Virus record (IMG/VR): IMGVR_UViG_2657245483_000004
DNA from: a virus
Lineage: Duplodnaviria > Heunggongvirae > Uroviricota > Caudoviricetes
Length of the DNA: 13,543 bases
Strand: one strand, 5' to 3'
Numbering within the stretch: the stretch's first letter is position 1; each line of letters opens with the position of its first letter. This document shows positions 1 to 13,543 of this stretch, one piece after another. The notes beneath the pieces were generated by a model. That model did no database searches. It was given only the letters and a program-made list of their open reading frames with translations, and was not told where the DNA came from. The position numbers and the translations under genes were made by a program.

Positions 1-1
1 A

Positions 2-1282
2 TTAATTTTTCATTGCTTCGTTATGGGGCATGGTTGGGGCAAACTCGCTTAACTGTGTATTTAACAAAGCTACCTGTGCATTATTGTTTTCAGACATCCA
101 TTTTCCGTATACCTGAAATACCATTTGCGCATCTGCATGGCCCATCTGGTTTGCTATAAATGCCGGGTTAGCACCAGCTGTCAGCGACCAGCAGGCATAA
201 GTATGTCTCGACTGATATGATTTTCGATGGCGGAGTCCGGCACGTTTTATCGCTGCGTCCCACATCTGCCTTATTGAGTCAACGGTAAAATGGTCACCAT
301 AATTTTTTACTCTCGCTGACACTTCAGGTTGAAAAACAAAGGTGCATTTATGTTTTTCTGTTCTGCCATACTCTCTGAGGTGAACATCAATGATATGCTC
401 TTTGCTCAGTCTCGTTAATGTCATCTGACTCCGGAGAGCGTCGATTGCTGGCTTAATAAGATGAATGACCCGATTGGTTCCCGCCTGTGTTTTTGGTACC
501 GTGAAACGGTCTTTTGCTAAATTTCTCCTGATCATCATTGTTCCATTTTTCAGATCTATGTCCTCCCATCCAAGTGCACACAGCTCACCAGGGCGAACGC
601 CAGTATAAACAGAAACACACCATAAATTTTTGGCTTGCTGATTTCTGCACGCATCGATAAGACGGATGAATTCCTCCCGCGAAAGAGGATCCGGAATGGT
701 TCTTGATTCCTTTAATGGCGAGATCCCCTTAAACGGGTTATCTGCCAGGTAACCGTTATCAACACCAAACTGGAACACGGCGTTAAGATTTGTCATGTAA
801 TTATTTACAGTTACAGCCGATCTCCCTGGTTGTGTAACAATATAGTTACTTTTGGGGATCTGGTATCCAGTCAGTAGCTCTTTACGAACCTCCAGTAATT
901 TTTCTTTATTAATCGATGAGGCAAGATTTTTTTCACCGATTATGCTCAGGATATTTTTGATGACGGCACGGTATGTGTTGAGTGATGTTTTTGCGACTTC
1001 AGTTTCTTTCAGTGCCAGAAATTTTTCAGCCAGTTCTTTTATGGTTAAATCTTGTCGGGTCTCACCAAATTTTTCCAGATTGCGTGAGGAGGGAAACTGT
1101 TTTGCATAGTCGAAAACACCAGTTTTTATTGCGTAACAAACAGAGGCGCGTAGCTCACCTGCAACGCGCCTGTTTTTTGCTGTGTCAGGAACCCCCAGGT
1201 TTTCCCTGACTCTTACGCCTTTATAAACAAACCAGATACGTAATTTCCCTCCATGGTTTTCCACGCCTGTCGGATATTTCAT
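2..1282 (-). CDS. int: Tyrosine-type phage integrase (site-specific recombinase)
   Basis: Track ORF 2..1297 (-) with TAA stop at 2-4. The C-terminal part shows tyrosine-recombinase hallmarks (...YQSRHTYACW...HADAQMVFQVYGKW...). Start placed at the second in-frame ATG (1280-1282, MKYPTGV...), which has a purine-rich stretch upstream; the first ATG at 1295-1297 has no SD. Terminal position next to an excisionase-like gene. Confidence 0.85.
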   Translation of the reverse strand: MKYPTGVENHGGKLRIWFVYKGVRVRENLGVPDTAKNRRVAGELRASVCYAIKTGVFDYAKQFPSSRNLEKFGETRQDLTIKELAEKFLALKETEVAKTSLNTYRAVIKNILSIIGEKNLASSINKEKLLEVRKELLTGYQIPKSNYIVTQPGRSAVTVNNYMTNLNAVFQFGVDNGYLADNPFKGISPLKESRTIPDPLSREEFIRLIDACRNQQAKNLWCVSVYTGVRPGELCALGWEDIDLKNGTMMIRRNLAKDRFTVPKTQAGTNRVIHLIKPAIDALRSQMTLTRLSKEHIIDVHLREYGRTEKHKCTFVFQPEVSARVKNYGDHFTVDSIRQMWDAAIKRAGLRHRKSYQSRHTYACWSLTAGANPAFIANQMGHADAQMVFQVYGKWMSENNNAQVALLNTQLSEFAPTMPHNEAMKN

Positions 1283-1316
1283 TTCAATTTCTCTCATTAG
1301 TTAGTGTGGCTTTTAG

Positions 1317-1568
1317 TCAAGTAAGATGACGTCTTGGTCTTGCTGATGCCTGGCGCTCAATCCAGCGATCAATTTCTTCCAGGTTGTAAAAGCATGGACT
1401 GTTATCCCATGGCATACCGTCATGAGCGACATGCTTATATTCCCTTCCTTCCATAAACGATTTTTCCCGGGCCTTTTTTAACGTACCTTTTTTTATTCCT
1501 TTCAGCGCAATTAACTGCTCTTCGGATACCCATTTGCCGGGAGAGACAATCATGATTACTTCGCTCAT
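1317..1568 (-). CDS. Excisionase-like small protein (putative Xis)
   Basis: 83-aa ORF immediately upstream of and co-oriented with int, 19 bp gap. Small, basic C-terminus, position typical of lambdoid xis. Start could be M1 or M6. Confidence 0.55.
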   Translation of the reverse strand: MSEVIMIVSPGKWVSEEQLIALKGIKKGTLKKAREKSFMEGREYKHVAHDGMPWDNSPCFYNLEEIDRWIERQASARPRRHLT

Positions 1569-1640
1569 CGATTTCTTTATCTCTTACATCAGACGAGCGC
1601 CGGTTGCAGAATACCAGTCACAACCGGCGACAGTTGAACA

Positions 1641-4112
1641 TTAAGAATCAGCCTGACTCGGGATCAGTTTTTGCCAGATAACTGAAACGTATTTTGCCTG
1701 GTAACGGGCGTCATCAAGTGCATTATGGCGCTCACCTTCGAATGGAATAGCCGTTCTGGCATCGAAGTCTATGGCTTTCCCCAGCTCAACGATTGTGCGT
1801 ACATCGCGATCGTTGTAGTAACGCCACGGGCAGGGGATCCCCTGCCGTTCGTATGAACGGCGCAAAATCGTGTTGTCGAAGTTGGCTCCATTTCCCCAGA
1901 CCTGAACAAAAAATTCACCGGAGTTTTCGTCGATAAATTCCCACAATTGTAACAGTGCATCATCTAACGGGATTTCATCGGTCATAATGGCAGATTGCGC
2001 TTCGCGTGATTGCTTAAGCCACCATTTAATGGTGTCCCGATCAATGACTCCGCCAGCAGTTTCCAGATCGATAGTCTTACTAAATTCCGGTCCCATATCT
2101 CCGGTTTGCGGATCGAAAAATATTGCACCTATTGAGATGATCGGGGCATCAGGATTTTTTCCCATGGTTTCAAGGTCGATCATTAGATGGTCACACGTCC
2201 TGCTGGTGGATGTGATTTCTTGATGACCGTTCACCTTAATTGAGTGATCTGCCGTCTCGCCAGTTTCATTATCGCTATCGTGATGCTGATTGCCGCCAGT
2301 GTTCTCCTTGTGTGGATGTTCAGCGCCTTCCATTTCCTCCGGATCATCTTCCTGAACTTCAATCTGATACTCTTCATCGAATGTTTCCTGGTATGTTGCG
2401 TCGCCCATTACCGCGCCACAATCAGGGCAGTTGCCGCCGCCGGTCTGACCGCAGGCGGTGCAGACTTTTTCCACTTCCTGTTGCGCCACTGATTCAGGCT
2501 GTTTCGTTTCTGGCTCGTTTTGTAACGCATTTGGGCTGTTTTGTTCCGCTTTTTGGTAGTTCCGTTCCGATTCATGCTGGTTCTGGTTCACAGAATCGCG
2601 GGTCTGGATCCCCTTAACCCATTTCGGATCATTCGGGTCACTAATCCCTTCAACAAATTCACCACGTGATGCAGCAAGCAACTTATCGGCGTCAGGCTGG
2701 ATGATATTGGCTGCCTGCATAATTTTGTTTACTTCGTCAGCGGTAACTTTTATCGGCTCTGGTTGTTCTGAATCTTCAGCGGTATCTACATTTTGCGGTA
2801 AGCCCGTGTATGTGCCATTTTTTCGGGCAAAATATTCTTCTTTTGTGATTTCAGTGGCGCCAGCAGCCAGTGCCTTATCCAGACCAGAAAGTTTGTTTGC
2901 GCGACCGTATTTTTCTCCGTCCTTATCTGCGAAGAGGAAATAGAACGGCCCCTCACGCTCTACAGATGGTTCAGCTTCCGGCGCGGTTTCATTTTTTGGG
3001 ATATCAGATACCTCAGTTTCCACTGCATCAGTTTGTGTTTCTGATGACTGGAGAACATCAACAGTGCCCAGGTCTGTTTCTTCATTCTCAAACACGCCCT
3101 TTGTCGTCAGGTATTCGCAGATATATTTGTTCAGTGCTACGGGATCTTTGTGAATGTCGATCGGACGCTCACGGACAAGGCCAAAAATAGTTTGGCGGTC
3201 GTAGCGAAGGGCATCAGGCTGTTTGCGCATTGATGCCGAGATACGCTTCCAGTCTTCGCGGTCGTTGTCGATAACTTCATTTTTTGCCCAGCGATGGATG
3301 CTGCCGTCAATGTTTCCGGCATCCACATCACCAGGCCAGAGAGCGTAGGCCAGTTCGTCATCCAGTGTTTTCCATGTCTGCTTGTATTCGCGATGAATGG
3401 CAGCAATGACCGGGCTGATTTTTCCTGTTGAATTTTCAGTGTACTGTTGATTGGCTCTGGCGCGGGCGAGATCAACAACAGACGTGTATTTTCCGGTTTC
3501 CTTGCGTTCACCTTCGCGACGTTTTTTCCAGATGCGCATCTCTGCCTGAATTTCGGGCCATTTAGCACCAGGAATACATTTATGCTTAACCCACCCAATG
3601 GCGTGCAACTTAAGCTCCGGATACATGGCGTTAACTTCTGGCATTTTCATCAACGCTTCAACGATATGTCCGTCGAATGTTGCCATGTCTTCCTGCAACA
3701 ATTCCTGTGCGCTAATAACCATATCAACGGTGATGTTTTCACATGTGTCGAACTTAACCATGACAGCGTTCTGTACTTCAGGGGCCAGCTTGTCAAAAGT
3801 GACGTTCATCGGATCGGATTCAGTCTCAACCGGGACAAAAGAAGCAGACTCCTCATCCCAGCGGTTTTCCTGCATATATTCAGCATCCCATGAATCGAGG
3901 GCAGGGCGGGGTATGCCAGGTTTATCCTCGCAGACAATAAATTTATAAGCGCAGTCCTGAGCAGCCGGATAATGTTCCAGGAATTGCCAGTGAAATTTTG
4001 CTCGAGCACGGCGTTCGTCGCCAGCTTCAATGGCTGTGGCTACAGCCACAGCGCCTTCTTCCCTTGTTGCCAGTTCGTCAGGAATAGCGGCGCAAATAAA
4101 GACTTTACTCAT
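1641..4112 (-). CDS. Large phage exonuclease (exodeoxyribonuclease VIII-like; C-terminal DEDDh 3'-5' exonuclease domain, central zinc ribbon)
   Basis: Track ORF 1641..4148 opens at a TTG. Start placed at ATG 4110-4112 (MSKVFICAAIPDE...), which has GAGG about 10 nt upstream. C-terminus shows Exo I (MIDLETMG), Exo II (WGNGANFDN) and Exo III (HNALDDARY) motifs. Central CTACGQTGGGNCPDCG is a C-x2-C-x8-C-x2-C ribbon. A mid-protein segment (DKLLAASRGEFVEGISDPNDPKWVKGIQTRD) matches my recollection of E. coli RecE-family proteins. Confidence 0.8.
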   Translation of the reverse strand: MSKVFICAAIPDELATREEGAVAVATAIEAGDERRARAKFHWQFLEHYPAAQDCAYKFIVCEDKPGIPRPALDSWDAEYMQENRWDEESASFVPVETESDPMNVTFDKLAPEVQNAVMVKFDTCENITVDMVISAQELLQEDMATFDGHIVEALMKMPEVNAMYPELKLHAIGWVKHKCIPGAKWPEIQAEMRIWKKRREGERKETGKYTSVVDLARARANQQYTENSTGKISPVIAAIHREYKQTWKTLDDELAYALWPGDVDAGNIDGSIHRWAKNEVIDNDREDWKRISASMRKQPDALRYDRQTIFGLVRERPIDIHKDPVALNKYICEYLTTKGVFENEETDLGTVDVLQSSETQTDAVETEVSDIPKNETAPEAEPSVEREGPFYFLFADKDGEKYGRANKLSGLDKALAAGATEITKEEYFARKNGTYTGLPQNVDTAEDSEQPEPIKVTADEVNKIMQAANIIQPDADKLLAASRGEFVEGISDPNDPKWVKGIQTRDSVNQNQHESERNYQKAEQNSPNALQNEPETKQPESVAQQEVEKVCTACGQTGGGNCPDCGAVMGDATYQETFDEEYQIEVQEDDPEEMEGAEHPHKENTGGNQHHDSDNETGETADHSIKVNGHQEITSTSRTCDHLMIDLETMGKNPDAPIISIGAIFFDPQTGDMGPEFSKTIDLETAGGVIDRDTIKWWLKQSREAQSAIMTDEIPLDDALLQLWEFIDENSGEFFVQVWGNGANFDNTILRRSYERQGIPCPWRYYNDRDVRTIVELGKAIDFDARTAIPFEGERHNALDDARYQAKYVSVIWQKLIPSQADS

Positions 4113-4204
4113 TTGTTTTAACCTCATGACAGATTTAAGGATGAACAAATCCCTGCCATTGCTGGCATATAAGAATGAAACCGGATATTTATTACGGAAC
4201 TGTT

Positions 4205-4396
4205 TTAAAGACCTGCCGGGATTTCGATATTATCCTGGTGAATAACTTTATCGACCGGGTAACAGTTACCGGGAATTTTCTGTTCGGTTGCTGCAGTCAT
4301 ACACTCCTGCATTGTCCTGTGAACACTGACTGCAATATCAACTGGCTCTCCGGAAACAAGAAAAACTGTCAGAACAAGCACAAATGCTGAATTCAT
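4205..4396 (-). CDS. ydfD: YdfD-like small protein with hydrophobic N-terminus (lysis-associated in Qin prophage)
   Basis: 63-aa frame MNSAFVLVLTVFLVSGEPVDIAV... inside track ORF 4205..4450. AAGGA sits 7-8 nt upstream of the ATG at 4394-4396. Its start overlaps the dicB stop as ATGA (4393-4396), implying translational coupling. Sequence matches recalled K-12 YdfD. Confidence 0.75.
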   Translation of the reverse strand: MNSAFVLVLTVFLVSGEPVDIAVSVHRTMQECMTAATEQKIPGNCYPVDKVIHQDNIEIPAGL

Positions 4397-4581
4397 TGTG
4401 CACATCCTTTTGGCATCAGACGTAAACGAGCCAGCATTGAAACAATGCATATTTTATTTAATAGCTCCCGTTCTTGTTTTCTCTTGTTAATGGCATCTTC
4501 AGTAAATACTGGGTTACTGATAGTGACACCAATTTCAAAACAACCTTCAGACGTATTAACGTTTGGTAATAACGTTTTCAT
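4393..4581 (-). CDS. dicB: Cell-division inhibitor DicB
   Basis: 62-aa frame MKTLLPNVNTSEGCFEIGVTISNPVFTEDAINKRKQERELLNKICIVSMLARLRLMPKGCAQ inside track ORF 4393..4686. GAGGA is 7 nt upstream of the ATG at 4579-4581. Matches recalled DicB; lies downstream of DicF as in the dicB operon. Confidence 0.8.
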   Translation of the reverse strand: MKTLLPNVNTSEGCFEIGVTISNPVFTEDAINKRKQERELLNKICIVSMLARLRLMPKGCAQ

Positions 4582-4750
4582 TATCGCGTCCTCAACAATG
4601 AATTTTGTGATGCAGTGCCTGGTGCCTCCAGGTGACGTTAACCAGTTAACAATTAACGCCGGATACAGAGAATCCACCCATAACACTGTTTTTGGTTTTA
4701 ACTGTTCCGCGTGCGCTCAGCCGCATTCACCACATCACAAAATTCACTTT

Positions 4751-4808
4751 AAAAAGGGCGGCAGAGCAGTCACGGAGTAAAACTGATACCGCCAAACGTC
4801 ACCAGAAA
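4751..4808 (-). ncRNA. dicF: DicF small regulatory RNA
   Basis: Minus-strand sequence TTTCTGGTGACGTTTGGCGGTATCAGTTTTACTCCGTGACTGCTCTGCCGCCCTTTTT matches recalled DicF, including the 3' GC stem plus T-run (plus 4751-4770). Positioned between ydfC and dicB. Confidence 0.8.
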
Positions 4809-5148
4809 ATTGATAACAGAGGGCGTTGCAGCGGGGTTGTCACTTAAGCGTATGGTCAACCTGACAACCCGGTGTCCTCAACGGGGAAGAAATAACCCCG
4901 CCATACTTACCGCCGCACCATTTCGCGGGTTGCCACAACCGGAAGCGCACGGTCGACGAAAATTTAACGACAGGCTATCTATGAACCAGCTACCTCGCCG
5001 TGCGCTTTCGCGTTATGGTCTGACTTTTCAGGGAAATATCCTTTCAGTAAACTGTCAGTGCCGGATGCTCACCCGTGTCCGGCGCACGCACTCCACCTCA
5101 CCCGTGGAGAACTCCTTAATTACCAACCTTAGCTTCGTTGGTTAGCTA

Positions 5149-5367
5149 TTAACGCGGGTATGTAATCATTCTGGCAATGCTTAATGCCGCTGCTTTTTCC
5201 AGATTGGTGATATCCTGCTCCAGAGCGGACAGATTTTCAGCCTGCTTAGCCCTGGCTTCATTGGCCCATTTCAGATCCTGCGCTGCATTAATTTTCTGGC
5301 GCATCCACTCATAAAGTTCATCATCGGTATAGTCTGGCGCGATGATGACGGGTTCTCGTTTCTGCAT
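5149..5367 (-). CDS. ydfC: YdfC-like small protein (dicB operon)
   Basis: Track ORF, 72 aa. GAGGAA SD lies upstream of the ATG at 5365-5367. Operon position and recalled sequence match Qin YdfC. Confidence 0.75.
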   Translation of the reverse strand: MQKREPVIIAPDYTDDELYEWMRQKINAAQDLKWANEARAKQAENLSALEQDITNLEKAAALSIARMITYPR

Positions 5368-5396
5368 ACTGATTCCTCGCGGTGCTGTTTCGCTTA

Positions 5397-5525
5397 TCAG
5401 CCGTTAGATTTTGCCGAACTGGAAAGCGCCTGTTTAAATTCGTTGAAGCTGTGAGCTTCTTCGCCTTCGGCAAGGCCTTCGAAGTATTCTTCGTAAGCCT
5501 TTTCCATGATTGTGTCAAAATCCAT
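5397..5525 (-). CDS. ydfB: YdfB-like small acidic protein (42 aa)
   Basis: Not in the track (under 60 aa). Minus-strand frame MDFDTIMEKAYEEYFEGLAEGEEAHSFNEFKQALSSSAKSNG from ATG 5523-5525 to TGA 5397-5399. Sits between ydfA and ydfC. Overlapping track ORFs 5321..5530 (-) and 5382..5579 (+) are in other frames. Confidence 0.65.
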   Translation of the reverse strand: MDFDTIMEKAYEEYFEGLAEGEEAHSFNEFKQALSSSAKSNG

Positions 5526-5526
5526 A

Positions 5527-5682
5527 TCACTCACCTGAGTTTCTTTCCAGCCAGCGACGGGCACCATTTTCGGTTTTAAACGTTTTGCTTTTGGTATACG
5601 TCATTGCGGTGAAGGTGCCGTCCTGGTTTGGAAACACGCCGTACACCAGAGATTCGTTGTTGCCAAGATCGATAGTATCCAT
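5527..5682 (-). CDS. ydfA: YdfA-like small protein (51 aa)
   Basis: MDTIDLGNNESLVYGVFPNQDGTFTAMTYTKSKTFKTENGARRWLERNSGE, with GAGGT SD upstream of the ATG at 5680-5682. The track ORF extends in-frame to an upstream ATG at 5761-5763 (78 aa), a possible alternative start. Confidence 0.7.
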   Translation of the reverse strand: MDTIDLGNNESLVYGVFPNQDGTFTAMTYTKSKTFKTENGARRWLERNSGE

Positions 5683-5862
5683 GCTGACCTCATTTCCCCT
5701 TAACGCCGGGGTAGCGGAACAAAAACCTGCTGCATAGTTATTAAAGTTGAACCCTGCCGTCATGTTCTTACGCCTCGGGCTGGCTACTTAACCCCTGACC
5801 ACTGCCTGGTAACTCGAAGTATTGCCCTGCATTCTGTAGGATGGGGTGAGGGAATGAATGAA

Positions 5863-5890
5863 GTTTAGAAAGACGAACTTTCCAGGTCAA
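5863..5890 (-). promoter_or_regulatory. Candidate sigma70 promoter for the leftward ydfA-dicF-dicB-exo-xis-int operon (PL analogue)
   Basis: On the minus strand: TTGACC (plus 5885-5890), 16-bp spacer, TAAACT (plus 5863-5868). Lies between the repressor stop (5975) and ydfA. Sequence-only prediction. Confidence 0.4.
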
Positions 5891-5974
5891 TGTTTTTTTA
5901 TCAAAACATTTTAAGCAGGCAGCTGTTAAGCCATCACCACGATGGCATACAGTTAATCAAATAGATGAGGTTGG

Positions 5975-6613
5975 TTAAATATCTTGTTGAATTTTAAAGC
6001 ATACGCCCAATATGCAAGATAGATCATCCAGCATAATTGAAGGGTAGCGAGGATTCGTGGGGACTAAAAGAATATCCGGCCCTTCTATCTCCAGTTTACG
6101 AATGACAGGTGTTGTGGTCCCTTTGGGTAAGGCAAGGACAATATTTCCTGGTTGTACGGTTCGATCGGGATCAACAAAAACTGTTGAACCATTTGGGATG
6201 GAAACTCCCCCACCAGATGTTGACATACTGTCACTCTCTAGAACAACTGCAAAGGTATTGACCGGGATTTCTCCGACAAGCTGCACACAAGAGGTTATTG
6301 AGGAATTTTTCATATAATCACTCCAGCTTGCTGCCTGCTGAAGTGATAGTAGCGGAACCGTTTTTATCGGCGGTAAAGATAGATCAAGCGAATCACCTGT
6401 ATTTAACTCTCCTCCATTAAGAAGCCAATTTTCGTTTACTTTCAATATTTTTGCCAGTGAACTTATGTAACGCGAGGACGGCGCTCCTCCACCGTTCATC
6501 CATTGACTTACGGAGCCTTTTGATGCGCCAGTGCCATTGACAAGGTCTTTGCCTTTCAGGTTTAGCGCATGCATACGTTGGGTTATGCGTTCAGATATAG
6601 TTTGCTTGCTCAT
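5975..6613 (-). CDS. CI-like prophage repressor (XRE-family HTH N-terminus, S24/LexA-like peptidase C-terminus)
   Basis: Track ORF, 212 aa. N-terminal HTH-like segment (ISERITQRMHALNLKGKDLVNGTGASKGSVSQWMNG); C-terminal part of the size and Gly/Ser-rich character of S24 autoprotease domains. Divergent from a cro-like gene. Confidence 0.85.
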   Translation of the reverse strand: MSKQTISERITQRMHALNLKGKDLVNGTGASKGSVSQWMNGGGAPSSRYISSLAKILKVNENWLLNGGELNTGDSLDLSLPPIKTVPLLSLQQAASWSDYMKNSSITSCVQLVGEIPVNTFAVVLESDSMSTSGGGVSIPNGSTVFVDPDRTVQPGNIVLALPKGTTTPVIRKLEIEGPDILLVPTNPRYPSIMLDDLSCILGVCFKIQQDI

Positions 6614-6704
6614 GTTTTGATTTTAAAACACAGATGGTTTTGTTTCTTGACTTTCTTTGGTTTTGATTATTAAACTTTTGACGTTCAGTTTTATGGAGCG
6701 ACTC
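6614..6704. promoter_or_regulatory. Divergent immunity promoter/operator region (PRM-like and PR-like)
   Basis: 91-bp AT-rich intergenic region between the divergent repressor and cro-like genes. Contains repeated TTTTGA-containing blocks at about 6615, 6641, 6660 and 6676. Operator assignment is inferred. Confidence 0.45.
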
Positions 6705-6935
6705 ATGAAAAAATCAGAAGTATTAGGCTATTTTGGCGGAGTTGTTAAAACAGCCGCAGCTCTAGGAACGTCAAAAACCACAGTCAGCATGTGGGGGGAA
6801 GAGGTTCCGTGGAAATGGGCGTTGCTAATTCAGGCAGTCACTGCCGGGGCGCTCAAATATGAGTTACACATACCGACGGTTGTCATTCCCGGTTCTGATC
6901 ATAATCCGCCTTCTAACCAAGGGGGGGATTCATGA
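6705..6935 (+). CDS. Cro-like / YdaS-family HTH regulator
   Basis: Frame MKKSEVLGYFGGVVKTAAALGTSKTTVSMWG... with GGAG 6 nt upstream of ATG 6705. Track ORF 6657..6935 starts earlier without an SD. Small HTH protein divergent from the repressor. Confidence 0.7.
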   Translation: MKKSEVLGYFGGVVKTAAALGTSKTTVSMWGEEVPWKWALLIQAVTAGALKYELHIPTVVIPGSDHNPPSNQGGDS

Positions 6936-7357
6936 AAATCAAGCATGAACACATCCGCATGGCGATGAATGCCTGGGCGCATCCGGACGGCGAAAAAGTA
7001 CCGGCTGCGAAAATTACCAAAGCGTATTTCGAGCTGGGAATGACGTTCCCGGAACTGTATGACGACAGCCATCCGGAAGCCCTGGCTCGCAATACCCAGA
7101 AAATTTTCCGCTGGGTAGAGAAAGACACCCCTGATGCAGTTGAAAAAATTCAGGCGTTGTTACCAGCGATCGAAAAGGCAATGCCACCTTTGCTGGTGGC
7201 CAGAATGCGCAGCCACAGTTCAGCTTATTTTCGGGAGCTGGTGGAGACGCGGGAGCGACTGGTGAGAGACGCTGATGATTTTGTCGCAGTGGCAATCGCC
7301 GGTTTCAATCAGATGAACCGTGGTGGCCCGGCAGGAAATGCTGTGGCAGTACATTGA
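6932..7357 (+). CDS. YdaT-family protein (CII-position early regulator)
   Basis: Track ORF, 141 aa, begins MKIKHEHI... as recalled for YdaT-family prophage proteins. ATGA overlap with the cro-like stop (6932-6935); G-rich SD upstream. Confidence 0.7.
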   Translation: MKIKHEHIRMAMNAWAHPDGEKVPAAKITKAYFELGMTFPELYDDSHPEALARNTQKIFRWVEKDTPDAVEKIQALLPAIEKAMPPLLVARMRSHSSAYFRELVETRERLVRDADDFVAVAIAGFNQMNRGGPAGNAVAVH

Positions 7358-7428
7358 CTGACAATAGCCATATCGAATCGCTTCCGGCAACTCGTGAGTA
7401 AAAAGATTCGGTATCAGAAGAGGTGAGT

Positions 7429-8499
7429 ATGGCTAACGCCTGGCTCAGATTATGGCATGACATGCCAAATGACCCTAAGTGGCGAACAATTGCCAGGGTG
7501 TCAGGGCAGCCAATTGCAACAGTGATGGCAGTGTATATCCACCTCCTGGTGAGCGCGTCACGAAATGTCACGCGAGGTCACATTGATGTCACGACAGAAG
7601 ATTTGGCAAGTGCGCTCGACGTGACAGAAGAGGTAATTGATTCAATTTTGCAGACGATGCAGGGGCGGGTACTTGATGGTGATTTAATCACTGGATGGGA
7701 AAAACGCCAGGTGCTGAAAGAGGACAACGGCAATATTTCGCAAACCGCAAAATCTCCGGCAGAGCGCAAGAGGGCGCAGCGAGAGAGGGAAAGAAAGCGG
7801 GAACAAAATGGCGATTGTCACGGCGCGTCACGAAATGTCACGCACATGTCACGACGAGTCACGACAGATAAAGATACAGATAAAGATACAGATCAAGAAG
7901 ATCAAAACACTATGGTCCATGGCGTAAAAAACGCCACGAACCAGGCAGGGGATGTTCAGACCGTCAATCCTGGTCAGCCAGCAGGCACGACACCGGAAGC
8001 CGATTCAGCGTATGCGCTGAAAGCCGATTCGGGCGCTGTGCAGCAGGTGATGACCCCAAGGCCGGAGCAATCACACCAACTGCAGCAGCCTGAAGCCGAT
8101 TCCGCCATTCAGCGGGAAGCCGATCGGGTAGTCCCGGAAAACACCGGGCTGTCTGTGGGACGAGTGGATTATCCGGATGTGTTCGAACAGGTCTGGCGGG
8201 AGTACCCGTTGCGTGCCGGAGCAAACCCGAAGAAATCCGCTTTCAGTGCCTGGAAGGCCAGATTACGCGAGGGGGTGCCACCAGAGGCCATGCTGGATGG
8301 CGTGAGGCGTTACGCAAGATACTTGGCGGCTACCGGGAAAACGGGAACGGAATTTGTTCAGCGAGCGACGACGTTTTTTGGACCGGACCGGAATTTTGAG
8401 AACCCCTGGTTGCTCCCGGTAAGCGGCACGAACAACCAGCGTTGTGTGAATCATATTTCTGAACCGGATACCGAAATTCCACCGGGCTTCAGGGGGTAA
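7429..8499 (+). CDS. Phage replication initiation protein (O-like; DUF1376-type N-terminal domain)
   Basis: Track ORF 7423..8499 opens at GTG. ATG at 7429-7431 has GAGGTGA 5 nt upstream. N-terminus (MANAWLRLWHDMPNDPKWRTIARVSGQPIATVMAVYIHLLVSAS) resembles prophage replication proteins. Iteron-like repeats lie inside the gene, as with ori-lambda inside O. Confidence 0.75.
   Translation: MANAWLRLWHDMPNDPKWRTIARVSGQPIATVMAVYIHLLVSASRNVTRGHIDVTTEDLASALDVTEEVIDSILQTMQGRVLDGDLITGWEKRQVLKEDNGNISQTAKSPAERKRAQRERERKREQNGDCHGASRNVTHMSRRVTTDKDTDKDTDQEDQNTMVHGVKNATNQAGDVQTVNPGQPAGTTPEADSAYALKADSGAVQQVMTPRPEQSHQLQQPEADSAIQREADRVVPENTGLSVGRVDYPDVFEQVWREYPLRAGANPKKSAFSAWKARLREGVPPEAMLDGVRRYARYLAATGKTGTEFVQRATTFFGPDRNFENPWLLPVSGTNNQRCVNHISEPDTEIPPGFRG
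7553..7600. repeat. Iteron-like cluster 1: four GTCAC(G/A) copies at helical spacing
   Basis: GTCACG at 7557, 7567 and 7588, GTCACA at 7577 (spacings 10, 10, 11 bp). The 21-mer GCGCGTCACGAAATGTCACGC (7553-7573) is repeated exactly at 7823-7843. Confidence 0.55.
7817..7908. repeat. Iteron-like cluster 2 followed by an A-rich tandem repeat (candidate phage origin)
   Basis: Five GTCACG copies at 7817, 7827, 7837, 7848, 7858 (spacings 10, 10, 11, 10). Then GATAAAGATACA twice (7867-7890) and a degenerate third, GATCAAGAAGATCAAAAC (7891-7908). Confidence 0.55.
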
Positions 8500-8539
8500 G
8501 TGTTGATTTCTGGTCATGAGGTAATTTTCAGGAGGGCTT

Positions 8540-8962
8540 GTGGCAAAAGTTTTTACACAAGAAGAGCGAGAAAAAATTAAAGGGCAGGTTGTTGAACTCG
8601 TACGCCAGAGTGGGCGTGAGACGTTACGGCAACTGGAAGTCAAGACAGGTGCGACAAGATATCTGATGAGCGTTCTCGCAAGAGAGCTGGTTGCCAGCGG
8701 CGATGTATACAACTCCGGCTACGGGTTATTCCCCTCTGAACAGGCGCGTAAGGACTGGCAAAACGCCCGCAAAAAACTCTCGAGGGCAAAGGTGAAGAAA
8801 CCTGCTGTGGTTGATCCGGACCTTATCTGGTCATCACCTGACGGAGAAATACGTCGCTACGACAGTCGCCTAAACATAATCTGTCGCGAGTGCCGGAAGA
8901 GTGAAGCTATGCAGCGTGTACTGGCTTTCTATCAGGGTAATTTTCAGGAGGCGGTACTGTGA
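8540..8962 (+). CDS. Hypothetical early-region protein (140 aa)
   Basis: Track ORF. GTG start at 8540 preceded by AGGAGGG with a short spacer. Follows the replication initiator in the position where lambdoid phages usually encode a helicase loader, but it is too small and shows no Walker motifs. Confidence 0.55.
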   Translation: MAKVFTQEEREKIKGQVVELVRQSGRETLRQLEVKTGATRYLMSVLARELVASGDVYNSGYGLFPSEQARKDWQNARKKLSRAKVKKPAVVDPDLIWSSPDGEIRRYDSRLNIICRECRKSEAMQRVLAFYQGNFQEAVL

Positions 8963-9019
8963 GTGAAATTAGCTATCAGGCTTCAATTACCGCTGGCATT
9001 CGCATCAAAGGAGAGGAGC

Positions 9020-9376
9020 ATGGAAATAAAACCAGAGGATGAGTTAAGCAATATCGTTTTATTTCCGGTAAAAGAGGATGACCCTCGTAATCAGGTTAAT
9101 TTTCTTTATGAGCCATCGGAAAGACCATATTGTCATCACGCCTCTGTCCGGGTTGACGAAAAAGAGCGTCAGGTCCGCTGTAAAATCTGCGGTGCAGTTG
9201 TGGAGCCATTTGACTGGATGCTCTCTGTGGCGAAAAGAGAAACCAGACTGGCAGATGATGTAAGGCTCTTGCGTCAGGAGGAGCGGGAAAGGCGAAAAAA
9301 TATAGAAAAGCTAATTCAGATTGAGCGTAACGCGAAAGCGCGGATACGCAGGGCGACAAAATCCAGAACTGAATAA
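9020..9376 (+). CDS. Hypothetical protein with putative zinc ribbon and basic coiled-coil-like C-terminus
   Basis: ATG at 9020 with AGGAGAGGAG SD immediately upstream; the track's upstream GTG start at 8963 has no SD. Contains C-HH...C-x2-C (CHHASVRVDEKERQVRCKICG) and an R/K/E-rich C-terminus. Confidence 0.6.
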   Translation: MEIKPEDELSNIVLFPVKEDDPRNQVNFLYEPSERPYCHHASVRVDEKERQVRCKICGAVVEPFDWMLSVAKRETRLADDVRLLRQEERERRKNIEKLIQIERNAKARIRRATKSRTE

Positions 9377-9469
9377 TTAAATTTAGCTCTGTTAAAAATT
9401 TAATCCTTAACCGGAGGGATTTCTGCACCCTCAGAACATCAGGAGGCCGCCCGAAAGGGCGGTAGTTAA

Positions 9470-9652
9470 ATGCGAAAGTTTAAAATAATTATTGAAACGG
9501 GAATAGCCGGTGGAGATTTCGAGGATGAATTCGAAGTGGATGATGATGCGACGCCTGATGAAATACATGACGAAGCAAAAGATATTTTCTTTAACTACTG
9601 CAATTACTCATATCACGAAATAAAAGACGAAGAGGAAGAACAAAATGGCTGA
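9470..9652 (+). CDS. Strongly acidic small protein (60 aa), function unknown
   Basis: Track ORF. About one third of residues are D/E (DFEDEFEVDDDATPDEIHDE...KDEEEEQ). An AGGAGG SD (9441-9446) is separated from the ATG by a GC hairpin. Confidence 0.55.
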   Translation: MRKFKIIIETGIAGGDFEDEFEVDDDATPDEIHDEAKDIFFNYCNYSYHEIKDEEEEQNG

Positions 9653-9821
9653 TTTTGGTTCAACTAAATACAACGTCAGTTTTGAAGAATGGCATGAACT
9701 GTTAATGGACTATGCAGAGTTACGTGGTGGCAGTGCTGCTGATGCTGAAGCATGGCGTGATGATTATGAAGCAGGAAAAACTCCGGTCGAAGCATATTGT
9801 GATGAGTGGGGCGATGAATGA
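9645..9821 (+). CDS. Acidic small protein (58 aa), function unknown
   Basis: Not in the track (under 60 aa). MADFGSTKYNVSFEEWHELLMDYAELRGGSAADAEAWRDDYEAGKTPVEAYCDEWGDE. GAGGAAG SD 6 nt upstream. Its start overlaps the previous stop (ATGGCTGA) and its stop overlaps the next ATG (ATGA at 9818-9821). Confidence 0.5.
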   Translation: MADFGSTKYNVSFEEWHELLMDYAELRGGSAADAEAWRDDYEAGKTPVEAYCDEWGDE

Positions 9822-10075
9822 GCGAGGTTAATTATCAGGAAGGGCATGAAACGGCGGGGCAAGCAAAAACAGTGGCATGGCGATATCGCTACGTGAAAAA
9901 AAAGGCGTTACGGACTTTCAGGGGAAGTAGTGGTCTGGTGACTGGAAATATGTACCGAAAAAAGAGGATTGTAACGACAGGCCGAACTATGAAATTCAGG
10001 CCTTATTCACTGCCCCGCCAGTCCCGGTTACATCAGAAGAACTGGTTAAAGCTGTGCACTTTTATGAACAACTAA
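9818..10075 (+). CDS. Hypothetical ORF, frame uncertain
   Basis: Track ORF with an ATGA-coupled start, but the translation is unusually basic and low-complexity. A more protein-like alternative frame exists over 9931-10134; see findings. Confidence 0.3.
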   Translation: MSEVNYQEGHETAGQAKTVAWRYRYVKKKALRTFRGSSGLVTGNMYRKKRIVTTGRTMKFRPYSLPRQSRLHQKNWLKLCTFMNN

Positions 10076-10304
10076 AACGCGAAAATCCACCAGCATCCGG
10101 AAACCTGATTACAGATTCCCAGATAAGGCAATGAGCTACCTGGCGCAGAACGGGCTGATAAGTATGGGGAATGTTTTACGATGAATATTTAGACTAAAGA
10201 GTTTGTAACGCTATGTAAGTGATTTTTTCTGGTTTAGATATTTATATGTCCGGCCAAATTGAGGTGTGTTTAAATGTAATTGCACATTGATTGTAGGAGG
10301 AATA

Positions 10305-10484
10305 ATGAAAAACGCATTGCAGTTTTTGTTTGTTGCGTTCTGGTTGTTCGTATCATGTATGCCCATCATCTTCACAGCAAGGTATATGGAAAAAGTTGAT
10401 GTTTTGATATTAATATTTGGATATATAAATGCCCTTTTTTTAGGGGTGTTCATGGCGGTCATGTGCATTGAATACTGGCGGTAA
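10305..10484 (+). CDS. Small membrane protein (59 aa, two predicted transmembrane helices)
   Basis: MKNALQFLFVAFWLFVSCMPIIFTARYMEKVDVLILIFGYINALFLGVFMAVMCIEYWR. AGGAGG lies 5 nt upstream of ATG 10305. Two hydrophobic stretches. Sits in a visibly AT-rich islet. The antisense track ORF 10211..10468 lacks an SD. Confidence 0.55.
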   Translation: MKNALQFLFVAFWLFVSCMPIIFTARYMEKVDVLILIFGYINALFLGVFMAVMCIEYWR

Positions 10485-10539
10485 ATACAGCGAACGCCAT
10501 TGGTTTAGTTGGATATTTACTGTGCCGGACAAAAACGGT

Positions 10540-10567
10540 TTGCGGGGAAATCTTAGTTAAGTAGAAT
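10540..10567 (+). promoter_or_regulatory. Candidate promoter of the hok mRNA
   Basis: TTGCGG (10540-10545), 16-bp spacer, TAGAAT (10562-10567). The predicted 5' end near 10573 begins the GCGGGTGCTTGAGG element that is complementary to the 3' end. Confidence 0.45.
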
Positions 10568-10611
10568 GACTGCGGGTGCTTGAGGCTATCTGTCTCAGGC
10601 ATGAACACCAA

Positions 10612-10683
10612 AAGGCAGATAGAGAAAAGCCCCAGTTAACATTACGCGTCCTGCAAGACGCTTAACATTAATCTGAGGCCATA
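10612..10683 (-). ncRNA. Putative Sok-like antisense RNA (approximate bounds)
   Basis: Minus-strand promoter-like TTGACC (plus 10714-10719), 18-bp spacer, TAATCT. The transcript would be antisense to the mok start and leader. A minus-strand hairpin (GCGTC-ttgcag-GACGC) is followed by a T-rich stretch. Inferred by analogy with hok/sok loci; ends not determined. Confidence 0.3.
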
Positions 10684-10686
10684 TCT

Positions 10687-10746
10687 ATGCGACACATAGA
10701 GATTAGCCTCTTACGGACCGAAAGGTCAAGGAGAAGCAGGCTATGA
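10687..10746 (+). CDS. mok-like leader ORF (19 codons) coupled to hok
   Basis: ATG 10687 ... TGA 10744-10746, overlapping the hok ATG (10743-10745) as ATGA; AAGGAGAAG lies within it just upstream of hok. Shorter than the plasmid R1 mok, so assignment is by position. Confidence 0.4.
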   Translation: MRHIEISLLRTERSRRSRL

Positions 10747-10898
10747 AGCAGCAAAAGGCGATGTTAATCGCCCTGATCGTCATCTGTTTAACCGTCATAG
10801 TGACGGCACTGGTAACGAGGAAAGACCTCTGCGAGGTACGAATCCGAACCGGCCAGACGGAGGTCGCTGTCTTCACAGCTTACGAACCTGAGGAGTAA
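10743..10898 (+). CDS. hokD: Hok-family type I toxin (51 aa), HokD/RelF-like
   Basis: Not in the track (under 60 aa). MKQQKAMLIALIVICLTVIVTALVTRKDLCEVRIRTGQTEVAVFTAYEPEE: single transmembrane helix plus conserved Hok C-terminal part. Matches recalled HokD (RelF). Confidence 0.85.
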   Translation: MKQQKAMLIALIVICLTVIVTALVTRKDLCEVRIRTGQTEVAVFTAYEPEE

Positions 10899-10967
10899 GA
10901 GACCTGGCGGGGGAGAAATCCCTCGCCACCTCTGATGTGTCAGGCATCCTCAACGCACCCGCACGTA

Positions 10968-10993
10968 ACCCGCTTCGGCGGGTTTTGTTTTTT
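10968..10993 (+). terminator. Intrinsic terminator at the 3' end of the hok mRNA
   Basis: ACCCGC-TTCG-GCGGGT stem-loop followed by TTTGTTTTTT. The 3' fold-back element (10948-10962) lies immediately upstream. Confidence 0.6.
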
Positions 10994-11065
10994 CCTGGCA
11001 TTCTGGTTTACAATTCGCACGCCAGCCTGAACAACTGGCACCTGCTGCGCCAGCAGAGACAACCG

Positions 11066-11344
11066 ATGGCGCACGATACCAAATTACACAATTCTAATGA
11101 TTCTGCCGTCTTTGCCAGTAGGTGCGGACGGCGTTTTCACGCATTCAAATCAGACTGGTTCCAGCATCCTCCATGCACTGAAGAGCAGGCGGAATGGATA
11201 ATTCAGTGTTACCGCAGGCGCGGATACGAGGTTAAGAAAGCTCTTAGCCTCGACTACCGTCACTGGATAATCTCAGTCAGACTCCCTTACTCCGAACGCC
11301 CACCGCGTTCATCCCGCACATACCAGCAACGGATCTGGAGGTAA
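11066..11344 (+). CDS. rem: Rem-like small protein
   Basis: MAHDTKLHNSNDSAVFASRCGRRFHAFKSDWFQHPPCTEEQ... The track ORF starts at 10937 inside the hok terminator, so the first ATG downstream of it (11066) is used. Position between hok and the DUF968 gene matches the Qin order as recalled. Weak SD. Confidence 0.5.
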   Translation: MAHDTKLHNSNDSAVFASRCGRRFHAFKSDWFQHPPCTEEQAEWIIQCYRRRGYEVKKALSLDYRHWIISVRLPYSERPPRSSRTYQQRIWR

Positions 11345-11345
11345 C

Positions 11346-12395
11346 GTGCGGGTATTACTTCGACCTGTTCTGGTACCGGAACTCGGGGTGGTGATCGTTA
11401 AGCCGGGCCGTGAATCCATGCCGGTATTCCACAATACCCGGGTACTGGTGGAGCCGGAACCGAAAAGCATGCGTAATCTGCCGTCCGGGGTCGTTCCTGC
11501 CGTTCGCCAGCCGCTGGTGGAAGACAAAACATTGCTGCCGTTTTTCAGTAACGCACGGGTGATTCGTGCTGCTGGTGGTGCTGGTGCATTGTCTGACTGG
11601 CTGTTGCGCCATATTAAATCCTGCCAGTGGCCACACGGCGATTATCACCACAGTGAAACCGTCATTCACCGTTATGGTACCGGCGCAATGGTGTTGTGCT
11701 GGCACTGCGACAACCAGCTGCGTGACCAGACATCCGAATCACTCGAGCAACTTGCTCATCAAAACCTGTCAGCATGGATGATTGACGTCATCGGTCACGC
11801 AATAAGCGGTACGCAGGAGCGTGAATTATCTCTGGCTGAATTATCCTGGTGGGCGGTCCGAAATCAGGTGGCGGATGCGCTACCTGAAGCGGTATTACGT
11901 CGCTCGCTGGGATTACCAGCGGAAAAAATCCGCTCAATGTACCGCGAAAGCGACATCGTACCGGGAGAGCAGACCGCCACCAGCATATTGAAACAGCGCA
12001 CAAAAAATCTTGCACTGTTGCCTCACGCCCACCAGGAACAACACCCACTACAGGAAAGGACGGTGGTAAGCATCACCGTTGATCCTGAGTCTCCGGAATC
12101 TTTCATGAAGCTACCTAAACGTCGCCGCTGGGTTAAGGAGAAATACACTCGCTGGGTGAAGACACAGCCGTGTGCTTGCTGCGGTATGCCAGCCGACGAT
12201 CCGCATCATCTGATTGGTCACGGGCAGGGCGGAATGGGAACCAAAGCACATGATCTTTTTGTGTTGCCTTTATGCAGAAAGCATCACGACGAACTGCATA
12301 CGGATACCGTGGCATTTGAAGAGAAGTATGGCTCCCAACTGGAGCTGATTTTTCGATTTATCGATCACGCGCTGGCAATTGGTGTGCTGGCCTAA
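11346..12395 (+). CDS. ydfU: DUF968-family protein (YdfU-like) with C-terminal Cys/His cluster
   Basis: Track ORF, 349 aa. GTG start with GGAGG 8 nt upstream; the rem stop TAA at 11342-11344 ends one nucleotide before the GTG. C-terminal PCACCGMPADDPHHLIGHGQGG...LPLCRKHHDELH. Confidence 0.8.
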   Translation: MRVLLRPVLVPELGVVIVKPGRESMPVFHNTRVLVEPEPKSMRNLPSGVVPAVRQPLVEDKTLLPFFSNARVIRAAGGAGALSDWLLRHIKSCQWPHGDYHHSETVIHRYGTGAMVLCWHCDNQLRDQTSESLEQLAHQNLSAWMIDVIGHAISGTQERELSLAELSWWAVRNQVADALPEAVLRRSLGLPAEKIRSMYRESDIVPGEQTATSILKQRTKNLALLPHAHQEQHPLQERTVVSITVDPESPESFMKLPKRRRWVKEKYTRWVKTQPCACCGMPADDPHHLIGHGQGGMGTKAHDLFVLPLCRKHHDELHTDTVAFEEKYGSQLELIFRFIDHALAIGVLA

Positions 12396-12412
12396 TTTTG
12401 TGGAGTAAGTTG

Positions 12413-12453
12413 ATGCGTGATATTCAGATGGTTCTTGAGCGTTGGGGAGCGTG
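12413..12453 (+). CDS. Q-like late antiterminator, N-terminal fragment only (truncated by the N gap)
   Basis: ATG 12413 with GGAG 7 nt upstream; encodes MRDIQMVLERWGA, matching the recalled N-terminus of Q antiterminators of phage 21 / 933W type. The frame runs into N at 12454. Confidence 0.5.
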
Positions 12454-12463
12454 NNNNNNNNNN
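12454..12463. other. Run of 10 N (assembly gap or masked bases)
   Basis: Literal n characters in the sequence; they interrupt the Q-like ORF. Confidence 0.99.
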
Positions 12464-12522
12464 TAATCGCACACTAACAGACTGAAAAAATTAATAAATA
12501 CCCTGTGGTTTAACATATTAAC

Positions 12523-12560
12523 TTCGCTCTCCACTTAACTTTTTAGTTAAGGAGAGCGAA
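12523..12560. repeat. Near-perfect 38-bp palindrome in the AT-rich leader
   Basis: TTCGCTCTCCACTTAACT-tttt-AGTTAAGGAGAGCGAA; arms are reverse complements except for one bulged base. No T-run follows. Confidence 0.5.
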
Positions 12561-12727
12561 ATAATATCAAAGTAGCAGTAAAACCTATAACGTAAATTTA
12601 AATTGTTAAATTAACGCCCTCCAGTACACAATACTTCACACGTTAGTTATGAGCGATTTCTGATAGTGCCTGGTTTAATCAGAGCTTTATTATCTGCGAC
12701 GTTTATTTTTATTTAAGAGAGATCGCG

Positions 12728-13543: not shown

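Follow-up and report, generated by a model that had tools for sequence, protein, structure and literature searches.

The window, that is, the whole 13,543-nucleotide stretch of viral DNA that was analyzed (IMG/VR record IMGVR_UViG_2657245483_000004, Caudoviricetes), contains one end of a prophage, with a series of leftward genes and an intact ydfE-type exonuclease gene among them (Table 1). The attachment site adjoins rspB in the closest genome (in the context of locus L001). Between xis and ydfD there is no gene other than that of the exonuclease, and xis lies directly downstream of it. The YdfD and DicB proteins are 100% identical to those of K-12 (tblastn), and both genes are present at 79 of 80 related loci. 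The early-left order is thus dicB-ydfD-exo-xis-int, compared with racC-recE-recT-...-xis-int in Rac, and the gene occupies the operon position of recE or exo, as the sequence-only reading of this DNA had proposed. The same order was found at no fewer than four attachment sites, combined with differing integrases and immunity regions. A consensus scan revealed no promoter-like site between ydfD and the exonuclease gene, in a search that overall returned fewer sites than shuffled controls. Operons of this kind carry genes that modulate host or phage, namely dicB and DicF here, and sieB and ralR in Rac.

Table 1. Features of the early-left region, in window coordinates; residue numbers refer to the 823-aa exonuclease.
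Feature	Position	Strand	Basis and remarks
Tyrosine integrase	2..1297	(-)	Pfam Arm-DNA-bind_2 and Phage_integrase; prophage end
Excisionase, xis	1317..1568	(-)	Pfam DUF1233 excisionase (E=2e-31), RefSeq annotation
ydfE-type exonuclease gene, intact	1641..4112	(-)	823 aa plus stop; ORF list and translation, RefSeq CDS, exact protein WP_057687886.1
DEDDh 3'-5' exonuclease domain, DexA-like (residues 640-819)	1656..2195	(-)	PF16473, DexA alignment, AF2, Foldseek
Conserved segment resembling RecE (residues 470-625), with DKLLAASRGEFVEGISDPNDPKWVKGIQTRD, the zinc ribbon and the acidic linker	2238..2705	(-)	BLASTP, DNA identity
C4 zinc ribbon, C551/C554/C562/C565 (CTACGQTGGGNCPDC)	2418..2462	(-)	Regex on translation
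Mini-domain (residues 386-436), motif GPFY..GRANK..EI..EEY..RK	2805..2957	(-)	AF2 pLDDT 78-88, beta hairpins and helices
Helical domain 2 (residues 243-342), common to RecE 278-340	3087..3386	(-)	AF2 pLDDT ~90, BLASTP to RecE
N-terminal domain 1, alpha/beta, Pfam YdfE_N type (residues 1-204)	3501..4112	(-)	AF2 pLDDT 81-94; homologous to RecE N-terminus
ydfD (4205-4396) and dicB (4393-4581)	4205..4581	(-)	RefSeq annotation of homologous locus; directly upstream, same operon
DicF small RNA	4756..4807	(-)	Rfam RF00039 (76.7 bits, E=8e-16); same leftward operon

The open reading frame begins with the ATG at 4112, preceded by GAGG 9 nt upstream, and the same 823-aa coding sequence is annotated by RefSeq in the closest genome, whose prophage is 98% identical. 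An internal start at M644, which would release a free nuclease domain, was rejected, since the sole AGGA lies 14 nt before it and a good ribosome-binding site is therefore lacking. Residues 1-256 are 100% identical to the product of the K-12 pseudogene ydfE; the gene represents ydfE in intact form, whereas the K-12 copy has been cut by IS2. In newer Pfam releases the N-terminal domains bear the names YdfE_N and YdfE_C (precomputed hits PF27430 and PF27432), while the databases call the protein an 'exonuclease', a '3'-5' exoribonuclease' or, wrongly, 'exodeoxyribonuclease VIII'. A literature search found no paper on the function of ydfE. The earlier description of the architecture as functionally uncharacterised thus stands for the 823-aa protein, yet fails for the nuclease family, in which T4 DexA and the E. 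coli enzyme EcD have been characterized.

The C-terminal domain is a member of the DEDDh (DnaQ-like) family, in its Rv2179c-like/DexA branch. The Pfam profile PF16473 (Rv2179c-like) matches residues 642-813 over model positions 2-177 of 177, with E=1.1e-66 and 224.3 bits against a curated cutoff of 27 bits. The Exo I, II and III motifs recognized at the outset contain all five catalytic residues, D646 and E648 in DLET (Exo I, DxE), D746 in NFDN (Exo II), and H796 and D801 in H-x4-D (Exo III), each of which stays invariant when T4 DexA and seven homologs are aligned to the domain. In the AF2 model, residues 640-819 have a pLDDT of ~88 and adopt an RNase H-like alpha/beta fold, and the top Foldseek match is T4 DexA (8KEL; E=6e-9, TM 0.64-0.72), with RNase T, REXO2 and Orn ranking next. 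The model is matched by 108 PDB chains at E<=0.001, the best 50 of the 108 being DEDDh exonucleases throughout. T4 DexA (exonuclease A; 8KEL/8KEN) is the closest solved structure by sequence as well (phmmer E=5e-6), and the same search of the PDB gave no match to Rv2179c at E<=1. The two proteins share the Pfam family and the catalytic residues, yet DexA is a stand-alone protein of 227 aa from a lytic phage, is 26% identical and has extra loops, whereas the 823-aa protein bears a 640-aa RecE-type extension.

Family membership predicts a metal-dependent 3'-5' exonuclease activity for this domain. The polarity and the DNA substrate would follow from the same membership, in a Pfam family that is itself named after the exoribonuclease Rv2179c. 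The head could accordingly be imagined as trimming RNA 3' ends in the manner of Rv2179c, Orn or RNase T, for instance in the processing or degradation of operon RNAs such as DicF, or of host RNAs. Rv2179c, the M. tuberculosis founder of PF16473, is a stand-alone bacterial RNA exonuclease, and its family profile is matched over the full length of the domain; the next-best structural neighbors are RNase T, REXO2 and Orn, the operon also encodes the DicF RNA, and the label '3'-5' exoribonuclease' is often given to such proteins by NCBI. An RNA substrate is nevertheless very unlikely, considering that the DNA exonuclease DexA is closest in both sequence and fold and that the partners to which the N-terminal part is fused elsewhere are DNA enzymes. 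Moreover, RNase T acts on DNA too, and several of the RNase T entries among the matches listed are DNA complexes. Literature searches found no papers mentioning PF16473, and no connection to phages in the literature on Rv2179c.

The remainder of the protein, residues 1-625, shares its ancestry with RecE (exodeoxyribonuclease VIII of Rac), namely with the part of RecE that is not catalytic. The match is at profile level at the N-terminus, where hhalign against the RecE-type N-terminus gives a probability of 99.9% over residues 52-330. BLASTP aligns residues 262-625 with residues 278-591 of K-12 RecE (39% identity, E=7e-62), and DNA identity to Rac recE reaches 78% at window positions 2246-2688 (residues 476-623). 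The central C4 zinc ribbon that had been predicted was recovered by regular expression, with the spacing C551-x2-C554-x7-C562-x2-C565, and is common to RecE, in which the aligned counterpart is CNACGQTGGDNCPDC (BLASTP). It is followed by a linker (residues 567-640) of 20 acidic and 3 basic residues. AF2 gives a pLDDT below 50 and no confident ribbon fold over the zinc ribbon and the RecE-like segment, but the alignment is shallow there, and the predicted disorder therefore does not stand as a finding. The resemblance to RecE, which the sequence-only reading had confined to one segment, hence extends to the whole of the ~600 non-catalytic residues.

The homology ceases at about RecE residue 591, where the PD-(D/E)XK nuclease of RecE (about 592-866) begins. 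The NCBIfam RecE model NF007259 is matched at positions 271-602 of 877 with 281 bits, below its equivalog cutoff of 1269, and the RecE nuclease domain PF12684 has no Pfam match in the 823-aa protein; a relative, P0132, does carry the RecE-type nuclease, with a PF12684 match. Since the homology ends exactly at the boundary of the RecE nuclease, a swap of the nuclease head is indicated. The same boundary, RecE 591/592, recurs in three lineages whose N-terminal parts differ, and one of them, an O157-type protein, shares 74.6% identity with RecE 50-592 before it continues into a DEDDh domain. Judged from these alignments, the exonuclease is a head-swapped paralog of RecE, in which a RecE-type N-terminal part (hereafter the handle) is joined to a DexA-type DEDDh head. 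The two proteins thus have in common ~590 N-terminal residues, zinc ribbon and acidic linker included, and their genes take the same place among the early-left genes of lambdoid prophages; the two differ in that the 5'-3' nuclease domain of RecE is replaced by DEDDh, and in that the exonuclease gene is followed by xis rather than by recT, ralR or rcbA.

It may be asked whether such a mosaic is a decaying, functionless product of illegitimate recombination within recE, as the IS2-cut pseudogene of K-12 and the many partial copies in assemblies might suggest. This reading is largely refuted and has become extremely improbable. The folded domains are under purifying selection, with dN/dS of 0.10 in domain 1, 0.09 in helical domain 2, 0.06 in the mini-domain and 0.12 in the DEDDh domain, i.e., 0.06-0.12 in the four folded domains versus 0.26-1.05 in the linkers. 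The motif residues of the mini-domain are invariant across 42 homologs, the catalytic residues are all intact, and the swap boundary is identical in three lineages with different handles. Of 5426 complete E. coli genomes, 3537 (~65%) carry near-full-length copies, at as many as 10 places in a single genome, and the 90%-identity cluster of the protein has 23,183 members, which makes the gene one of the most frequent of all E. coli prophage genes. It is also found in the complete, isolated phages HannyBb, Tritos and PhiR42_1.

In lambda Red and RecET, both of the SynExo type, the exonuclease is paired with an annealase. The present gene shares their genomic slot and timing, early-left between kil- or dicB-type genes and xis-int, but differs in predicted polarity, which is opposite, in nuclease fold and in having no annealase or Gam partner. 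Pfam and PHROG scans found no single-strand annealing protein (SSAP) in the other ORFs of the window, in agreement with the initial observation that none lies between xis and ydfD. The search for an adjacent annealase in longer sequence was likewise negative: none was found in the whole of a related prophage (L001 plus L008) or in the complete phage HannyBb (annotation and tblastn), and among 80 IMG/VR loci that contain the exonuclease gene, 0 showed RecT, Bet, Erf or the Rad52-like domain at distances of up to 10 kb (tblastn seeds). A lambda Exo or RecE nuclease homolog was also found in none of the 80, and neither Gam nor Abc2 was detected there. These results represent annotation and five or six seed proteins, with the limited sensitivity of a seed-based search, and the loci are at least 93% identical to one another and therefore not independent. 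Given a polarity opposite to that of RecE and an annealase that is never present, annealase-coated 3' tails would not be formed and the protein would not be a SynExo recombinase; a phage recombinase of the classical kind is improbable.

A genuine function in recombination or repair could take other forms, with the exo slot being filled functionally: the enzyme might trim flaps or non-homologous tails at 3' ends, or resect ends to 5' overhangs, in cooperation with the RecA/RecFOR proteins of the host or with an annealase that a second prophage provides in trans, e.g., RecT of Rac. Both the operon slot and the handle are those of RecE, and in relatives of ~780 aa, which adjoin a Gam-like gene, the handle is fused to what is probably a Rad52-like annealase. 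In addition, a stand-alone homolog, gp34 of epsilon34, is encoded in an Erf-SSB-gp34-Abc2 recombination module. [quoted passage not shown] The fusion partners of the handle (RecE nuclease and Rad52-like) and the epsilon34 module thus leave room for a role in recombination, which we nonetheless consider quite unlikely. In the seed-based search an annealase is absent at 80 of 80 loci and neither Gam nor Abc2 is detected in these phages, and the Erf context of epsilon34 is rare, being found at just 1 of 80 loci with a stand-alone gene. A 3'-5' polarity would, moreover, destroy the very single-stranded 3' DNA on which both annealases and RecA depend. The host 3'-5' exonuclease ExoI is encoded by xonA. 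An xonA mutation reportedly, by the title of the study (PMC13048471), enhanced RecET-mediated in vivo linear DNA assembly, which suggests that such assembly is aided by the loss of a 3'-5' exonuclease.

The stand-alone prophage DEDDh exonucleases, such as gp34 of epsilon34, gp26 of mEp460 and those of SfV-like phages, are 56-60% identical to residues 641-821 and also represent the last early-left gene ahead of xis, but they comprise about 185 aa and lack the RecE-type handle. Their likely counterpart EcD, a shorter E. coli homolog of DexA described in 2025, was reported to degrade the 5hmC DNA of T4 but not unmodified DNA, and to protect against T4 even at leaky expression (PMC12153337). This raises the hypothesis of an 'HREX'-like nuclease that serves to defend against phages or to exclude them, and whose DEDDh head would degrade rival phage DNA, for example that of cytosine-modified T-even phages, and spare that of the host, and would therefore protect the lysogen or the induced cell. 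EcD belongs to the same enterobacterial PF16473 branch, and its numbering (A78 at DexA D90) fits the subgroup of ~189-aa stand-alone prophage exonucleases, 58-60% identical to the C-terminal domain, of which it is likely a member. The presence of dicB and DicF in the operon, and of sieB and ralR in that of Rac, would suit such a role, as would the high prevalence of an intact gene under purifying selection in E. coli; were the nuclease to act on rival DNA as claimed for EcD, the exclusion function would be very widespread.

Several observations nevertheless make the exclusion hypothesis unlikely for the 823-aa protein. The EcD construct was cloned from MIDTET..., is free of the handle and keeps the tryptophan at DexA W152, and the stand-alone homologs keep it as well, whereas the 823-aa protein has Y766 at this position. 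In the column of DexA D169 the MAFFT alignment, in a region with indels, shows A or an unaligned residue, and a D stands two residues further on. As aligned, the positions assigned to 5hmC recognition, and those assigned to dimer-only behavior, appear to differ here. DexA D90, which forms the tetramer, is still D here versus A in P0094-type homologs, as far as the alignment alone indicates, and loss of the equivalent Asp is said to make EcD safe for the host (PMC12153337). By the consensus scan, the exonuclease gene has no promoter of its own within a repressor-controlled early-left operon, and it should therefore be silent in the lysogen. No PADLOC model matches the full protein, and the claim for EcD derives from a single paper using plasmid expression (PMC12153337). 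The MIDTET start and primer sequence of EcD (HAK9828821.1) were absent from 120 homologs, the fetched loci and 80 stand-alone loci, and the accession was not found in the protein clusters looked up; EcD was therefore compared by residue numbering rather than by sequence, and its subgroup is assigned from that numbering only. The WP accessions of the long form are absent from the available part of the supplement of PMC12153337.

The reading that we prefer, with a probability of roughly 0.55, is that the head-swapped RecE paralog acts as an autonomous 3'-5' DNA exonuclease. The protein would be made from the early-left operon (ydfABC-DicF-dicB-ydfD-exo-xis-int) upon prophage induction or infection, a timing that, like the polarity, the DNA substrate and the autonomous role, we infer. 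Its handle consists, as in RecE, of two folded domains, a mini-domain, a conserved motif with the zinc ribbon and a long acidic linker, and would supply the same targeting as in RecE, perhaps by bringing the enzyme to DNA ends or to a partner of host or phage origin. The word targeting is a guess, since the function of the handle is unassigned even for RecE (PMC11611040, PMC11610958). The DEDDh head would remove nucleotides from 3'-OH ends by two-metal catalysis, and the exonuclease would most likely work alone, degrading or trimming DNA ends in the course of lytic development. Recognition of the head swap corrects the annotation of the gene, and cautions against crediting the prophages that carry it with RecET-like recombination.

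The handle itself is found with more than one partner. Homologs retrieved with the N-terminal 470 residues were saturated by proteins at least 90% identical, and its diversity was taken from a local phmmer search of 149 representatives, in which it is joined to the DEDDh domain, to the RecE nuclease or to a third domain, the probable Rad52-like annealase. A broader and tentative view, somewhat on the improbable side, is that the N-terminal region of RecE and YdfE is a general-purpose handle, which temperate enterobacterial phages pair with interchangeable DNA-processing heads: a 5'-3' PD-(D/E)XK nuclease that needs RecT, a 3'-5' DEDDh nuclease with no partner, or a Rad52-like annealase that has no exonuclease partner and lies beside a Gam-like gene. 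The system would then be defined by the handle rather than by the head, and the handle might hold DNA ends in place or bind to a host machine. In the DEDDh version, a one-component end-processing pathway would result, either an undescribed route of recombination via 5' overhangs or a nuclease that is directed at the ends of linear DNA from invaders. If true, this would explain why full-length RecE surpasses the bare nuclease in linear-linear recombination, a boost whose mechanism is unexplained in the recombineering field. The ~600-residue N-terminal part of RecE is, in any case, both conserved and reused.

The protein encoded by the exonuclease gene ends in a catalytic domain, the head, whose place in the DEDDh superfamily, on the DexA/Rv2179c branch, is as securely established as computational methods allow. 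Residues 642-813 match Pfam PF16473 (Rv2179c-like 3'-5' exoribonuclease) from one end of its model to the other (E=1.1e-66), and a phmmer search of the PDB finds only T4 DexA (8KEL and 8KEN). The DnaQ-like motifs noticed in the sequence-only reading (DLET, NFDN and H-x4-D) hold the five catalytic residues D646, E648, D746, H796 and D801, which are invariant when the protein is aligned with DexA and seven enterobacterial homologues. The AF2 model, with a pLDDT of about 88 over residues 640-819, also places DexA at the top of a Foldseek search of the PDB (E=6e-9, TM 0.64-0.72), followed by RNase T, REXO2, Orn and Cap18, so that the profile and structure checks proposed with that reading both come out in its favour.

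The remaining N-terminal part of about 625 residues, the handle, is related to RecE. The sequence-only reading had described one segment resembling RecE-family proteins; the similarity is real, and its extent proves to be the whole non-catalytic part. By BLASTP, residues 262-625 align with residues 278-591 of K-12 RecE (39% identity, E=7e-62), identity rising to a very high level from about residue 474 on, through the acidic tail and the C4 zinc ribbon, which is present as claimed and is common to RecE. In nucleotide sequence, window 2246-2688 shares 78% identity with recE of Rac. Profile-profile comparison of the YdfE-type and RecE-type N-termini (probability 99.9%, E=9e-34, residues 52-330) extends the homology beyond one segment to the entire non-catalytic part. 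The NCBIfam RecE equivalog model is matched only at positions 271-602, far under its cutoff; precomputed Pfam matches in the handle are to YdfE_N (PF27430) and YdfE_C (PF27432). Low-confidence linkers join three folded handle parts in the AF2 model, and dN/dS against an 87% identical copy is 0.10, 0.09, 0.06 and 0.12 in the four folded domains of the protein and 0.26-1.05 in the linkers. The strongest constraint (0.06) falls on the mini-domain, whose motif does not vary among 42 distant homologues, and which is not recognisable in K-12 RecE.

The homology ends at RecE residue 591, and according to reviews the region after this residue contains the minimal RecE nuclease (PMC11611040, PMC11610958). 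The same boundary, RecE 591/592, is common to three lineages with different N-termini: in the O157-type protein WP_000102174.1 (ompW prophage, L012 5663-8107), 74.6% identity to RecE 50-592 gives way to the same DEDDh domain, and in the third lineage the break falls at 591. Residues 1-625, searched exhaustively against 1.84 billion representatives, have 244 relatives there. Domain probes run by local phmmer on 149 representatives reveal the handle joined to three different C-terminal domains, namely (i) the DEDDh domain, (ii) the RecE PD-(D/E)XK domain (PF12684, confirmed in the homologue P0132) and (iii) a third domain of about 270 aa with no Pfam match at normal thresholds. Heads (i) and (ii) are each found on an N-terminus of the YdfE type and on one of the RecE type. 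Proteins of the third type occur widely in Enterobacter, Klebsiella, Salmonella, Citrobacter and E. albertii, where NCBI names them "exodeoxyribonuclease VIII"; upstream of xis-int, their gene has a Gam-like gene on one side and a Sipho_Gp157 gene on the other. In each of five divergent members the best sub-threshold Pfam match, under the gathering score, is to Rad52_Rad22 (E=0.003-0.04), and the AF2 model of the third head has a beta sheet between two helices, then a long coiled coil; the third head is therefore a probable, though not proven, Rad52-like annealase.

The window comprises the left arm of a lambdoid prophage with its immunity and replication region, and is about 98% identical to the prophage adjoining rspB in E. 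coli EC32. The gene order dicB-ydfD(DUF1482)-exo-xis-int is repeated at the rspB, potC, ompW and tRNA-Ser attachment sites, among which integrases and immunity regions differ. No promoter-like site precedes the exonuclease gene, which would therefore be expressed only after derepression.

Features of the window and of the encoded exonuclease (nt, window positions; aa, residues of the 823-aa protein)
Feature	Position	Strand	Remarks
Exonuclease gene	1641-4112 nt	-	823 aa; ATG at 4112, GAGG 9 nt upstream
int	2-1297 nt		leftward operon
xis	1317-1568 nt		leftward operon
ydfD, dicB			leftward operon, with exonuclease gene
DicF small RNA	4756-4807 nt	-	operon common with exonuclease gene
ydfC/B/A			leftward operon
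S24 repressor	5975-6613 nt	-	leftward operon; 212 aa, HTH + S24, full-length
cro, YdaT-like gene, replication initiator, DUF977, hok/sok, DUF968			rightward genes
sok antitoxin RNA	10574-10745 nt	+	right arm, adjoins hokD-type toxin
AF2 domain 1	1-204 aa		pLDDT 81-94
AF2 domain 2	243-342 aa		pLDDT about 90
AF2 mini-domain	386-436 aa (2805-2957 nt)		motif GPFY..GRANK..EI..EEY..RK; pLDDT 78-88
C4 ribbon	C551/C554/C562/C565		within RecE-like handle

The exonuclease gene stands alone between ydfD and xis, with no annealase ORF there, as the sequence-only reading had it. Pfam and PHROG scans detect no single-strand annealing protein (SSAP) among the other ORFs of the window, and the wider search then proposed gives the same answer: neither the complete EC32 prophage (int to ydfK) nor the complete phage HannyBb, whose version of the protein is 99% identical, has an annotated annealase or a tblastn match to RecT, Red-beta, Erf or the Rad52-like domain. 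Among 80 IMG/VR loci (1.0 Mb), which are at least 93% identical and were searched with seeds, a less sensitive method than full profile libraries, with working positive controls, none carries RecT, Bet, Erf, a Rad52-like domain, lambda Exo, Gam, Abc2 or SSB; DicB and YdfD are present in 79 of them.

Over residues 1-256 the protein agrees with the K-12 pseudogene ydfE (b1577) at 100% identity, and on either flank of a gap spanning window 1162-3345 the match between K-12 Qin and the window is about 99%; the exonuclease gene is thus the intact form of ydfE. The stretch absent from Qin holds the 3' two thirds of ydfE, xis and the 5' part of int, and its loss, with an IS2 (IS2E) at the junction, accounts for the K-12 pseudogenes ydfE and intQ. 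Elsewhere the ydfE-type exonuclease gene is a live gene: the exact protein (WP_057687886.1) belongs to a 90%-identity cluster of 23,183 members, 3537 of 5426 complete E. coli genomes have near-full-length copies, at up to 10 places per genome, and the gene is also present in the isolated phages HannyBb (PP925841), PhiR42_1, Tritos (OV696610), mEp460_ev081 and Evi. For comparison, only 1445 genomes contain the first 828 nt of recE at a coverage of at least 80%. The protein is abundant and its database names are inconsistent, and the literature on ydfE and on PF16473 yielded no functional study of the protein, in line with its earlier description as functionally uncharacterised.

Stand-alone versions of the nuclease (about 185 aa, 56-60% identical) are found in many temperate enterobacterial phages, where, as in mEp460 and SfV-like phages, they are also the last gene before xis. 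In Salmonella phage epsilon34 (L005 4775-6855) the stand-alone gp34 is flanked by SSB and Abc2, with Erf shortly before, at about the place of abc1 in P22. This arrangement is rare (1 of 80 loci), and is the only context seen in which the DEDDh family is embedded in a recombination module. The structure of T4 DexA was solved by Kang et al. 2025 (PMC12153337), who assigned D7, E12, D119, H186 and D191 to catalysis and W152 and D169 to 5hmC recognition, and described an E. coli homologue, EcD, cloned from MIDTET..., which is reported to degrade T4 DNA only and to protect cells, and in which A78 corresponds to DexA D90. The EcD numbering fits the stand-alone subgroup, as the aligned residue in one such homologue (P0094) is A82, or A78 if counted from MID. 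The ydfE-type protein has D at this column and Y766 at that of W152, while at the column of D169, in a region with indels, the alignment puts A, with a D two residues later; EcD is therefore a cousin, whose proposed specificity determinants are not shared in this alignment.

The ydfE-type protein is a DexA-type nuclease on a RecE-type handle, and the earlier observation of a DEDDh head without an annealase partner is confirmed, its interpretation being supported and sharpened. It has the handle of RecE and occupies the slot of RecE and of the exonuclease-annealase pairs (SynExo), from which it differs in predicted polarity and in partner state. An enzyme of 3'-5' polarity, as predicted here on DNA, would be unable to supply the 3' tails used by annealases; with such polarity and no accompanying annealase, the protein is better not filed as a RecE or SynExo recombinase, and would act autonomously. 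It could degrade the ends of linear DNA, of rival phage or host, trim 3' flaps in RecA-dependent repair, or serve in an EcD-like defence. What is surprising is the clean, recurrent head swap together with the partner-less state. That one handle occurs with three kinds of DNA-end enzyme speaks for a targeting role, directed either at DNA ends or at a partner in recombination or replication, and no structural or sequence analogue was found that points to one or the other. The N-terminal part of RecE boosts linear-linear recombination, in a role left unexplained (PMC11611040, PMC11610958), and the handle offers a testable way into this old open question.

The window and the EC32 prophage also differ at the repressor, of which EC32 retains a mere 339-nt "LexA family" remnant (L001 17975-18313) compared with the full-length S24 repressor of the window, whose prophage may thus still be SOS-inducible. 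At the other end, a 271-aa ORF at 12728-13540 (+), in a low-GC stretch (36-40%) and with no Pfam, PHROG or PADLOC match, lies in the part of the window no longer matched by the closest prophage, whose cover ends at 12096, and is possibly an unknown cargo gene.

Follow-up and report, generated by a model that had tools for sequence, protein, structure and literature searches.

Several bacteriophages carry their replication origin inside the gene for their own initiator. This arrangement is experimentally proven for the O gene and ori-lambda of phage lambda (PMC7466680), for gp38 and oriL of SPP1, with oriL located in gene 38 (PMC6316719), and for ORF13 of TP901-1 and Rep2009 of Tuc2009 (PMC8965321). 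The Gram-positive phage proteins gp38, ORF13 and Rep2009 are replisome organizers that bind direct repeats in their own genes, and these repeats adjoin an AT-rich unwinding element (PMC6316719, PMC8965321). The principle of an origin within the initiator gene is classical, and the gene studied here is already labelled as a replisome organizer; a literature search covering oriJ/Rac, replication regions of the non-lambdoid Stx kind (Eru types) and replisome organizers yielded no publication about the origin of this initiator family.

We analysed a stretch of 13,543 nucleotides (the window) that represents the early part of a lambdoid prophage of E. coli, and conclude that positions 7553–7943 are very probably its vegetative theta-type origin, lying inside the gene of its own initiator. 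Origin function is what we infer here, the support coming from comparison. The genes and sites that set the context are the following.

2–1297, minus strand: integrase
minus strand, after the integrase in gene order: excisionase
minus strand: RecE-like exonuclease
4756–4807, minus strand: DicF sRNA
5975–6613, minus strand: S24 repressor
6647–6676, plus strand: promoter-like sequence (TTGACT-18-TAAACT) upstream of the cro-like gene (consensus match only)
6657–6935: P22-Cro/YdaS-like (cro-like) gene
6932–7357: YdaT/CII-like gene
7429–8499, plus strand: replication initiator gene (356 aa), containing all the repeat elements in frame
listed after the initiator, in order: DUF977 gene, hok/sok locus, DUF968 gene

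The site at 6647–6676 is the probable early-right promoter, which would transcribe through the origin; when positions 6500–9500 were scanned for promoters and terminators, the site counts equalled the shuffle expectation. The initiator gene itself is common. The isolated phages Tritos, Evi and vB_EcoS-689R5 have replication genes 98–99% identical to it, and 1647 of 5426 complete E. coli genomes (about 30%), CFT073 among them, carry it nearly full-length.

An earlier, sequence-only reading of the window had proposed iterons followed by an AT-rich unwinding element, embedded in the initiator's own coding sequence in the manner of ori-lambda and O. This putative layout came through every computational test applied, and its elements are listed below.

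7553–7573 and 7823–7843, plus strand: 21-nt exact repeat GCGCGTCACGAAATGTCACGC, copies 270 bp apart
7557–7593, plus strand: iteron cluster 1, four direct GTCAC(G/A) copies starting at 7557, 7567, 7577 and 7588
7620–7625, minus strand: single inverted iteron copy (GTCACG), 27 bp to the right of cluster 1
7817–7863, plus strand: iteron cluster 2, five direct GTCACG copies starting at 7817, 7827, 7837, 7848 and 7858
7864–7912, plus strand: A-rich, purine-rich tract, ACAGATAAAGAT x2.9 and then CAAGAAGATCAAAACACTA; candidate DNA unwinding element
7913–7943, no strand assigned: inverted repeat TGGTCCATGGCGT-AAAAA-ACGCCACGAACCA, with 11 of 13 Watson-Crick pairs

We recovered the nine GTCAC(G/A) copies that had been described, in clusters of four and five with copies 10–11 bp apart, as well as the 21-bp exact repeat common to both clusters, the tandem repeat into which cluster 2 runs, and the segments ASRNVT... 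and DKDTDKDTD encoded by the repeats, which are in frame within the open reading frame 7429–8499. Two elements were absent from the earlier list, the inverted iteron copy at 7620–7625 and the palindrome at 7913–7943; both also form part of the proposed element.

Cluster 1, with spacings of 10, 10 and 11 bp and a GTCACA copy at 7577, encodes the end of helix 29–45 and the loop 46–55 of the N-domain (ASRNVTRGHIDVT). Cluster 2, with spacings of 10, 10, 11 and 10 bp, sits in the interdomain linker and is likely to be the core initiator-binding array. The two form same-sense arrays about 230 bp apart whose cores of 6–7 bp occur once per helical turn. Ten GTCACR copies fall within about 310 bp where 0.14–0.26 would be expected (Poisson P between about 1e-13 and 1e-16). 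No hexamer in the entire window is more clustered than GTCACG, and no further iteron-like cluster was found there. DnaA boxes (TTATNCACA, 1 mismatch) were absent near the candidate origin, which counts against it, and their total count was at chance; GATC sites were not enriched, two of them lying within the A-rich tract at 7891 and 7900. The helical phasing between the two clusters gave a Rayleigh P of 0.003 at an exact period of 10.0 bp and was not significant at 10.4–10.6 bp; we draw no conclusion on looping.

We then compared the locus with homologous initiator genes, as the sequence-only reading had suggested; absence of the repeats from otherwise conserved homologues was part of what it took to speak against an origin. 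The set comprised 66 loci whose products are related to the N-domain, each from a different species; gamma-, beta- and alpha-proteobacteria and Acidobacteria were among the sources. Of these, 61 genes were usable, and the homologues share descent, so that locus counts overstate their independence. The repeats are present in 50 to 56 of the 61 genes, which removes this objection: both clusters lie at the same gene positions in 50 (nucleotides ~130–165 and ~350–460), and cluster 2 is found in 56. Neighbouring iterons of a cluster were 10 bp apart 160 times and 11 bp apart 28 times. The layout recurs among relatives from several bacterial phyla. Some loci (L043, L044, L064 and L068) lack cluster 1 and keep cluster 2; genes fusing the N-domain to an HNH domain keep cluster 1 and have neither cluster 2 nor the A-rich tract. 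Cluster 1 is probably accessory on both counts, since it can be missing from the first genes and can be kept without the other parts in the fusions. Cluster 2 and the A-rich tract are the universal core, and cluster 1 is a frequent addition to it.

Could the repeats be a by-product of the protein, that is, of a duplicated peptide (ASRNVT...VTT) and a low-complexity DK linker, and be functionless as DNA? ASRNVT is indeed present twice, the linker is rich in D, K and T, and in 96 of 136 family representatives a tripeptide is common to the loop and the linker. However, each of the three codon phases is represented among the nine direct copies, which are read as SR, VT or H/CH, meaning that the repeat belongs to the DNA and not to the peptide. 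We also permuted the codons of each gene while keeping the protein: phased identical hexamers (9–12 bp) exceeded those of all 200 synonymous-codon shuffles in 41 of the 61 genes, the repeats being lost although the protein was preserved. Codon choice was examined at cluster 1 of 21 GTCAC-class genes, which come from different genera and have a gene GC content of 42–69%. Synonymous codons are fixed, or nearly so, at the iteron sites as compared with elsewhere in the same 21 genes: TCA for Ser (95% against 12%), GTC for Val (100% against 20%), ACG for Thr (98% against 27%), GGT for Gly (100% against 16%) and CAC for His (100% against 57%). The inverted copy behaves in the same way: of 24 homologues in the GTCAC class, about 20 keep it as GA(C/T)GTGAC, it persists in two genes whose peptide is DCD instead of DVT, and a GTAAC-class gene (L030) has GTTAC at this site. 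The shuffles and the codon choice argue that the iteron repeats are selected at the DNA level, and a purely peptide-driven explanation is scarcely credible.

The iteron core differs by lineage, the forms being tGTCACG, tGTAACGc, cGAACGC, GTGACG and ACTACG. It is the same in both clusters of one gene, which speaks indirectly for specific binding by the initiator, ACG is kept in every core, and the encoded loop and linker peptides shift along with it. Among E. coli variants, the iteron cores are invariant while the spacers differ, and cluster 1 has four or six copies, the difference being a 21-nt (7-codon) block of two iterons; this additional block was found in EC6868, O121 and E. albertii. Loop 46–55, the most variable part of the N-domain, gains or loses iterons as complete units, with extra-iteron insertions of +7, +14 and +21 amino acids. 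As for the 21-nt repeat shared by the two clusters of the window, we infer that gene conversion has made them evolve in concert.

Looking at the DNA to the right of cluster 2, Tandem Repeats Finder identified 2.9 copies of ACAGATAAAGAT at 7864–7898 with 95% matches. With a GC content of 32.5% and an AT skew of +0.63, the segment 7863–7913 is less stable than any other 50-mer of the early-right operon (6657–9376; z 2.47) and ranks in the top 0.7% of the window. This position is conserved: the 40-mer of lowest stability in the gene starts between −15 and +40 nt from the last cluster-2 iteron, mostly at 0–15 nt, in 53 of 56 homologues, and this holds for gene GC contents of 38–69%. Of 53 genes, 51 have AGATA no more than 45 nt beyond their last iteron, compared with 6 of 473 control windows. 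The homologous tracts usually begin with (C/T)AGATAAAGATA, have a 6-nt period with 2–8 repeats, and are 74% purine on the coding strand. The layout of iterons and tract stands as it was first read, with the refinement that the tract is a conserved (AGATAA/AGATAC)n motif and more than merely AT-rich. Together with the adjacent hairpin, this conserved (AGATAA)n suggests sequence-specific unwinding or helicase-loading steps beyond AT-richness.

The tract also bears on whether the repeats might be protein-binding sites for regulation (autoregulation, titration or handcuffing-type control), with the true origin elsewhere in the prophage. In the P1 (incA, incC) and F plasmids, iterons divided into separate sets are known to serve in control, and the existence of two separate arrays, the dispensability of cluster 1 in some homologues and its retention in the N-domain-HNH fusions lacking the A-rich tract would all fit such a role. 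Against it, cluster 2 is tied to a low-stability tract (53/56) and to AGATA (51/53), neither of which operators need, and the window offers no other iteron-like cluster. We consider a solely regulatory role improbable, and an origin remains our preferred reading of the locus.

The palindrome at 7913–7943 lies directly to the right of the A-rich tract, where the C-terminal module begins. The other two E. coli/Shigella genes with the same C-module (L002 and L004) contain it as well; in them, one compensatory change from T-A to A-T and two different repairs of a mismatched pair were observed. The alternative C-module carries CGCGCACGTGCGCG at this position. In distant homologues, hairpins with unrelated arms are found there, often with a T(A/G)AC loop, for instance ACTACTCC-TAAC-GGAGTAGT and TCTCTCTCTCC-TGAC-GGAGAGAGAGA. 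Hairpins scoring at least 7 are present at the palindrome site in 34% of cases compared with 8% of control segments (Mann-Whitney P 1e-7), an enrichment that is suggestive only, because a hairpin was chosen for each sequence individually and the loci share ancestry.

Mosaic genes of E. coli share with the window either 7429–7886 (N-domain, iterons and start of the tract) or 7904–8497 (palindrome and C-module), the N-module matches stopping at 7886 and the C-module matches beginning at 7904, so that the breakpoints lie inside the tract. It appears that N-domain, iterons and the initial portion of the tract travel together as one specificity module. One might propose from this that the arrays, together with the microsatellite-like tract, serve above all as substrates for recombination or slippage, that they make mosaic initiator genes and that they are kept for module exchange, a proposal that draws on the junctions at 7886–7904 and on the differing numbers of iteron and AGATAA copies among relatives. 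It leaves unexplained the strict 10-bp phasing, the invariant cores with variable spacers, the matched cores of the two arrays and the conservation over phyla. Moreover, the O genes of lambdoid phages, in which the origin is proven, also show junctions at the origin, so that both roles can coexist. Recombination as the main function is very unlikely in our opinion, and we retain the origin as the probable function of the element.

Turning to the protein, we distinguished three parts of the initiator.

residues ~10–95: predicted N-terminal winged-helix domain
residues ~100–200: basic stretch and linker
residues ~200–356: putative C-terminal DnaD/DnaT-like module

The 'replication initiation protein' family phrog_3729 matches it over its full length (E 1.7e-256), and its N-part (residues 1 to ~160) and C-part (residues ~200–356) match separate PHROGs. 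Residues 122–356 match the 'DnaD-like helicase loader' phrog_1701 (E 3.8e-63), with no match to Pfam DnaB_2. The protein is often named 'phage replisome organizer' in RefSeq; weak matches link it to the replisome organizers of phrog_4880 (E 6e-6) and phrog_5968 (E 2e-4), and its hit to the replisome organizer N-terminal region TIGR01714 (E 0.016, 15.4 bits) is below the cut-off of 49.8. A Pfam search gave no family at E ≤ 0.01, Phage_rep_O and Phage_rep_org_N included. Membership of the lambda O family, for which Phage_rep_O is the Pfam model, was rejected on this basis; the label 'DNA replication protein O' in some phage records is a functional name only. This is where the sequence-only parallel with lambda O had to be corrected: the initiator appears DnaD-like and is unrelated to lambda O.

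In the structural model, the N-domain resembles the N-terminal winged helix of DnaD, a domain that serves as an oligomerisation scaffold in DnaD, and the canonical recognition helix of the modelled domain (residues 67–77) is acidic. The homologues of the C-module gave a shallow alignment of near-identical or frameshifted fragments. The last 24 residues weakly resemble the C-terminus of DnaT (NF002770, E 0.0015, 18 bits against 201), and PDB 6aep matches this DnaT-like tail (E 0.02). The initiator was rejected as a DnaT member, since neither PF17948 nor full-length DnaT was matched and the likeness is confined to these 24 residues; it is the alternative C-module of EC6868 that contains PF17948, which the window protein lacks.

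The N-domain family numbers about 2000 representatives at 50% clustering. In a plasmid collection, it was found only in chromosome-like records, large prophage-carrying E. coli plasmids and two circular episomes, the latter being Pseudomonas phage episomes of 50.9 kb. These matches are no independent proof of plasmid-type replication. This is a widespread initiator family, also present in isolated temperate phages, that has no Pfam model, and knowledge of its origin gives a handle on prophage induction, copy number and the exchange of replication modules between phages.

From these elements, a tentative sequence of events can be drawn. Upon loss of the repressor, the early-right operon (cro-like gene, YdaT/CII-like gene and initiator) would be transcribed. 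The DnaD-NTD-like winged-helix N-domain would bind the iterons head-to-tail on one face of the helix, with cluster 2 and the A-rich tract acting as the core and cluster 1 and the inverted copy as accessory sites. Oligomerisation of the initiator, possibly bridging both arrays, would strain and melt the adjacent A-rich tract, and the C-terminal DnaD/DnaT-like module would then recruit the helicase machinery. That this machinery would be the host's is proposed because no loader is encoded next to the initiator gene: there is no partner gene (no P-like loader) downstream of it in the window prophage or in Tritos. Other genomes carry one at this place, namely a lambda P-like protein in EC6868, a DnaC-like ATPase in the O157 and 75/02 Stx prophages and a DnaB-like helicase in Pseudomonas phages.

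The iteron core and the N-domain vary together, in part by linkage, because the iterons overlap or adjoin the N-domain coding sequence, and this co-variation does not prove that the initiator is the binder. Outside residues 44–56 or so, the N-domain is nearly identical among all iteron classes; only the loop changes with the iteron core, reading SRNVT-RG-HxxVT for GTCACG and SNATE-RG-RTQ for CGAACGC, and its Arg-Gly is invariant, paralleling the invariant ACG of all cores. A speculative idea, which we hold to be improbable and which draws also on the acidic character of the usual recognition helix, is that the stretch reading the iterons is the cluster-1-encoded loop itself (residues 44–56, approximately). 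If this were so, the binding site and the reading head would share the same nucleotides, and one DNA change would alter both, giving a built-in route to new origin specificities. The matched iteron classes sharing ACG are in any case a natural series for studying joint changes in initiator and site specificity.

A similar layout is encountered around another type of N-domain. The O157 and 75/02 Stx genes contain three AAGGGGCTT copies spaced by 11 bp inside the N-domain and three more 256 bp downstream, and this second set is followed by a purine-rich (AAGAACAGGAAC)n linker and then by the palindrome. Homology of their N-domain to that of the window was undetectable by hhalign (probability 0.15), so that the likeness of the two layouts reflects either analogy or a very old divergence.

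Short direct repeats in two groups, one of them by the unwinding element, are also known from P1 (incC and incA), from F (incB and incC) and from SaPI origins, the last having two iteron sets that flank the AT-rich region. In these systems the iterons flank the rep gene or are intergenic, and the Rep proteins are unrelated to the window initiator. As for the replisome organizers of Gram-positive phages, the similarity of the window protein to them is below the family cut-off (TIGR01714), the hosts of its relatives are Proteobacteria and Acidobacteria, and the window family, whose origin is a prediction, has its own form of iteron and its own conserved (AGATAA)n tract.

With respect to ori-lambda, the differences concern both the protein and its sites. 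The window initiator does not match Phage_rep_O and has, in the model, a DnaD-NTD-like fold; its iterons are cores of 6–7 bp every 10–11 bp, whereas those of lambda are 19-bp dyad-symmetric sites about two turns apart; a second array and an inverted copy are located inside the coding sequence of the DNA-binding domain; and no P-like loader gene follows. Other features are shared with lambda. In both, direct repeats lie mid-gene, with the part for DNA binding on their N-terminal side and the part for helicase recruitment on their C-terminal side, and an A-rich, strand-asymmetric tract comes after the repeats. In lambda a palindrome follows the A-rich tract, and the order of iterons, A-rich tract and palindrome is the same here. 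Ori-lambda and the candidate origin both lie within a pR-type early operon. In Stx O proteins, two extra iterons add 13 amino acids (PMC7466680), and in the window family two extra iterons add 7, so that additional iterons lengthen the protein in both cases. Finally, in the window family as in lambda, the N-domain and its iterons would act as an exchangeable specificity module.

The same overall layout as in the window was found with an unrelated N-domain in two initiator genes:

L004:1981-3072, initiator gene of an O157:H7 86-24 prophage
L002:1894-2982, initiator gene of Shigella phage 75/02 Stx

Homology between the N-domains of these two proteins and that of the window's initiator was not detectable; the C-module is common to all three. 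Their iterons differ from those of the window, consisting of AAGGGGCTT repeated three times in two sets that are 256 bp apart, and are followed by a (AAGAACAGGAAC)n linker and then by a palindrome. In the window, the corresponding inverted repeat and a further iteron copy are located as follows:

7913-7943, inverted repeat with 13-bp arms and an AAAAA loop, immediately 3' of the A-rich tract
7620-7625, minus strand, single inverted iteron, 27 bp right of cluster 1

Among genes having the same C-module the palindrome is kept, with compensatory changes, and distant homologues carry hairpins at the equivalent site whose arms are unrelated to those of the window. It may serve as a single-stranded DNA hairpin for helicase or primase loading, or as an unwinding boundary. 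The inverted iteron is conserved at the DNA level across most GTCAC-class homologues, also where the encoded peptide changes.

The tract 3' of cluster 2 is microsatellite-like and varies among homologues from 2 to 8 or more AGATAA or AGATAC units:

L050, gene nt ~375-420, microsatellite-like tract; likewise in L034, L038, L056 and L064

In L033, L035 and L050, which come from low-GC hosts, only about two iterons, of degenerate sequence, are present and cluster 1 is missing; neither iterons nor tract are present in L054 and L055.

The N-domain is also joined to an HNH nuclease domain (PF01844) in short proteins of ~180-190 aa:

L072:4001-4546, N-domain-HNH fusion gene
P0042, P0060, P0061, P0073, P0099, P0101 and P0109, fusion proteins

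L072, the sole fusion gene whose DNA was read, retains all four iterons of cluster 1 as well as the inverted one, but cluster 2 and the A-rich tract are missing. Its product could be an iteron-targeted nuclease or a competitor of related phages.

Elsewhere in the window, we noted the following features:

4756-4807, minus strand, DicF sRNA (Rfam, 76.7 bits)
10574-10745, plus strand, sok antitoxin RNA (hok/sok locus; Rfam, 106.7 bits)
12454-12463, run of 10 N just 3' of the DUF968 gene (11346-12395)

DicF and hok/sok are cargo typical of Qin/Rac-like prophages, and the N-run corresponds to masked bases or an assembly gap.

The initiator ends in the following tail:

8425-8499, C-terminal tail NNQRCVNHISEPDTEIPPGFRG, last 24 residues of the initiator

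This tail resembles the DnaT C-terminus (NF002770, E 0.0015; PDB 6aep, E 0.02), and over its final ~60 nt the gene shares ~92% identity with the 3' ends of initiator genes that are different elsewhere (matches H39-H41, one annotated 'phage O protein family'). These similarities hint at a portable host-contact peptide. Downstream of the initiator, a helicase or helicase-loader gene is absent from 8540-9376; the next genes are DUF977 (Ren-like PHROG) and a zinc-ribbon ORF. At this position relatives have P-like, DnaC-like or DnaB-like genes, and the loader-less arrangement is also present in viable phages, such as the isolated phage Tritos.

What the first reader, a model, noticed from the sequence alone, without database searches (positions are those of the whole stretch)
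9441..9472. Shine-Dalgarno separated from its start codon by a GC hairpin
AGGAGG (9441-9446) is about 23 nt from the ATG at 9470, normally too far. The spacer contains CCGCCC-GAAA-GGGCGG (9447-9462), a 6-bp GC stem with a GAAA tetraloop. Folding would bring the SD to near-normal distance, a structure-dependent initiation arrangement reported for a few phage genes.
Basis: seen in the sequence. Interest (0 to 1): 0.4.

Follow-up and report, generated by a model that had tools for sequence, protein, structure and literature searches.

The report
Portable Shine-Dalgarno-plus-hairpin cassette in lambdoid prophages
A strong ribosome-binding motif sits 23 bases before a small prophage gene with a tight GC hairpin between them, and this same motif-plus-hairpin unit recurs in front of several unrelated genes in about 44% of complete E. 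coli genomes, most likely folding to bring the motif into working range of the start codon.

Summary
The ATG is the true start of a 60-aa DUF7167 gene in a Qin/Rac-like E. coli prophage. The hairpin is very stable (-12.4 to -14.4 kcal/mol, pairing probability about 1). It has no U-tract, so it is not a terminator.

Its anatomy matches the proven T4 gene 38 split ribosome-binding site. The unit is not private to this gene. The same 22-nt SD+hairpin precedes at least four unrelated gene families, with 6-9 nt from stem to start codon and no other SD. Homologues of two of these families that lack the cassette carry an ordinary SD 4-8 nt from the same start codon.

The cassette lies at combinatorial mosaic junctions and occurs in 2377 of 5426 complete E. 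coli genomes. Stem changes are mostly C-to-U, which keeps G·U pairs in plus-strand RNA, but no compensatory change was found.

It also occurs before a gene with its own SD and where no gene follows, so it is more than a ribosome-binding site.

Verdict: a probable hairpin-bridged SD carried on a mobile intergenic cassette. This is a new variant of a known kind and is untested experimentally. Interest 0.45.

The parts
9441..9446 (+). Shine-Dalgarno AGGAGG, directly abutting the stem
   Evidence: Duplex with the 16S 3' end is -10.3 kcal/mol. The GGAG core is invariant or nearly so in 35 distinct cassette variants. Variants seen are GGGAGG, AGGAGA, AGGAGT, AGGGGG and CGGAGG.
9447..9462 (+). Hairpin CCGCCC-GAAA-GGGCGG: 6 G-C pairs and a GNRA tetraloop, with a seventh pair G9446.U9463 possible
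   Evidence: Energy and pairing probability. 95.9% of cells are paired across 35 variants. One-sided changes are mostly C-to-U, giving G.U. Loop variants are GGAA and GGCA.
9463..9469 (+). A/U-rich 7-nt spacer TAGTTAA with stop codons in two frames (TAG 9463-9465, TAA 9467-9469) and no SD-like motif
   Evidence: Equivalent spacers of 6-9 nt occur in the other gene families.
9470..9652 (+). 60-aa DUF7167 / PHROG 1997 gene served by the cassette
9399..9440 (+). Upstream conserved half of the long cassette. It includes the near-invariant ATCCTTAACCGGAGGGA (9403-9419) and CACCCTCA. Alternative weak helices are GAGGG 9414-9418 with CCCTC 9428-9432, AATCCTT 9402-9408 with AGGGATT 9415-9421, and CCTC 9429-9432 with the SD.
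   Evidence: Conservation profile and pair counts; folds. Function is unresolved.
9370..9380 (+). TGAATAATTAA, with stop codons in all three frames. This is the 5' edge of the long cassette, where different upstream genes join. The upstream ORF 8963-9376 ends at TAA 9374-9376.

Best explanation
The element is a hairpin-bridged (split) ribosome-binding site carried on a mobile intergenic cassette of lambdoid prophages. In the plus-strand mRNA the 16-nt GC stem with its GAAA tetraloop folds essentially always. This places AGGAGG next to the base of the stem, so only 7 unstructured nucleotides separate that point from AUG 9470. The 30S subunit pairs with AGGAGG, the hairpin protrudes, and the AUG reaches the P site as it does in T4 gene 38. 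What is shown: the sequence, the stability of the fold, the correct start codon, conservation of the arrangement, the constrained spacing, the replacement by canonical SDs in homologues, and the position at mosaic junctions. What is inferred: that the ribosome uses this SD across the folded hairpin. The same 22-24 nt unit also serves as the shared homology at which upstream and downstream gene modules are exchanged.
For: (1) Exact anatomy and stability. (2) The T4 gene 38 initiation region, read from NC_000866, is UAAGGAG-[AGGGGC-UUCG-GCCCUU]-UAAAU-AUG at -14.1 kcal/mol. Like the element here, it has a strong SD abutting a GC stem with a stable tetraloop, followed by a short A/U spacer. The review PMC3014915 reports that gene 38 goes from 22 to 5 nt and gene 25 from 27 to 11 nt, with mutational proof. 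(3) The same SD+hairpin precedes DUF7167 (spacer 7), a 72-aa membrane-like protein (6), the MTELTK proteins (8-9, with ATG or GTG at the same codon) and the MQ[DE]IKEN proteins (9). None of these spacers has an SD-like motif. (4) In a natural swap, homologues of the 72-aa and MTELTK families without the cassette have AAGGAG, GGGAG, TAAGGAG or TGAGG 4-8 nt before the same start codon. (5) The gene family that has its own GGAG after the hairpin is the only one with a longer spacing, 11 nt. (6) Stem variants are mainly C-to-U in the 5' arm plus one C-to-U in the 3' arm. All keep G.U pairs only in plus-strand RNA, with 14 compatible against 5 disruptive cells. With the 5' arm fixed, the 3' arm is GGGCGG in 113 of 114 copies. 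(7) The composite motif is expected 0.01 times per window by chance. (8) Opening the hairpin to use the SD-like 3' arm (-8.2 kcal/mol) costs more than it gains.
Against: There are no compensatory double changes. Shuffle controls are not exceeded, and four variant types break a pair (CGGCCC, CCACCC, CCACCA, AGGCGG). The cassette also occurs where bridging is useless: before a gene with its own SD, before an inserted segment, and at a convergent gene end. Three loci keep only the 3' half of the hairpin and have no AGGAGG, yet retain the gene. In long contexts the fold predicts partial pairing of the SD with upstream CCUC or UCCU. No expression data were available.
Confidence: 0.6

Rival explanations
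1. The hairpin is mainly an RNA-end or module-boundary element. It could be a decayed or context-dependent terminator, or a barrier against exonucleases that stabilises the upstream message. The AGGAGG would then be a leftover of a longer terminator stem, and the downstream genes would initiate without it.
For: In unrelated phyla the same 21-mer is the 5' half of classical terminators, GGAGGCCGCCC-GAAA-GGGCGGCCUC(C)-UUUU, where GGAGG pairs with CCUCC. The cassette travels with upstream modules and ends operons facing a convergent gene. In Citrobacter L265 the tail there is U-rich. It also occurs before a gene with its own SD.
Against: No U-tract follows the hairpin in the window or in families A-E. 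The real hok terminator at 10967-10984 is detected by the same scan. The rival does not explain the 6-9 nt spacing, the absence of any other SD, or the canonical SDs in cassette-less homologues.
Confidence: 0.2
2. The conserved unit matters at the DNA level only, as a short shared homology where lambdoid phages recombine. Any effect on translation would be incidental.
For: Homology breaks lie exactly at the 3' end of the stem and just 5' of TCAGGAGG. The same upstream types are joined to 3-5 downstream families and the reverse. Direct repeats lie 1064-1072 nt apart in ArgO145-like phages.
Against: A purely DNA-level role does not predict the strand-specific substitution pattern, in which C-to-U is tolerated and G-to-A is nearly absent. 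It also does not predict the constrained distance to start codons. This role is compatible with the best explanation rather than exclusive of it.
Confidence: 0.1
3. The GNRA hairpin is an operator for an RNA-binding protein. This could be a translational repressor, or an N-type antiterminator binding a boxB-like hairpin.
For: A GC stem with a GAAA or GGAA loop resembles boxB-type hairpins (own knowledge). The near-invariant upstream 17-mer suggests a further recognition element.
Against: Rfam gives no match. Copies lie deep within both early operons and occur several times per phage, rather than promoter-proximal. No candidate binding protein was identified.
Confidence: 0.07
4. It is a functional intrinsic terminator of the upstream genes in this window.
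For: It is a stable GC hairpin in an intergenic region after three rightward early-operon (pR-type) genes.
Against: The tail is UAGUUAAAUG on the plus strand and CCUCCUGAUG on the minus strand. Neither is called by the scans.
Confidence: 0.03

Closest known systems
Split (hairpin-bridged) ribosome-binding sites of phage T4 genes 38 and 25 (Nivinskas et al. 1999; Malys and Nivinskas 2009; reviewed in PMC3014915)
   Same: A strong SD lies 22-27 nt from the AUG. A stable GC hairpin capped by a stable tetraloop fills the spacer and abuts the SD. A short A/U stretch of 5-11 nt remains between stem and AUG. Energies are similar, at -14.1 for T4 gene 38 and -12.4 to -15.5 here.
   Different: The loop is GNRA rather than UUCG. 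The host is a temperate lambdoid prophage, not a T-even phage. One near-identical cassette serves at least four unrelated gene families and lies at mosaic junctions, whereas the T4 cases are gene-specific. It is untested experimentally.
PeSL mobile regulatory cassettes of T4-type phages (PMC2839356, PMC4122927)
   Same: These are short, near-identical intergenic cassettes containing a stem-loop. They are repeated in plastic genome regions, flank small accessory genes and coincide with modular shuffling.
   Different: PeSLs combine a strong early promoter with an effective terminator. Here no promoter and no U-tract are found, and the cassette supplies an SD instead.
Start-associated sequences (SAS/ESAS) of Cluster K mycobacteriophages (PMC3203893)
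   Same: Both are repeated motifs that include the SD region, sit just upstream of the start codons of genes from different families, and are sometimes associated with inverted repeats. A role in translation initiation is proposed but unproven.
   Different: The sequence is different (GGGATAGGAGCCC). The SAS lies at normal distance from the start codon, and its inverted repeats lie upstream of it, not between the SD and the start codon.
Intrinsic terminators of the form GGAGGCCGCCC-GAAA-GGGCGGCCUCC-U(n)
   Same: The 21-nt sequence is identical.
   Different: In the cassette the 3' CCUCC and the U-tract are missing, so GGAGG is unpaired and a start codon follows.

Membership tests
Hairpin-bridged split RBS (T4 gene 38/25 type) | SD-like sequence too far from the start codon for direct use (more than about 13 nt) | tested here: met
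   The AGGAGG end to ATG distance is 23 nt.
Hairpin-bridged split RBS (T4 gene 38/25 type) | A stable local hairpin lies wholly inside the spacer | tested here: met
   -12.4 to -14.4 kcal/mol, with pair probability about 1 in four contexts.
Hairpin-bridged split RBS (T4 gene 38/25 type) | Residual spacing after folding lies in the functional range (5-11 nt) | tested here: met
   7 nt here, and 6-9 nt in three other gene families.
Hairpin-bridged split RBS (T4 gene 38/25 type) | No alternative SD at canonical distance, and the start codon is correctly assigned | tested here: met
   The spacer is TAGTTAA, an in-frame TAA precedes the ATG, and profile matches begin at residue 1-2.
Hairpin-bridged split RBS (T4 gene 38/25 type) | The stem is maintained in evolution by compensatory changes | tested here: inconclusive
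   There are no double changes. 14 one-sided G.U cells stand against 5 mismatches, and the shuffle controls are not exceeded.
Hairpin-bridged split RBS (T4 gene 38/25 type) | Stem-disrupting mutations lower initiation and compensatory mutations restore it | not testable with these tools
   This needs reporter fusions or toeprinting.
Rho-independent terminator | A GC-rich hairpin followed at once by a U-tract | tested here: not met
   The hairpin is present, but the tail is UAGUUAAAUG. It is not called, while the hok terminator at 10967-10984 is.
PeSL-type mobile regulatory cassette | A near-identical intergenic repeat at module junctions | tested here: met
PeSL-type mobile regulatory cassette | A strong sigma-70 promoter plus a functional terminator inside the cassette | tested here: not met
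   No plus-strand promoter-like or terminator-like site lies in 9300-9500.
Lambda-type nut site (boxA + boxB) | A boxB hairpin with a GNRA-like loop, a boxA upstream, and a promoter-proximal position in the pL/pR transcripts | tested here: not met
   A GNRA hairpin is present, but there is no Rfam match. Copies lie far downstream in the operons and occur more than once per phage. The boxA comparison rests on memory only.
Cluster K start-associated sequence | The 13-bp GGGATAGGAGCCC motif 3-8 bp upstream of start codons | tested here: not met
   The sequence and geometry differ. The resemblance is in concept only.

The most novel reading that the evidence does not exclude
The SD+hairpin unit is a plug-in translation-initiation module that doubles as the recombination joint for shuffling accessory genes among lambdoid prophages. 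It may have been born from an intrinsic terminator that lost its 3' CCUCC-U(n) half, which freed GGAGG to act as an SD across the remaining hairpin. That would make it a translation-level counterpart of the T4 PeSL cassettes.
Probability: 0.3. Interest if true: 0.6.

Novelty: new variant of a known kind. Interest (0 to 1): 0.45.

Why it matters
Hairpin-bridged SDs are known from only a couple of T4 genes. A case that is portable, serves several gene families and is present in about 44% of complete E. coli genomes would show that the mechanism is widespread in temperate phages. It would give a natural, compact part for studying how the 30S subunit tolerates structure between the SD and the AUG. 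It would also explain systematic start-codon mis-calls by gene finders, which extend the ORF through the cassette. Finally, it points to a concrete short sequence at which lambdoid mosaic junctions form.

Tried and rejected
- **Rfam.** Searches at E<=10 over 9000-9900 and at gathering threshold over the whole window found nothing at the site.
- **Terminator reading.** Rejected because neither strand has a U-tract.
- **Distant DUF7167 relatives.** The protein search returned essentially only E. coli sequences, and the first locus search returned 80 identical proteins. Neither gave deep covariation.
- **First genome-contig scan.** Run with the MTELTK protein, it confirmed nothing.
- **Hairpin sequence in the literature.** No paper holds CCGCCCGAAAGGGCGG.
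- **K-12 copies.** The Rac and Qin prophages of K-12 were checked in the hope of linking to published expression data. Neither has a copy.
- **Upstream helices.** I tried to decide between alternative helices in the upstream half of the cassette (GAGGG:CCCTC, AATCCTT:AGGGATT and CCTC:SD). Variation is too low and partly disruptive for all of them.
- **The 3' arm GGGCGGU as the real SD.** Rejected on energetics, because its -8.2 kcal/mol duplex is outweighed by the -12.4 kcal/mol hairpin.
- **L217.** This match is a chance hit inside a coding sequence.

Full report
**Setting.** The window is a Qin/Rac-like lambdoid prophage of E. coli, 99.9% identical over the tested 1.2 kb to Escherichia phage vB_EcoS-640R1.
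- Going rightward, it carries int, xis, recE, dicB and DicF RNA, then cI and a dicC/cro-like gene.
- These are followed by cII, a replication protein O (7423-8499) and a LygF/Ren-like gene (8540-8962).
- Next come a hypothetical gene (8963-9376), the intergenic region of the finding, and three small genes starting at 9470.
- After those come a hok/sok module, ydfU, rusA and Q.
- The finding therefore lies in the rightward early operon, co-oriented with its genes.

**Observation.**
- *Coordinates and start codon.* The sequence is exactly as described. ATG 9470 is the real start. An in-frame TAA sits at 9467-9469, and Pfam DUF7167 and PHROG 1997 align from residue 1-2 of the 60-aa product.
- *Stability.* The hairpin folds at -12.4 kcal/mol, or -14.4 with the G9446.U9463 pair. 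Its pairing probability is 0.99-1.0 in every context tried.
- *Chance.* A perfect all-GC 6-bp hairpin alone is not rare in 13.5 kb (0.23 per shuffle). A strong SD abutting such a hairpin with a start codon 4-10 nt after it is expected 0.01 times per window.

**Not a terminator, not a known RNA.** Neither strand has a U-tract after the stem. The consensus scan does not call the site, although it does call the genuine hok terminator at 10967-10984, which has a UUCG loop and a TTTTGTTTTTT tail. Rfam has no match at the site.

**The unit is a repeated cassette.**
- *Conserved piece.* BLAST showed that a roughly 65-nt piece of this intergenic region is conserved in phages whose flanking genes differ.
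- *Downstream families.* Reading those loci, and about 350 IMG/VR loci fetched by protein or by half-patterns of the hairpin, gave one consistent picture. The same AGGAGG-CCGCCC-GAAA-GGGCGG precedes each of the following:

| Downstream gene family | Stem-to-start distance |
|---|---|
| DUF7167 | 7 nt |
| 72-aa protein beginning MTTLFRK or MVTLFRK | 6 nt |
| Proteins beginning MTELTK (ATG or GTG at the same codon) | 8-9 nt |
| Proteins beginning MQ[DE]IKEN | 9 nt |

- *Spacers.* None of these spacers contains an SD-like motif. A fifth family has its own GGAG after the hairpin and is the only one with a longer distance, 11 nt.
- *Long and short upstream forms.* The long form of about 95 nt starts at TGAATAATTAA, which holds stop codons in all three frames. 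In the short form, a different upstream gene ends 5 nt before AGGAGG.
- *Mosaic junctions.* Upstream and downstream types combine freely, so the cassette marks mosaic junctions. ArgO145-like phages carry two direct copies 1064-1072 nt apart.
- *Prevalence.* The cassette is present in 2377 of 5426 complete E. coli genomes, at 3167 places and up to 7 per genome, with nothing annotated on it. Among species-representative genomes it was found in E. coli, Shigella and Citrobacter braakii, plus one contig labelled Collinsella sp. that carries E. coli-like phage sequence.

**Natural swap experiment.** Homologues of the 72-aa family that lack the cassette have AAAGGAGAGTGAT-ATG/GTG or GGGAGTGAT-ATG at the same start codon. 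Homologues of the MTELTK family without it have TAAGGAGTAACAC-ATG or TGAGGCATAATTT-ATG. So these genes carry either a canonical SD 4-8 nt from the start, or the SD+hairpin with 6-9 nt from stem to start. This is what the bridging model predicts.

**Comparison with the proven case.** I read the T4 gene 38 initiation region from NC_000866. It is UAAGGAG abutting AGGGGC-UUCG-GCCCUU at -14.1 kcal/mol, followed by about 5 nt and AUG. The review PMC3014915 states that this structure reduces 22 nt to 5 nt for gene 38, and 27 nt to 11 nt for gene 25, and that destabilising mutations lower initiation. The element here has the same parts in the same order.

**Evolution of the stem.**
- *The two arms vary unequally.* With the 3' arm fixed in the search pattern, about a fifth of copies vary in the 5' arm. 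With the 5' arm fixed, 113 of 114 true copies keep GGGCGG.
- *Pair-preserving variants.* CCGTCC, CCGCCT, CTGCCC, CTGTCC, CCGTCT and the 3' arm GGGTGG all keep G.U pairs in plus-strand RNA only.
- *Pair-breaking variants.* CGGCCC, CCACCC, CCACCA and AGGCGG each break one or more pairs.
- *Formal counting.* 95.9% of cells are paired. There are 14 one-sided compatible changes against 5 mismatches in the six core pairs. No compensatory change was found, and the shuffle controls were not exceeded.
- *Reading.* The pattern fits an RNA-level constraint on the plus strand but does not prove it.
- *Loop.* The loop is GAAA, with rare GGAA (still GNRA) and GGCA.

**Evidence that the cassette is more than a ribosome-binding site.**
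- *Contexts where bridging is useless.* The cassette occurs before a gene with its own SD and directly before an inserted segment. It also occurs at the end of the operon facing a convergent 184-aa gene.
- *Same 21-mer elsewhere.* In unrelated phyla the identical 21-mer is the 5' half of ordinary terminators, GGAGGCCGCCC-GAAA-GGGCGGCCUCC-UUUU. This suggests, without proving, that the cassette descends from a terminator that lost its 3' flank.
- *Upstream half.* The long cassette contains a near-invariant 17-mer, ATCCTTAACCGGAGGGA, and several mutually exclusive weak helices. One of these can pair with the SD. I could not decide among them.

**Conclusion.**
- *Best explanation (confidence about 0.6).* The element is a hairpin-bridged SD of the T4 gene 38 type, carried on a mobile intergenic cassette that also serves as a recombination joint.
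- *Main rival (about 0.2).* The hairpin is chiefly an RNA-end or ex-terminator element, and the SD is incidental.
- *Known versus new.* The mechanism is known. Its packaging as a shared, shuffling cassette in temperate phages appears undescribed in the literature searched. The nearest concepts are the T4-type PeSL cassettes and the mycobacteriophage start-associated sequences.
- *Limitation.* All statements about translation are inferences; no expression data were available.

Noticed in passing
window 9370-9380: TGAATAATTAA gives a stop codon in each of the three frames. It forms the 5' edge of the long cassette, where at least six different upstream gene ends join it.
   Followed up: partly
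window 9403-9419: The 17-mer ATCCTTAACCGGAGGGA is almost invariant in 59 distinct long cassettes, more conserved than its surroundings. It can form AAUCCUU/AGGGAUU or GAGGG/CCCUC helices, and CCUC can also pair with the SD. No function could be assigned.
   Followed up: partly
L008, L088, L279, L284 (position equivalent to window 9416-9425): Some lineages replace GGGATTTCTG with a homopolymeric G run of variable length, about 7-11 G. This looks like slippage in the loop region of the upstream helix.
   Followed up: no
proteins P0003, P0009, P0004 (relatives of window 9470-9652): In variants where TAGTTAA is TAGTGAA the upstream frame is open. Gene callers then report 84-93-aa products whose N-terminus (...SLTGGISAPSEHQEAARKGGSE) is the translated cassette. 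In P0003, which represents 139 member sequences, the start Met is itself replaced by Arg. The cassette precedes other gene families in other reading frames, so these extensions are probably mis-called starts.
   Followed up: partly
L248-L271 (genome-contig hits): The identical 21-mer GGAG[GA]CCGCC[CT]GAAAGGGCGG occurs in Chloroflexi, Acidobacteria, Firmicutes, Alphaproteobacteria and others as the 5' half of classical intrinsic terminators, with CCUC(C) and a U-tract following.
   Followed up: partly
window 10967-10984: This is a classical intrinsic terminator, AACCCGC-TTCG-GCGGGTT followed by TTGTTTTTT, lying downstream of the hok/sok module (sok RNA 10574-10745 by Rfam). It is a useful internal contrast to the hairpin of the finding.
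   Followed up: yes
window 4756-4807 (minus strand): DicF sRNA matches Rfam at 76.7 bits, which confirms the Qin-like immunity and dicB region.
   Followed up: no
window 12454-12463: A run of 10 N lies just downstream of the ydfU-like ORF (11346-12395) and upstream of the Q gene.
   Followed up: no
L013, L029, L046: A DUF7167 gene is preceded by ...GGGGATCCCTCAGGCCCGAAAGGGCGGTAGTGAAATG. The recombination joint falls inside the hairpin, AGGAGG is lost, and only a 4-bp stem remains.
   Followed up: no
L223 and L265 (Citrobacter braakii): The cassette is followed within about 10 nt by the end of a convergent 184-aa gene on the other strand, with a fairly U-rich tail in L265. In this context the hairpin may act as an operon-end terminator.
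   Followed up: partly

Follow-up and report, generated by a model that had tools for sequence, protein, structure and literature searches.

The window, by which we mean the whole stretch of 13,543 nucleotides that was analysed, was found to be of the Rac/Qin-like lambdoid prophage type of E. coli with its insertion site beside ompW, and E. coli strain 203740 showed 100% identity to it. On the plus strand a cro-like regulator is followed by a YdaT-like gene, a replication initiator (phrog_3729), a DUF977/Ren-like gene, a zinc-ribbon gene (phrog_1621), ORF A, ORF B, a gene remnant (ORF C), sok/hokD, DUF968, RusA and the Q antiterminator. The two overlapping small genes described in an earlier note on this DNA were recovered with exactly the same boundaries: ORF A (9470–9652, plus strand, 60 aa) and ORF B (9645–9821, plus strand, 58 aa). 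The early-region placement proposed for them is correct if it is taken to mean the delayed-early right operon, in which they come after the replication genes. A scan of positions 8900–10800 revealed neither a sigma-70-like promoter site on the plus strand nor a terminator-like site; the simplest view of A and B is therefore that they belong to the delayed-early right operon and are not an autonomous moron.

Two further features were seen that are typical of Qin-like prophages, namely the sok antisense RNA adjoining hokD (10574–10898; Rfam) and the DicF sRNA on the minus strand (4756–4807; Rfam). An 835-aa exonuclease (1641–4148, minus strand), presumably RecE-like given the Rac-type prophage, is likewise strongly acidic (net charge −65, pI 4.6).

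Translation signals and flanking genes

ORF A is preceded by a portable intergenic cassette (9403–9469, plus strand), which ends in its translation start region. In this cassette an SD sequence, AGGAGG (9441–9446), is followed by a hairpin, CCGCCC-GAAA-GGGCGG (9447–9462), then by 7 nt and the ATG of ORF A. The hairpin consists of a 6-bp GC stem with a GAAA loop (RNA fold −18.6 kcal/mol, z −2.9). If folded, it would put the SD at 7 nt from the AUG, which is the optimal distance, and the cassette is thus a candidate split ribosome-binding site. Split ribosome-binding sites have been described for some T4 genes. Nucleotide homology between the window and the Stx phage ArgO145 starts at 9439, and for this reason the cassette is assigned to the A-B module. 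The cassette (about 65 nt) was also found elsewhere: before A in ArgO145, before gp12 of the same phage, and before a DUF4014 gene in E. coli A30. Altogether it stands in front of three distinct genes in separate prophages (outside the window at L002 3295–3325 and 4302–4396 and at L188 2001–2067), with a gap of 5–7 nt between hairpin and ATG. Besides, about 780 further complete E. coli genomes matched the query only in the cassette and did not contain A-B. The cassette may serve as a split ribosome-binding site, mark a mosaic boundary, or do both.

The overlap between ORF A and ORF B comprises 8 nt, ATGGCTGA, and that between ORF B and ORF C is ATGA. An SD-like GAGGA (9632–9636, plus strand), read from the sequence, is located 8 nt before the ATG of ORF B at 9645. 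This motif lies in Glu codons of the acidic tail of A, and the tail sequence would thus be constrained at two levels.

Upstream of the cassette, the zinc-ribbon gene (9020–9376, plus strand) encodes a protein of 118 aa that matched phrog_1621 (E 1.8e-56) and, weakly, Zn_Ribbon_TF. It showed 95% nucleotide identity to gp17 of ArgO145, which is also located near A-B, and it accompanies A-B in most IMG/VR copies and is missing from some. Judged by these comparisons, the zinc-ribbon gene and A-B move as one DNA block, with some copies lacking the zinc-ribbon gene. Downstream, ORF C (9818–10075, plus strand, 85 aa, pI 11) is a remnant of an Ead/Ea22-like gene and is a frameshifted pseudogene in RefSeq. 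Its homology is limited to the first approximately 16 codons of such a gene and is followed by unrelated sequence. The nucleotide match of this region to ArgO145, in which gp13 is an Ead_Ea22 protein (E 3.5e-39), stops at 9866. From this structure ORF C is probably non-functional.

Protein families, composition and predicted folds

ORF A matched the Pfam family DUF7167 (PF23768) with an E-value of 7.9e-15 and a score of 55.1 bits (gathering threshold 24.4). Its residues 2–53 align to profile positions 1–60 of 60, which corresponds to a full-length member, and it also matched phrog_1997 (E 9e-31). The RefSeq name of the product is 'DUF7167 family protein', and other matches of the A family carry PF23768 too. 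By profile comparison, ORF A is thus a member of a catalogued, uncharacterised family (DUF7167 / PHROG 1997), and no paper on DUF7167 or on these accessions was found in the literature. ORF B matched phrog_519 (E 4.5e-23), aligned to profile positions 76–137 of 143 only, and matched no Pfam family; the members of phrog_519 include small Kuttervirus proteins. For phrog_519, the only functional claim found in the literature is a marginal anti-CRISPR prediction by PaCRISPR, with a score of 0.54 (PMC9409062).

The acidic runs listed in the earlier note (DFEDEFEVDDD, KDEEEEQ, DAEAWRDDYE, and DEWGDE) were all present in the translations, and its description of proteins dominated by D/E with aromatic residues interspersed was borne out. 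ORF A contains 20 D+E among 60 residues, 5 K+R and 8 F/W/Y (net charge −15, pI 4.05), and ORF B contains 16 D+E among 58 residues, 4 K+R and 9 F/W/Y (net charge −12, pI 4.05). Only 2 of 46 neighbouring small phage or prophage CDS were equally acidic per residue. The median net charge was −12 in the A family (55 sequences) and −10 in the B family (32 sequences), and D/E occurred in at least 70% of the sequences at 15 columns of the A family and at 7 columns of the B family. On these counts, acidity is a family trait in both.

Homologues of A and B were found down to approximately 38% identity, other genera included. On the evidence of the profile matches and cross-genus homologues, both ORFs are real genes, and their start codons are supported by N-termini that each family conserves, MRKFK for A and MADF[GAS]STK for B. 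A comparison of ORF B with its copy on an IncI2 plasmid gave a pN/pS of 0.13; by this measure ORF B is under purifying selection.

The model predicted for ORF A (pLDDT 90) is a compact domain of the beta-beta-alpha(-beta) type that ends in an acidic tail, with strands at residues 2–8 and 17–23, a helix at 29–43, a short helix at 53–56, and the acidic C-terminal tail at low confidence. The model of ORF B is a three-helix bundle (13–27, 34–42, and 47–55; pLDDT 87), and F13, W16, W37, Y41, G44, and P47 are conserved residues of this protein. Both models are compact domains of about 55 residues and were predicted with confidence, which suggests folded domains and not disordered linkers.

In agreement with the earlier note, which had recognised neither protein as belonging to a characterised family, no characterised protein, solved structure or defence profile was matched by either. 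PADLOC and NCBIfam gave no match for A or B, and none was obtained in PDB by single-sequence or profile searches.

Distribution across genomes, phages and plasmids

The full A-B module was present in 1743 of 5426 complete E. coli genomes, i.e., in about a third. Among 160 IMG/VR loci (80 anchored on A and 80 on B), which are near-identical copies that inform on co-occurrence and not on diversity, the two genes accompanied each other in every locus except one, which was anchored on B and lacked A. Some copies of A are damaged, e.g., by an IS66 insertion and an internal stop in strain C289, and of the A-only copies in E. coli the one inspected was an IS66-truncated pseudogene. ArgO145 contains the zinc-ribbon gene, one extra gene, A, B, and an intact Ead/Ea22-like gene, with 95–96% nucleotide identity to the window. 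The block is located in the early-left Ea22 region of ArgO145 and in the early-right region of the window.

At greater distance the two families part. In the phage collection A matched 35 records and B matched 198 records, with little overlap. Homologues of A were found in prophages of Klebsiella, Citrobacter, and Yersinia, in Guernseyvirinae, and in Enterococcus Herelleviridae phages, and homologues of B in Ackermannviridae (Det7, Ag3, and 0507-KN2-1), Enterobacter siphophages, P2-like prophages, and plasmids. None of the 11 loci anchored on distant A homologues contained a B homologue, and none of the 8 loci anchored on distant B homologues contained an A homologue. The pairing is thus local and A and B are two separate modules. 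The coupling proposed in the earlier note stands for the 8-nt overlap and for the joint occurrence in near-identical loci, but does not extend to distant elements, in which the families occur apart. Two records may carry a wrong host label or be wrongly assembled: the 'Actinobacillus' phage PP818812.1, with an A 93% identical, and the 111-kb 'Enterococcus' phage OR844942.1, in which B scores exactly as the Kuttervirus copies.

The gene neighbourhoods differed between elements, and the locations of A and B were always early or accessory. In P22-like prophages A is located between a Dam methylase and a theta-subunit homolog, with ERF and SSB among the neighbours, and in Guernseyvirinae it lies among helicase-primase, DUF2800 nuclease, SSAP, and DNA polymerase genes. 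An 'exonuclease' as a conserved partner of A was considered, since such a gene adjoins and overlaps A in Guernseyvirinae and in Enterococcus phages, and rejected. The genes concerned are unrelated, being DUF2800/PD-(D/E)XK in Guernseyvirinae and DUF3850/ASCH in Enterococcus phages, and other A contexts had no nuclease gene nearby. The 'exonuclease' of the Enterococcus Herelleviridae phages (L005 2971–3513; L169 1791–2513) matches DUF3850/ASCH and not a nuclease family, and judged by this match its annotation is probably wrong. In P2-like prophages B follows gpA, with two methylases upstream. Taken over all elements, the upstream partner of B varies between A, DUF1187, gpA, and a membrane protein.

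Plasmid matches of B comprised 554 records, 516 of them typed as conjugative. About 410 plasmid records carry B at 80–90% identity, and those listed from that band are 57–67 kb. The one plasmid of this band that was inspected is an mcr-1/CTX-M-55 IncI2 plasmid (NZ_CP031550.1) with a B copy 88% identical to ORF B. The gene order in IncI2 (L181 8348–10157) is a CaiF/GrlA-type regulator, DUF1187, the B-like gene, SPFH, NfeD, and then T4SS genes. The DUF1187 gene (71 aa, non-acidic) thus replaces A, and shows the same ATGGCTGA overlap with the B-like gene. A 127-aa protein, P0198, was considered as a natural A-B fusion or a longer B and was shown to result from a frameshift that joins DUF1187 to the B-like gene of IncI2. 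More distant B copies were found on IncT and other large plasmids, within long series of small genes that all point in one direction. On large plasmids of Klebsiella and Providencia, 20 genes neighbouring B were scanned with Pfam, and this gave only a single ParB-HTH match and a single, weak methyltransferase-like one.

Possible functions of ORF A and ORF B

T7 Ocr and ArdA are DNA-mimic anti-restriction proteins, and T7 gp5.9, phi29 p56, and Ugi are small acidic nuclease inhibitors. A and B resemble these proteins in being small, early, rich in D+E (28–33%), and located on mobile elements, but differ from them in showing no sequence, profile or fold match. Strongly negative net charge, a trait of the Ocr/ArdA type, is found in both A and B and is conserved in both families. 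The search against anti-restriction families suggested in the earlier note was carried out with Pfam and gave no Ocr, ArdA or KlcA match for A or B at E≤0.1, nor for any of 32 B-family members at E≤1. Confident homology to an unrelated characterised protein, which according to the same note would speak against its proposal, was looked for and none was found. T7 Gp2, a 64-aa RNA polymerase inhibitor, has a strand-strand-helix-strand layout and a negative strip similar to A. As a candidate relative of A it was rejected, as hhalign gave a probability of 0.4% and an E-value of 0.16 over 9 aligned columns.

Compared with anti-CRISPR systems, neither A nor B had a sequence match in PDB to a solved Acr structure. 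No aca-type HTH regulator was found adjacent to A-B, the neighbours being the zinc-ribbon protein and the Ea22 remnant. AcrIE9/AcrIE10 is a small co-encoded anti-CRISPR gene pair that is widespread in Enterobacterales, is found overwhelmingly on plasmids in the vicinity of FlmC/ISKpn28, and in many cases is accompanied by an HTH-like partner (PMC12248084). A-B is similar to this pair, which is very frequent in E. coli and Klebsiella, in consisting of two small adjacent genes on a mobile element. Unlike AcrIE9/AcrIE10, A-B is chromosomal and prophage-borne and has no FlmC/ISKpn28 or HTH-like neighbour. Judged by replicon type and neighbours, identity of the two pairs is unlikely.

The proposal of the earlier note, that A and B are DNA mimics or anti-defence proteins, is our leading guess; it is a tentative one, neither supported nor refuted by the present results. 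In the reading that we favour, A and B are two independent accessory genes with horizontal mobility, and in the prophage they would be expressed from the delayed-early right transcript. Translation probably starts at the hairpin-split ribosome-binding site of A, with re-initiation for B at the overlap, and each protein is predicted to fold by itself into a very small, stable and strongly polyanionic domain. Either would then most likely act as a stoichiometric decoy, whose acidic, nucleic-acid-like surface would occupy the site at which a host protein binds DNA or RNA, early after activation of the element in a cell. The leading candidate target would be a nuclease of host defence or of DNA surveillance (type I R-M, BREX or RecBCD-type). 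The extreme and conserved acidity, the compact and confident models, the purifying selection on B, and the early or accessory locations are in line with such decoys, but do not set them apart from the host-takeover and element-machinery roles considered below.

The presence of B in temperate phages, virulent Ackermannviridae, and conjugative plasmids alike suggests a function from which any such element would profit on arrival in a cell. On IncI2 the B-like gene is approximately ORF 27–29 counted from the mobC/relaxase end, on what we infer, together with the direction of transfer, to be the leading side of oriT. The first 30 ORFs of plasmid leading regions are enriched in anti-defence genes (PMC11541004). 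The IncI2 gene is thus presumed to lie at the edge of this zone, which is not decisive, and no known anti-defence genes were found adjacent to it.

The same composition and context would also fit acidic proteins that bind a host protein outside defence (RNA polymerase, H-NS, HU, or replication and repair proteins) and thereby reprogram the cell, an explanation that we regard as rather unlikely. Small acidic proteins of T7 and T4 (Gp2, gp5.5, and Arn) bind RNAP or H-NS. The location of A homologues among replication and recombination genes in Guernseyvirinae and P22-like prophages is consistent with such a role, and since they occur in phages of Enterococcus as well as of enterobacteria, a target of broad conservation is favoured. 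However, no homology to Gp2 or to any other known inhibitor was found, and H-NS, which is absent from Enterococcus, cannot as a target explain the A family.

A role in the element's own replication, recombination or transfer machinery, for example as the acidic companion of a basic phage or plasmid protein, shielding or loading it, is a doubtful explanation and decidedly improbable. It would be in line with the location of the genes immediately after replication genes in the window and in P2-like prophages, with the overlap between A and the DUF2800/PD-(D/E)XK nuclease gene in Guernseyvirinae, and with the IncI2 operon in which B runs into T4SS genes. However, no neighbour is kept across contexts, given that the 'exonuclease' neighbours belong to unrelated families and the upstream partner of B differs from element to element. 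Besides, the same module is early-left in one phage and early-right in another, which fits a self-contained function better than that of a dedicated subunit.

An obligate two-component system of A and B, such as a heterodimer, would account for the 8-nt overlap, the SD-like motif for B inside A, and the joint occurrence in near-identical IMG/VR loci and in approximately 1743 of 5426 E. coli genomes. It is largely refuted by the distribution, i.e., by the distant loci that carry one family only, by the unequal and little overlapping phage records, and by the IncI2 arrangement in which a non-acidic DUF1187 gene stands in for A with the same overlap, and we consider it very improbable. That A and B are non-functional or decaying ORFs of a defective prophage, as the adjacent pseudogene remnant ORF C and disrupted A copies such as that of strain C289 might suggest, is hardly credible in view of the strong profile matches and cross-genus conservation of both, the low pN/pS of B, the confident fold predictions, and the presence of the genes in functional phages, e.g., ArgO145, Stx2a phages, and Det7.

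Returning to the anti-defence proposal, it is unlikely, yet conceivable, that one or both proteins represent new DNA-mimic-type anti-defence families used across mobile elements. If this were true, B would be a counter-defence tool that temperate phages, virulent Ackermannviridae, and conjugative plasmids, mcr-1 IncI2 plasmids among them, have in common, and A would work in Gram-negative and Gram-positive hosts alike. The A-B module is carried by about a third of complete E. coli genomes, and a close copy of B is present on the IncI2 plasmid type that spreads mcr-1 colistin resistance. With another function, A and B would still be two abundant and easily testable proteins of about 60 residues. 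If either blocks a host defence, a very common counter-defence gene would join the catalogue, and it could help to explain how such phages and plasmids become established in new hosts.

Follow-up and report, generated by a model that had tools for sequence, protein, structure and literature searches.

A putative small membrane protein gene in a replacement cassette upstream of hokD in Qin-type prophages of E. coli

Directly upstream of the hok/sok toxin-antitoxin locus of a lambdoid prophage lies a short AT-rich islet with a small open reading frame, and two related blocks of about 30 bp had been noticed on either side of the frame. The locus raises the question of whether the frame is a gene, what its product could do next to a toxin, and whether the two blocks have anything to do with the arrival or the regulation of the islet. 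The window, that is the whole stretch of 13,543 nucleotides that was analysed, represents a lambdoid prophage of the Qin type from E. coli. A match to the small RNA DicF at 4756-4807 on the minus strand (Rfam RF00039, 76.7 bits) confirmed the Qin-type dicBF region, and near-identical chromosomal copies are annotated with dicB, ydfA-C, replication genes, hokD, a DUF968 protein, RusA and an antiterminator. The open reading frame, referred to as ORF59, closes the early-right (nin) region immediately before hokD; in Qin/Rac-type lambdoid prophages it is the last small gene of that region. Coordinates are collected in Table 1.

Table 1. Features of the islet and its flanks, counted from the first nucleotide of the window.
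Feature	Position	Strand	Basis or remark
Upstream nin-region gene, conserved 3' end ...MSYLAQNGLISMGNVLR followed by the stop	10133-10184	+	Stop TGA 10182-10184; left shared flank
Three-codon remnant ATG AAT ATT TAG	10181-10192	+	ATG overlaps the upstream stop (ATGA); exact start point of Family A
AT-rich islet, replacement cassette of about 342 nt	10185-10526	+	Alignment with L139; stands in for an 81-nt Family A ORF
Antisense 85-aa ORF, spurious, 'hornerin' in two phage GenBank records (ON470612, ON470619)	10211-10468	-	Record annotation
Upstream block, CTGGTTTAGATATTTATATGTCCGGCCAAA	10229-10258	+	4 variable sites in 30 nt, 21 haplotypes
Shine-Dalgarno site AGGAGG	10295-10300	+	Sequence; 4 nt before the ORF59 ATG
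ORF59, predicted 59-aa two-helix inner-membrane protein, MKNALQFLFVAFWLFVSCMPIIFTARYMEKVDVLILIFGYINALFLGVFMAVMCIEYWR	10305-10484	+	ATG 10305, TAA 10482-10484, 59 codons
T7 homopolymer in ORF59, frameshift-prone	10435-10441	+	Shifted clusters P0019, P0021, P0024, P0025
Downstream block, TTGGTTTAGTTGGATATTTACTGTGCCGGACAAA	10500-10533	+	Spans the right junction; ends 6 nt before the hok -35
hok promoter	10539-10567	+	Read from sequence; -35 TTGCGG 10540-10545 (or TTTGCG 10539-10544), -10 TAGAAT 10562-10567
hokD/sok type I toxin-antitoxin locus, intact	10574-10898	+	Rfam RF01794, 106.7 bits

The gene upstream of the islet (9818-10184) is a pseudogene here and is labelled 'frameshifted; internal stop' by PGAP in strain MS6198, which carries the identical prophage. 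Its C-terminus, NGLIS.EDVLR followed by the stop, and the string TTTTACGATGA are common to other prophages. The N-terminal part of the gene is highly mosaic among prophages and the last 17 or so codons are conserved; many related loci are longer by about 57 nucleotides near 10098-10111, where the extra DNA is bordered by copies of a 14-nt repeat (CGGAAACCTGATTA). On the other side of the islet, the sok/hok RNA match spans 10574-10745 and the hok coding sequence occupies 10743-10898, its product being named HokD by PGAP in identical genomes. The hok promoter is conserved in other hok loci. In many islet-bearing prophages (L002 and L060-L090, roughly half the IMG/VR loci with the islet) homology to the window stops at 10744, base two of the hok start codon (ATG at 10743). 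Mobile-element/transposase genes are found beyond the equivalent position (annotation of PhiR42_1), and in these loci hok is disrupted and ORF59 intact.

The original prediction of a small frame with a near-consensus Shine-Dalgarno site and two hydrophobic helices, in DNA more AT-rich than its neighbours, was borne out on all three points. The ribosome binding site and the start and stop codons were found at the positions given in Table 1, with one site in the Shine-Dalgarno sequence, 10298, changed from A to G in four of 21 haplotypes. AlphaFold2 predicted a helical hairpin with helices at residues 3-24 and 31-58 (mean pLDDT 83.7), the GRAVY value was 1.31, and both termini probably face the cytoplasm. 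The GC content of the islet was 0.353, compared to 0.47 in the 500 nt to the left and 0.51 to the right; along the sequence it stayed at 0.35-0.375 over 10100-10500 and at 0.45-0.58 on either side.

Relatives of ORF59 were sought at increasing depth. Word-indexed searches returned copies of at least 90% identity from E. coli and Shigella only, together with truncated or frameshifted variants. Three loci were found in a scan of GTDB species representatives, all of them in Escherichia or Shigella and one of them in an error-laden assembly. A full HMMER scan of 1.84 billion representatives gave near-identical E. coli and Shigella copies and one diverged subfamily, P0037/P0043, of 59 residues and 41% identity to ORF59 with no indels. 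Starts and stops of ORF59 and the P0043 type were aligned and 19 columns were invariant. Between the subfamilies, W13, S17, C18, P20, I21, I22, T24, F38, G39, N42, A43, L44, E56, W58 and R59 were unchanged, and the corresponding motifs W13, S17-C18-x-P20-I21-I22-x-T24, F38-G39-x-x-N42-A43-L44 and E56-x-W58-R59 were present in both subfamilies in a ten-sequence alignment. A family consisting of the window type and the P0043 type is proposed on the basis of this alignment.

The comparison of the two types also bears on coding status. At the DNA level they were 60% identical, with 25, 16 and 31 differences at codon positions 1, 2 and 3, respectively. Synonymous sites were saturated (pS 0.72), pN was 0.33 and dN/dS about 0.19, and the plus frame was the sole frame open in both sequences. 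Because of the equal length, the lack of indels, the dN/dS ratio, the conservation in the paralog and the open plus frame, ORF59 is concluded to be a genuine coding gene. An in-frame stop five codons before the ATG of the paralog fixes the start of the 59-residue product and rules out a GTG start giving 72 residues. The antisense frame annotated as 'hornerin' contains two stops in the paralog, indicating a mis-annotation. ORF59 was left unannotated by RefSeq PGAP in 60 of 60 rows sampled from 1571 matching records. The islet was present in 1570 of 5426 complete E. coli genomes, and the peptide strings did not occur in the searchable literature.

The paralog P0043 occupies the decayed remnant of a prophage at the Rac attachment site, flanked by ttcA and uspF. 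Its surroundings there are an integrase pseudogene, a DUF1627 fragment and a frameshifted ABC permease. The remnant was found in 1045 of the 5426 genomes, including the type strain ATCC 11775, and the paralog was left unannotated by RefSeq in every row sampled. In L175 the intact frame (GC 0.32) lies at 5001-5180 and a hok fragment at 5235-5300. The order of the remnant is a piece matching 8842-8944 of the window (75% identity, E = 1e-12), the ORF59 homolog and a 3' fragment of hok matching 10811-10876 (80% identity, E = 1e-11). This order is colinear with the window, and the adjacency of ORF59 and hok is therefore taken to be ancestral. The hok fragment lacks the promoter, sok and the N-terminal helix, and the small gene has outlived hok at this locus. 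A scan of the paralog locus for promoters and terminators gave counts equal to those of shuffled sequences. Two related genes for 59-residue membrane proteins have accordingly been overlooked by RefSeq in the sampled records; their inclusion would put right the annotation of a prophage region that is common and for which two phage GenBank records use the wrong strand.

How the islet came to its present place was examined by alignment with relatives. In L139, the left flank matches the window through ...TTTTACGATGA (window 10184) and the right flank is near-identical from GGAYAAAAACGG (10527), with two small differences up to about 10680. Between these shared flanks L139 carries an unrelated 27-residue, one-helix ORF (Family A, MTWPEAFTT.GIAMA.ALVVYS.CRWG). 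Since the flanks are the same and the DNA between them is unrelated, the islet is a mosaic replacement cassette, exchanged at exact gene boundaries. The left junction, 10184/10185, falls in the ATGA stop/start overlap of the upstream gene, and the right one, 10526/10527, where the alternative ORF has its stop codon, shortly before the hok -35. At least 617 genomes have the Family A allele together with both flanks. When 10200-10535 was used as query with an identity threshold of 95%, 1571 records matched; 18 of them covered less than 80% of the query, and the one examined was an IS1 truncation. In other prophage hok loci homology begins only at about 10527, 10531 or 10555.

The idea of a small inserted cassette bounded by repeats therefore held in so far as the islet is a discrete unit, with junctions that lie elsewhere than at the repeats. 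The proposed comparison with prophages lacking the islet did yield relatives with the same flanks, but the site in them holds the Family A ORF and is not empty. Relatives showed a replacement that is not bounded by repeats, the outcome named beforehand as counting against a repeat-bounded indel. Three candidate boundary or ancestry cases were rejected as well. L080, in which the match starts at 10237 inside the upstream block, carries an IS1 insertion, and H180/L004, with the downstream block only, is an IS1 truncation. A descent of the blocks and the 3' end of ORF59 from the 3' end of Family A, as diverged copies, was considered from the shared ATGGCGGT and the C-termini ...CRWG and ...EYWR, each before the stop; local alignments of five Family A alleles with the islet scored at or below shuffled sequences and a common origin with Family A was rejected. 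In its novel joints at gene ends, near-identical flanks and unrelated insert, the islet is a textbook example of lambdoid module exchange, with no boundary repeats. Such exchange at gene boundaries has reportedly been described for lambdoid phages by Juhala et al. in 2000 and Clark et al. in 2001.

Function was approached through databases and through the expression signals of the locus. Sequence searches with ORF59 in Pfam, PHROGs, NCBIfam, PADLOC and PDB gave nothing above noise, and a Foldseek comparison with viral structures yielded nothing beyond generic helical hairpins (E of 0.89 or higher throughout). A simple consensus scan of both strands of 9800-11100 found no promoter-like site. 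The scan also missed the accepted hok promoter and is thus insensitive, so a weak promoter of ORF59 is possible. There was no terminator between ORF59 and hok, the sole terminator in 9800-11100 being that of hok at 10967-10984. Since neither a promoter nor a terminator of its own was found, ORF59 is most likely carried on the early-right transcript with read-through into hok. Transcription would then take place within the early-right operon when the prophage is induced, or by read-through, and translation would start from the strong Shine-Dalgarno site. The protein would act as a dispensable accessory factor at the inner membrane; its size, topology and location point to likely roles in modulating a membrane protein of the host or the phage, or in excluding other phages. 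The probability that ORF59 is a hairpin inner-membrane protein of 59 residues, left unannotated by RefSeq, transcribed with the early-right genes and serving as a dispensable accessory factor, is put at roughly 0.6. On these grounds ORF59 appears to be an overlooked addition to the accessory small membrane proteins of prophages, placed in a mosaic slot, and together with its paralog it offers small-protein research a conserved and testable candidate.

An accessory role invites comparison with the lambdoid morons, accessory genes that are said to have been described by Juhala et al. in 2000, and with HK97 gp15, which according to Cumby et al. in 2012 reportedly mediates superinfection exclusion. 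ORF59 resembles these genes in being small, hydrophobic, predicted to be dispensable and divergent in base composition (see the GC values above), and in its patchy distribution among a mosaic phage group and its confinement to one host genus. It differs from a moron in having no detected promoter and terminator of its own, with no promoter-like site in the scan and only the terminator of hok. The flanks are the same with and without ORF59, but relatives have another small ORF between them, so that ORF59 replaces a frame and is not inserted into an empty site. No sequence similarity or significant fold similarity was seen between ORF59 and any known phage protein. Class II holins and pinholins such as S21 share with ORF59 two transmembrane helices in a small phage protein. 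ORF59 differs from them in lacking a charged C-terminal tail (it ends ...IEYWR), in its location in the nin region, outside the lysis cassette, and in the lack of a family match. In the identical prophage of strain MS6198, an annotated class II holin lies about 1.2 kb past the right end of the window.

The position directly before hok could suggest that the protein works with Hok. This was explored in a sample of 84 hok loci, 80 from IMG/VR and four others. An intact small hydrophobic ORF was found directly upstream of the hok promoter in 54 of them (about 64%): 15 loci held ORF59, 17 Family A, 8 Family B and 14 Family C. Remnants of an ORF were present in 13 of the 84 loci and no small ORF in 17. 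Judged by sequence, ORF59, Family A and Families B/C are at least three unrelated families. Family A (MTWPEAFTTVGIAMAVALVVYSICRWG) has 27 residues and a single helix (MTWPEAF..VYSICRW[GR]). It is located at 2419-2502 of L093 (phage 933W, in whose record it is unannotated), 2423-2506 of L007 and 907-990 of L139, and its ATG overlaps the upstream stop (ATGA) while its end lies a few nucleotides before the hok -35. Families B and C are related one-helix ORFs of 29-34 residues, with ...AIYCLAVVLMDRLSD (...AIYCL.VVLMDRL[GS][ND]), as at 2363-2467 of L008 and 2388-2477 of L009. PGAP annotates only some of the B/C ORFs, as hypothetical proteins (WP_001278454.1). The pN/pS ratio was about 0.29 for Family A (10 alleles) and about 0.45 for Family C, and the slot ORFs A and B/C are apparently under purifying selection. 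They share with ORF59 the position, the hydrophobicity and the short length, but have no detectable sequence relationship to it and one helix instead of two. Family A is coupled translationally to the upstream gene through the ATGA, whereas ORF59 has its own Shine-Dalgarno site and lies 120 nt past the stop.

Two further observations were made on Family B. An identification with YdfW of K-12 (both 49 aa) was rejected, the ydfW translation being an unrelated basic protein. A perfect 22-bp palindrome, CGATATGGGAATTCCCATATCG, at 2476-2497 of L008 separates the Family B ORF from the hok promoter and is kept in some loci that no longer have the ORF (e.g. L111).

A partnership, in which ORF59 and the unrelated one-helix ORFs would act with Hok as membrane partner, immunity factor or timer of the Hok-assisted lysis observed when prophages are induced, draws on the frequency of occupied slots, on the pN/pS ratios of Families A and C and on the adjacency kept at the diverged paralog locus. 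Induction activates prophage hokW in a manner that depends on RecA, by a trigger that is unknown (PMC8621323), which fits the same idea. At the paralog locus, however, hok is a dead 3' fragment and the ORF59 homolog is intact in 1045 genomes; the protein hence does not need Hok, which argues against strict dependence. The 17 hok loci without any small ORF point the same way, and the adjacency may merely reflect the end of the nin operon. Plasmid hok/sok is not known to have such a small ORF, which also counts against a partnership. Taken together, a direct cooperation of ORF59 and the other slot ORFs with Hok is considered rather unlikely. The wider proposal, that the slot before prophage hok is a dedicated site for small membrane proteins cooperating with Hok and co-expressed by read-through on induction, is considered unlikely. 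Under that proposal the co-expressed protein would tune the insertion of Hok or the timing of Hok-assisted lysis, and the slot proteins could, if it were true, supply the trigger or partner of the RecA-dependent activation of HokW (PMC8621323). The recurrence of unrelated small hydrophobic ORFs before hok is in any case a lead on how hok/sok is wired into prophage induction.

The neighbourhood of hok could alternatively mean that ORF59 is itself a type I-like membrane toxin, whose silencing would depend on a small RNA (antisense or divergent) or on a structured leader. ORF59 has the size (at most about 60 residues), the hydrophobicity, the inner-membrane targeting and the prophage location of membrane type I toxins, it adjoins a bona fide member of this class, and no other function is known for it. 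Resemblance to Hok/Gef (PF01848; sok RF01794) ends there, as ORF59 has two helices and not one, an exposed near-consensus Shine-Dalgarno site unlike that of typical type I toxins, and no match to Hok/Gef, Ldr, Ibs, TisB or any other toxin family in Pfam, NCBIfam and PADLOC. The RNA elements of such a system were sought in several ways. A permissive Rfam search of 9900-10700 returned only sok and nothing in the islet. The folding energies of the leader and both antisense stretches showed no excess over shuffled sequences (z from -0.59 to +1.07), and the z-score of the spacer between ORF59 and hok was near 0. An antisense RNA was not found by Rfam, by the minus-strand promoter and terminator scan or by folding (z about 0 to +1), these scans being crude. 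No antisense RNA, structured leader or fold-back element of the kind known from type I toxins was thus detected for ORF59, and the consensus scan showed promoter-like or terminator-like sites on neither strand of the islet. The paralog is intact in a decayed remnant without a recognisable partner. A silenced type I-like toxin is accordingly regarded as quite unlikely, and action as a stand-alone toxin as less likely than an accessory role in the membrane, which is the preferred reading.

A different objection to an accessory membrane protein is that ORF59 may be unexpressed or non-functional, the islet being AT-rich filler or xenogeneically silenced DNA with a decaying frame. The complete lack of annotation in the rows sampled and the pseudogene state of the upstream gene could be read in this way, and so could the variation within the lineage. 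Among 21 haplotypes, seven of 180 sites varied in ORF59, six of the changes being nonsynonymous, all conservative, and one synonymous. This 6:1 ratio alone shows no purifying selection. Frameshift variants at the T7 tract, which the paralog lacks, are fairly common among database clusters, the four shifted clusters listed in Table 1 having 3 to 24 members each. The shifted copies may reflect lineages losing the gene, phase variation or sequencing errors in the homopolymer. Variable sites in ORF59 were on the other hand about half as dense as in the flanking intergenic DNA (18 of 210 sites; Fisher p = 0.065), a comparison that by itself is weak evidence. The frame was less variable than its flanks in the paralog lineage too, but paralog loci were fetched by exact protein identity and are biased, so polymorphism within the paralog was kept out of the evidence. 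The strong Shine-Dalgarno site and, above all, the equal length, the 19 invariant residues and the dN/dS of about 0.19 at saturated synonymous sites argue against decay, and a non-functional frame is judged improbable.

The two blocks were the most conspicuous element of the original prediction. The downstream string has 34 nt and occupies 10500-10533, not 10500-10530 as first given. It does lie just before the hok promoter, as claimed. The similarity of the blocks is present, but weak and gapped. The pair aligns only with a 4-nt gap, and the ungapped core of 25 nt has 72% identity. Local alignment of the two intergenic stretches scored 25 compared to 15.5 ± 2.5 for dinucleotide shuffles, a score reached by 14 of 2000 shuffles (about 0.7%); among 2932 random pairs of real window segments, 4 reached it. 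The similarity is real but weak, modestly above chance, for a pair picked post hoc from a 13.5-kb window. In the whole window there are exactly two copies of the motif TGGTTTAG-N(0-6)-ATATTTA. Among the fetched loci this motif is confined to islet-bearing ones, at the same two positions, and it was found in none of the 80 fetched loci without the islet, including hok loci with Families A, B and C. The blocks do not bracket the islet; the upstream block lies 45 nt inside it, and the downstream block makes up its right end and extends beyond the junction by 7 nt. The two flanks of the paralog frame gave a score of 14 compared to a null of 14.6 ± 2.3 and show no such repeat. With 4 variable sites in 30 nt and 2-3 in 34 nt among the 21 haplotypes, the blocks vary at least as much as ORF59 and are no better conserved. 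The consensus scan gave no promoter match after the upstream block.

Despite a similarity above that of shuffles, a motif occurring exactly twice and a downstream copy 6 nt from the hok -35, a role of the blocks as ends or scars of an inserted cassette, or as a duplicated regulatory element for ORF59 and hok, is very improbable and largely refuted by junctions that lie elsewhere, with only the 18 low-coverage records among 1571 and an IS1 truncation in the one examined, by the lack of any block copy in hok loci with other alleles, by the absence of the repeat at the paralog locus, by block variability and by the missing promoter match. The blocks are instead lineage-specific, weakly similar inner parts of the islet, and nothing was found to indicate that they have a regulatory effect. 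This negative outcome matters too, as the repeat that drew attention to the locus plays no structural role.

A last observation concerns the assemblies. L092, at first a candidate for a diverged homolog of ORF59 (53% identity), turned out to be an indel-riddled assembly of the same sequence. L090-L092 (CP182557, CP182556 and CP178302), which come from Shigella flexneri SFBU0723 and SFBU1023 and E. coli ECMA0423 and are GTDB 'species representative' genomes, all show dense small indels in the region. This suggests uncorrected long-read assemblies and not real divergence.

Follow-up and report, generated by a model that had tools for sequence, protein, structure and literature searches.

A free-standing hok/mok/sok-type cassette in a lambda-like Escherichia coli prophage, related to hokW-sokW and to the truncated hokD of K-12

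Setting and parts of the locus

The cassette described here occupies positions 10540-10993 of a 13,543-nt stretch of viral DNA, which is called the window throughout. It belongs to the early region of a lambda-like E. coli prophage, with the replication genes on one side and a DUF968 (ydfU-like) gene on the other. The neighbours comprise an integrase, a RecE-like exonuclease, DicF, a repressor, a replisome organizer, a Ren-like protein and the DUF968 protein. Homology to other prophages begins at about 10527-10555 and stops at about 10992; homology to K-12 likewise stops at the hok terminator. An annotated RefSeq genome matches the central 701 bases with 100% identity. An apparent junction beside yahK/yahL, which is absent from all complete E. 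coli genomes, suggested that the prophage was cut there; this reading was rejected, since the supposed junction consists of 10 N at 12454-12463, which mark a scaffold gap.

The earlier note had described a complete and free-standing hok/mok/sok-type locus, and every regulatory part of plasmid R1's hok/sok system could indeed be mapped here: the hok promoter, tac, its three alternative partners (the nearby metastable hairpin, ucb and the 3' fbi), a leader open reading frame (ORF), the Hok ORF, a terminator and a Sok gene (Table 1). The Hok protein scores 82.9 bits against Pfam PF01848 (cutoff 22), and residues 6-47 are covered. The Rfam model RF01794 matches 10574-10745 over its full length (1-157) with 106.7 bits (gathering score 59; E-value 6.7e-24). 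This 'sok' match lies on the hok-sense strand; therefore, it supports the homology of the leader and not the existence of an antisense transcript.

Table 1. Features of the cassette, in window coordinates
Feature	Position	Strand	Basis or remark
hok promoter, -35-like hexamer TTGCGG	10540..10545	+	read from the sequence; 16-nt spacer to the -10; identical in 933W
hok promoter, -10 TAGAAT	10562..10567	+	exactly 6 nt 5' of a conserved GGG
predicted full-length hok mRNA	10574..10992	+	probable ends, from the RF01794 start, the start of tac-fbi pairing, the terminator and the fold
tac, 5' translational activator element GGGTGCTTGAGG	10574..10585	+	pairs with fbi in the minimum-energy fold
next downstream partner of tac (metastable hairpin in the nascent RNA)	10592..10602	+	predicted fold
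predicted Sok antisense RNA, ~69 nt	10625..10693	-	projected from the 71-nt sokW annotation of 933W
ucb, anti-Shine-Dalgarno box AAAGCCCCAG	10626..10635	+	tac-ucb stem predicted for 63 nt and 139 nt; also part of the Rfam consensus structure
leader Shine-Dalgarno (SD) GAGG	10675..10678	+	8 nt 5' of ATG 10687; the same in all 33 distinct homologues
mok-like leader ORF, 19 codons (MRHIEISLLRTERSRRSRL)	10687..10746	+	TGA 10744-10746 overlaps the hok ATG
Sok promoter, -10 TAATCT	10700..10705	-	positional equivalent of the sokW -10 TAACCT
Sok promoter, -35 TTGACC	10724..10729	-	read from the sequence; 18-nt spacer to the -10
hok SD AAGGAG	10728..10733	+	read from the sequence; conserved in the R1-type locus and K-12
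hok toxin gene (HokD, 51 aa)	10743..10898	+	Pfam PF01848
GC-rich 3' UTR hairpin GGCGGGGG-AGAAAT-CCCTCGCC	10906..10927	+	in both the full-length and the 3'-truncated folds
fbi, fold-back inhibitory element CCTCAACGCACCC	10948..10960	+	bulged C at 10954
intrinsic terminator of hok mRNA	10967..10993	+	scan: 7-bp stem 10967-10984, then a T run

Both promoters that had been proposed are found at conserved positions, although their match to the consensus is weak. A generic promoter scan of 10400-11100 returned 0 sigma-70-like sites, so the hok and Sok promoters, both below its threshold, are weak consensus matches. Consequently, the promoter calls rest on positional conservation and on a published sokW promoter mutant. 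On the plus strand, the -35-like hexamer matches 3/6 consensus positions, and homologues with unrelated upstream contexts carry other TTGnnn hexamers at 16-18 nt. Among 69 distinct homologous upstream regions, 68 carry a TAnnnT hexamer at exactly the same distance, 6 nt, 5' of the conserved GGG. On the minus strand, the -10 hexamer falls at the position of the sokW -10. A 'promoter-less' sokW mutant with substitutions around the -10 lost its antitoxin function (PMC8621323), and by our reading of primers YO-421/422 these substitutions fall on the -10 hexamer itself.

The promoter of the putative Sok gene, the 5' tail complementary to the leader start and the terminator hairpin all lie at positions homologous to those of the annotated sokW. 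The predicted Sok RNA has an unpaired 5' tail, a long terminator hairpin and a U run, and its fold reaches -29.3 kcal/mol (z = -5.0). The hok transcript probably starts at about 10574, since the conserved pairing described below begins at G10574; the RNA duplex would thus comprise 12 bp and a bulge rather than 14. Folding of 10574-10992 gives -175.2 kcal/mol (z = -8.2). The intrinsic terminator of the initial description was recovered by a terminator scan, with a T run behind the matched stem.

Fold-back pairing and alternative 5' structures

It had been proposed that a 5' element of the locus is almost perfectly complementary to a 3' element. The 5' element, GCGGGTGCTTGAGG, is present, but at 10572-10585, one base to the left of the 10573-10586 first given; the 3' element, CCTCAACGCACCCGC, lies at 10948-10962 as described. 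Their complementarity consists of 8 bp, the bulged C 10954 and 6 bp. The duplex energy is -27.7 kcal/mol, compared with -16.8 +/- 2.3 kcal/mol in 2000 shuffles of the 3' UTR, none of which reached the observed value (0/2000). Apart from its own reverse complement, the best partner of the 5' element on both strands of the window is the 3' element, and the tac-fbi pairing closes the minimum-free-energy fold of 10574-10992. The pairing is far beyond chance.

Comparative evidence for the pairing was obtained by anchored extraction of tac and fbi from homologues and explicit counting of pairs. All six core pairs are kept in 37/37 distinct homologues, and at one pair U-A is replaced by C-G, a compensatory change, in 7 sequences and by the intermediate U-G in 2. 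In register, 85% of the tac-fbi cells are paired, compared with 35-53% when the two elements are slid against each other, and the covariation score was reached by no shuffle. Pairs that involve 10571-10573 hold in only 17-23 of the 37 homologues.

The other partners of tac appear in the predicted folds of 5' fragments. The metastable hairpin is the minimum-energy fold of the 31-nt fragment (-16.9 kcal/mol, z = -5.3), and the tac-ucb stem is that of the 63-nt and 139-nt fragments. In the full-length fold, ucb is instead partnered with the mok SD region. The expected 'open' state with tac-ucb pairing was not reproduced in a 3'-truncated RNA (10574-10946, an arbitrary end), which folded with the metastable hairpin and a paired leader AUG region; only the isolated 5' fragments gave tac-ucb. 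Thus, thermodynamic prediction does not cleanly reproduce the open state. The leader SD pairs with GCCTC at 10706-10710 (dcb). RNAalifold, applied to the Sok target hairpin in 33 variants, recovered the invariant mok-SD/dcb stem alone, which carries no covariation information. The 3' UTR hairpin at 10906-10927, whose fifth pair is G-U, A-U or G-C among the homologues, is likely the point at which 3' trimming would stop.

Relatives of the cassette and its proposed working

The nearest relative is the hokW-mokW-sokW locus of the Stx2 phages 933W/Sp5 (Takada et al. 2021, PMC8621323; NC_000924), which shares 92% nucleotide identity over 10536-10962, a span that reaches from the promoter to the end of fbi. 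Both loci reside in lambdoid prophages, at different genome positions. They have in common the -35 and -10 of the hok promoter, tac, ucb, the Sok terminator hairpin, the position of the Sok -10, the hok SD and fbi, and the two Hok proteins differ only near the C-terminus. Among the differences, mokW, of 70 codons, extends hokW in frame, while the present leader has 19 codons and its stop lies on the hok ATG. The Sok 5' tail and the target sequence differ from those of sokW, and the Sok -35 reads TTGACC, 18 nt from the -10, where sokW has TTGCCT and a 17-nt spacer. A clear intrinsic terminator follows fbi here, whereas the 933W sequence diverges at this point.

The hok/sok (parB) system of plasmid R1 presents the same order of tac, metastable hairpin, ucb, mok SD/dcb, Sok target, hok, fbi and terminator, and its leader ATG, like the present one, stands 56-58 nt upstream of that of hok. 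An R1-type IncFII hok locus aligns with the cassette in the blocks GCTTGAGGCT, AGCCCC..AGTTAA, TAGCCTCTTAC, CAAGGAGAAG and GCTTACGAA. R1 hok/sok is plasmid-borne, in contrast to the prophage cassette, and the Hok proteins are only ~39% identical. The R1 mok gene has 70 codons and overlaps hok out of frame, compared with the 19 codons of the leader here. The R1-type tac-fbi core carries C-G where the present one has U-A (the C-G form was seen here in Photorhabdus-type loci), and the Sok terminator hairpin is ~16 nt longer than that of R1, which appears as an insert in the Rfam alignment. The chromosomal hokC (gef)/mokC/sokC locus, in turn, has the same leader architecture and tac-fbi pairing, and its Hok is ~82% identical to the present one. 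In E. ruysiae and E. whittamii, hokC has the same 19-codon leader ending on the hok ATG. Unlike the prophage cassette, hokC has a fixed chromosomal location; its -10 is TATAAT rather than TAGAAT, and its fbi variant CTTCAACGCACCC gives a G-U pair.

Taken from sequence comparison, the hok/mok/sok assignment is supported by RF01794, PF01848, the 92% identity to the hokW/mokW/sokW locus of 933W and the block-wise alignment with a hok locus of an R1-type plasmid. The identity of the HokD protein, that same locus identity and the lambda-like prophage setting place the cassette in the hokD/hokW clade. We consider it very probable (about 0.9) that 10540-10993 is a free-standing, structurally intact type I toxin-antitoxin cassette of the hok/mok/sok type belonging to this clade. 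The cassette is real and intact, yet ordinary. It is already known in the sense that the annotation of 933W includes an intact prophage copy of the clade and that the copy in the related Sp5 prophage was studied experimentally (PMC8621323).

The hokD gene (relF) of the K-12 Qin prophage encodes a Hok protein identical to the present one (WP_000813254.1), and a similar neighbourhood with a DUF968/ydfU gene follows downstream. The earlier note stated that K-12 carries this gene fused behind relBE without regulatory elements of its own, and an alignment to relB-relE-hokD of a K-12 derivative bears this out. Homology starts at 10729, inside the hok SD region, and ends at about 10993, so that K-12 keeps only this near-identical part, including the hok SD, fbi and terminator. 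The hok promoter, tac, ucb, the leader ORF start, the Sok target and the Sok gene are lacking in K-12; relB-relE stands directly upstream of hokD instead, and the breakpoint falls exactly at the Sok promoter -35. No RelB/RelE match was found anywhere in the 13,543-nt window, and the K-12-type relBEF arrangement does not occur there. The relBE-hok fusion is not specific to K-12: other E. coli and two IMG/VR contigs have it too, as does a Kluyvera genome whose Hok allele is a different one. The suggestion that the present locus is the ancestral form is reasonable, because the full architecture is common to hokC, Photorhabdus, Erwinia and plasmid loci. That the cassette is potentially active is what we infer.

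The way in which the cassette might work can be transferred from R1 hok/sok and hokW-sokW. The weak promoter would yield an hok mRNA of ~420 nt that, judging from conservation, starts at about G10574. In the nascent RNA, tac is predicted to be held in a local hairpin with 10592-10602; in the finished RNA, both fold prediction and covariation point to its pairing with fbi (10948-10960). In this tac-fbi state, ucb would cover the leader ribosome-binding site, so that neither translation nor Sok binding could take place. Slow trimming of the 3' end to the hairpin at 10906-10927 would remove fbi, tac would switch to ucb, and the leader ribosome-binding site and the Sok target would be freed. An unstable Sok of ~69 nt (10693 to 10625) would then pair with the leader start region, block leader translation and trigger cleavage, as has been demonstrated experimentally for sokW. 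Upon the loss of Sok, the 19-codon leader would be translated through the hok ribosome-binding site; ribosomes stopping at the UGA that overlaps the hok AUG could start Hok synthesis, and Hok would enter the inner membrane and kill or arrest the cell. By analogy with what has been reported for hokW-sokW, the role of the cassette is likely prophage addiction or help with lysis on induction.

An intact cassette may nevertheless be physiologically silent, that is, weakly transcribed or permanently repressed, so that the loss of Sok causes no killing and the cassette persists only as a hitch-hiker in the prophage. The weak consensus matches of both promoters would fit such a state. Decayed copies exist elsewhere (loci L085 and L123), so purifying selection is not universal. 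The chromosomal hokA, hokB and hokC reportedly give no post-segregational killing, according to the summary in bioRxiv 10.1101/2025.08.07.668861. Against silence stands the conservation of all regulatory elements, with compensatory changes. The nearest relative, hokW-sokW, is toxic, repressed by Sok and induced on prophage induction (PMC8621323), and R1 hok, when present once in the chromosome, is lethal if Sok is missing (PMC9841398). In addition, Hok was 100% identical in the best 80 of 576 IMG/VR matches, which are ranked by similarity to the query and are not a random sample. On balance, we regard a silent cassette as rather unlikely.

Leader configuration and natural variation

The leader had been described as a mok-like ORF joined to hok through ATGA. 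It was found as such: its ATG is at 10687, it has 19 codons and the ATGA lies at 10743-10746. The configuration is a minority one. A leader ATG 57 nt upstream of and in frame with hok was found in 67 of the 79 leader-bearing loci of the IMG/VR-based set (which includes 933W and the present locus) and in 27 of 40 genome loci. Relative to the tested hokW, the frame of the present leader differs through indels of -2 and +1. These counts and indels could be taken to mean that the 19-codon leader is a frameshifted, crippled mok with weakened coupling, and that the cassette represents a hokW-type variant that is attenuated or dead.

Several observations make a crippled mok improbable. Translation of hok in R1 requires mok to be read by ribosomes as far as the start of hok, and stop codons further on have no effect on it (PMC9841398); therefore, by analogy, coupling should persist with a leader whose stop lies on the hok ATG. 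The same 19-codon configuration is present in this locus and in 11 of 80 IMG/VR loci, as well as in 5 of 40 genome loci from at least three lineages. The 56-nt/19-codon state recurs separately in the hokD clade, in hokC of E. ruysiae and E. whittamii, and in Erwinia/Kalamiella. Moreover, the exact 71-nt leader variant is contained in 783 E. coli records and has been recombined into several contexts with different promoters and 5' hairpins, which is why we read it from the sequences as an established allele and not a private lesion. Spacings of 56, 57 and 58 nt between the leader ATG and the hok ATG all occur, the last of them in R1 itself; thus, the frame is not conserved within the family. 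That the 5'-3' complementarity and the ORF arrangement arose by chance around a small hydrophobic ORF, to which the shortness of the elements and the empty generic promoter scan might lend some colour, is refuted by the shuffles, the covariation, the Rfam E-value and the conservation of the architecture across genera.

The block 10679-10700, which forms the Sok 5' tail and the first leader codons, varies more than any other part of a leader that is otherwise highly conserved. Copies of hok that reside in the same genome often carry different versions of this block. The Sok target of co-resident copies differed in 3 of 4 genomes and was identical in 1 of 4. Such variation would fit diversifying selection for mutually orthogonal Sok specificities. 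If this were true, multiple prophage hok/sok copies in one cell would not protect against one another's loss of antitoxin, i.e., there would be no cross-protection. Judged from the sequences, a spacing of 56 nt would give an upstream ORF of 19 aa, 57 nt a Hok extended at its N-terminus and 58 nt an overlapping Mok like that of R1, and the minority upstream-ORF state of the present cassette may tune the strength of coupling. That the variation in the Sok-tail block and in the leader-hok spacing is functional rather than neutral is offered as a tentative idea, and a doubtful one.

At identical loci, RefSeq marks only the hokD coding sequence and leaves the Sok RNA, the leader ORF and the mRNA boundaries unmarked. 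Consequently, the coordinates given in Table 1 could be transferred to many genomes. Beyond annotation, the significance of the locus is small. It illustrates that K-12 hokD is a truncated derivative with a breakpoint at the Sok promoter. The R1 mok stop-codon mutants have natural counterparts in the three leader-ORF configurations, which, together with the variable Sok target, may provide a ready-made panel for studies on translational coupling and Sok specificity in this family; the question is an incremental one in a system that is already well understood.

A hokD/hokW-clade cassette in a lambdoid prophage

The cassette at 10540-10993 is an ordinary, previously described member of the hokD/hokW clade. 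An earlier note, made from the sequence alone, had called it a complete hok/mok/sok locus, and this was confirmed: the PF01848 and RF01794 matches, the 5'-3' pairing, the leader ORF and the terminator were all located. The Hok peptide scores 82.9 bits against Pfam Hok/Gef PF01848 (cutoff 22). Rfam RF01794 ('sok') is matched over its full length at 10574-10745 with 106.7 bits (gathering score 59). This match lies on the hok-sense strand and thus indicates a 5' leader homologous to hok leaders, without implying that an antisense RNA exists. The two matches, homology to phage 933W and alignment with K-12 also support how the note interpreted the locus. The hokW-sokW locus is 92% identical to the window locus. 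It is toxic and sokW-repressed, HokW is made on prophage induction, and hokW-sokW raises phage release about two-fold (PMC8621323). We infer that this particular copy of the cassette is active.

Features of the window, with the evidence for their placement
Feature	Coordinates	Strand	Remarks
Integrase	2-1297		
RecE-like exonuclease	1641-4148		
DicF sRNA	4756-4807	-	Rfam RF00039, full-length, 76.7 bits
Repressor	5975-6613		
Replisome organizer	7423-8499		
Ren-like/DUF977 protein	8540-8962		
72-aa ORF	10266-10484	+	just upstream of cassette
hok -35-like TTGCGG	10540-10545	+	weak match
hok -10 TAGAAT	10562-10567	+	TAnnnT at fixed position in homologues
5' element (tac) GCGGGTGCTTGAGG	10572-10585	+	read from sequence
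Predicted Sok RNA	~10693 to 10625	-	projected from 71-nt sokW annotation
Leader ORF, 19 codons	ATG 10687 to TGA 10744-10746	+	GAGG 8 nt before ATG
Sok -10 TAATCT	10705 to 10700	-	aligns with 933W Sok promoter
Sok -35 TTGACC	10729 to 10724	-	aligns with 933W Sok promoter; 18-nt spacer
hok toxin ORF	10743-10898	+	51-aa peptide MKQQKAMLIALIVICLTVIVTALVTRKDLCEVRIRTGQTEVAVFTAYEPEE
3' element (fbi) CCTCAACGCACCCGC	10948-10962	+	read from sequence
hok terminator-like hairpin, then T run	10967-10993	+	terminator scan
Small PHROG 1212 protein			between hok cassette and DUF968/ydfU-like gene
DUF968/ydfU-like protein	11346-12395		

The neighbours of the cassette are typical of a lambdoid prophage early region, and DicF marks the prophage as Qin/Rac-like; dicB and ydfD adjoin DicF in the close relative L137. 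Homology with other prophages begins at about 10527-10555 and stops at about 10992, so the cassette behaves as a unit bordered by its own promoter and terminator. The 72-aa ORF has no Pfam or PHROG match, and no gene is annotated there in the identical region of RefSeq genome NZ_CP033762. Further downstream, a run of 10 N (12454-12463) joins prophage sequence, broken off just past the start of the ORF after the DUF968 gene, to core chromosome (the last ~22 nt of yahK, then yahL at 12728-13543). The prophage-yahK/yahL junction occurs in 0 of 5426 complete E. coli genomes. Because the run is a scaffold gap, two contigs meet inside the window, and the prophage-yahK adjacency is not established.

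Part of a 701-nt query was matched by 4971 of 5426 complete E. coli genomes, and at least 80% of it by 1860; 102 phage records match. A recent survey puts Hok in almost 80% of the genomes of Enterobacteriaceae, with enrichment in prophages (10.1101/2025.08.07.668861). The gene order in a K-12 derivative is relB, relE, hokD, rem, a hypothetical gene, ydfU and ydfT. The earlier note's statement that K-12 carries the same Hok behind relBE without its own regulatory elements was borne out, as alignment extends from 10729 to ~10993: K-12 thus keeps the hok ribosome-binding site, coding sequence, fbi and terminator and lacks the promoter, tac, ucb (the anti-Shine-Dalgarno box), leader start and Sok gene. 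The breakpoint lies at the Sok -35. K-12 shares its Hok accession with a genome that matches window 10400-11100 at 100% identity. The relBE-hok fusion (loci L034, L038, L086, L107 and L123) also occurs in another E. coli, two IMG/VR contigs and one Kluyvera genome. RelB/RelE of Kluyvera are 97-99% identical to K-12 and its Hok is 70% identical to HokD, so the relBE cassette is associated with more than one hok allele.

Fold-back pairing and transcript boundaries

The complementarity of the two fold-back elements and the 3' coordinates held, whereas the 5' element, placed by the earlier note at 10573-10586, lies one base to the left. The duplex consists of 8 bp, a bulged C and 6 bp, with an energy of -27.7 kcal/mol against a shuffled mean of -16.8 +/- 2.3 (0 of 2000 3' UTR shuffles reach it). 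Window-wide and on both strands, the 3' element is the best partner of the 5' element, its own reverse complement set aside, and tac-fbi closes the minimum-energy fold of 10574-10992 (-175.2 kcal/mol, z = -8.2). Both elements were extracted from 37 distinct homologous loci (E. coli prophages, hokC loci, Kluyvera, Citrobacter, Photorhabdus, Pantoea, Erwinia). All 37 retain the six core pairs; at one pair, 7 sequences carry C-G in place of U-A and 2 a U-G intermediate, and in-register pairing holds in 85% of cells versus 35-53% with the partner slid; no shuffle reaches the covariation score. The pairs at 10571-10573 are retained in just 17-23 of the 37, so the conserved pairing begins at G10574.

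The other proposed signals were found as well. For the hok promoter, TAnnnT stands exactly 6 nt before a conserved GGG in 68 of 69 distinct upstream regions, those with unrelated far-upstream sequence included, which places the transcript start at about 10574; its -35 is weak, and a generic promoter scan of 10400-11100 found no site. The intrinsic terminator was recovered by the scan, and the minus-strand promoter-like site aligns with the 933W Sok promoter. For hokW-sokW of Sp5, antitoxin function was lost in a 'promoter-less' mutant substituted around the sokW -10 (PMC8621323); primers YO-421/YO-422 suggest that native AGGTTA at the -10 position was replaced (PMC8621323). The fold predicted for the Sok RNA (-29.3 kcal/mol, z = -5.0) has a free 5' tail followed by a long hairpin and a U run. 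In 933W (L002, 1908-1960), homology stops directly after fbi, without an obvious intrinsic terminator behind it, unlike window 10963-10993, so the hokW mRNA 3' end may form differently. The canonical terminator is common to the window and K-12.

Leader spacing and the variable Sok tail

As proposed, the leader ORF meets hok in an ATGA, its TGA overlapping the hok ATG. A leader was present in 79 loci of a set comprising the best 80 of 576 IMG/VR loci, 933W and the window; within this set, its ATG lies 57 nt from the hok ATG, in frame, in 67/79 and 56 nt away in 12/79 (the window and 11 IMG/VR loci). With one genome per species, the spacing was 57 nt in 27 loci, 58 nt in eight and 56 nt in five, the last being hokC of E. 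ruysiae and E. whittamii, and Erwinia/Kalamiella. The 57-nt spacing yields a 70-aa extended Hok, as mokW is annotated in 933W, and in the 58-nt loci the leader ORF overlaps hok out of frame and is 55-69 aa long, as in plasmid R1. A 56-nt leader is a 19-aa ORF that must stop on the hok ATG because Hok starts Met-Lys (ATGAAR). All three spacings are found inside the hokD clade (window 10687-10746; loci L083-L136). The R1-like frame of the window is open from 10700 to TGA 10887-10889, with no start codon there.

According to R1 mutagenesis, mok has to be translated only as far as the hok start region, later stop codons being harmless (PMC9841398); the 56-nt configuration of the window should therefore still couple translation. 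The 19-codon leader is no private lesion, given that the exact 71-nt segment is shared by 783 E. coli records and is found alongside several different promoters and 5' hairpins.

Across 47 distinct leaders (loci L003-L093), variability in the hok leader peaks at window 10679-10700, the block that covers the Sok 5' tail and the first leader codons; its mean column entropy is 0.64 bits versus 0.04-0.27 bits in the other segments, and it has at least 10 sequence types. Co-resident copies differ in this block in 3 of 4 genomes checked and are identical in 1. Its variability might come from selection for non-cross-reacting Sok specificities.

Predicted conformational switching and possible mRNA editing

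In the R1 model, tac requires three alternative partners (summarised in PMC9841398), and all three are present in the window locus. The first, 10592-10602, lies directly downstream; folding of the 31-nt nascent RNA pairs it with tac in a predicted hairpin (-16.9 kcal/mol). The second, ucb (10626-10635), pairs with tac in the predicted folds of 63-nt and 139-nt fragments, a stem also seen in the Rfam consensus structure. The third, fbi, pairs with tac in the predicted full-length RNA, where ucb is paired with the leader ribosome-binding site region. The predicted 139-nt fold has this site paired to GCCTC 10706-10710 (dcb), with the leader AUG inside a small hairpin. For an arbitrarily truncated RNA (10574-10946), the minimum-energy fold contains the metastable hairpin of tac with 10592-10602 and not tac-ucb, so thermodynamic prediction alone fails to give the active form.

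Codon 47 of Hok reads TAC with a G after it, inside CTTACGAA (10881-10884). According to a recent preprint, hokC, hokD and hokE mRNAs are A-to-I edited, as by TadA on hokB, which recodes tyrosine to cysteine (cysteine 46 in the preprint numbering). If hokD-type editing holds true here, the edited base would be A10882, changing Tyr47 to Cys.

Follow-up and report, generated by a model that had tools for sequence, protein, structure and literature searches.

In the 13,543-nucleotide stretch of phage DNA analysed here (the window; IMG/VR record IMGVR_UViG_2657245483_000004), a long reading frame ahead of the antiterminator gene Q encodes a DUF968 protein with pairs of cysteines and histidines close to its C-terminus. 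The question raised by this locus is whether the protein is a nuclease and, if so, which step of phage development it could serve. An earlier reading made from the DNA letters (the sequence-only reading) had proposed an HNH or zinc-finger nuclease fold for the C-terminus and had called DUF968 proteins uncharacterised. The latter description was half right: it holds for biochemistry, since a search of the literature on YdfU, YbcO, DUF968 and PdcB retrieved no biochemical study (PdcB gave only unrelated uses of the name), but it does not hold for the fold, the assignment of which has been published. Jablonska et al. 2017 placed DUF968 (PF06147) together with DUF1364 in group 7 of the His-Me finger proteins, naming YdfU and YbcO (PDB 3g27), noted RusA and Q as neighbours and hypothesised a role in recombination (PMC5714182). 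A zinc-finger HNH motif in DUF968 was described by Curtis et al. 2014, who also suggested an Orf/NinB-like N-terminal domain for Gram-positive 'DUF968' proteins (PMC4118853). 'HNH endonuclease' is the label which the ydfU product already carries in PHROGs and in several phage records. The HNH assignment of YdfU is correct but already known, both in the literature and in annotation databases.

Identity and start of the ydfU gene

The frame was intact over the full 349 codons in both the ORF list and the translation of the window, and the same 1050-nt CDS is annotated as ydfU in RefSeq, with 97.1% nucleotide identity over the full length. The comparison with the closest RefSeq allele resulted in a dN/dS of 0.21 and in 12 residue differences, none of which was located at a motif residue. 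By its profile matches, the encoded protein is YdfU of the DUF968 family: Pfam PF06147 was matched at residues 160-346 with an E-value of 1.2e-76 and 257 bits against a cut-off of 27.8, covering profile positions 1-171 of 171, and all 35 aligned homologues matched the same model. PHROG 96, 'HNH endonuclease', was matched over the full length of YdfU (E 3.9e-174), and PHROG 11007, of 'unknown function', covered residues 2-135. The search of the NCBIfam models with YdfU resulted in 0 matches.

The GTG start is credible because it is preceded by a GGAGG sequence and an adjacent TAA, is shared with the RefSeq CDS, and is followed by residues 1-20 which align with the N-termini of more than 30 diverse homologues and were modelled by AlphaFold2 as confident strands. 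The placement of the putative ribosome-binding site and of the stop codon (Table 1) suggests translational coupling of ydfU to the upstream ORF. This small ORF matched PHROG 1212 over its residues 70-135; its RefSeq homologue, a 'hypothetical protein' directly before ydfU in the RefSeq record L001, is annotated as 92 aa.

Table 1. Positions of ydfU, its neighbours and the parts of its product in the window.
Feature	Position	Strand	Description
Upstream small ORF, same operon	10937-11344	+	At most 135 codons; TAA at 11342-11344, 1 nt before the ydfU GTG
Putative ribosome-binding site GGAGG	11337-11341	+	Inside the 3' end of the upstream ORF; direct sequence reading
ydfU CDS	11346-12395	+	349 codons and stop, GTG start; ORF list and translation
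N-terminal module	11346-12020	+	Residues 1-225; compact family-specific fold (predicted), residues 1-159 without a Pfam model
Second Cys/His cluster CQWPHGDYHHSETVIHRYGTGAMVLCWHCDNQL	11622-11720	+	Residues 93-125; putative four-ligand zinc site C93, H101, C118, C121
Putative flexible linker	12027-12071	+	Residues 228-242; the only part with pLDDT < 50
C-terminal HNH (His-Me finger) domain, predicted	12108-12392	+	Residues 255-349; basic stretch KLPKRRRWVKEKYTRWVK on its N-terminal side
HNH core, predicted	12168-12299	+	Residues 275-318 of 349; predicted zinc ligands C276, C279, C310, H313; predicted catalytic H287/H288, D303, H314, H318
Start of antiterminator Q gene	12413-12453	+	First 41 nt, interrupted by a scaffold gap

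Genomic setting and distribution

The window represents the early region of a lambdoid prophage of the Qin/Rac type. Its gene order begins with integrase, excisionase, an 835-aa 3'-5' exonuclease and the DicF RNA, continues with a cI-like repressor, a YdaT-family protein, a replisome organiser and a DUF977 protein, and ends with a hok/sok locus, the small ORF and ydfU. That DUF968 genes lie just upstream of Q, as had been stated from the sequence, was borne out: Q starts at 12413 after a spacer of 17 nt from the ydfU stop, a spacer of equal length is found in L001, and the Q fragment opens with MRDIQMVLERWGA, exactly as does the 'antiterminator Q family protein' encoded after ydfU in L001. After 41 nt, Q is interrupted by ten N at 12454-12463, beyond which lies the unrelated chromosomal yahK-yahL region with 100% identity. 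A biological truncation of the prophage after ydfU with joining to yahL was considered and rejected due to this 10-N scaffold gap and the presence of the Q start codon; the junction is a scaffold join and not a biological deletion because the ten N precede the yahK-yahL sequence.

The order ydfU-then-Q was also found in phages mEp390 and SfV and in the Yersinia phage YeP3. The operon of each of these three phages also contains a gene of a RusA resolvase; mEp390 has the arrangement rusA-ydfU-Q with overlapping stop and start codons. The Vibrio phage Cla has its YdfU homologue before the lysis genes, as the last of the large early genes; in P1, the gene of PdcB, a homologue with 26% identity to YdfU, directly precedes the late activator gene lpa. 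One protein combining RusA and DUF968 was observed (P0078). Apparent fusions of the N-terminal part of YdfU in P0144, P0190, P0191, P0153, P0247 and P0125 were set aside as chimeras of prophage deletion or assembly, the partners being fragments of tail-fibre, tail-tip J or portal proteins.

A ydfU match was present in 4855 of 5426 complete E. coli genomes (about 90%), the number of places per genome having a median of 2 and a maximum of 11, which makes ydfU, still a 'y-gene', one of the most widespread E. coli prophage genes. The gene is encoded in 186 phage records, and 2878 clusters at 50% identity match YdfU at E <= 0.001.

The C-terminal domain

The Cys/His cluster that had been noticed in the last 100 residues or so was confirmed in the translation at residues 275-318, as the strings PCACCG (275-280), DPHHLIGHGQGG (285-296) and LPLCRKHHDELH (307-318). 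For the analysis of conservation and fold, 35 full-length homologues with 26-81% identity to YdfU were aligned, and the alignment was used as the input of AlphaFold2. The full-length model had a mean pLDDT of 88.4 and a pTM of 0.58. In the model, the strands 285-288 and 306-309 and the helix 311-319 form a beta-beta-alpha unit at residues 285-319, in which H288 ends the first strand and H314 and H318 are located on the helix. The sequence-only reading had named the lack of such a fold as the result that would speak against a nuclease, and the prediction came out the opposite way.

The residues of the cluster fall on conserved columns of the alignment. At the four predicted zinc-ligand positions 276, 279, 310 and 313 the protein of the window has C, C, C and H; the corresponding columns were conserved as C276 in 35/35, C279 in 26/35, C310 in 28/35 and [C/H]313 in 26/35 homologues. 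Among the other columns, D303 and P308 were invariant (35/35 each), H288 was present in 32/35, and H287, H314 and H318 were each present in 31/35.

The profile-profile search, which had been proposed as a check on the C-terminal residues, led to the YbcO family: hhalign of the C-domain profile against 25 YbcO/DUF1364 sequences gave a probability of 92.9% and an E-value of 3.7e-7 over 74 columns. With hmmscan, the DUF1364 model had 0 matches in YdfU and its homologues, the homology being visible only profile-to-profile; by these comparisons DUF1364 (YbcO) is a sister family of YdfU, and YdfU is not a member of it. BLASTP of the C-domain against P1 Ref resulted in 34% identity over 59 residues (E 1e-4), with PCxxC, HHxxG and LPLCRxHH in common. 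The Pfam model HNHc_6 was matched by 20 of the 35 homologues (best E-value 1.3e-7) and RecA_dep_nuc by 3 of the 35, and no other nuclease family recurred. YdfU itself scored below the cut-offs of both models, with 23.9 against 26.6 bits for HNHc_6, where only the HNH part was aligned (HMM positions 123-184 of 204), and with 15.4 against 26.9 bits for RecA_dep_nuc. Sequence searches against solved structures gave nothing relevant with full-length YdfU and only YbcO, at E 0.34, with the C-terminal 89 residues; the A1 and A2 profiles had zero matches to solved structures at E <= 10.

The fold, profile and conservation evidence together support the proposed nuclease fold: with its modelled beta-beta-alpha unit, the placement of the catalytic residues and the zinc knuckles, the C-terminal domain of YdfU is a predicted His-Me finger/HNH domain, and we hold the HNH fold to be highly probable.

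The N-terminal module

Residues 1-225 modelled alone by AlphaFold2 had a pLDDT of 90.7 and a pTM of 0.78. As the pTM of the full-length model was lower than that of the N-terminal module alone, the two modules are probably linked flexibly. The Pfam DUF968 model straddles both of them.

The module contains a second Cys/His cluster (CQWPHGDYHH...LCWHCDN), modelled as a second beta-beta-alpha unit with the strands 105-110 and 113-118 and the helix 119-125, and its four Cys/His positions are arranged in the topology of the C-terminal zinc site. The columns C93 (35/35), [C/H]101 (34/35), C118 (35/35), W119 (34/35), [H/C]121 (35/35) and D122 (32/35) were highly conserved, the Cys/His positions more so than those of the C-domain among the 35 homologues. 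At the position of the general base, H108, a histidine was found in only 5/35 homologues.

The searches with this part of the protein were largely negative. BLASTP of the N-terminal against the C-terminal cluster gave no meaningful alignment; hhalign of the same pair brought the Cys columns into register, but with a P-value of 0.069, and hhalign of the N-terminal cluster against the YbcO family gave nothing (P 0.11). Foldseek of the N-terminal module against the PDB resulted in no match below E 2.6, and the sequence search of the cluster against solved structures resulted in none. An Orf/NinB-like domain (1PC6) was looked for in YdfU and was not detected. From the conserved columns and the model, the N-terminal unit is very likely a four-ligand zinc-binding beta-beta-alpha knuckle, the role of which is probably targeting and not catalysis.

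Variants within the family

In about a quarter of the homologues C279, C310 and the ligand at position 313 were lost together and the catalytic histidines were kept. The reverse was observed in the PdcB-like clade (P0205, P0228, P0249 and P1 PdcB), where both zinc sites were kept and H287/H288, H314 and H318 were lost. Judging from the residues of this clade, a part of the conserved function of the family may not require catalysis, and 'HNH endonuclease', as PdcB is labelled in RefSeq, may claim too much.

Proposed function and alternatives

We infer for YdfU a nuclease activity, nicking and a role in recombination; the prediction that it is an active HNH nuclease or nickase serving phage recombination or replication is given a probability of about 0.5. 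YdfU would be a prophage protein of two modules, with an HNH endonuclease of the beta-beta-alpha-metal (His-Me finger) type, stabilised by zinc, in its C-terminal ~95 residues. C276, C279, C310 and H313 would hold a structural zinc, by which the helix 311-319 would be fixed to the hairpin of the strands 285-288 and 306-309. The candidate general base is H288, next to H287; the invariant D303 would replace the 'N' of HNH, and H314 and H318 on the helix would bind the catalytic divalent metal. The folded N-terminal module with the second Cys/His site would serve DNA or partner targeting and not catalysis.

The gene is the last large one of the early-right (nin-type) operon, immediately before Q, and because of this position YdfU is expected to be made during phage replication and recombination. 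During early lytic growth it may nick recombination or replication intermediates, with the nicking of RecA-bound DNA or D-loops, as performed by P1 Ref and PhiNM1 Gp16, as the most likely mode. HNH domains serve many unrelated roles, and therefore the HNH fold alone cannot fix the substrate of YdfU. A recombination-linked nickase is favoured because the closest characterised relatives, Ref and Gp16, are RecA-linked nickases. Against this reading stand the PdcB-like clade, with its lost catalytic histidines, and the scores of YdfU, which did not reach the Pfam cut-off of either RecA-linked family (HNHc_6 and RecA_dep_nuc); a plain transfer of function from Ref and Gp16 is further opposed by the lack of a NinB-like domain in YdfU and by its N-terminal part, which is predicted to be folded and is not a disordered basic tail. 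The dependence of YdfU on RecA, suggested by analogy to these relatives, is speculative and we regard it as rather doubtful.

If YdfU proved to be an active nickase directed by a partner, a conserved step in the early development of lambdoid phages, just before Q, would have an explanation, and there could be a bearing on prophage-mediated DNA damage. Of the relatives, PhiNM1 Gp16 affects phage replication and host growth, and P1 Ref raises the sensitivity to ciprofloxacin.

The alternative that survives best, though we find it unlikely, is a RecA-independent, structure-specific branch endonuclease analogous to lambda Rap (NinG), which would cut D-loops or Holliday junctions directly, in order to resolve recombination intermediates or to debranch DNA before packaging. 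ydfU fills the slot of the nin region before Q where lambda has ninG (PMC4118853), Rap is also classed as a His-Me finger protein, in group 24 (PMC5714182), and DUF968 has been reported as fused to Erf, Rad52 and RusA (PMC4118853), to which the RusA+DUF968 protein P0078 can be added. However, the NinG/Rap model (PF05766) had no match at E <= 0.1 in YdfU or 34 homologues, and Ref and Gp16, not Rap, are the characterised proteins closest to YdfU in sequence and structure. The occurrence of RusA in the ydfU operons of the three phages named above also argues that YdfU is not simply the phage's resolvase or a substitute for it.

A more far-reaching reading, which we consider unlikely, is a tandem of His-Me fingers, in which a catalytically degenerate N-terminal zinc module (C93, C/H101, C118, H/C121, D122) and the active C-terminal HNH domain would form an asymmetric 'pseudo-dimer' nicking one strand of RecA-bound or branched DNA. 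If so, given the presence of ydfU in about 90% of E. coli genomes, its induction could add to DNA damage and to the synergy of antibiotic and phage, as shown for P1 Ref, and the PdcB clade would be a fully inactivated derivative keeping the targeting function only. The reading of the N-terminal unit as a degenerate His-Me finger is weakened by the rarity of histidine at position 108, by the Foldseek result and by the hhalign results against both the C-terminal cluster and YbcO.

The better conservation of the N-terminal zinc site in comparison with the catalytic histidines would fit a protein without catalytic activity which binds DNA or acts as a regulator; its two zinc modules would only bind DNA or a partner, for instance in the switch to late gene expression. 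The PdcB clade, with both zinc sites and no catalytic His, points in the same direction, as P1 PdcB still precedes lpa, and a regulatory link would agree with the conserved position directly before Q or lpa. Nevertheless, this is improbable: H287/H288, H314 and H318 are present in YdfU and in 31-32 of the 35 homologues, and D303 is invariant, which is hard to explain without selection on catalysis, and no helix-turn-helix or other regulator family was detected in YdfU with Pfam and NCBIfam.

Equally improbable is a selfish or conflict nuclease, either a homing endonuclease or a prophage exclusion/defence nuclease directed at incoming or competing DNA. HNH genes are often mobile, ydfU reaches 11 copies per E. 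coli genome, and the defence HNH nucleases Cap5 and McrA were among the structural matches of YdfU. The copy number, however, simply follows the number of lambdoid prophages; ydfU keeps a fixed syntenic position in the early operon of phages of Escherichia, Yersinia and Vibrio and is not a free-standing insertion; sensor domains like those of Cap5 or McrA are absent from YdfU; and 0 families of the PADLOC defence models matched it at E <= 0.01.

A terminase-associated HNH cofactor of the HK97 gp74 type, aiding cos cleavage, is very improbable. ydfU is a gene of the early operon, and in L001 the terminase is encoded about 7 kb downstream of it, with many genes in between; in SfV, a small 'HNH endonuclease' distinct from YdfU (orf53) is encoded at the genome end, where such cofactors are usually found; and the packaging HNH proteins have ~100-120 aa compared to the 349 aa of YdfU with its large N-terminal module.

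Comparison with known systems

The E. coli Qin-prophage YdfU belongs to the same family, has 97% nucleotide identity and the same order before Q, and differs in nothing material. YbcO of DLP12 and phage 82 (DUF1364, PDB 3g27) consists of the 96-aa domain alone, without an N-terminal module; its first zinc knuckle is Cx7C, compared to CxxC in YdfU, and it has a single His in place of the HH of YdfU.

P1 Ref (RecA_dep_nuc, PDB 3plw) is an HNH nickase restricted to D-loops and to DNA bound by RecA; it contains a single structural zinc, and three His hold the metal of its active site (PMC3973344). Its N-terminus is disordered and basic over 76 residues, in contrast to the 225-residue module of YdfU which is predicted to be folded. 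Gp16 of the S. aureus phage PhiNM1, of 'HNH subclass 6', is an early phage nickase that interacts with RecA and becomes more active with it; the residues mutated in Gp16 comprise C145/C148/C181/H184 as zinc ligands and H157/H185/H189 as nuclease residues (PMC12817073). Gp16 and YdfU share the pattern CxxC...H...CxxHHxxxH with nearly the same spacing: the distance from C279 to H288 in YdfU, 9 residues, equals that from C148 to H157 in Gp16, and CRKHHDELH of YdfU corresponds to CREHHxxxH of Gp16. Proteins of the HNHc_6 type (Gp16 and the Listeria Orf-HNH type) are Orf/NinB-HNH fusions, unlike YdfU, where no NinB-like N-terminal domain was detected. Lambda Rap (NinG) occupies the same slot of the nin region before Q and is likewise a recombination-linked member of the His-Me finger proteins (PMC5714182, PMC4118853); it differs from YdfU in size and architecture and shares no sequence-family match with it.

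Features of the window and of related loci

The annotated features are listed in the table below. The hok/sok-type locus, lying about 450 nt upstream of ydfU, included a 51-aa Hok/MokW-like ORF (PHROG 251), and its Rfam sok match scored 106.7 bits. The 835-aa protein gene occupies the usual position of RecE-type genes. The C-terminal 170 residues of its product matched an Rv2179c-like 3'-5' exoribonuclease/DnaQ-type domain (E 1.2e-66), and no Pfam match was obtained across the first ~650 residues. In the 137-aa ORF, a sub-threshold match to a TFIIB-type zinc ribbon was detected at residues 55-92.

Features in the window and in the phage P1 region L004
Feature	Position	Strand	Basis or remarks
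835-aa protein gene	window 1641-4148	-	RefSeq annotation 'exonuclease'
DicF antisense sRNA	window 4756-4807	-	Rfam, 76.7 bits; prophage early-left region
137-aa ORF	window 8963-9376	+	PHROG 1621, unknown function; downstream of DUF977 gene
hok/sok-type type I toxin-antitoxin locus	window 10574-10745 and 10743-10898	+	Rfam sok; Hok/MokW-like ORF
yahL ORF	window 12728-13543		right of scaffold gap
pdcB (phage P1)	L004 3405-4448		full-length YdfU homologue, 26% identity

The prophage/yahL junction is an assembly join, since a scaffold gap of 10 consecutive N (12454-12463) separates the Q antiterminator gene, interrupted after 41 nt, from the chromosomal yahK-yahL region, which was 100% identical to many E. 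coli genomes. The same arrangement ruled out a real deletion at this point.

Boundaries of DUF968 and fusion proteins

The Pfam DUF968 match (YdfU residues 160-346) spans two structural modules of the YdfU structure model, extending from the N-module helices (163-219) through the disordered linker (228-242) into the HNH domain. As judged from this structure, the DUF968 family model does not represent a single domain. Several database proteins (P0144, P0190, P0191, P0153, P0247, P0125, P0010-P0013 and P0078) fuse YdfU or its N-terminal part to tail-fibre, tail-tip J, portal, Q antiterminator or RusA sequences. The majority of them look like chimeras produced by prophage deletion, read-through or assembly, not true domain architectures.

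Variation of the HNH domain among YdfU homologues

In about one quarter of the full-length homologues in alignment A1, the HNH domain had lost three of its four structural zinc ligands (columns 279, 310 and 313) and still carried the catalytic histidines. These homologues, exemplified by P0168, P0177, P0218, P0235 and P0245, look like a zinc-less HNH sub-clade by their aligned residues.

The clade of P1 PdcB, whose gene is immediately followed by the late activator gene lpa, also comprises P0205, P0228 and P0249. Both zinc sites were retained in its members, and the HH pair, H314 and H318, which make up the catalytic histidines, were missing. With this residue pattern, the PdcB clade is probably not an active nuclease, despite the annotation of P1 PdcB as 'HNH endonuclease'.
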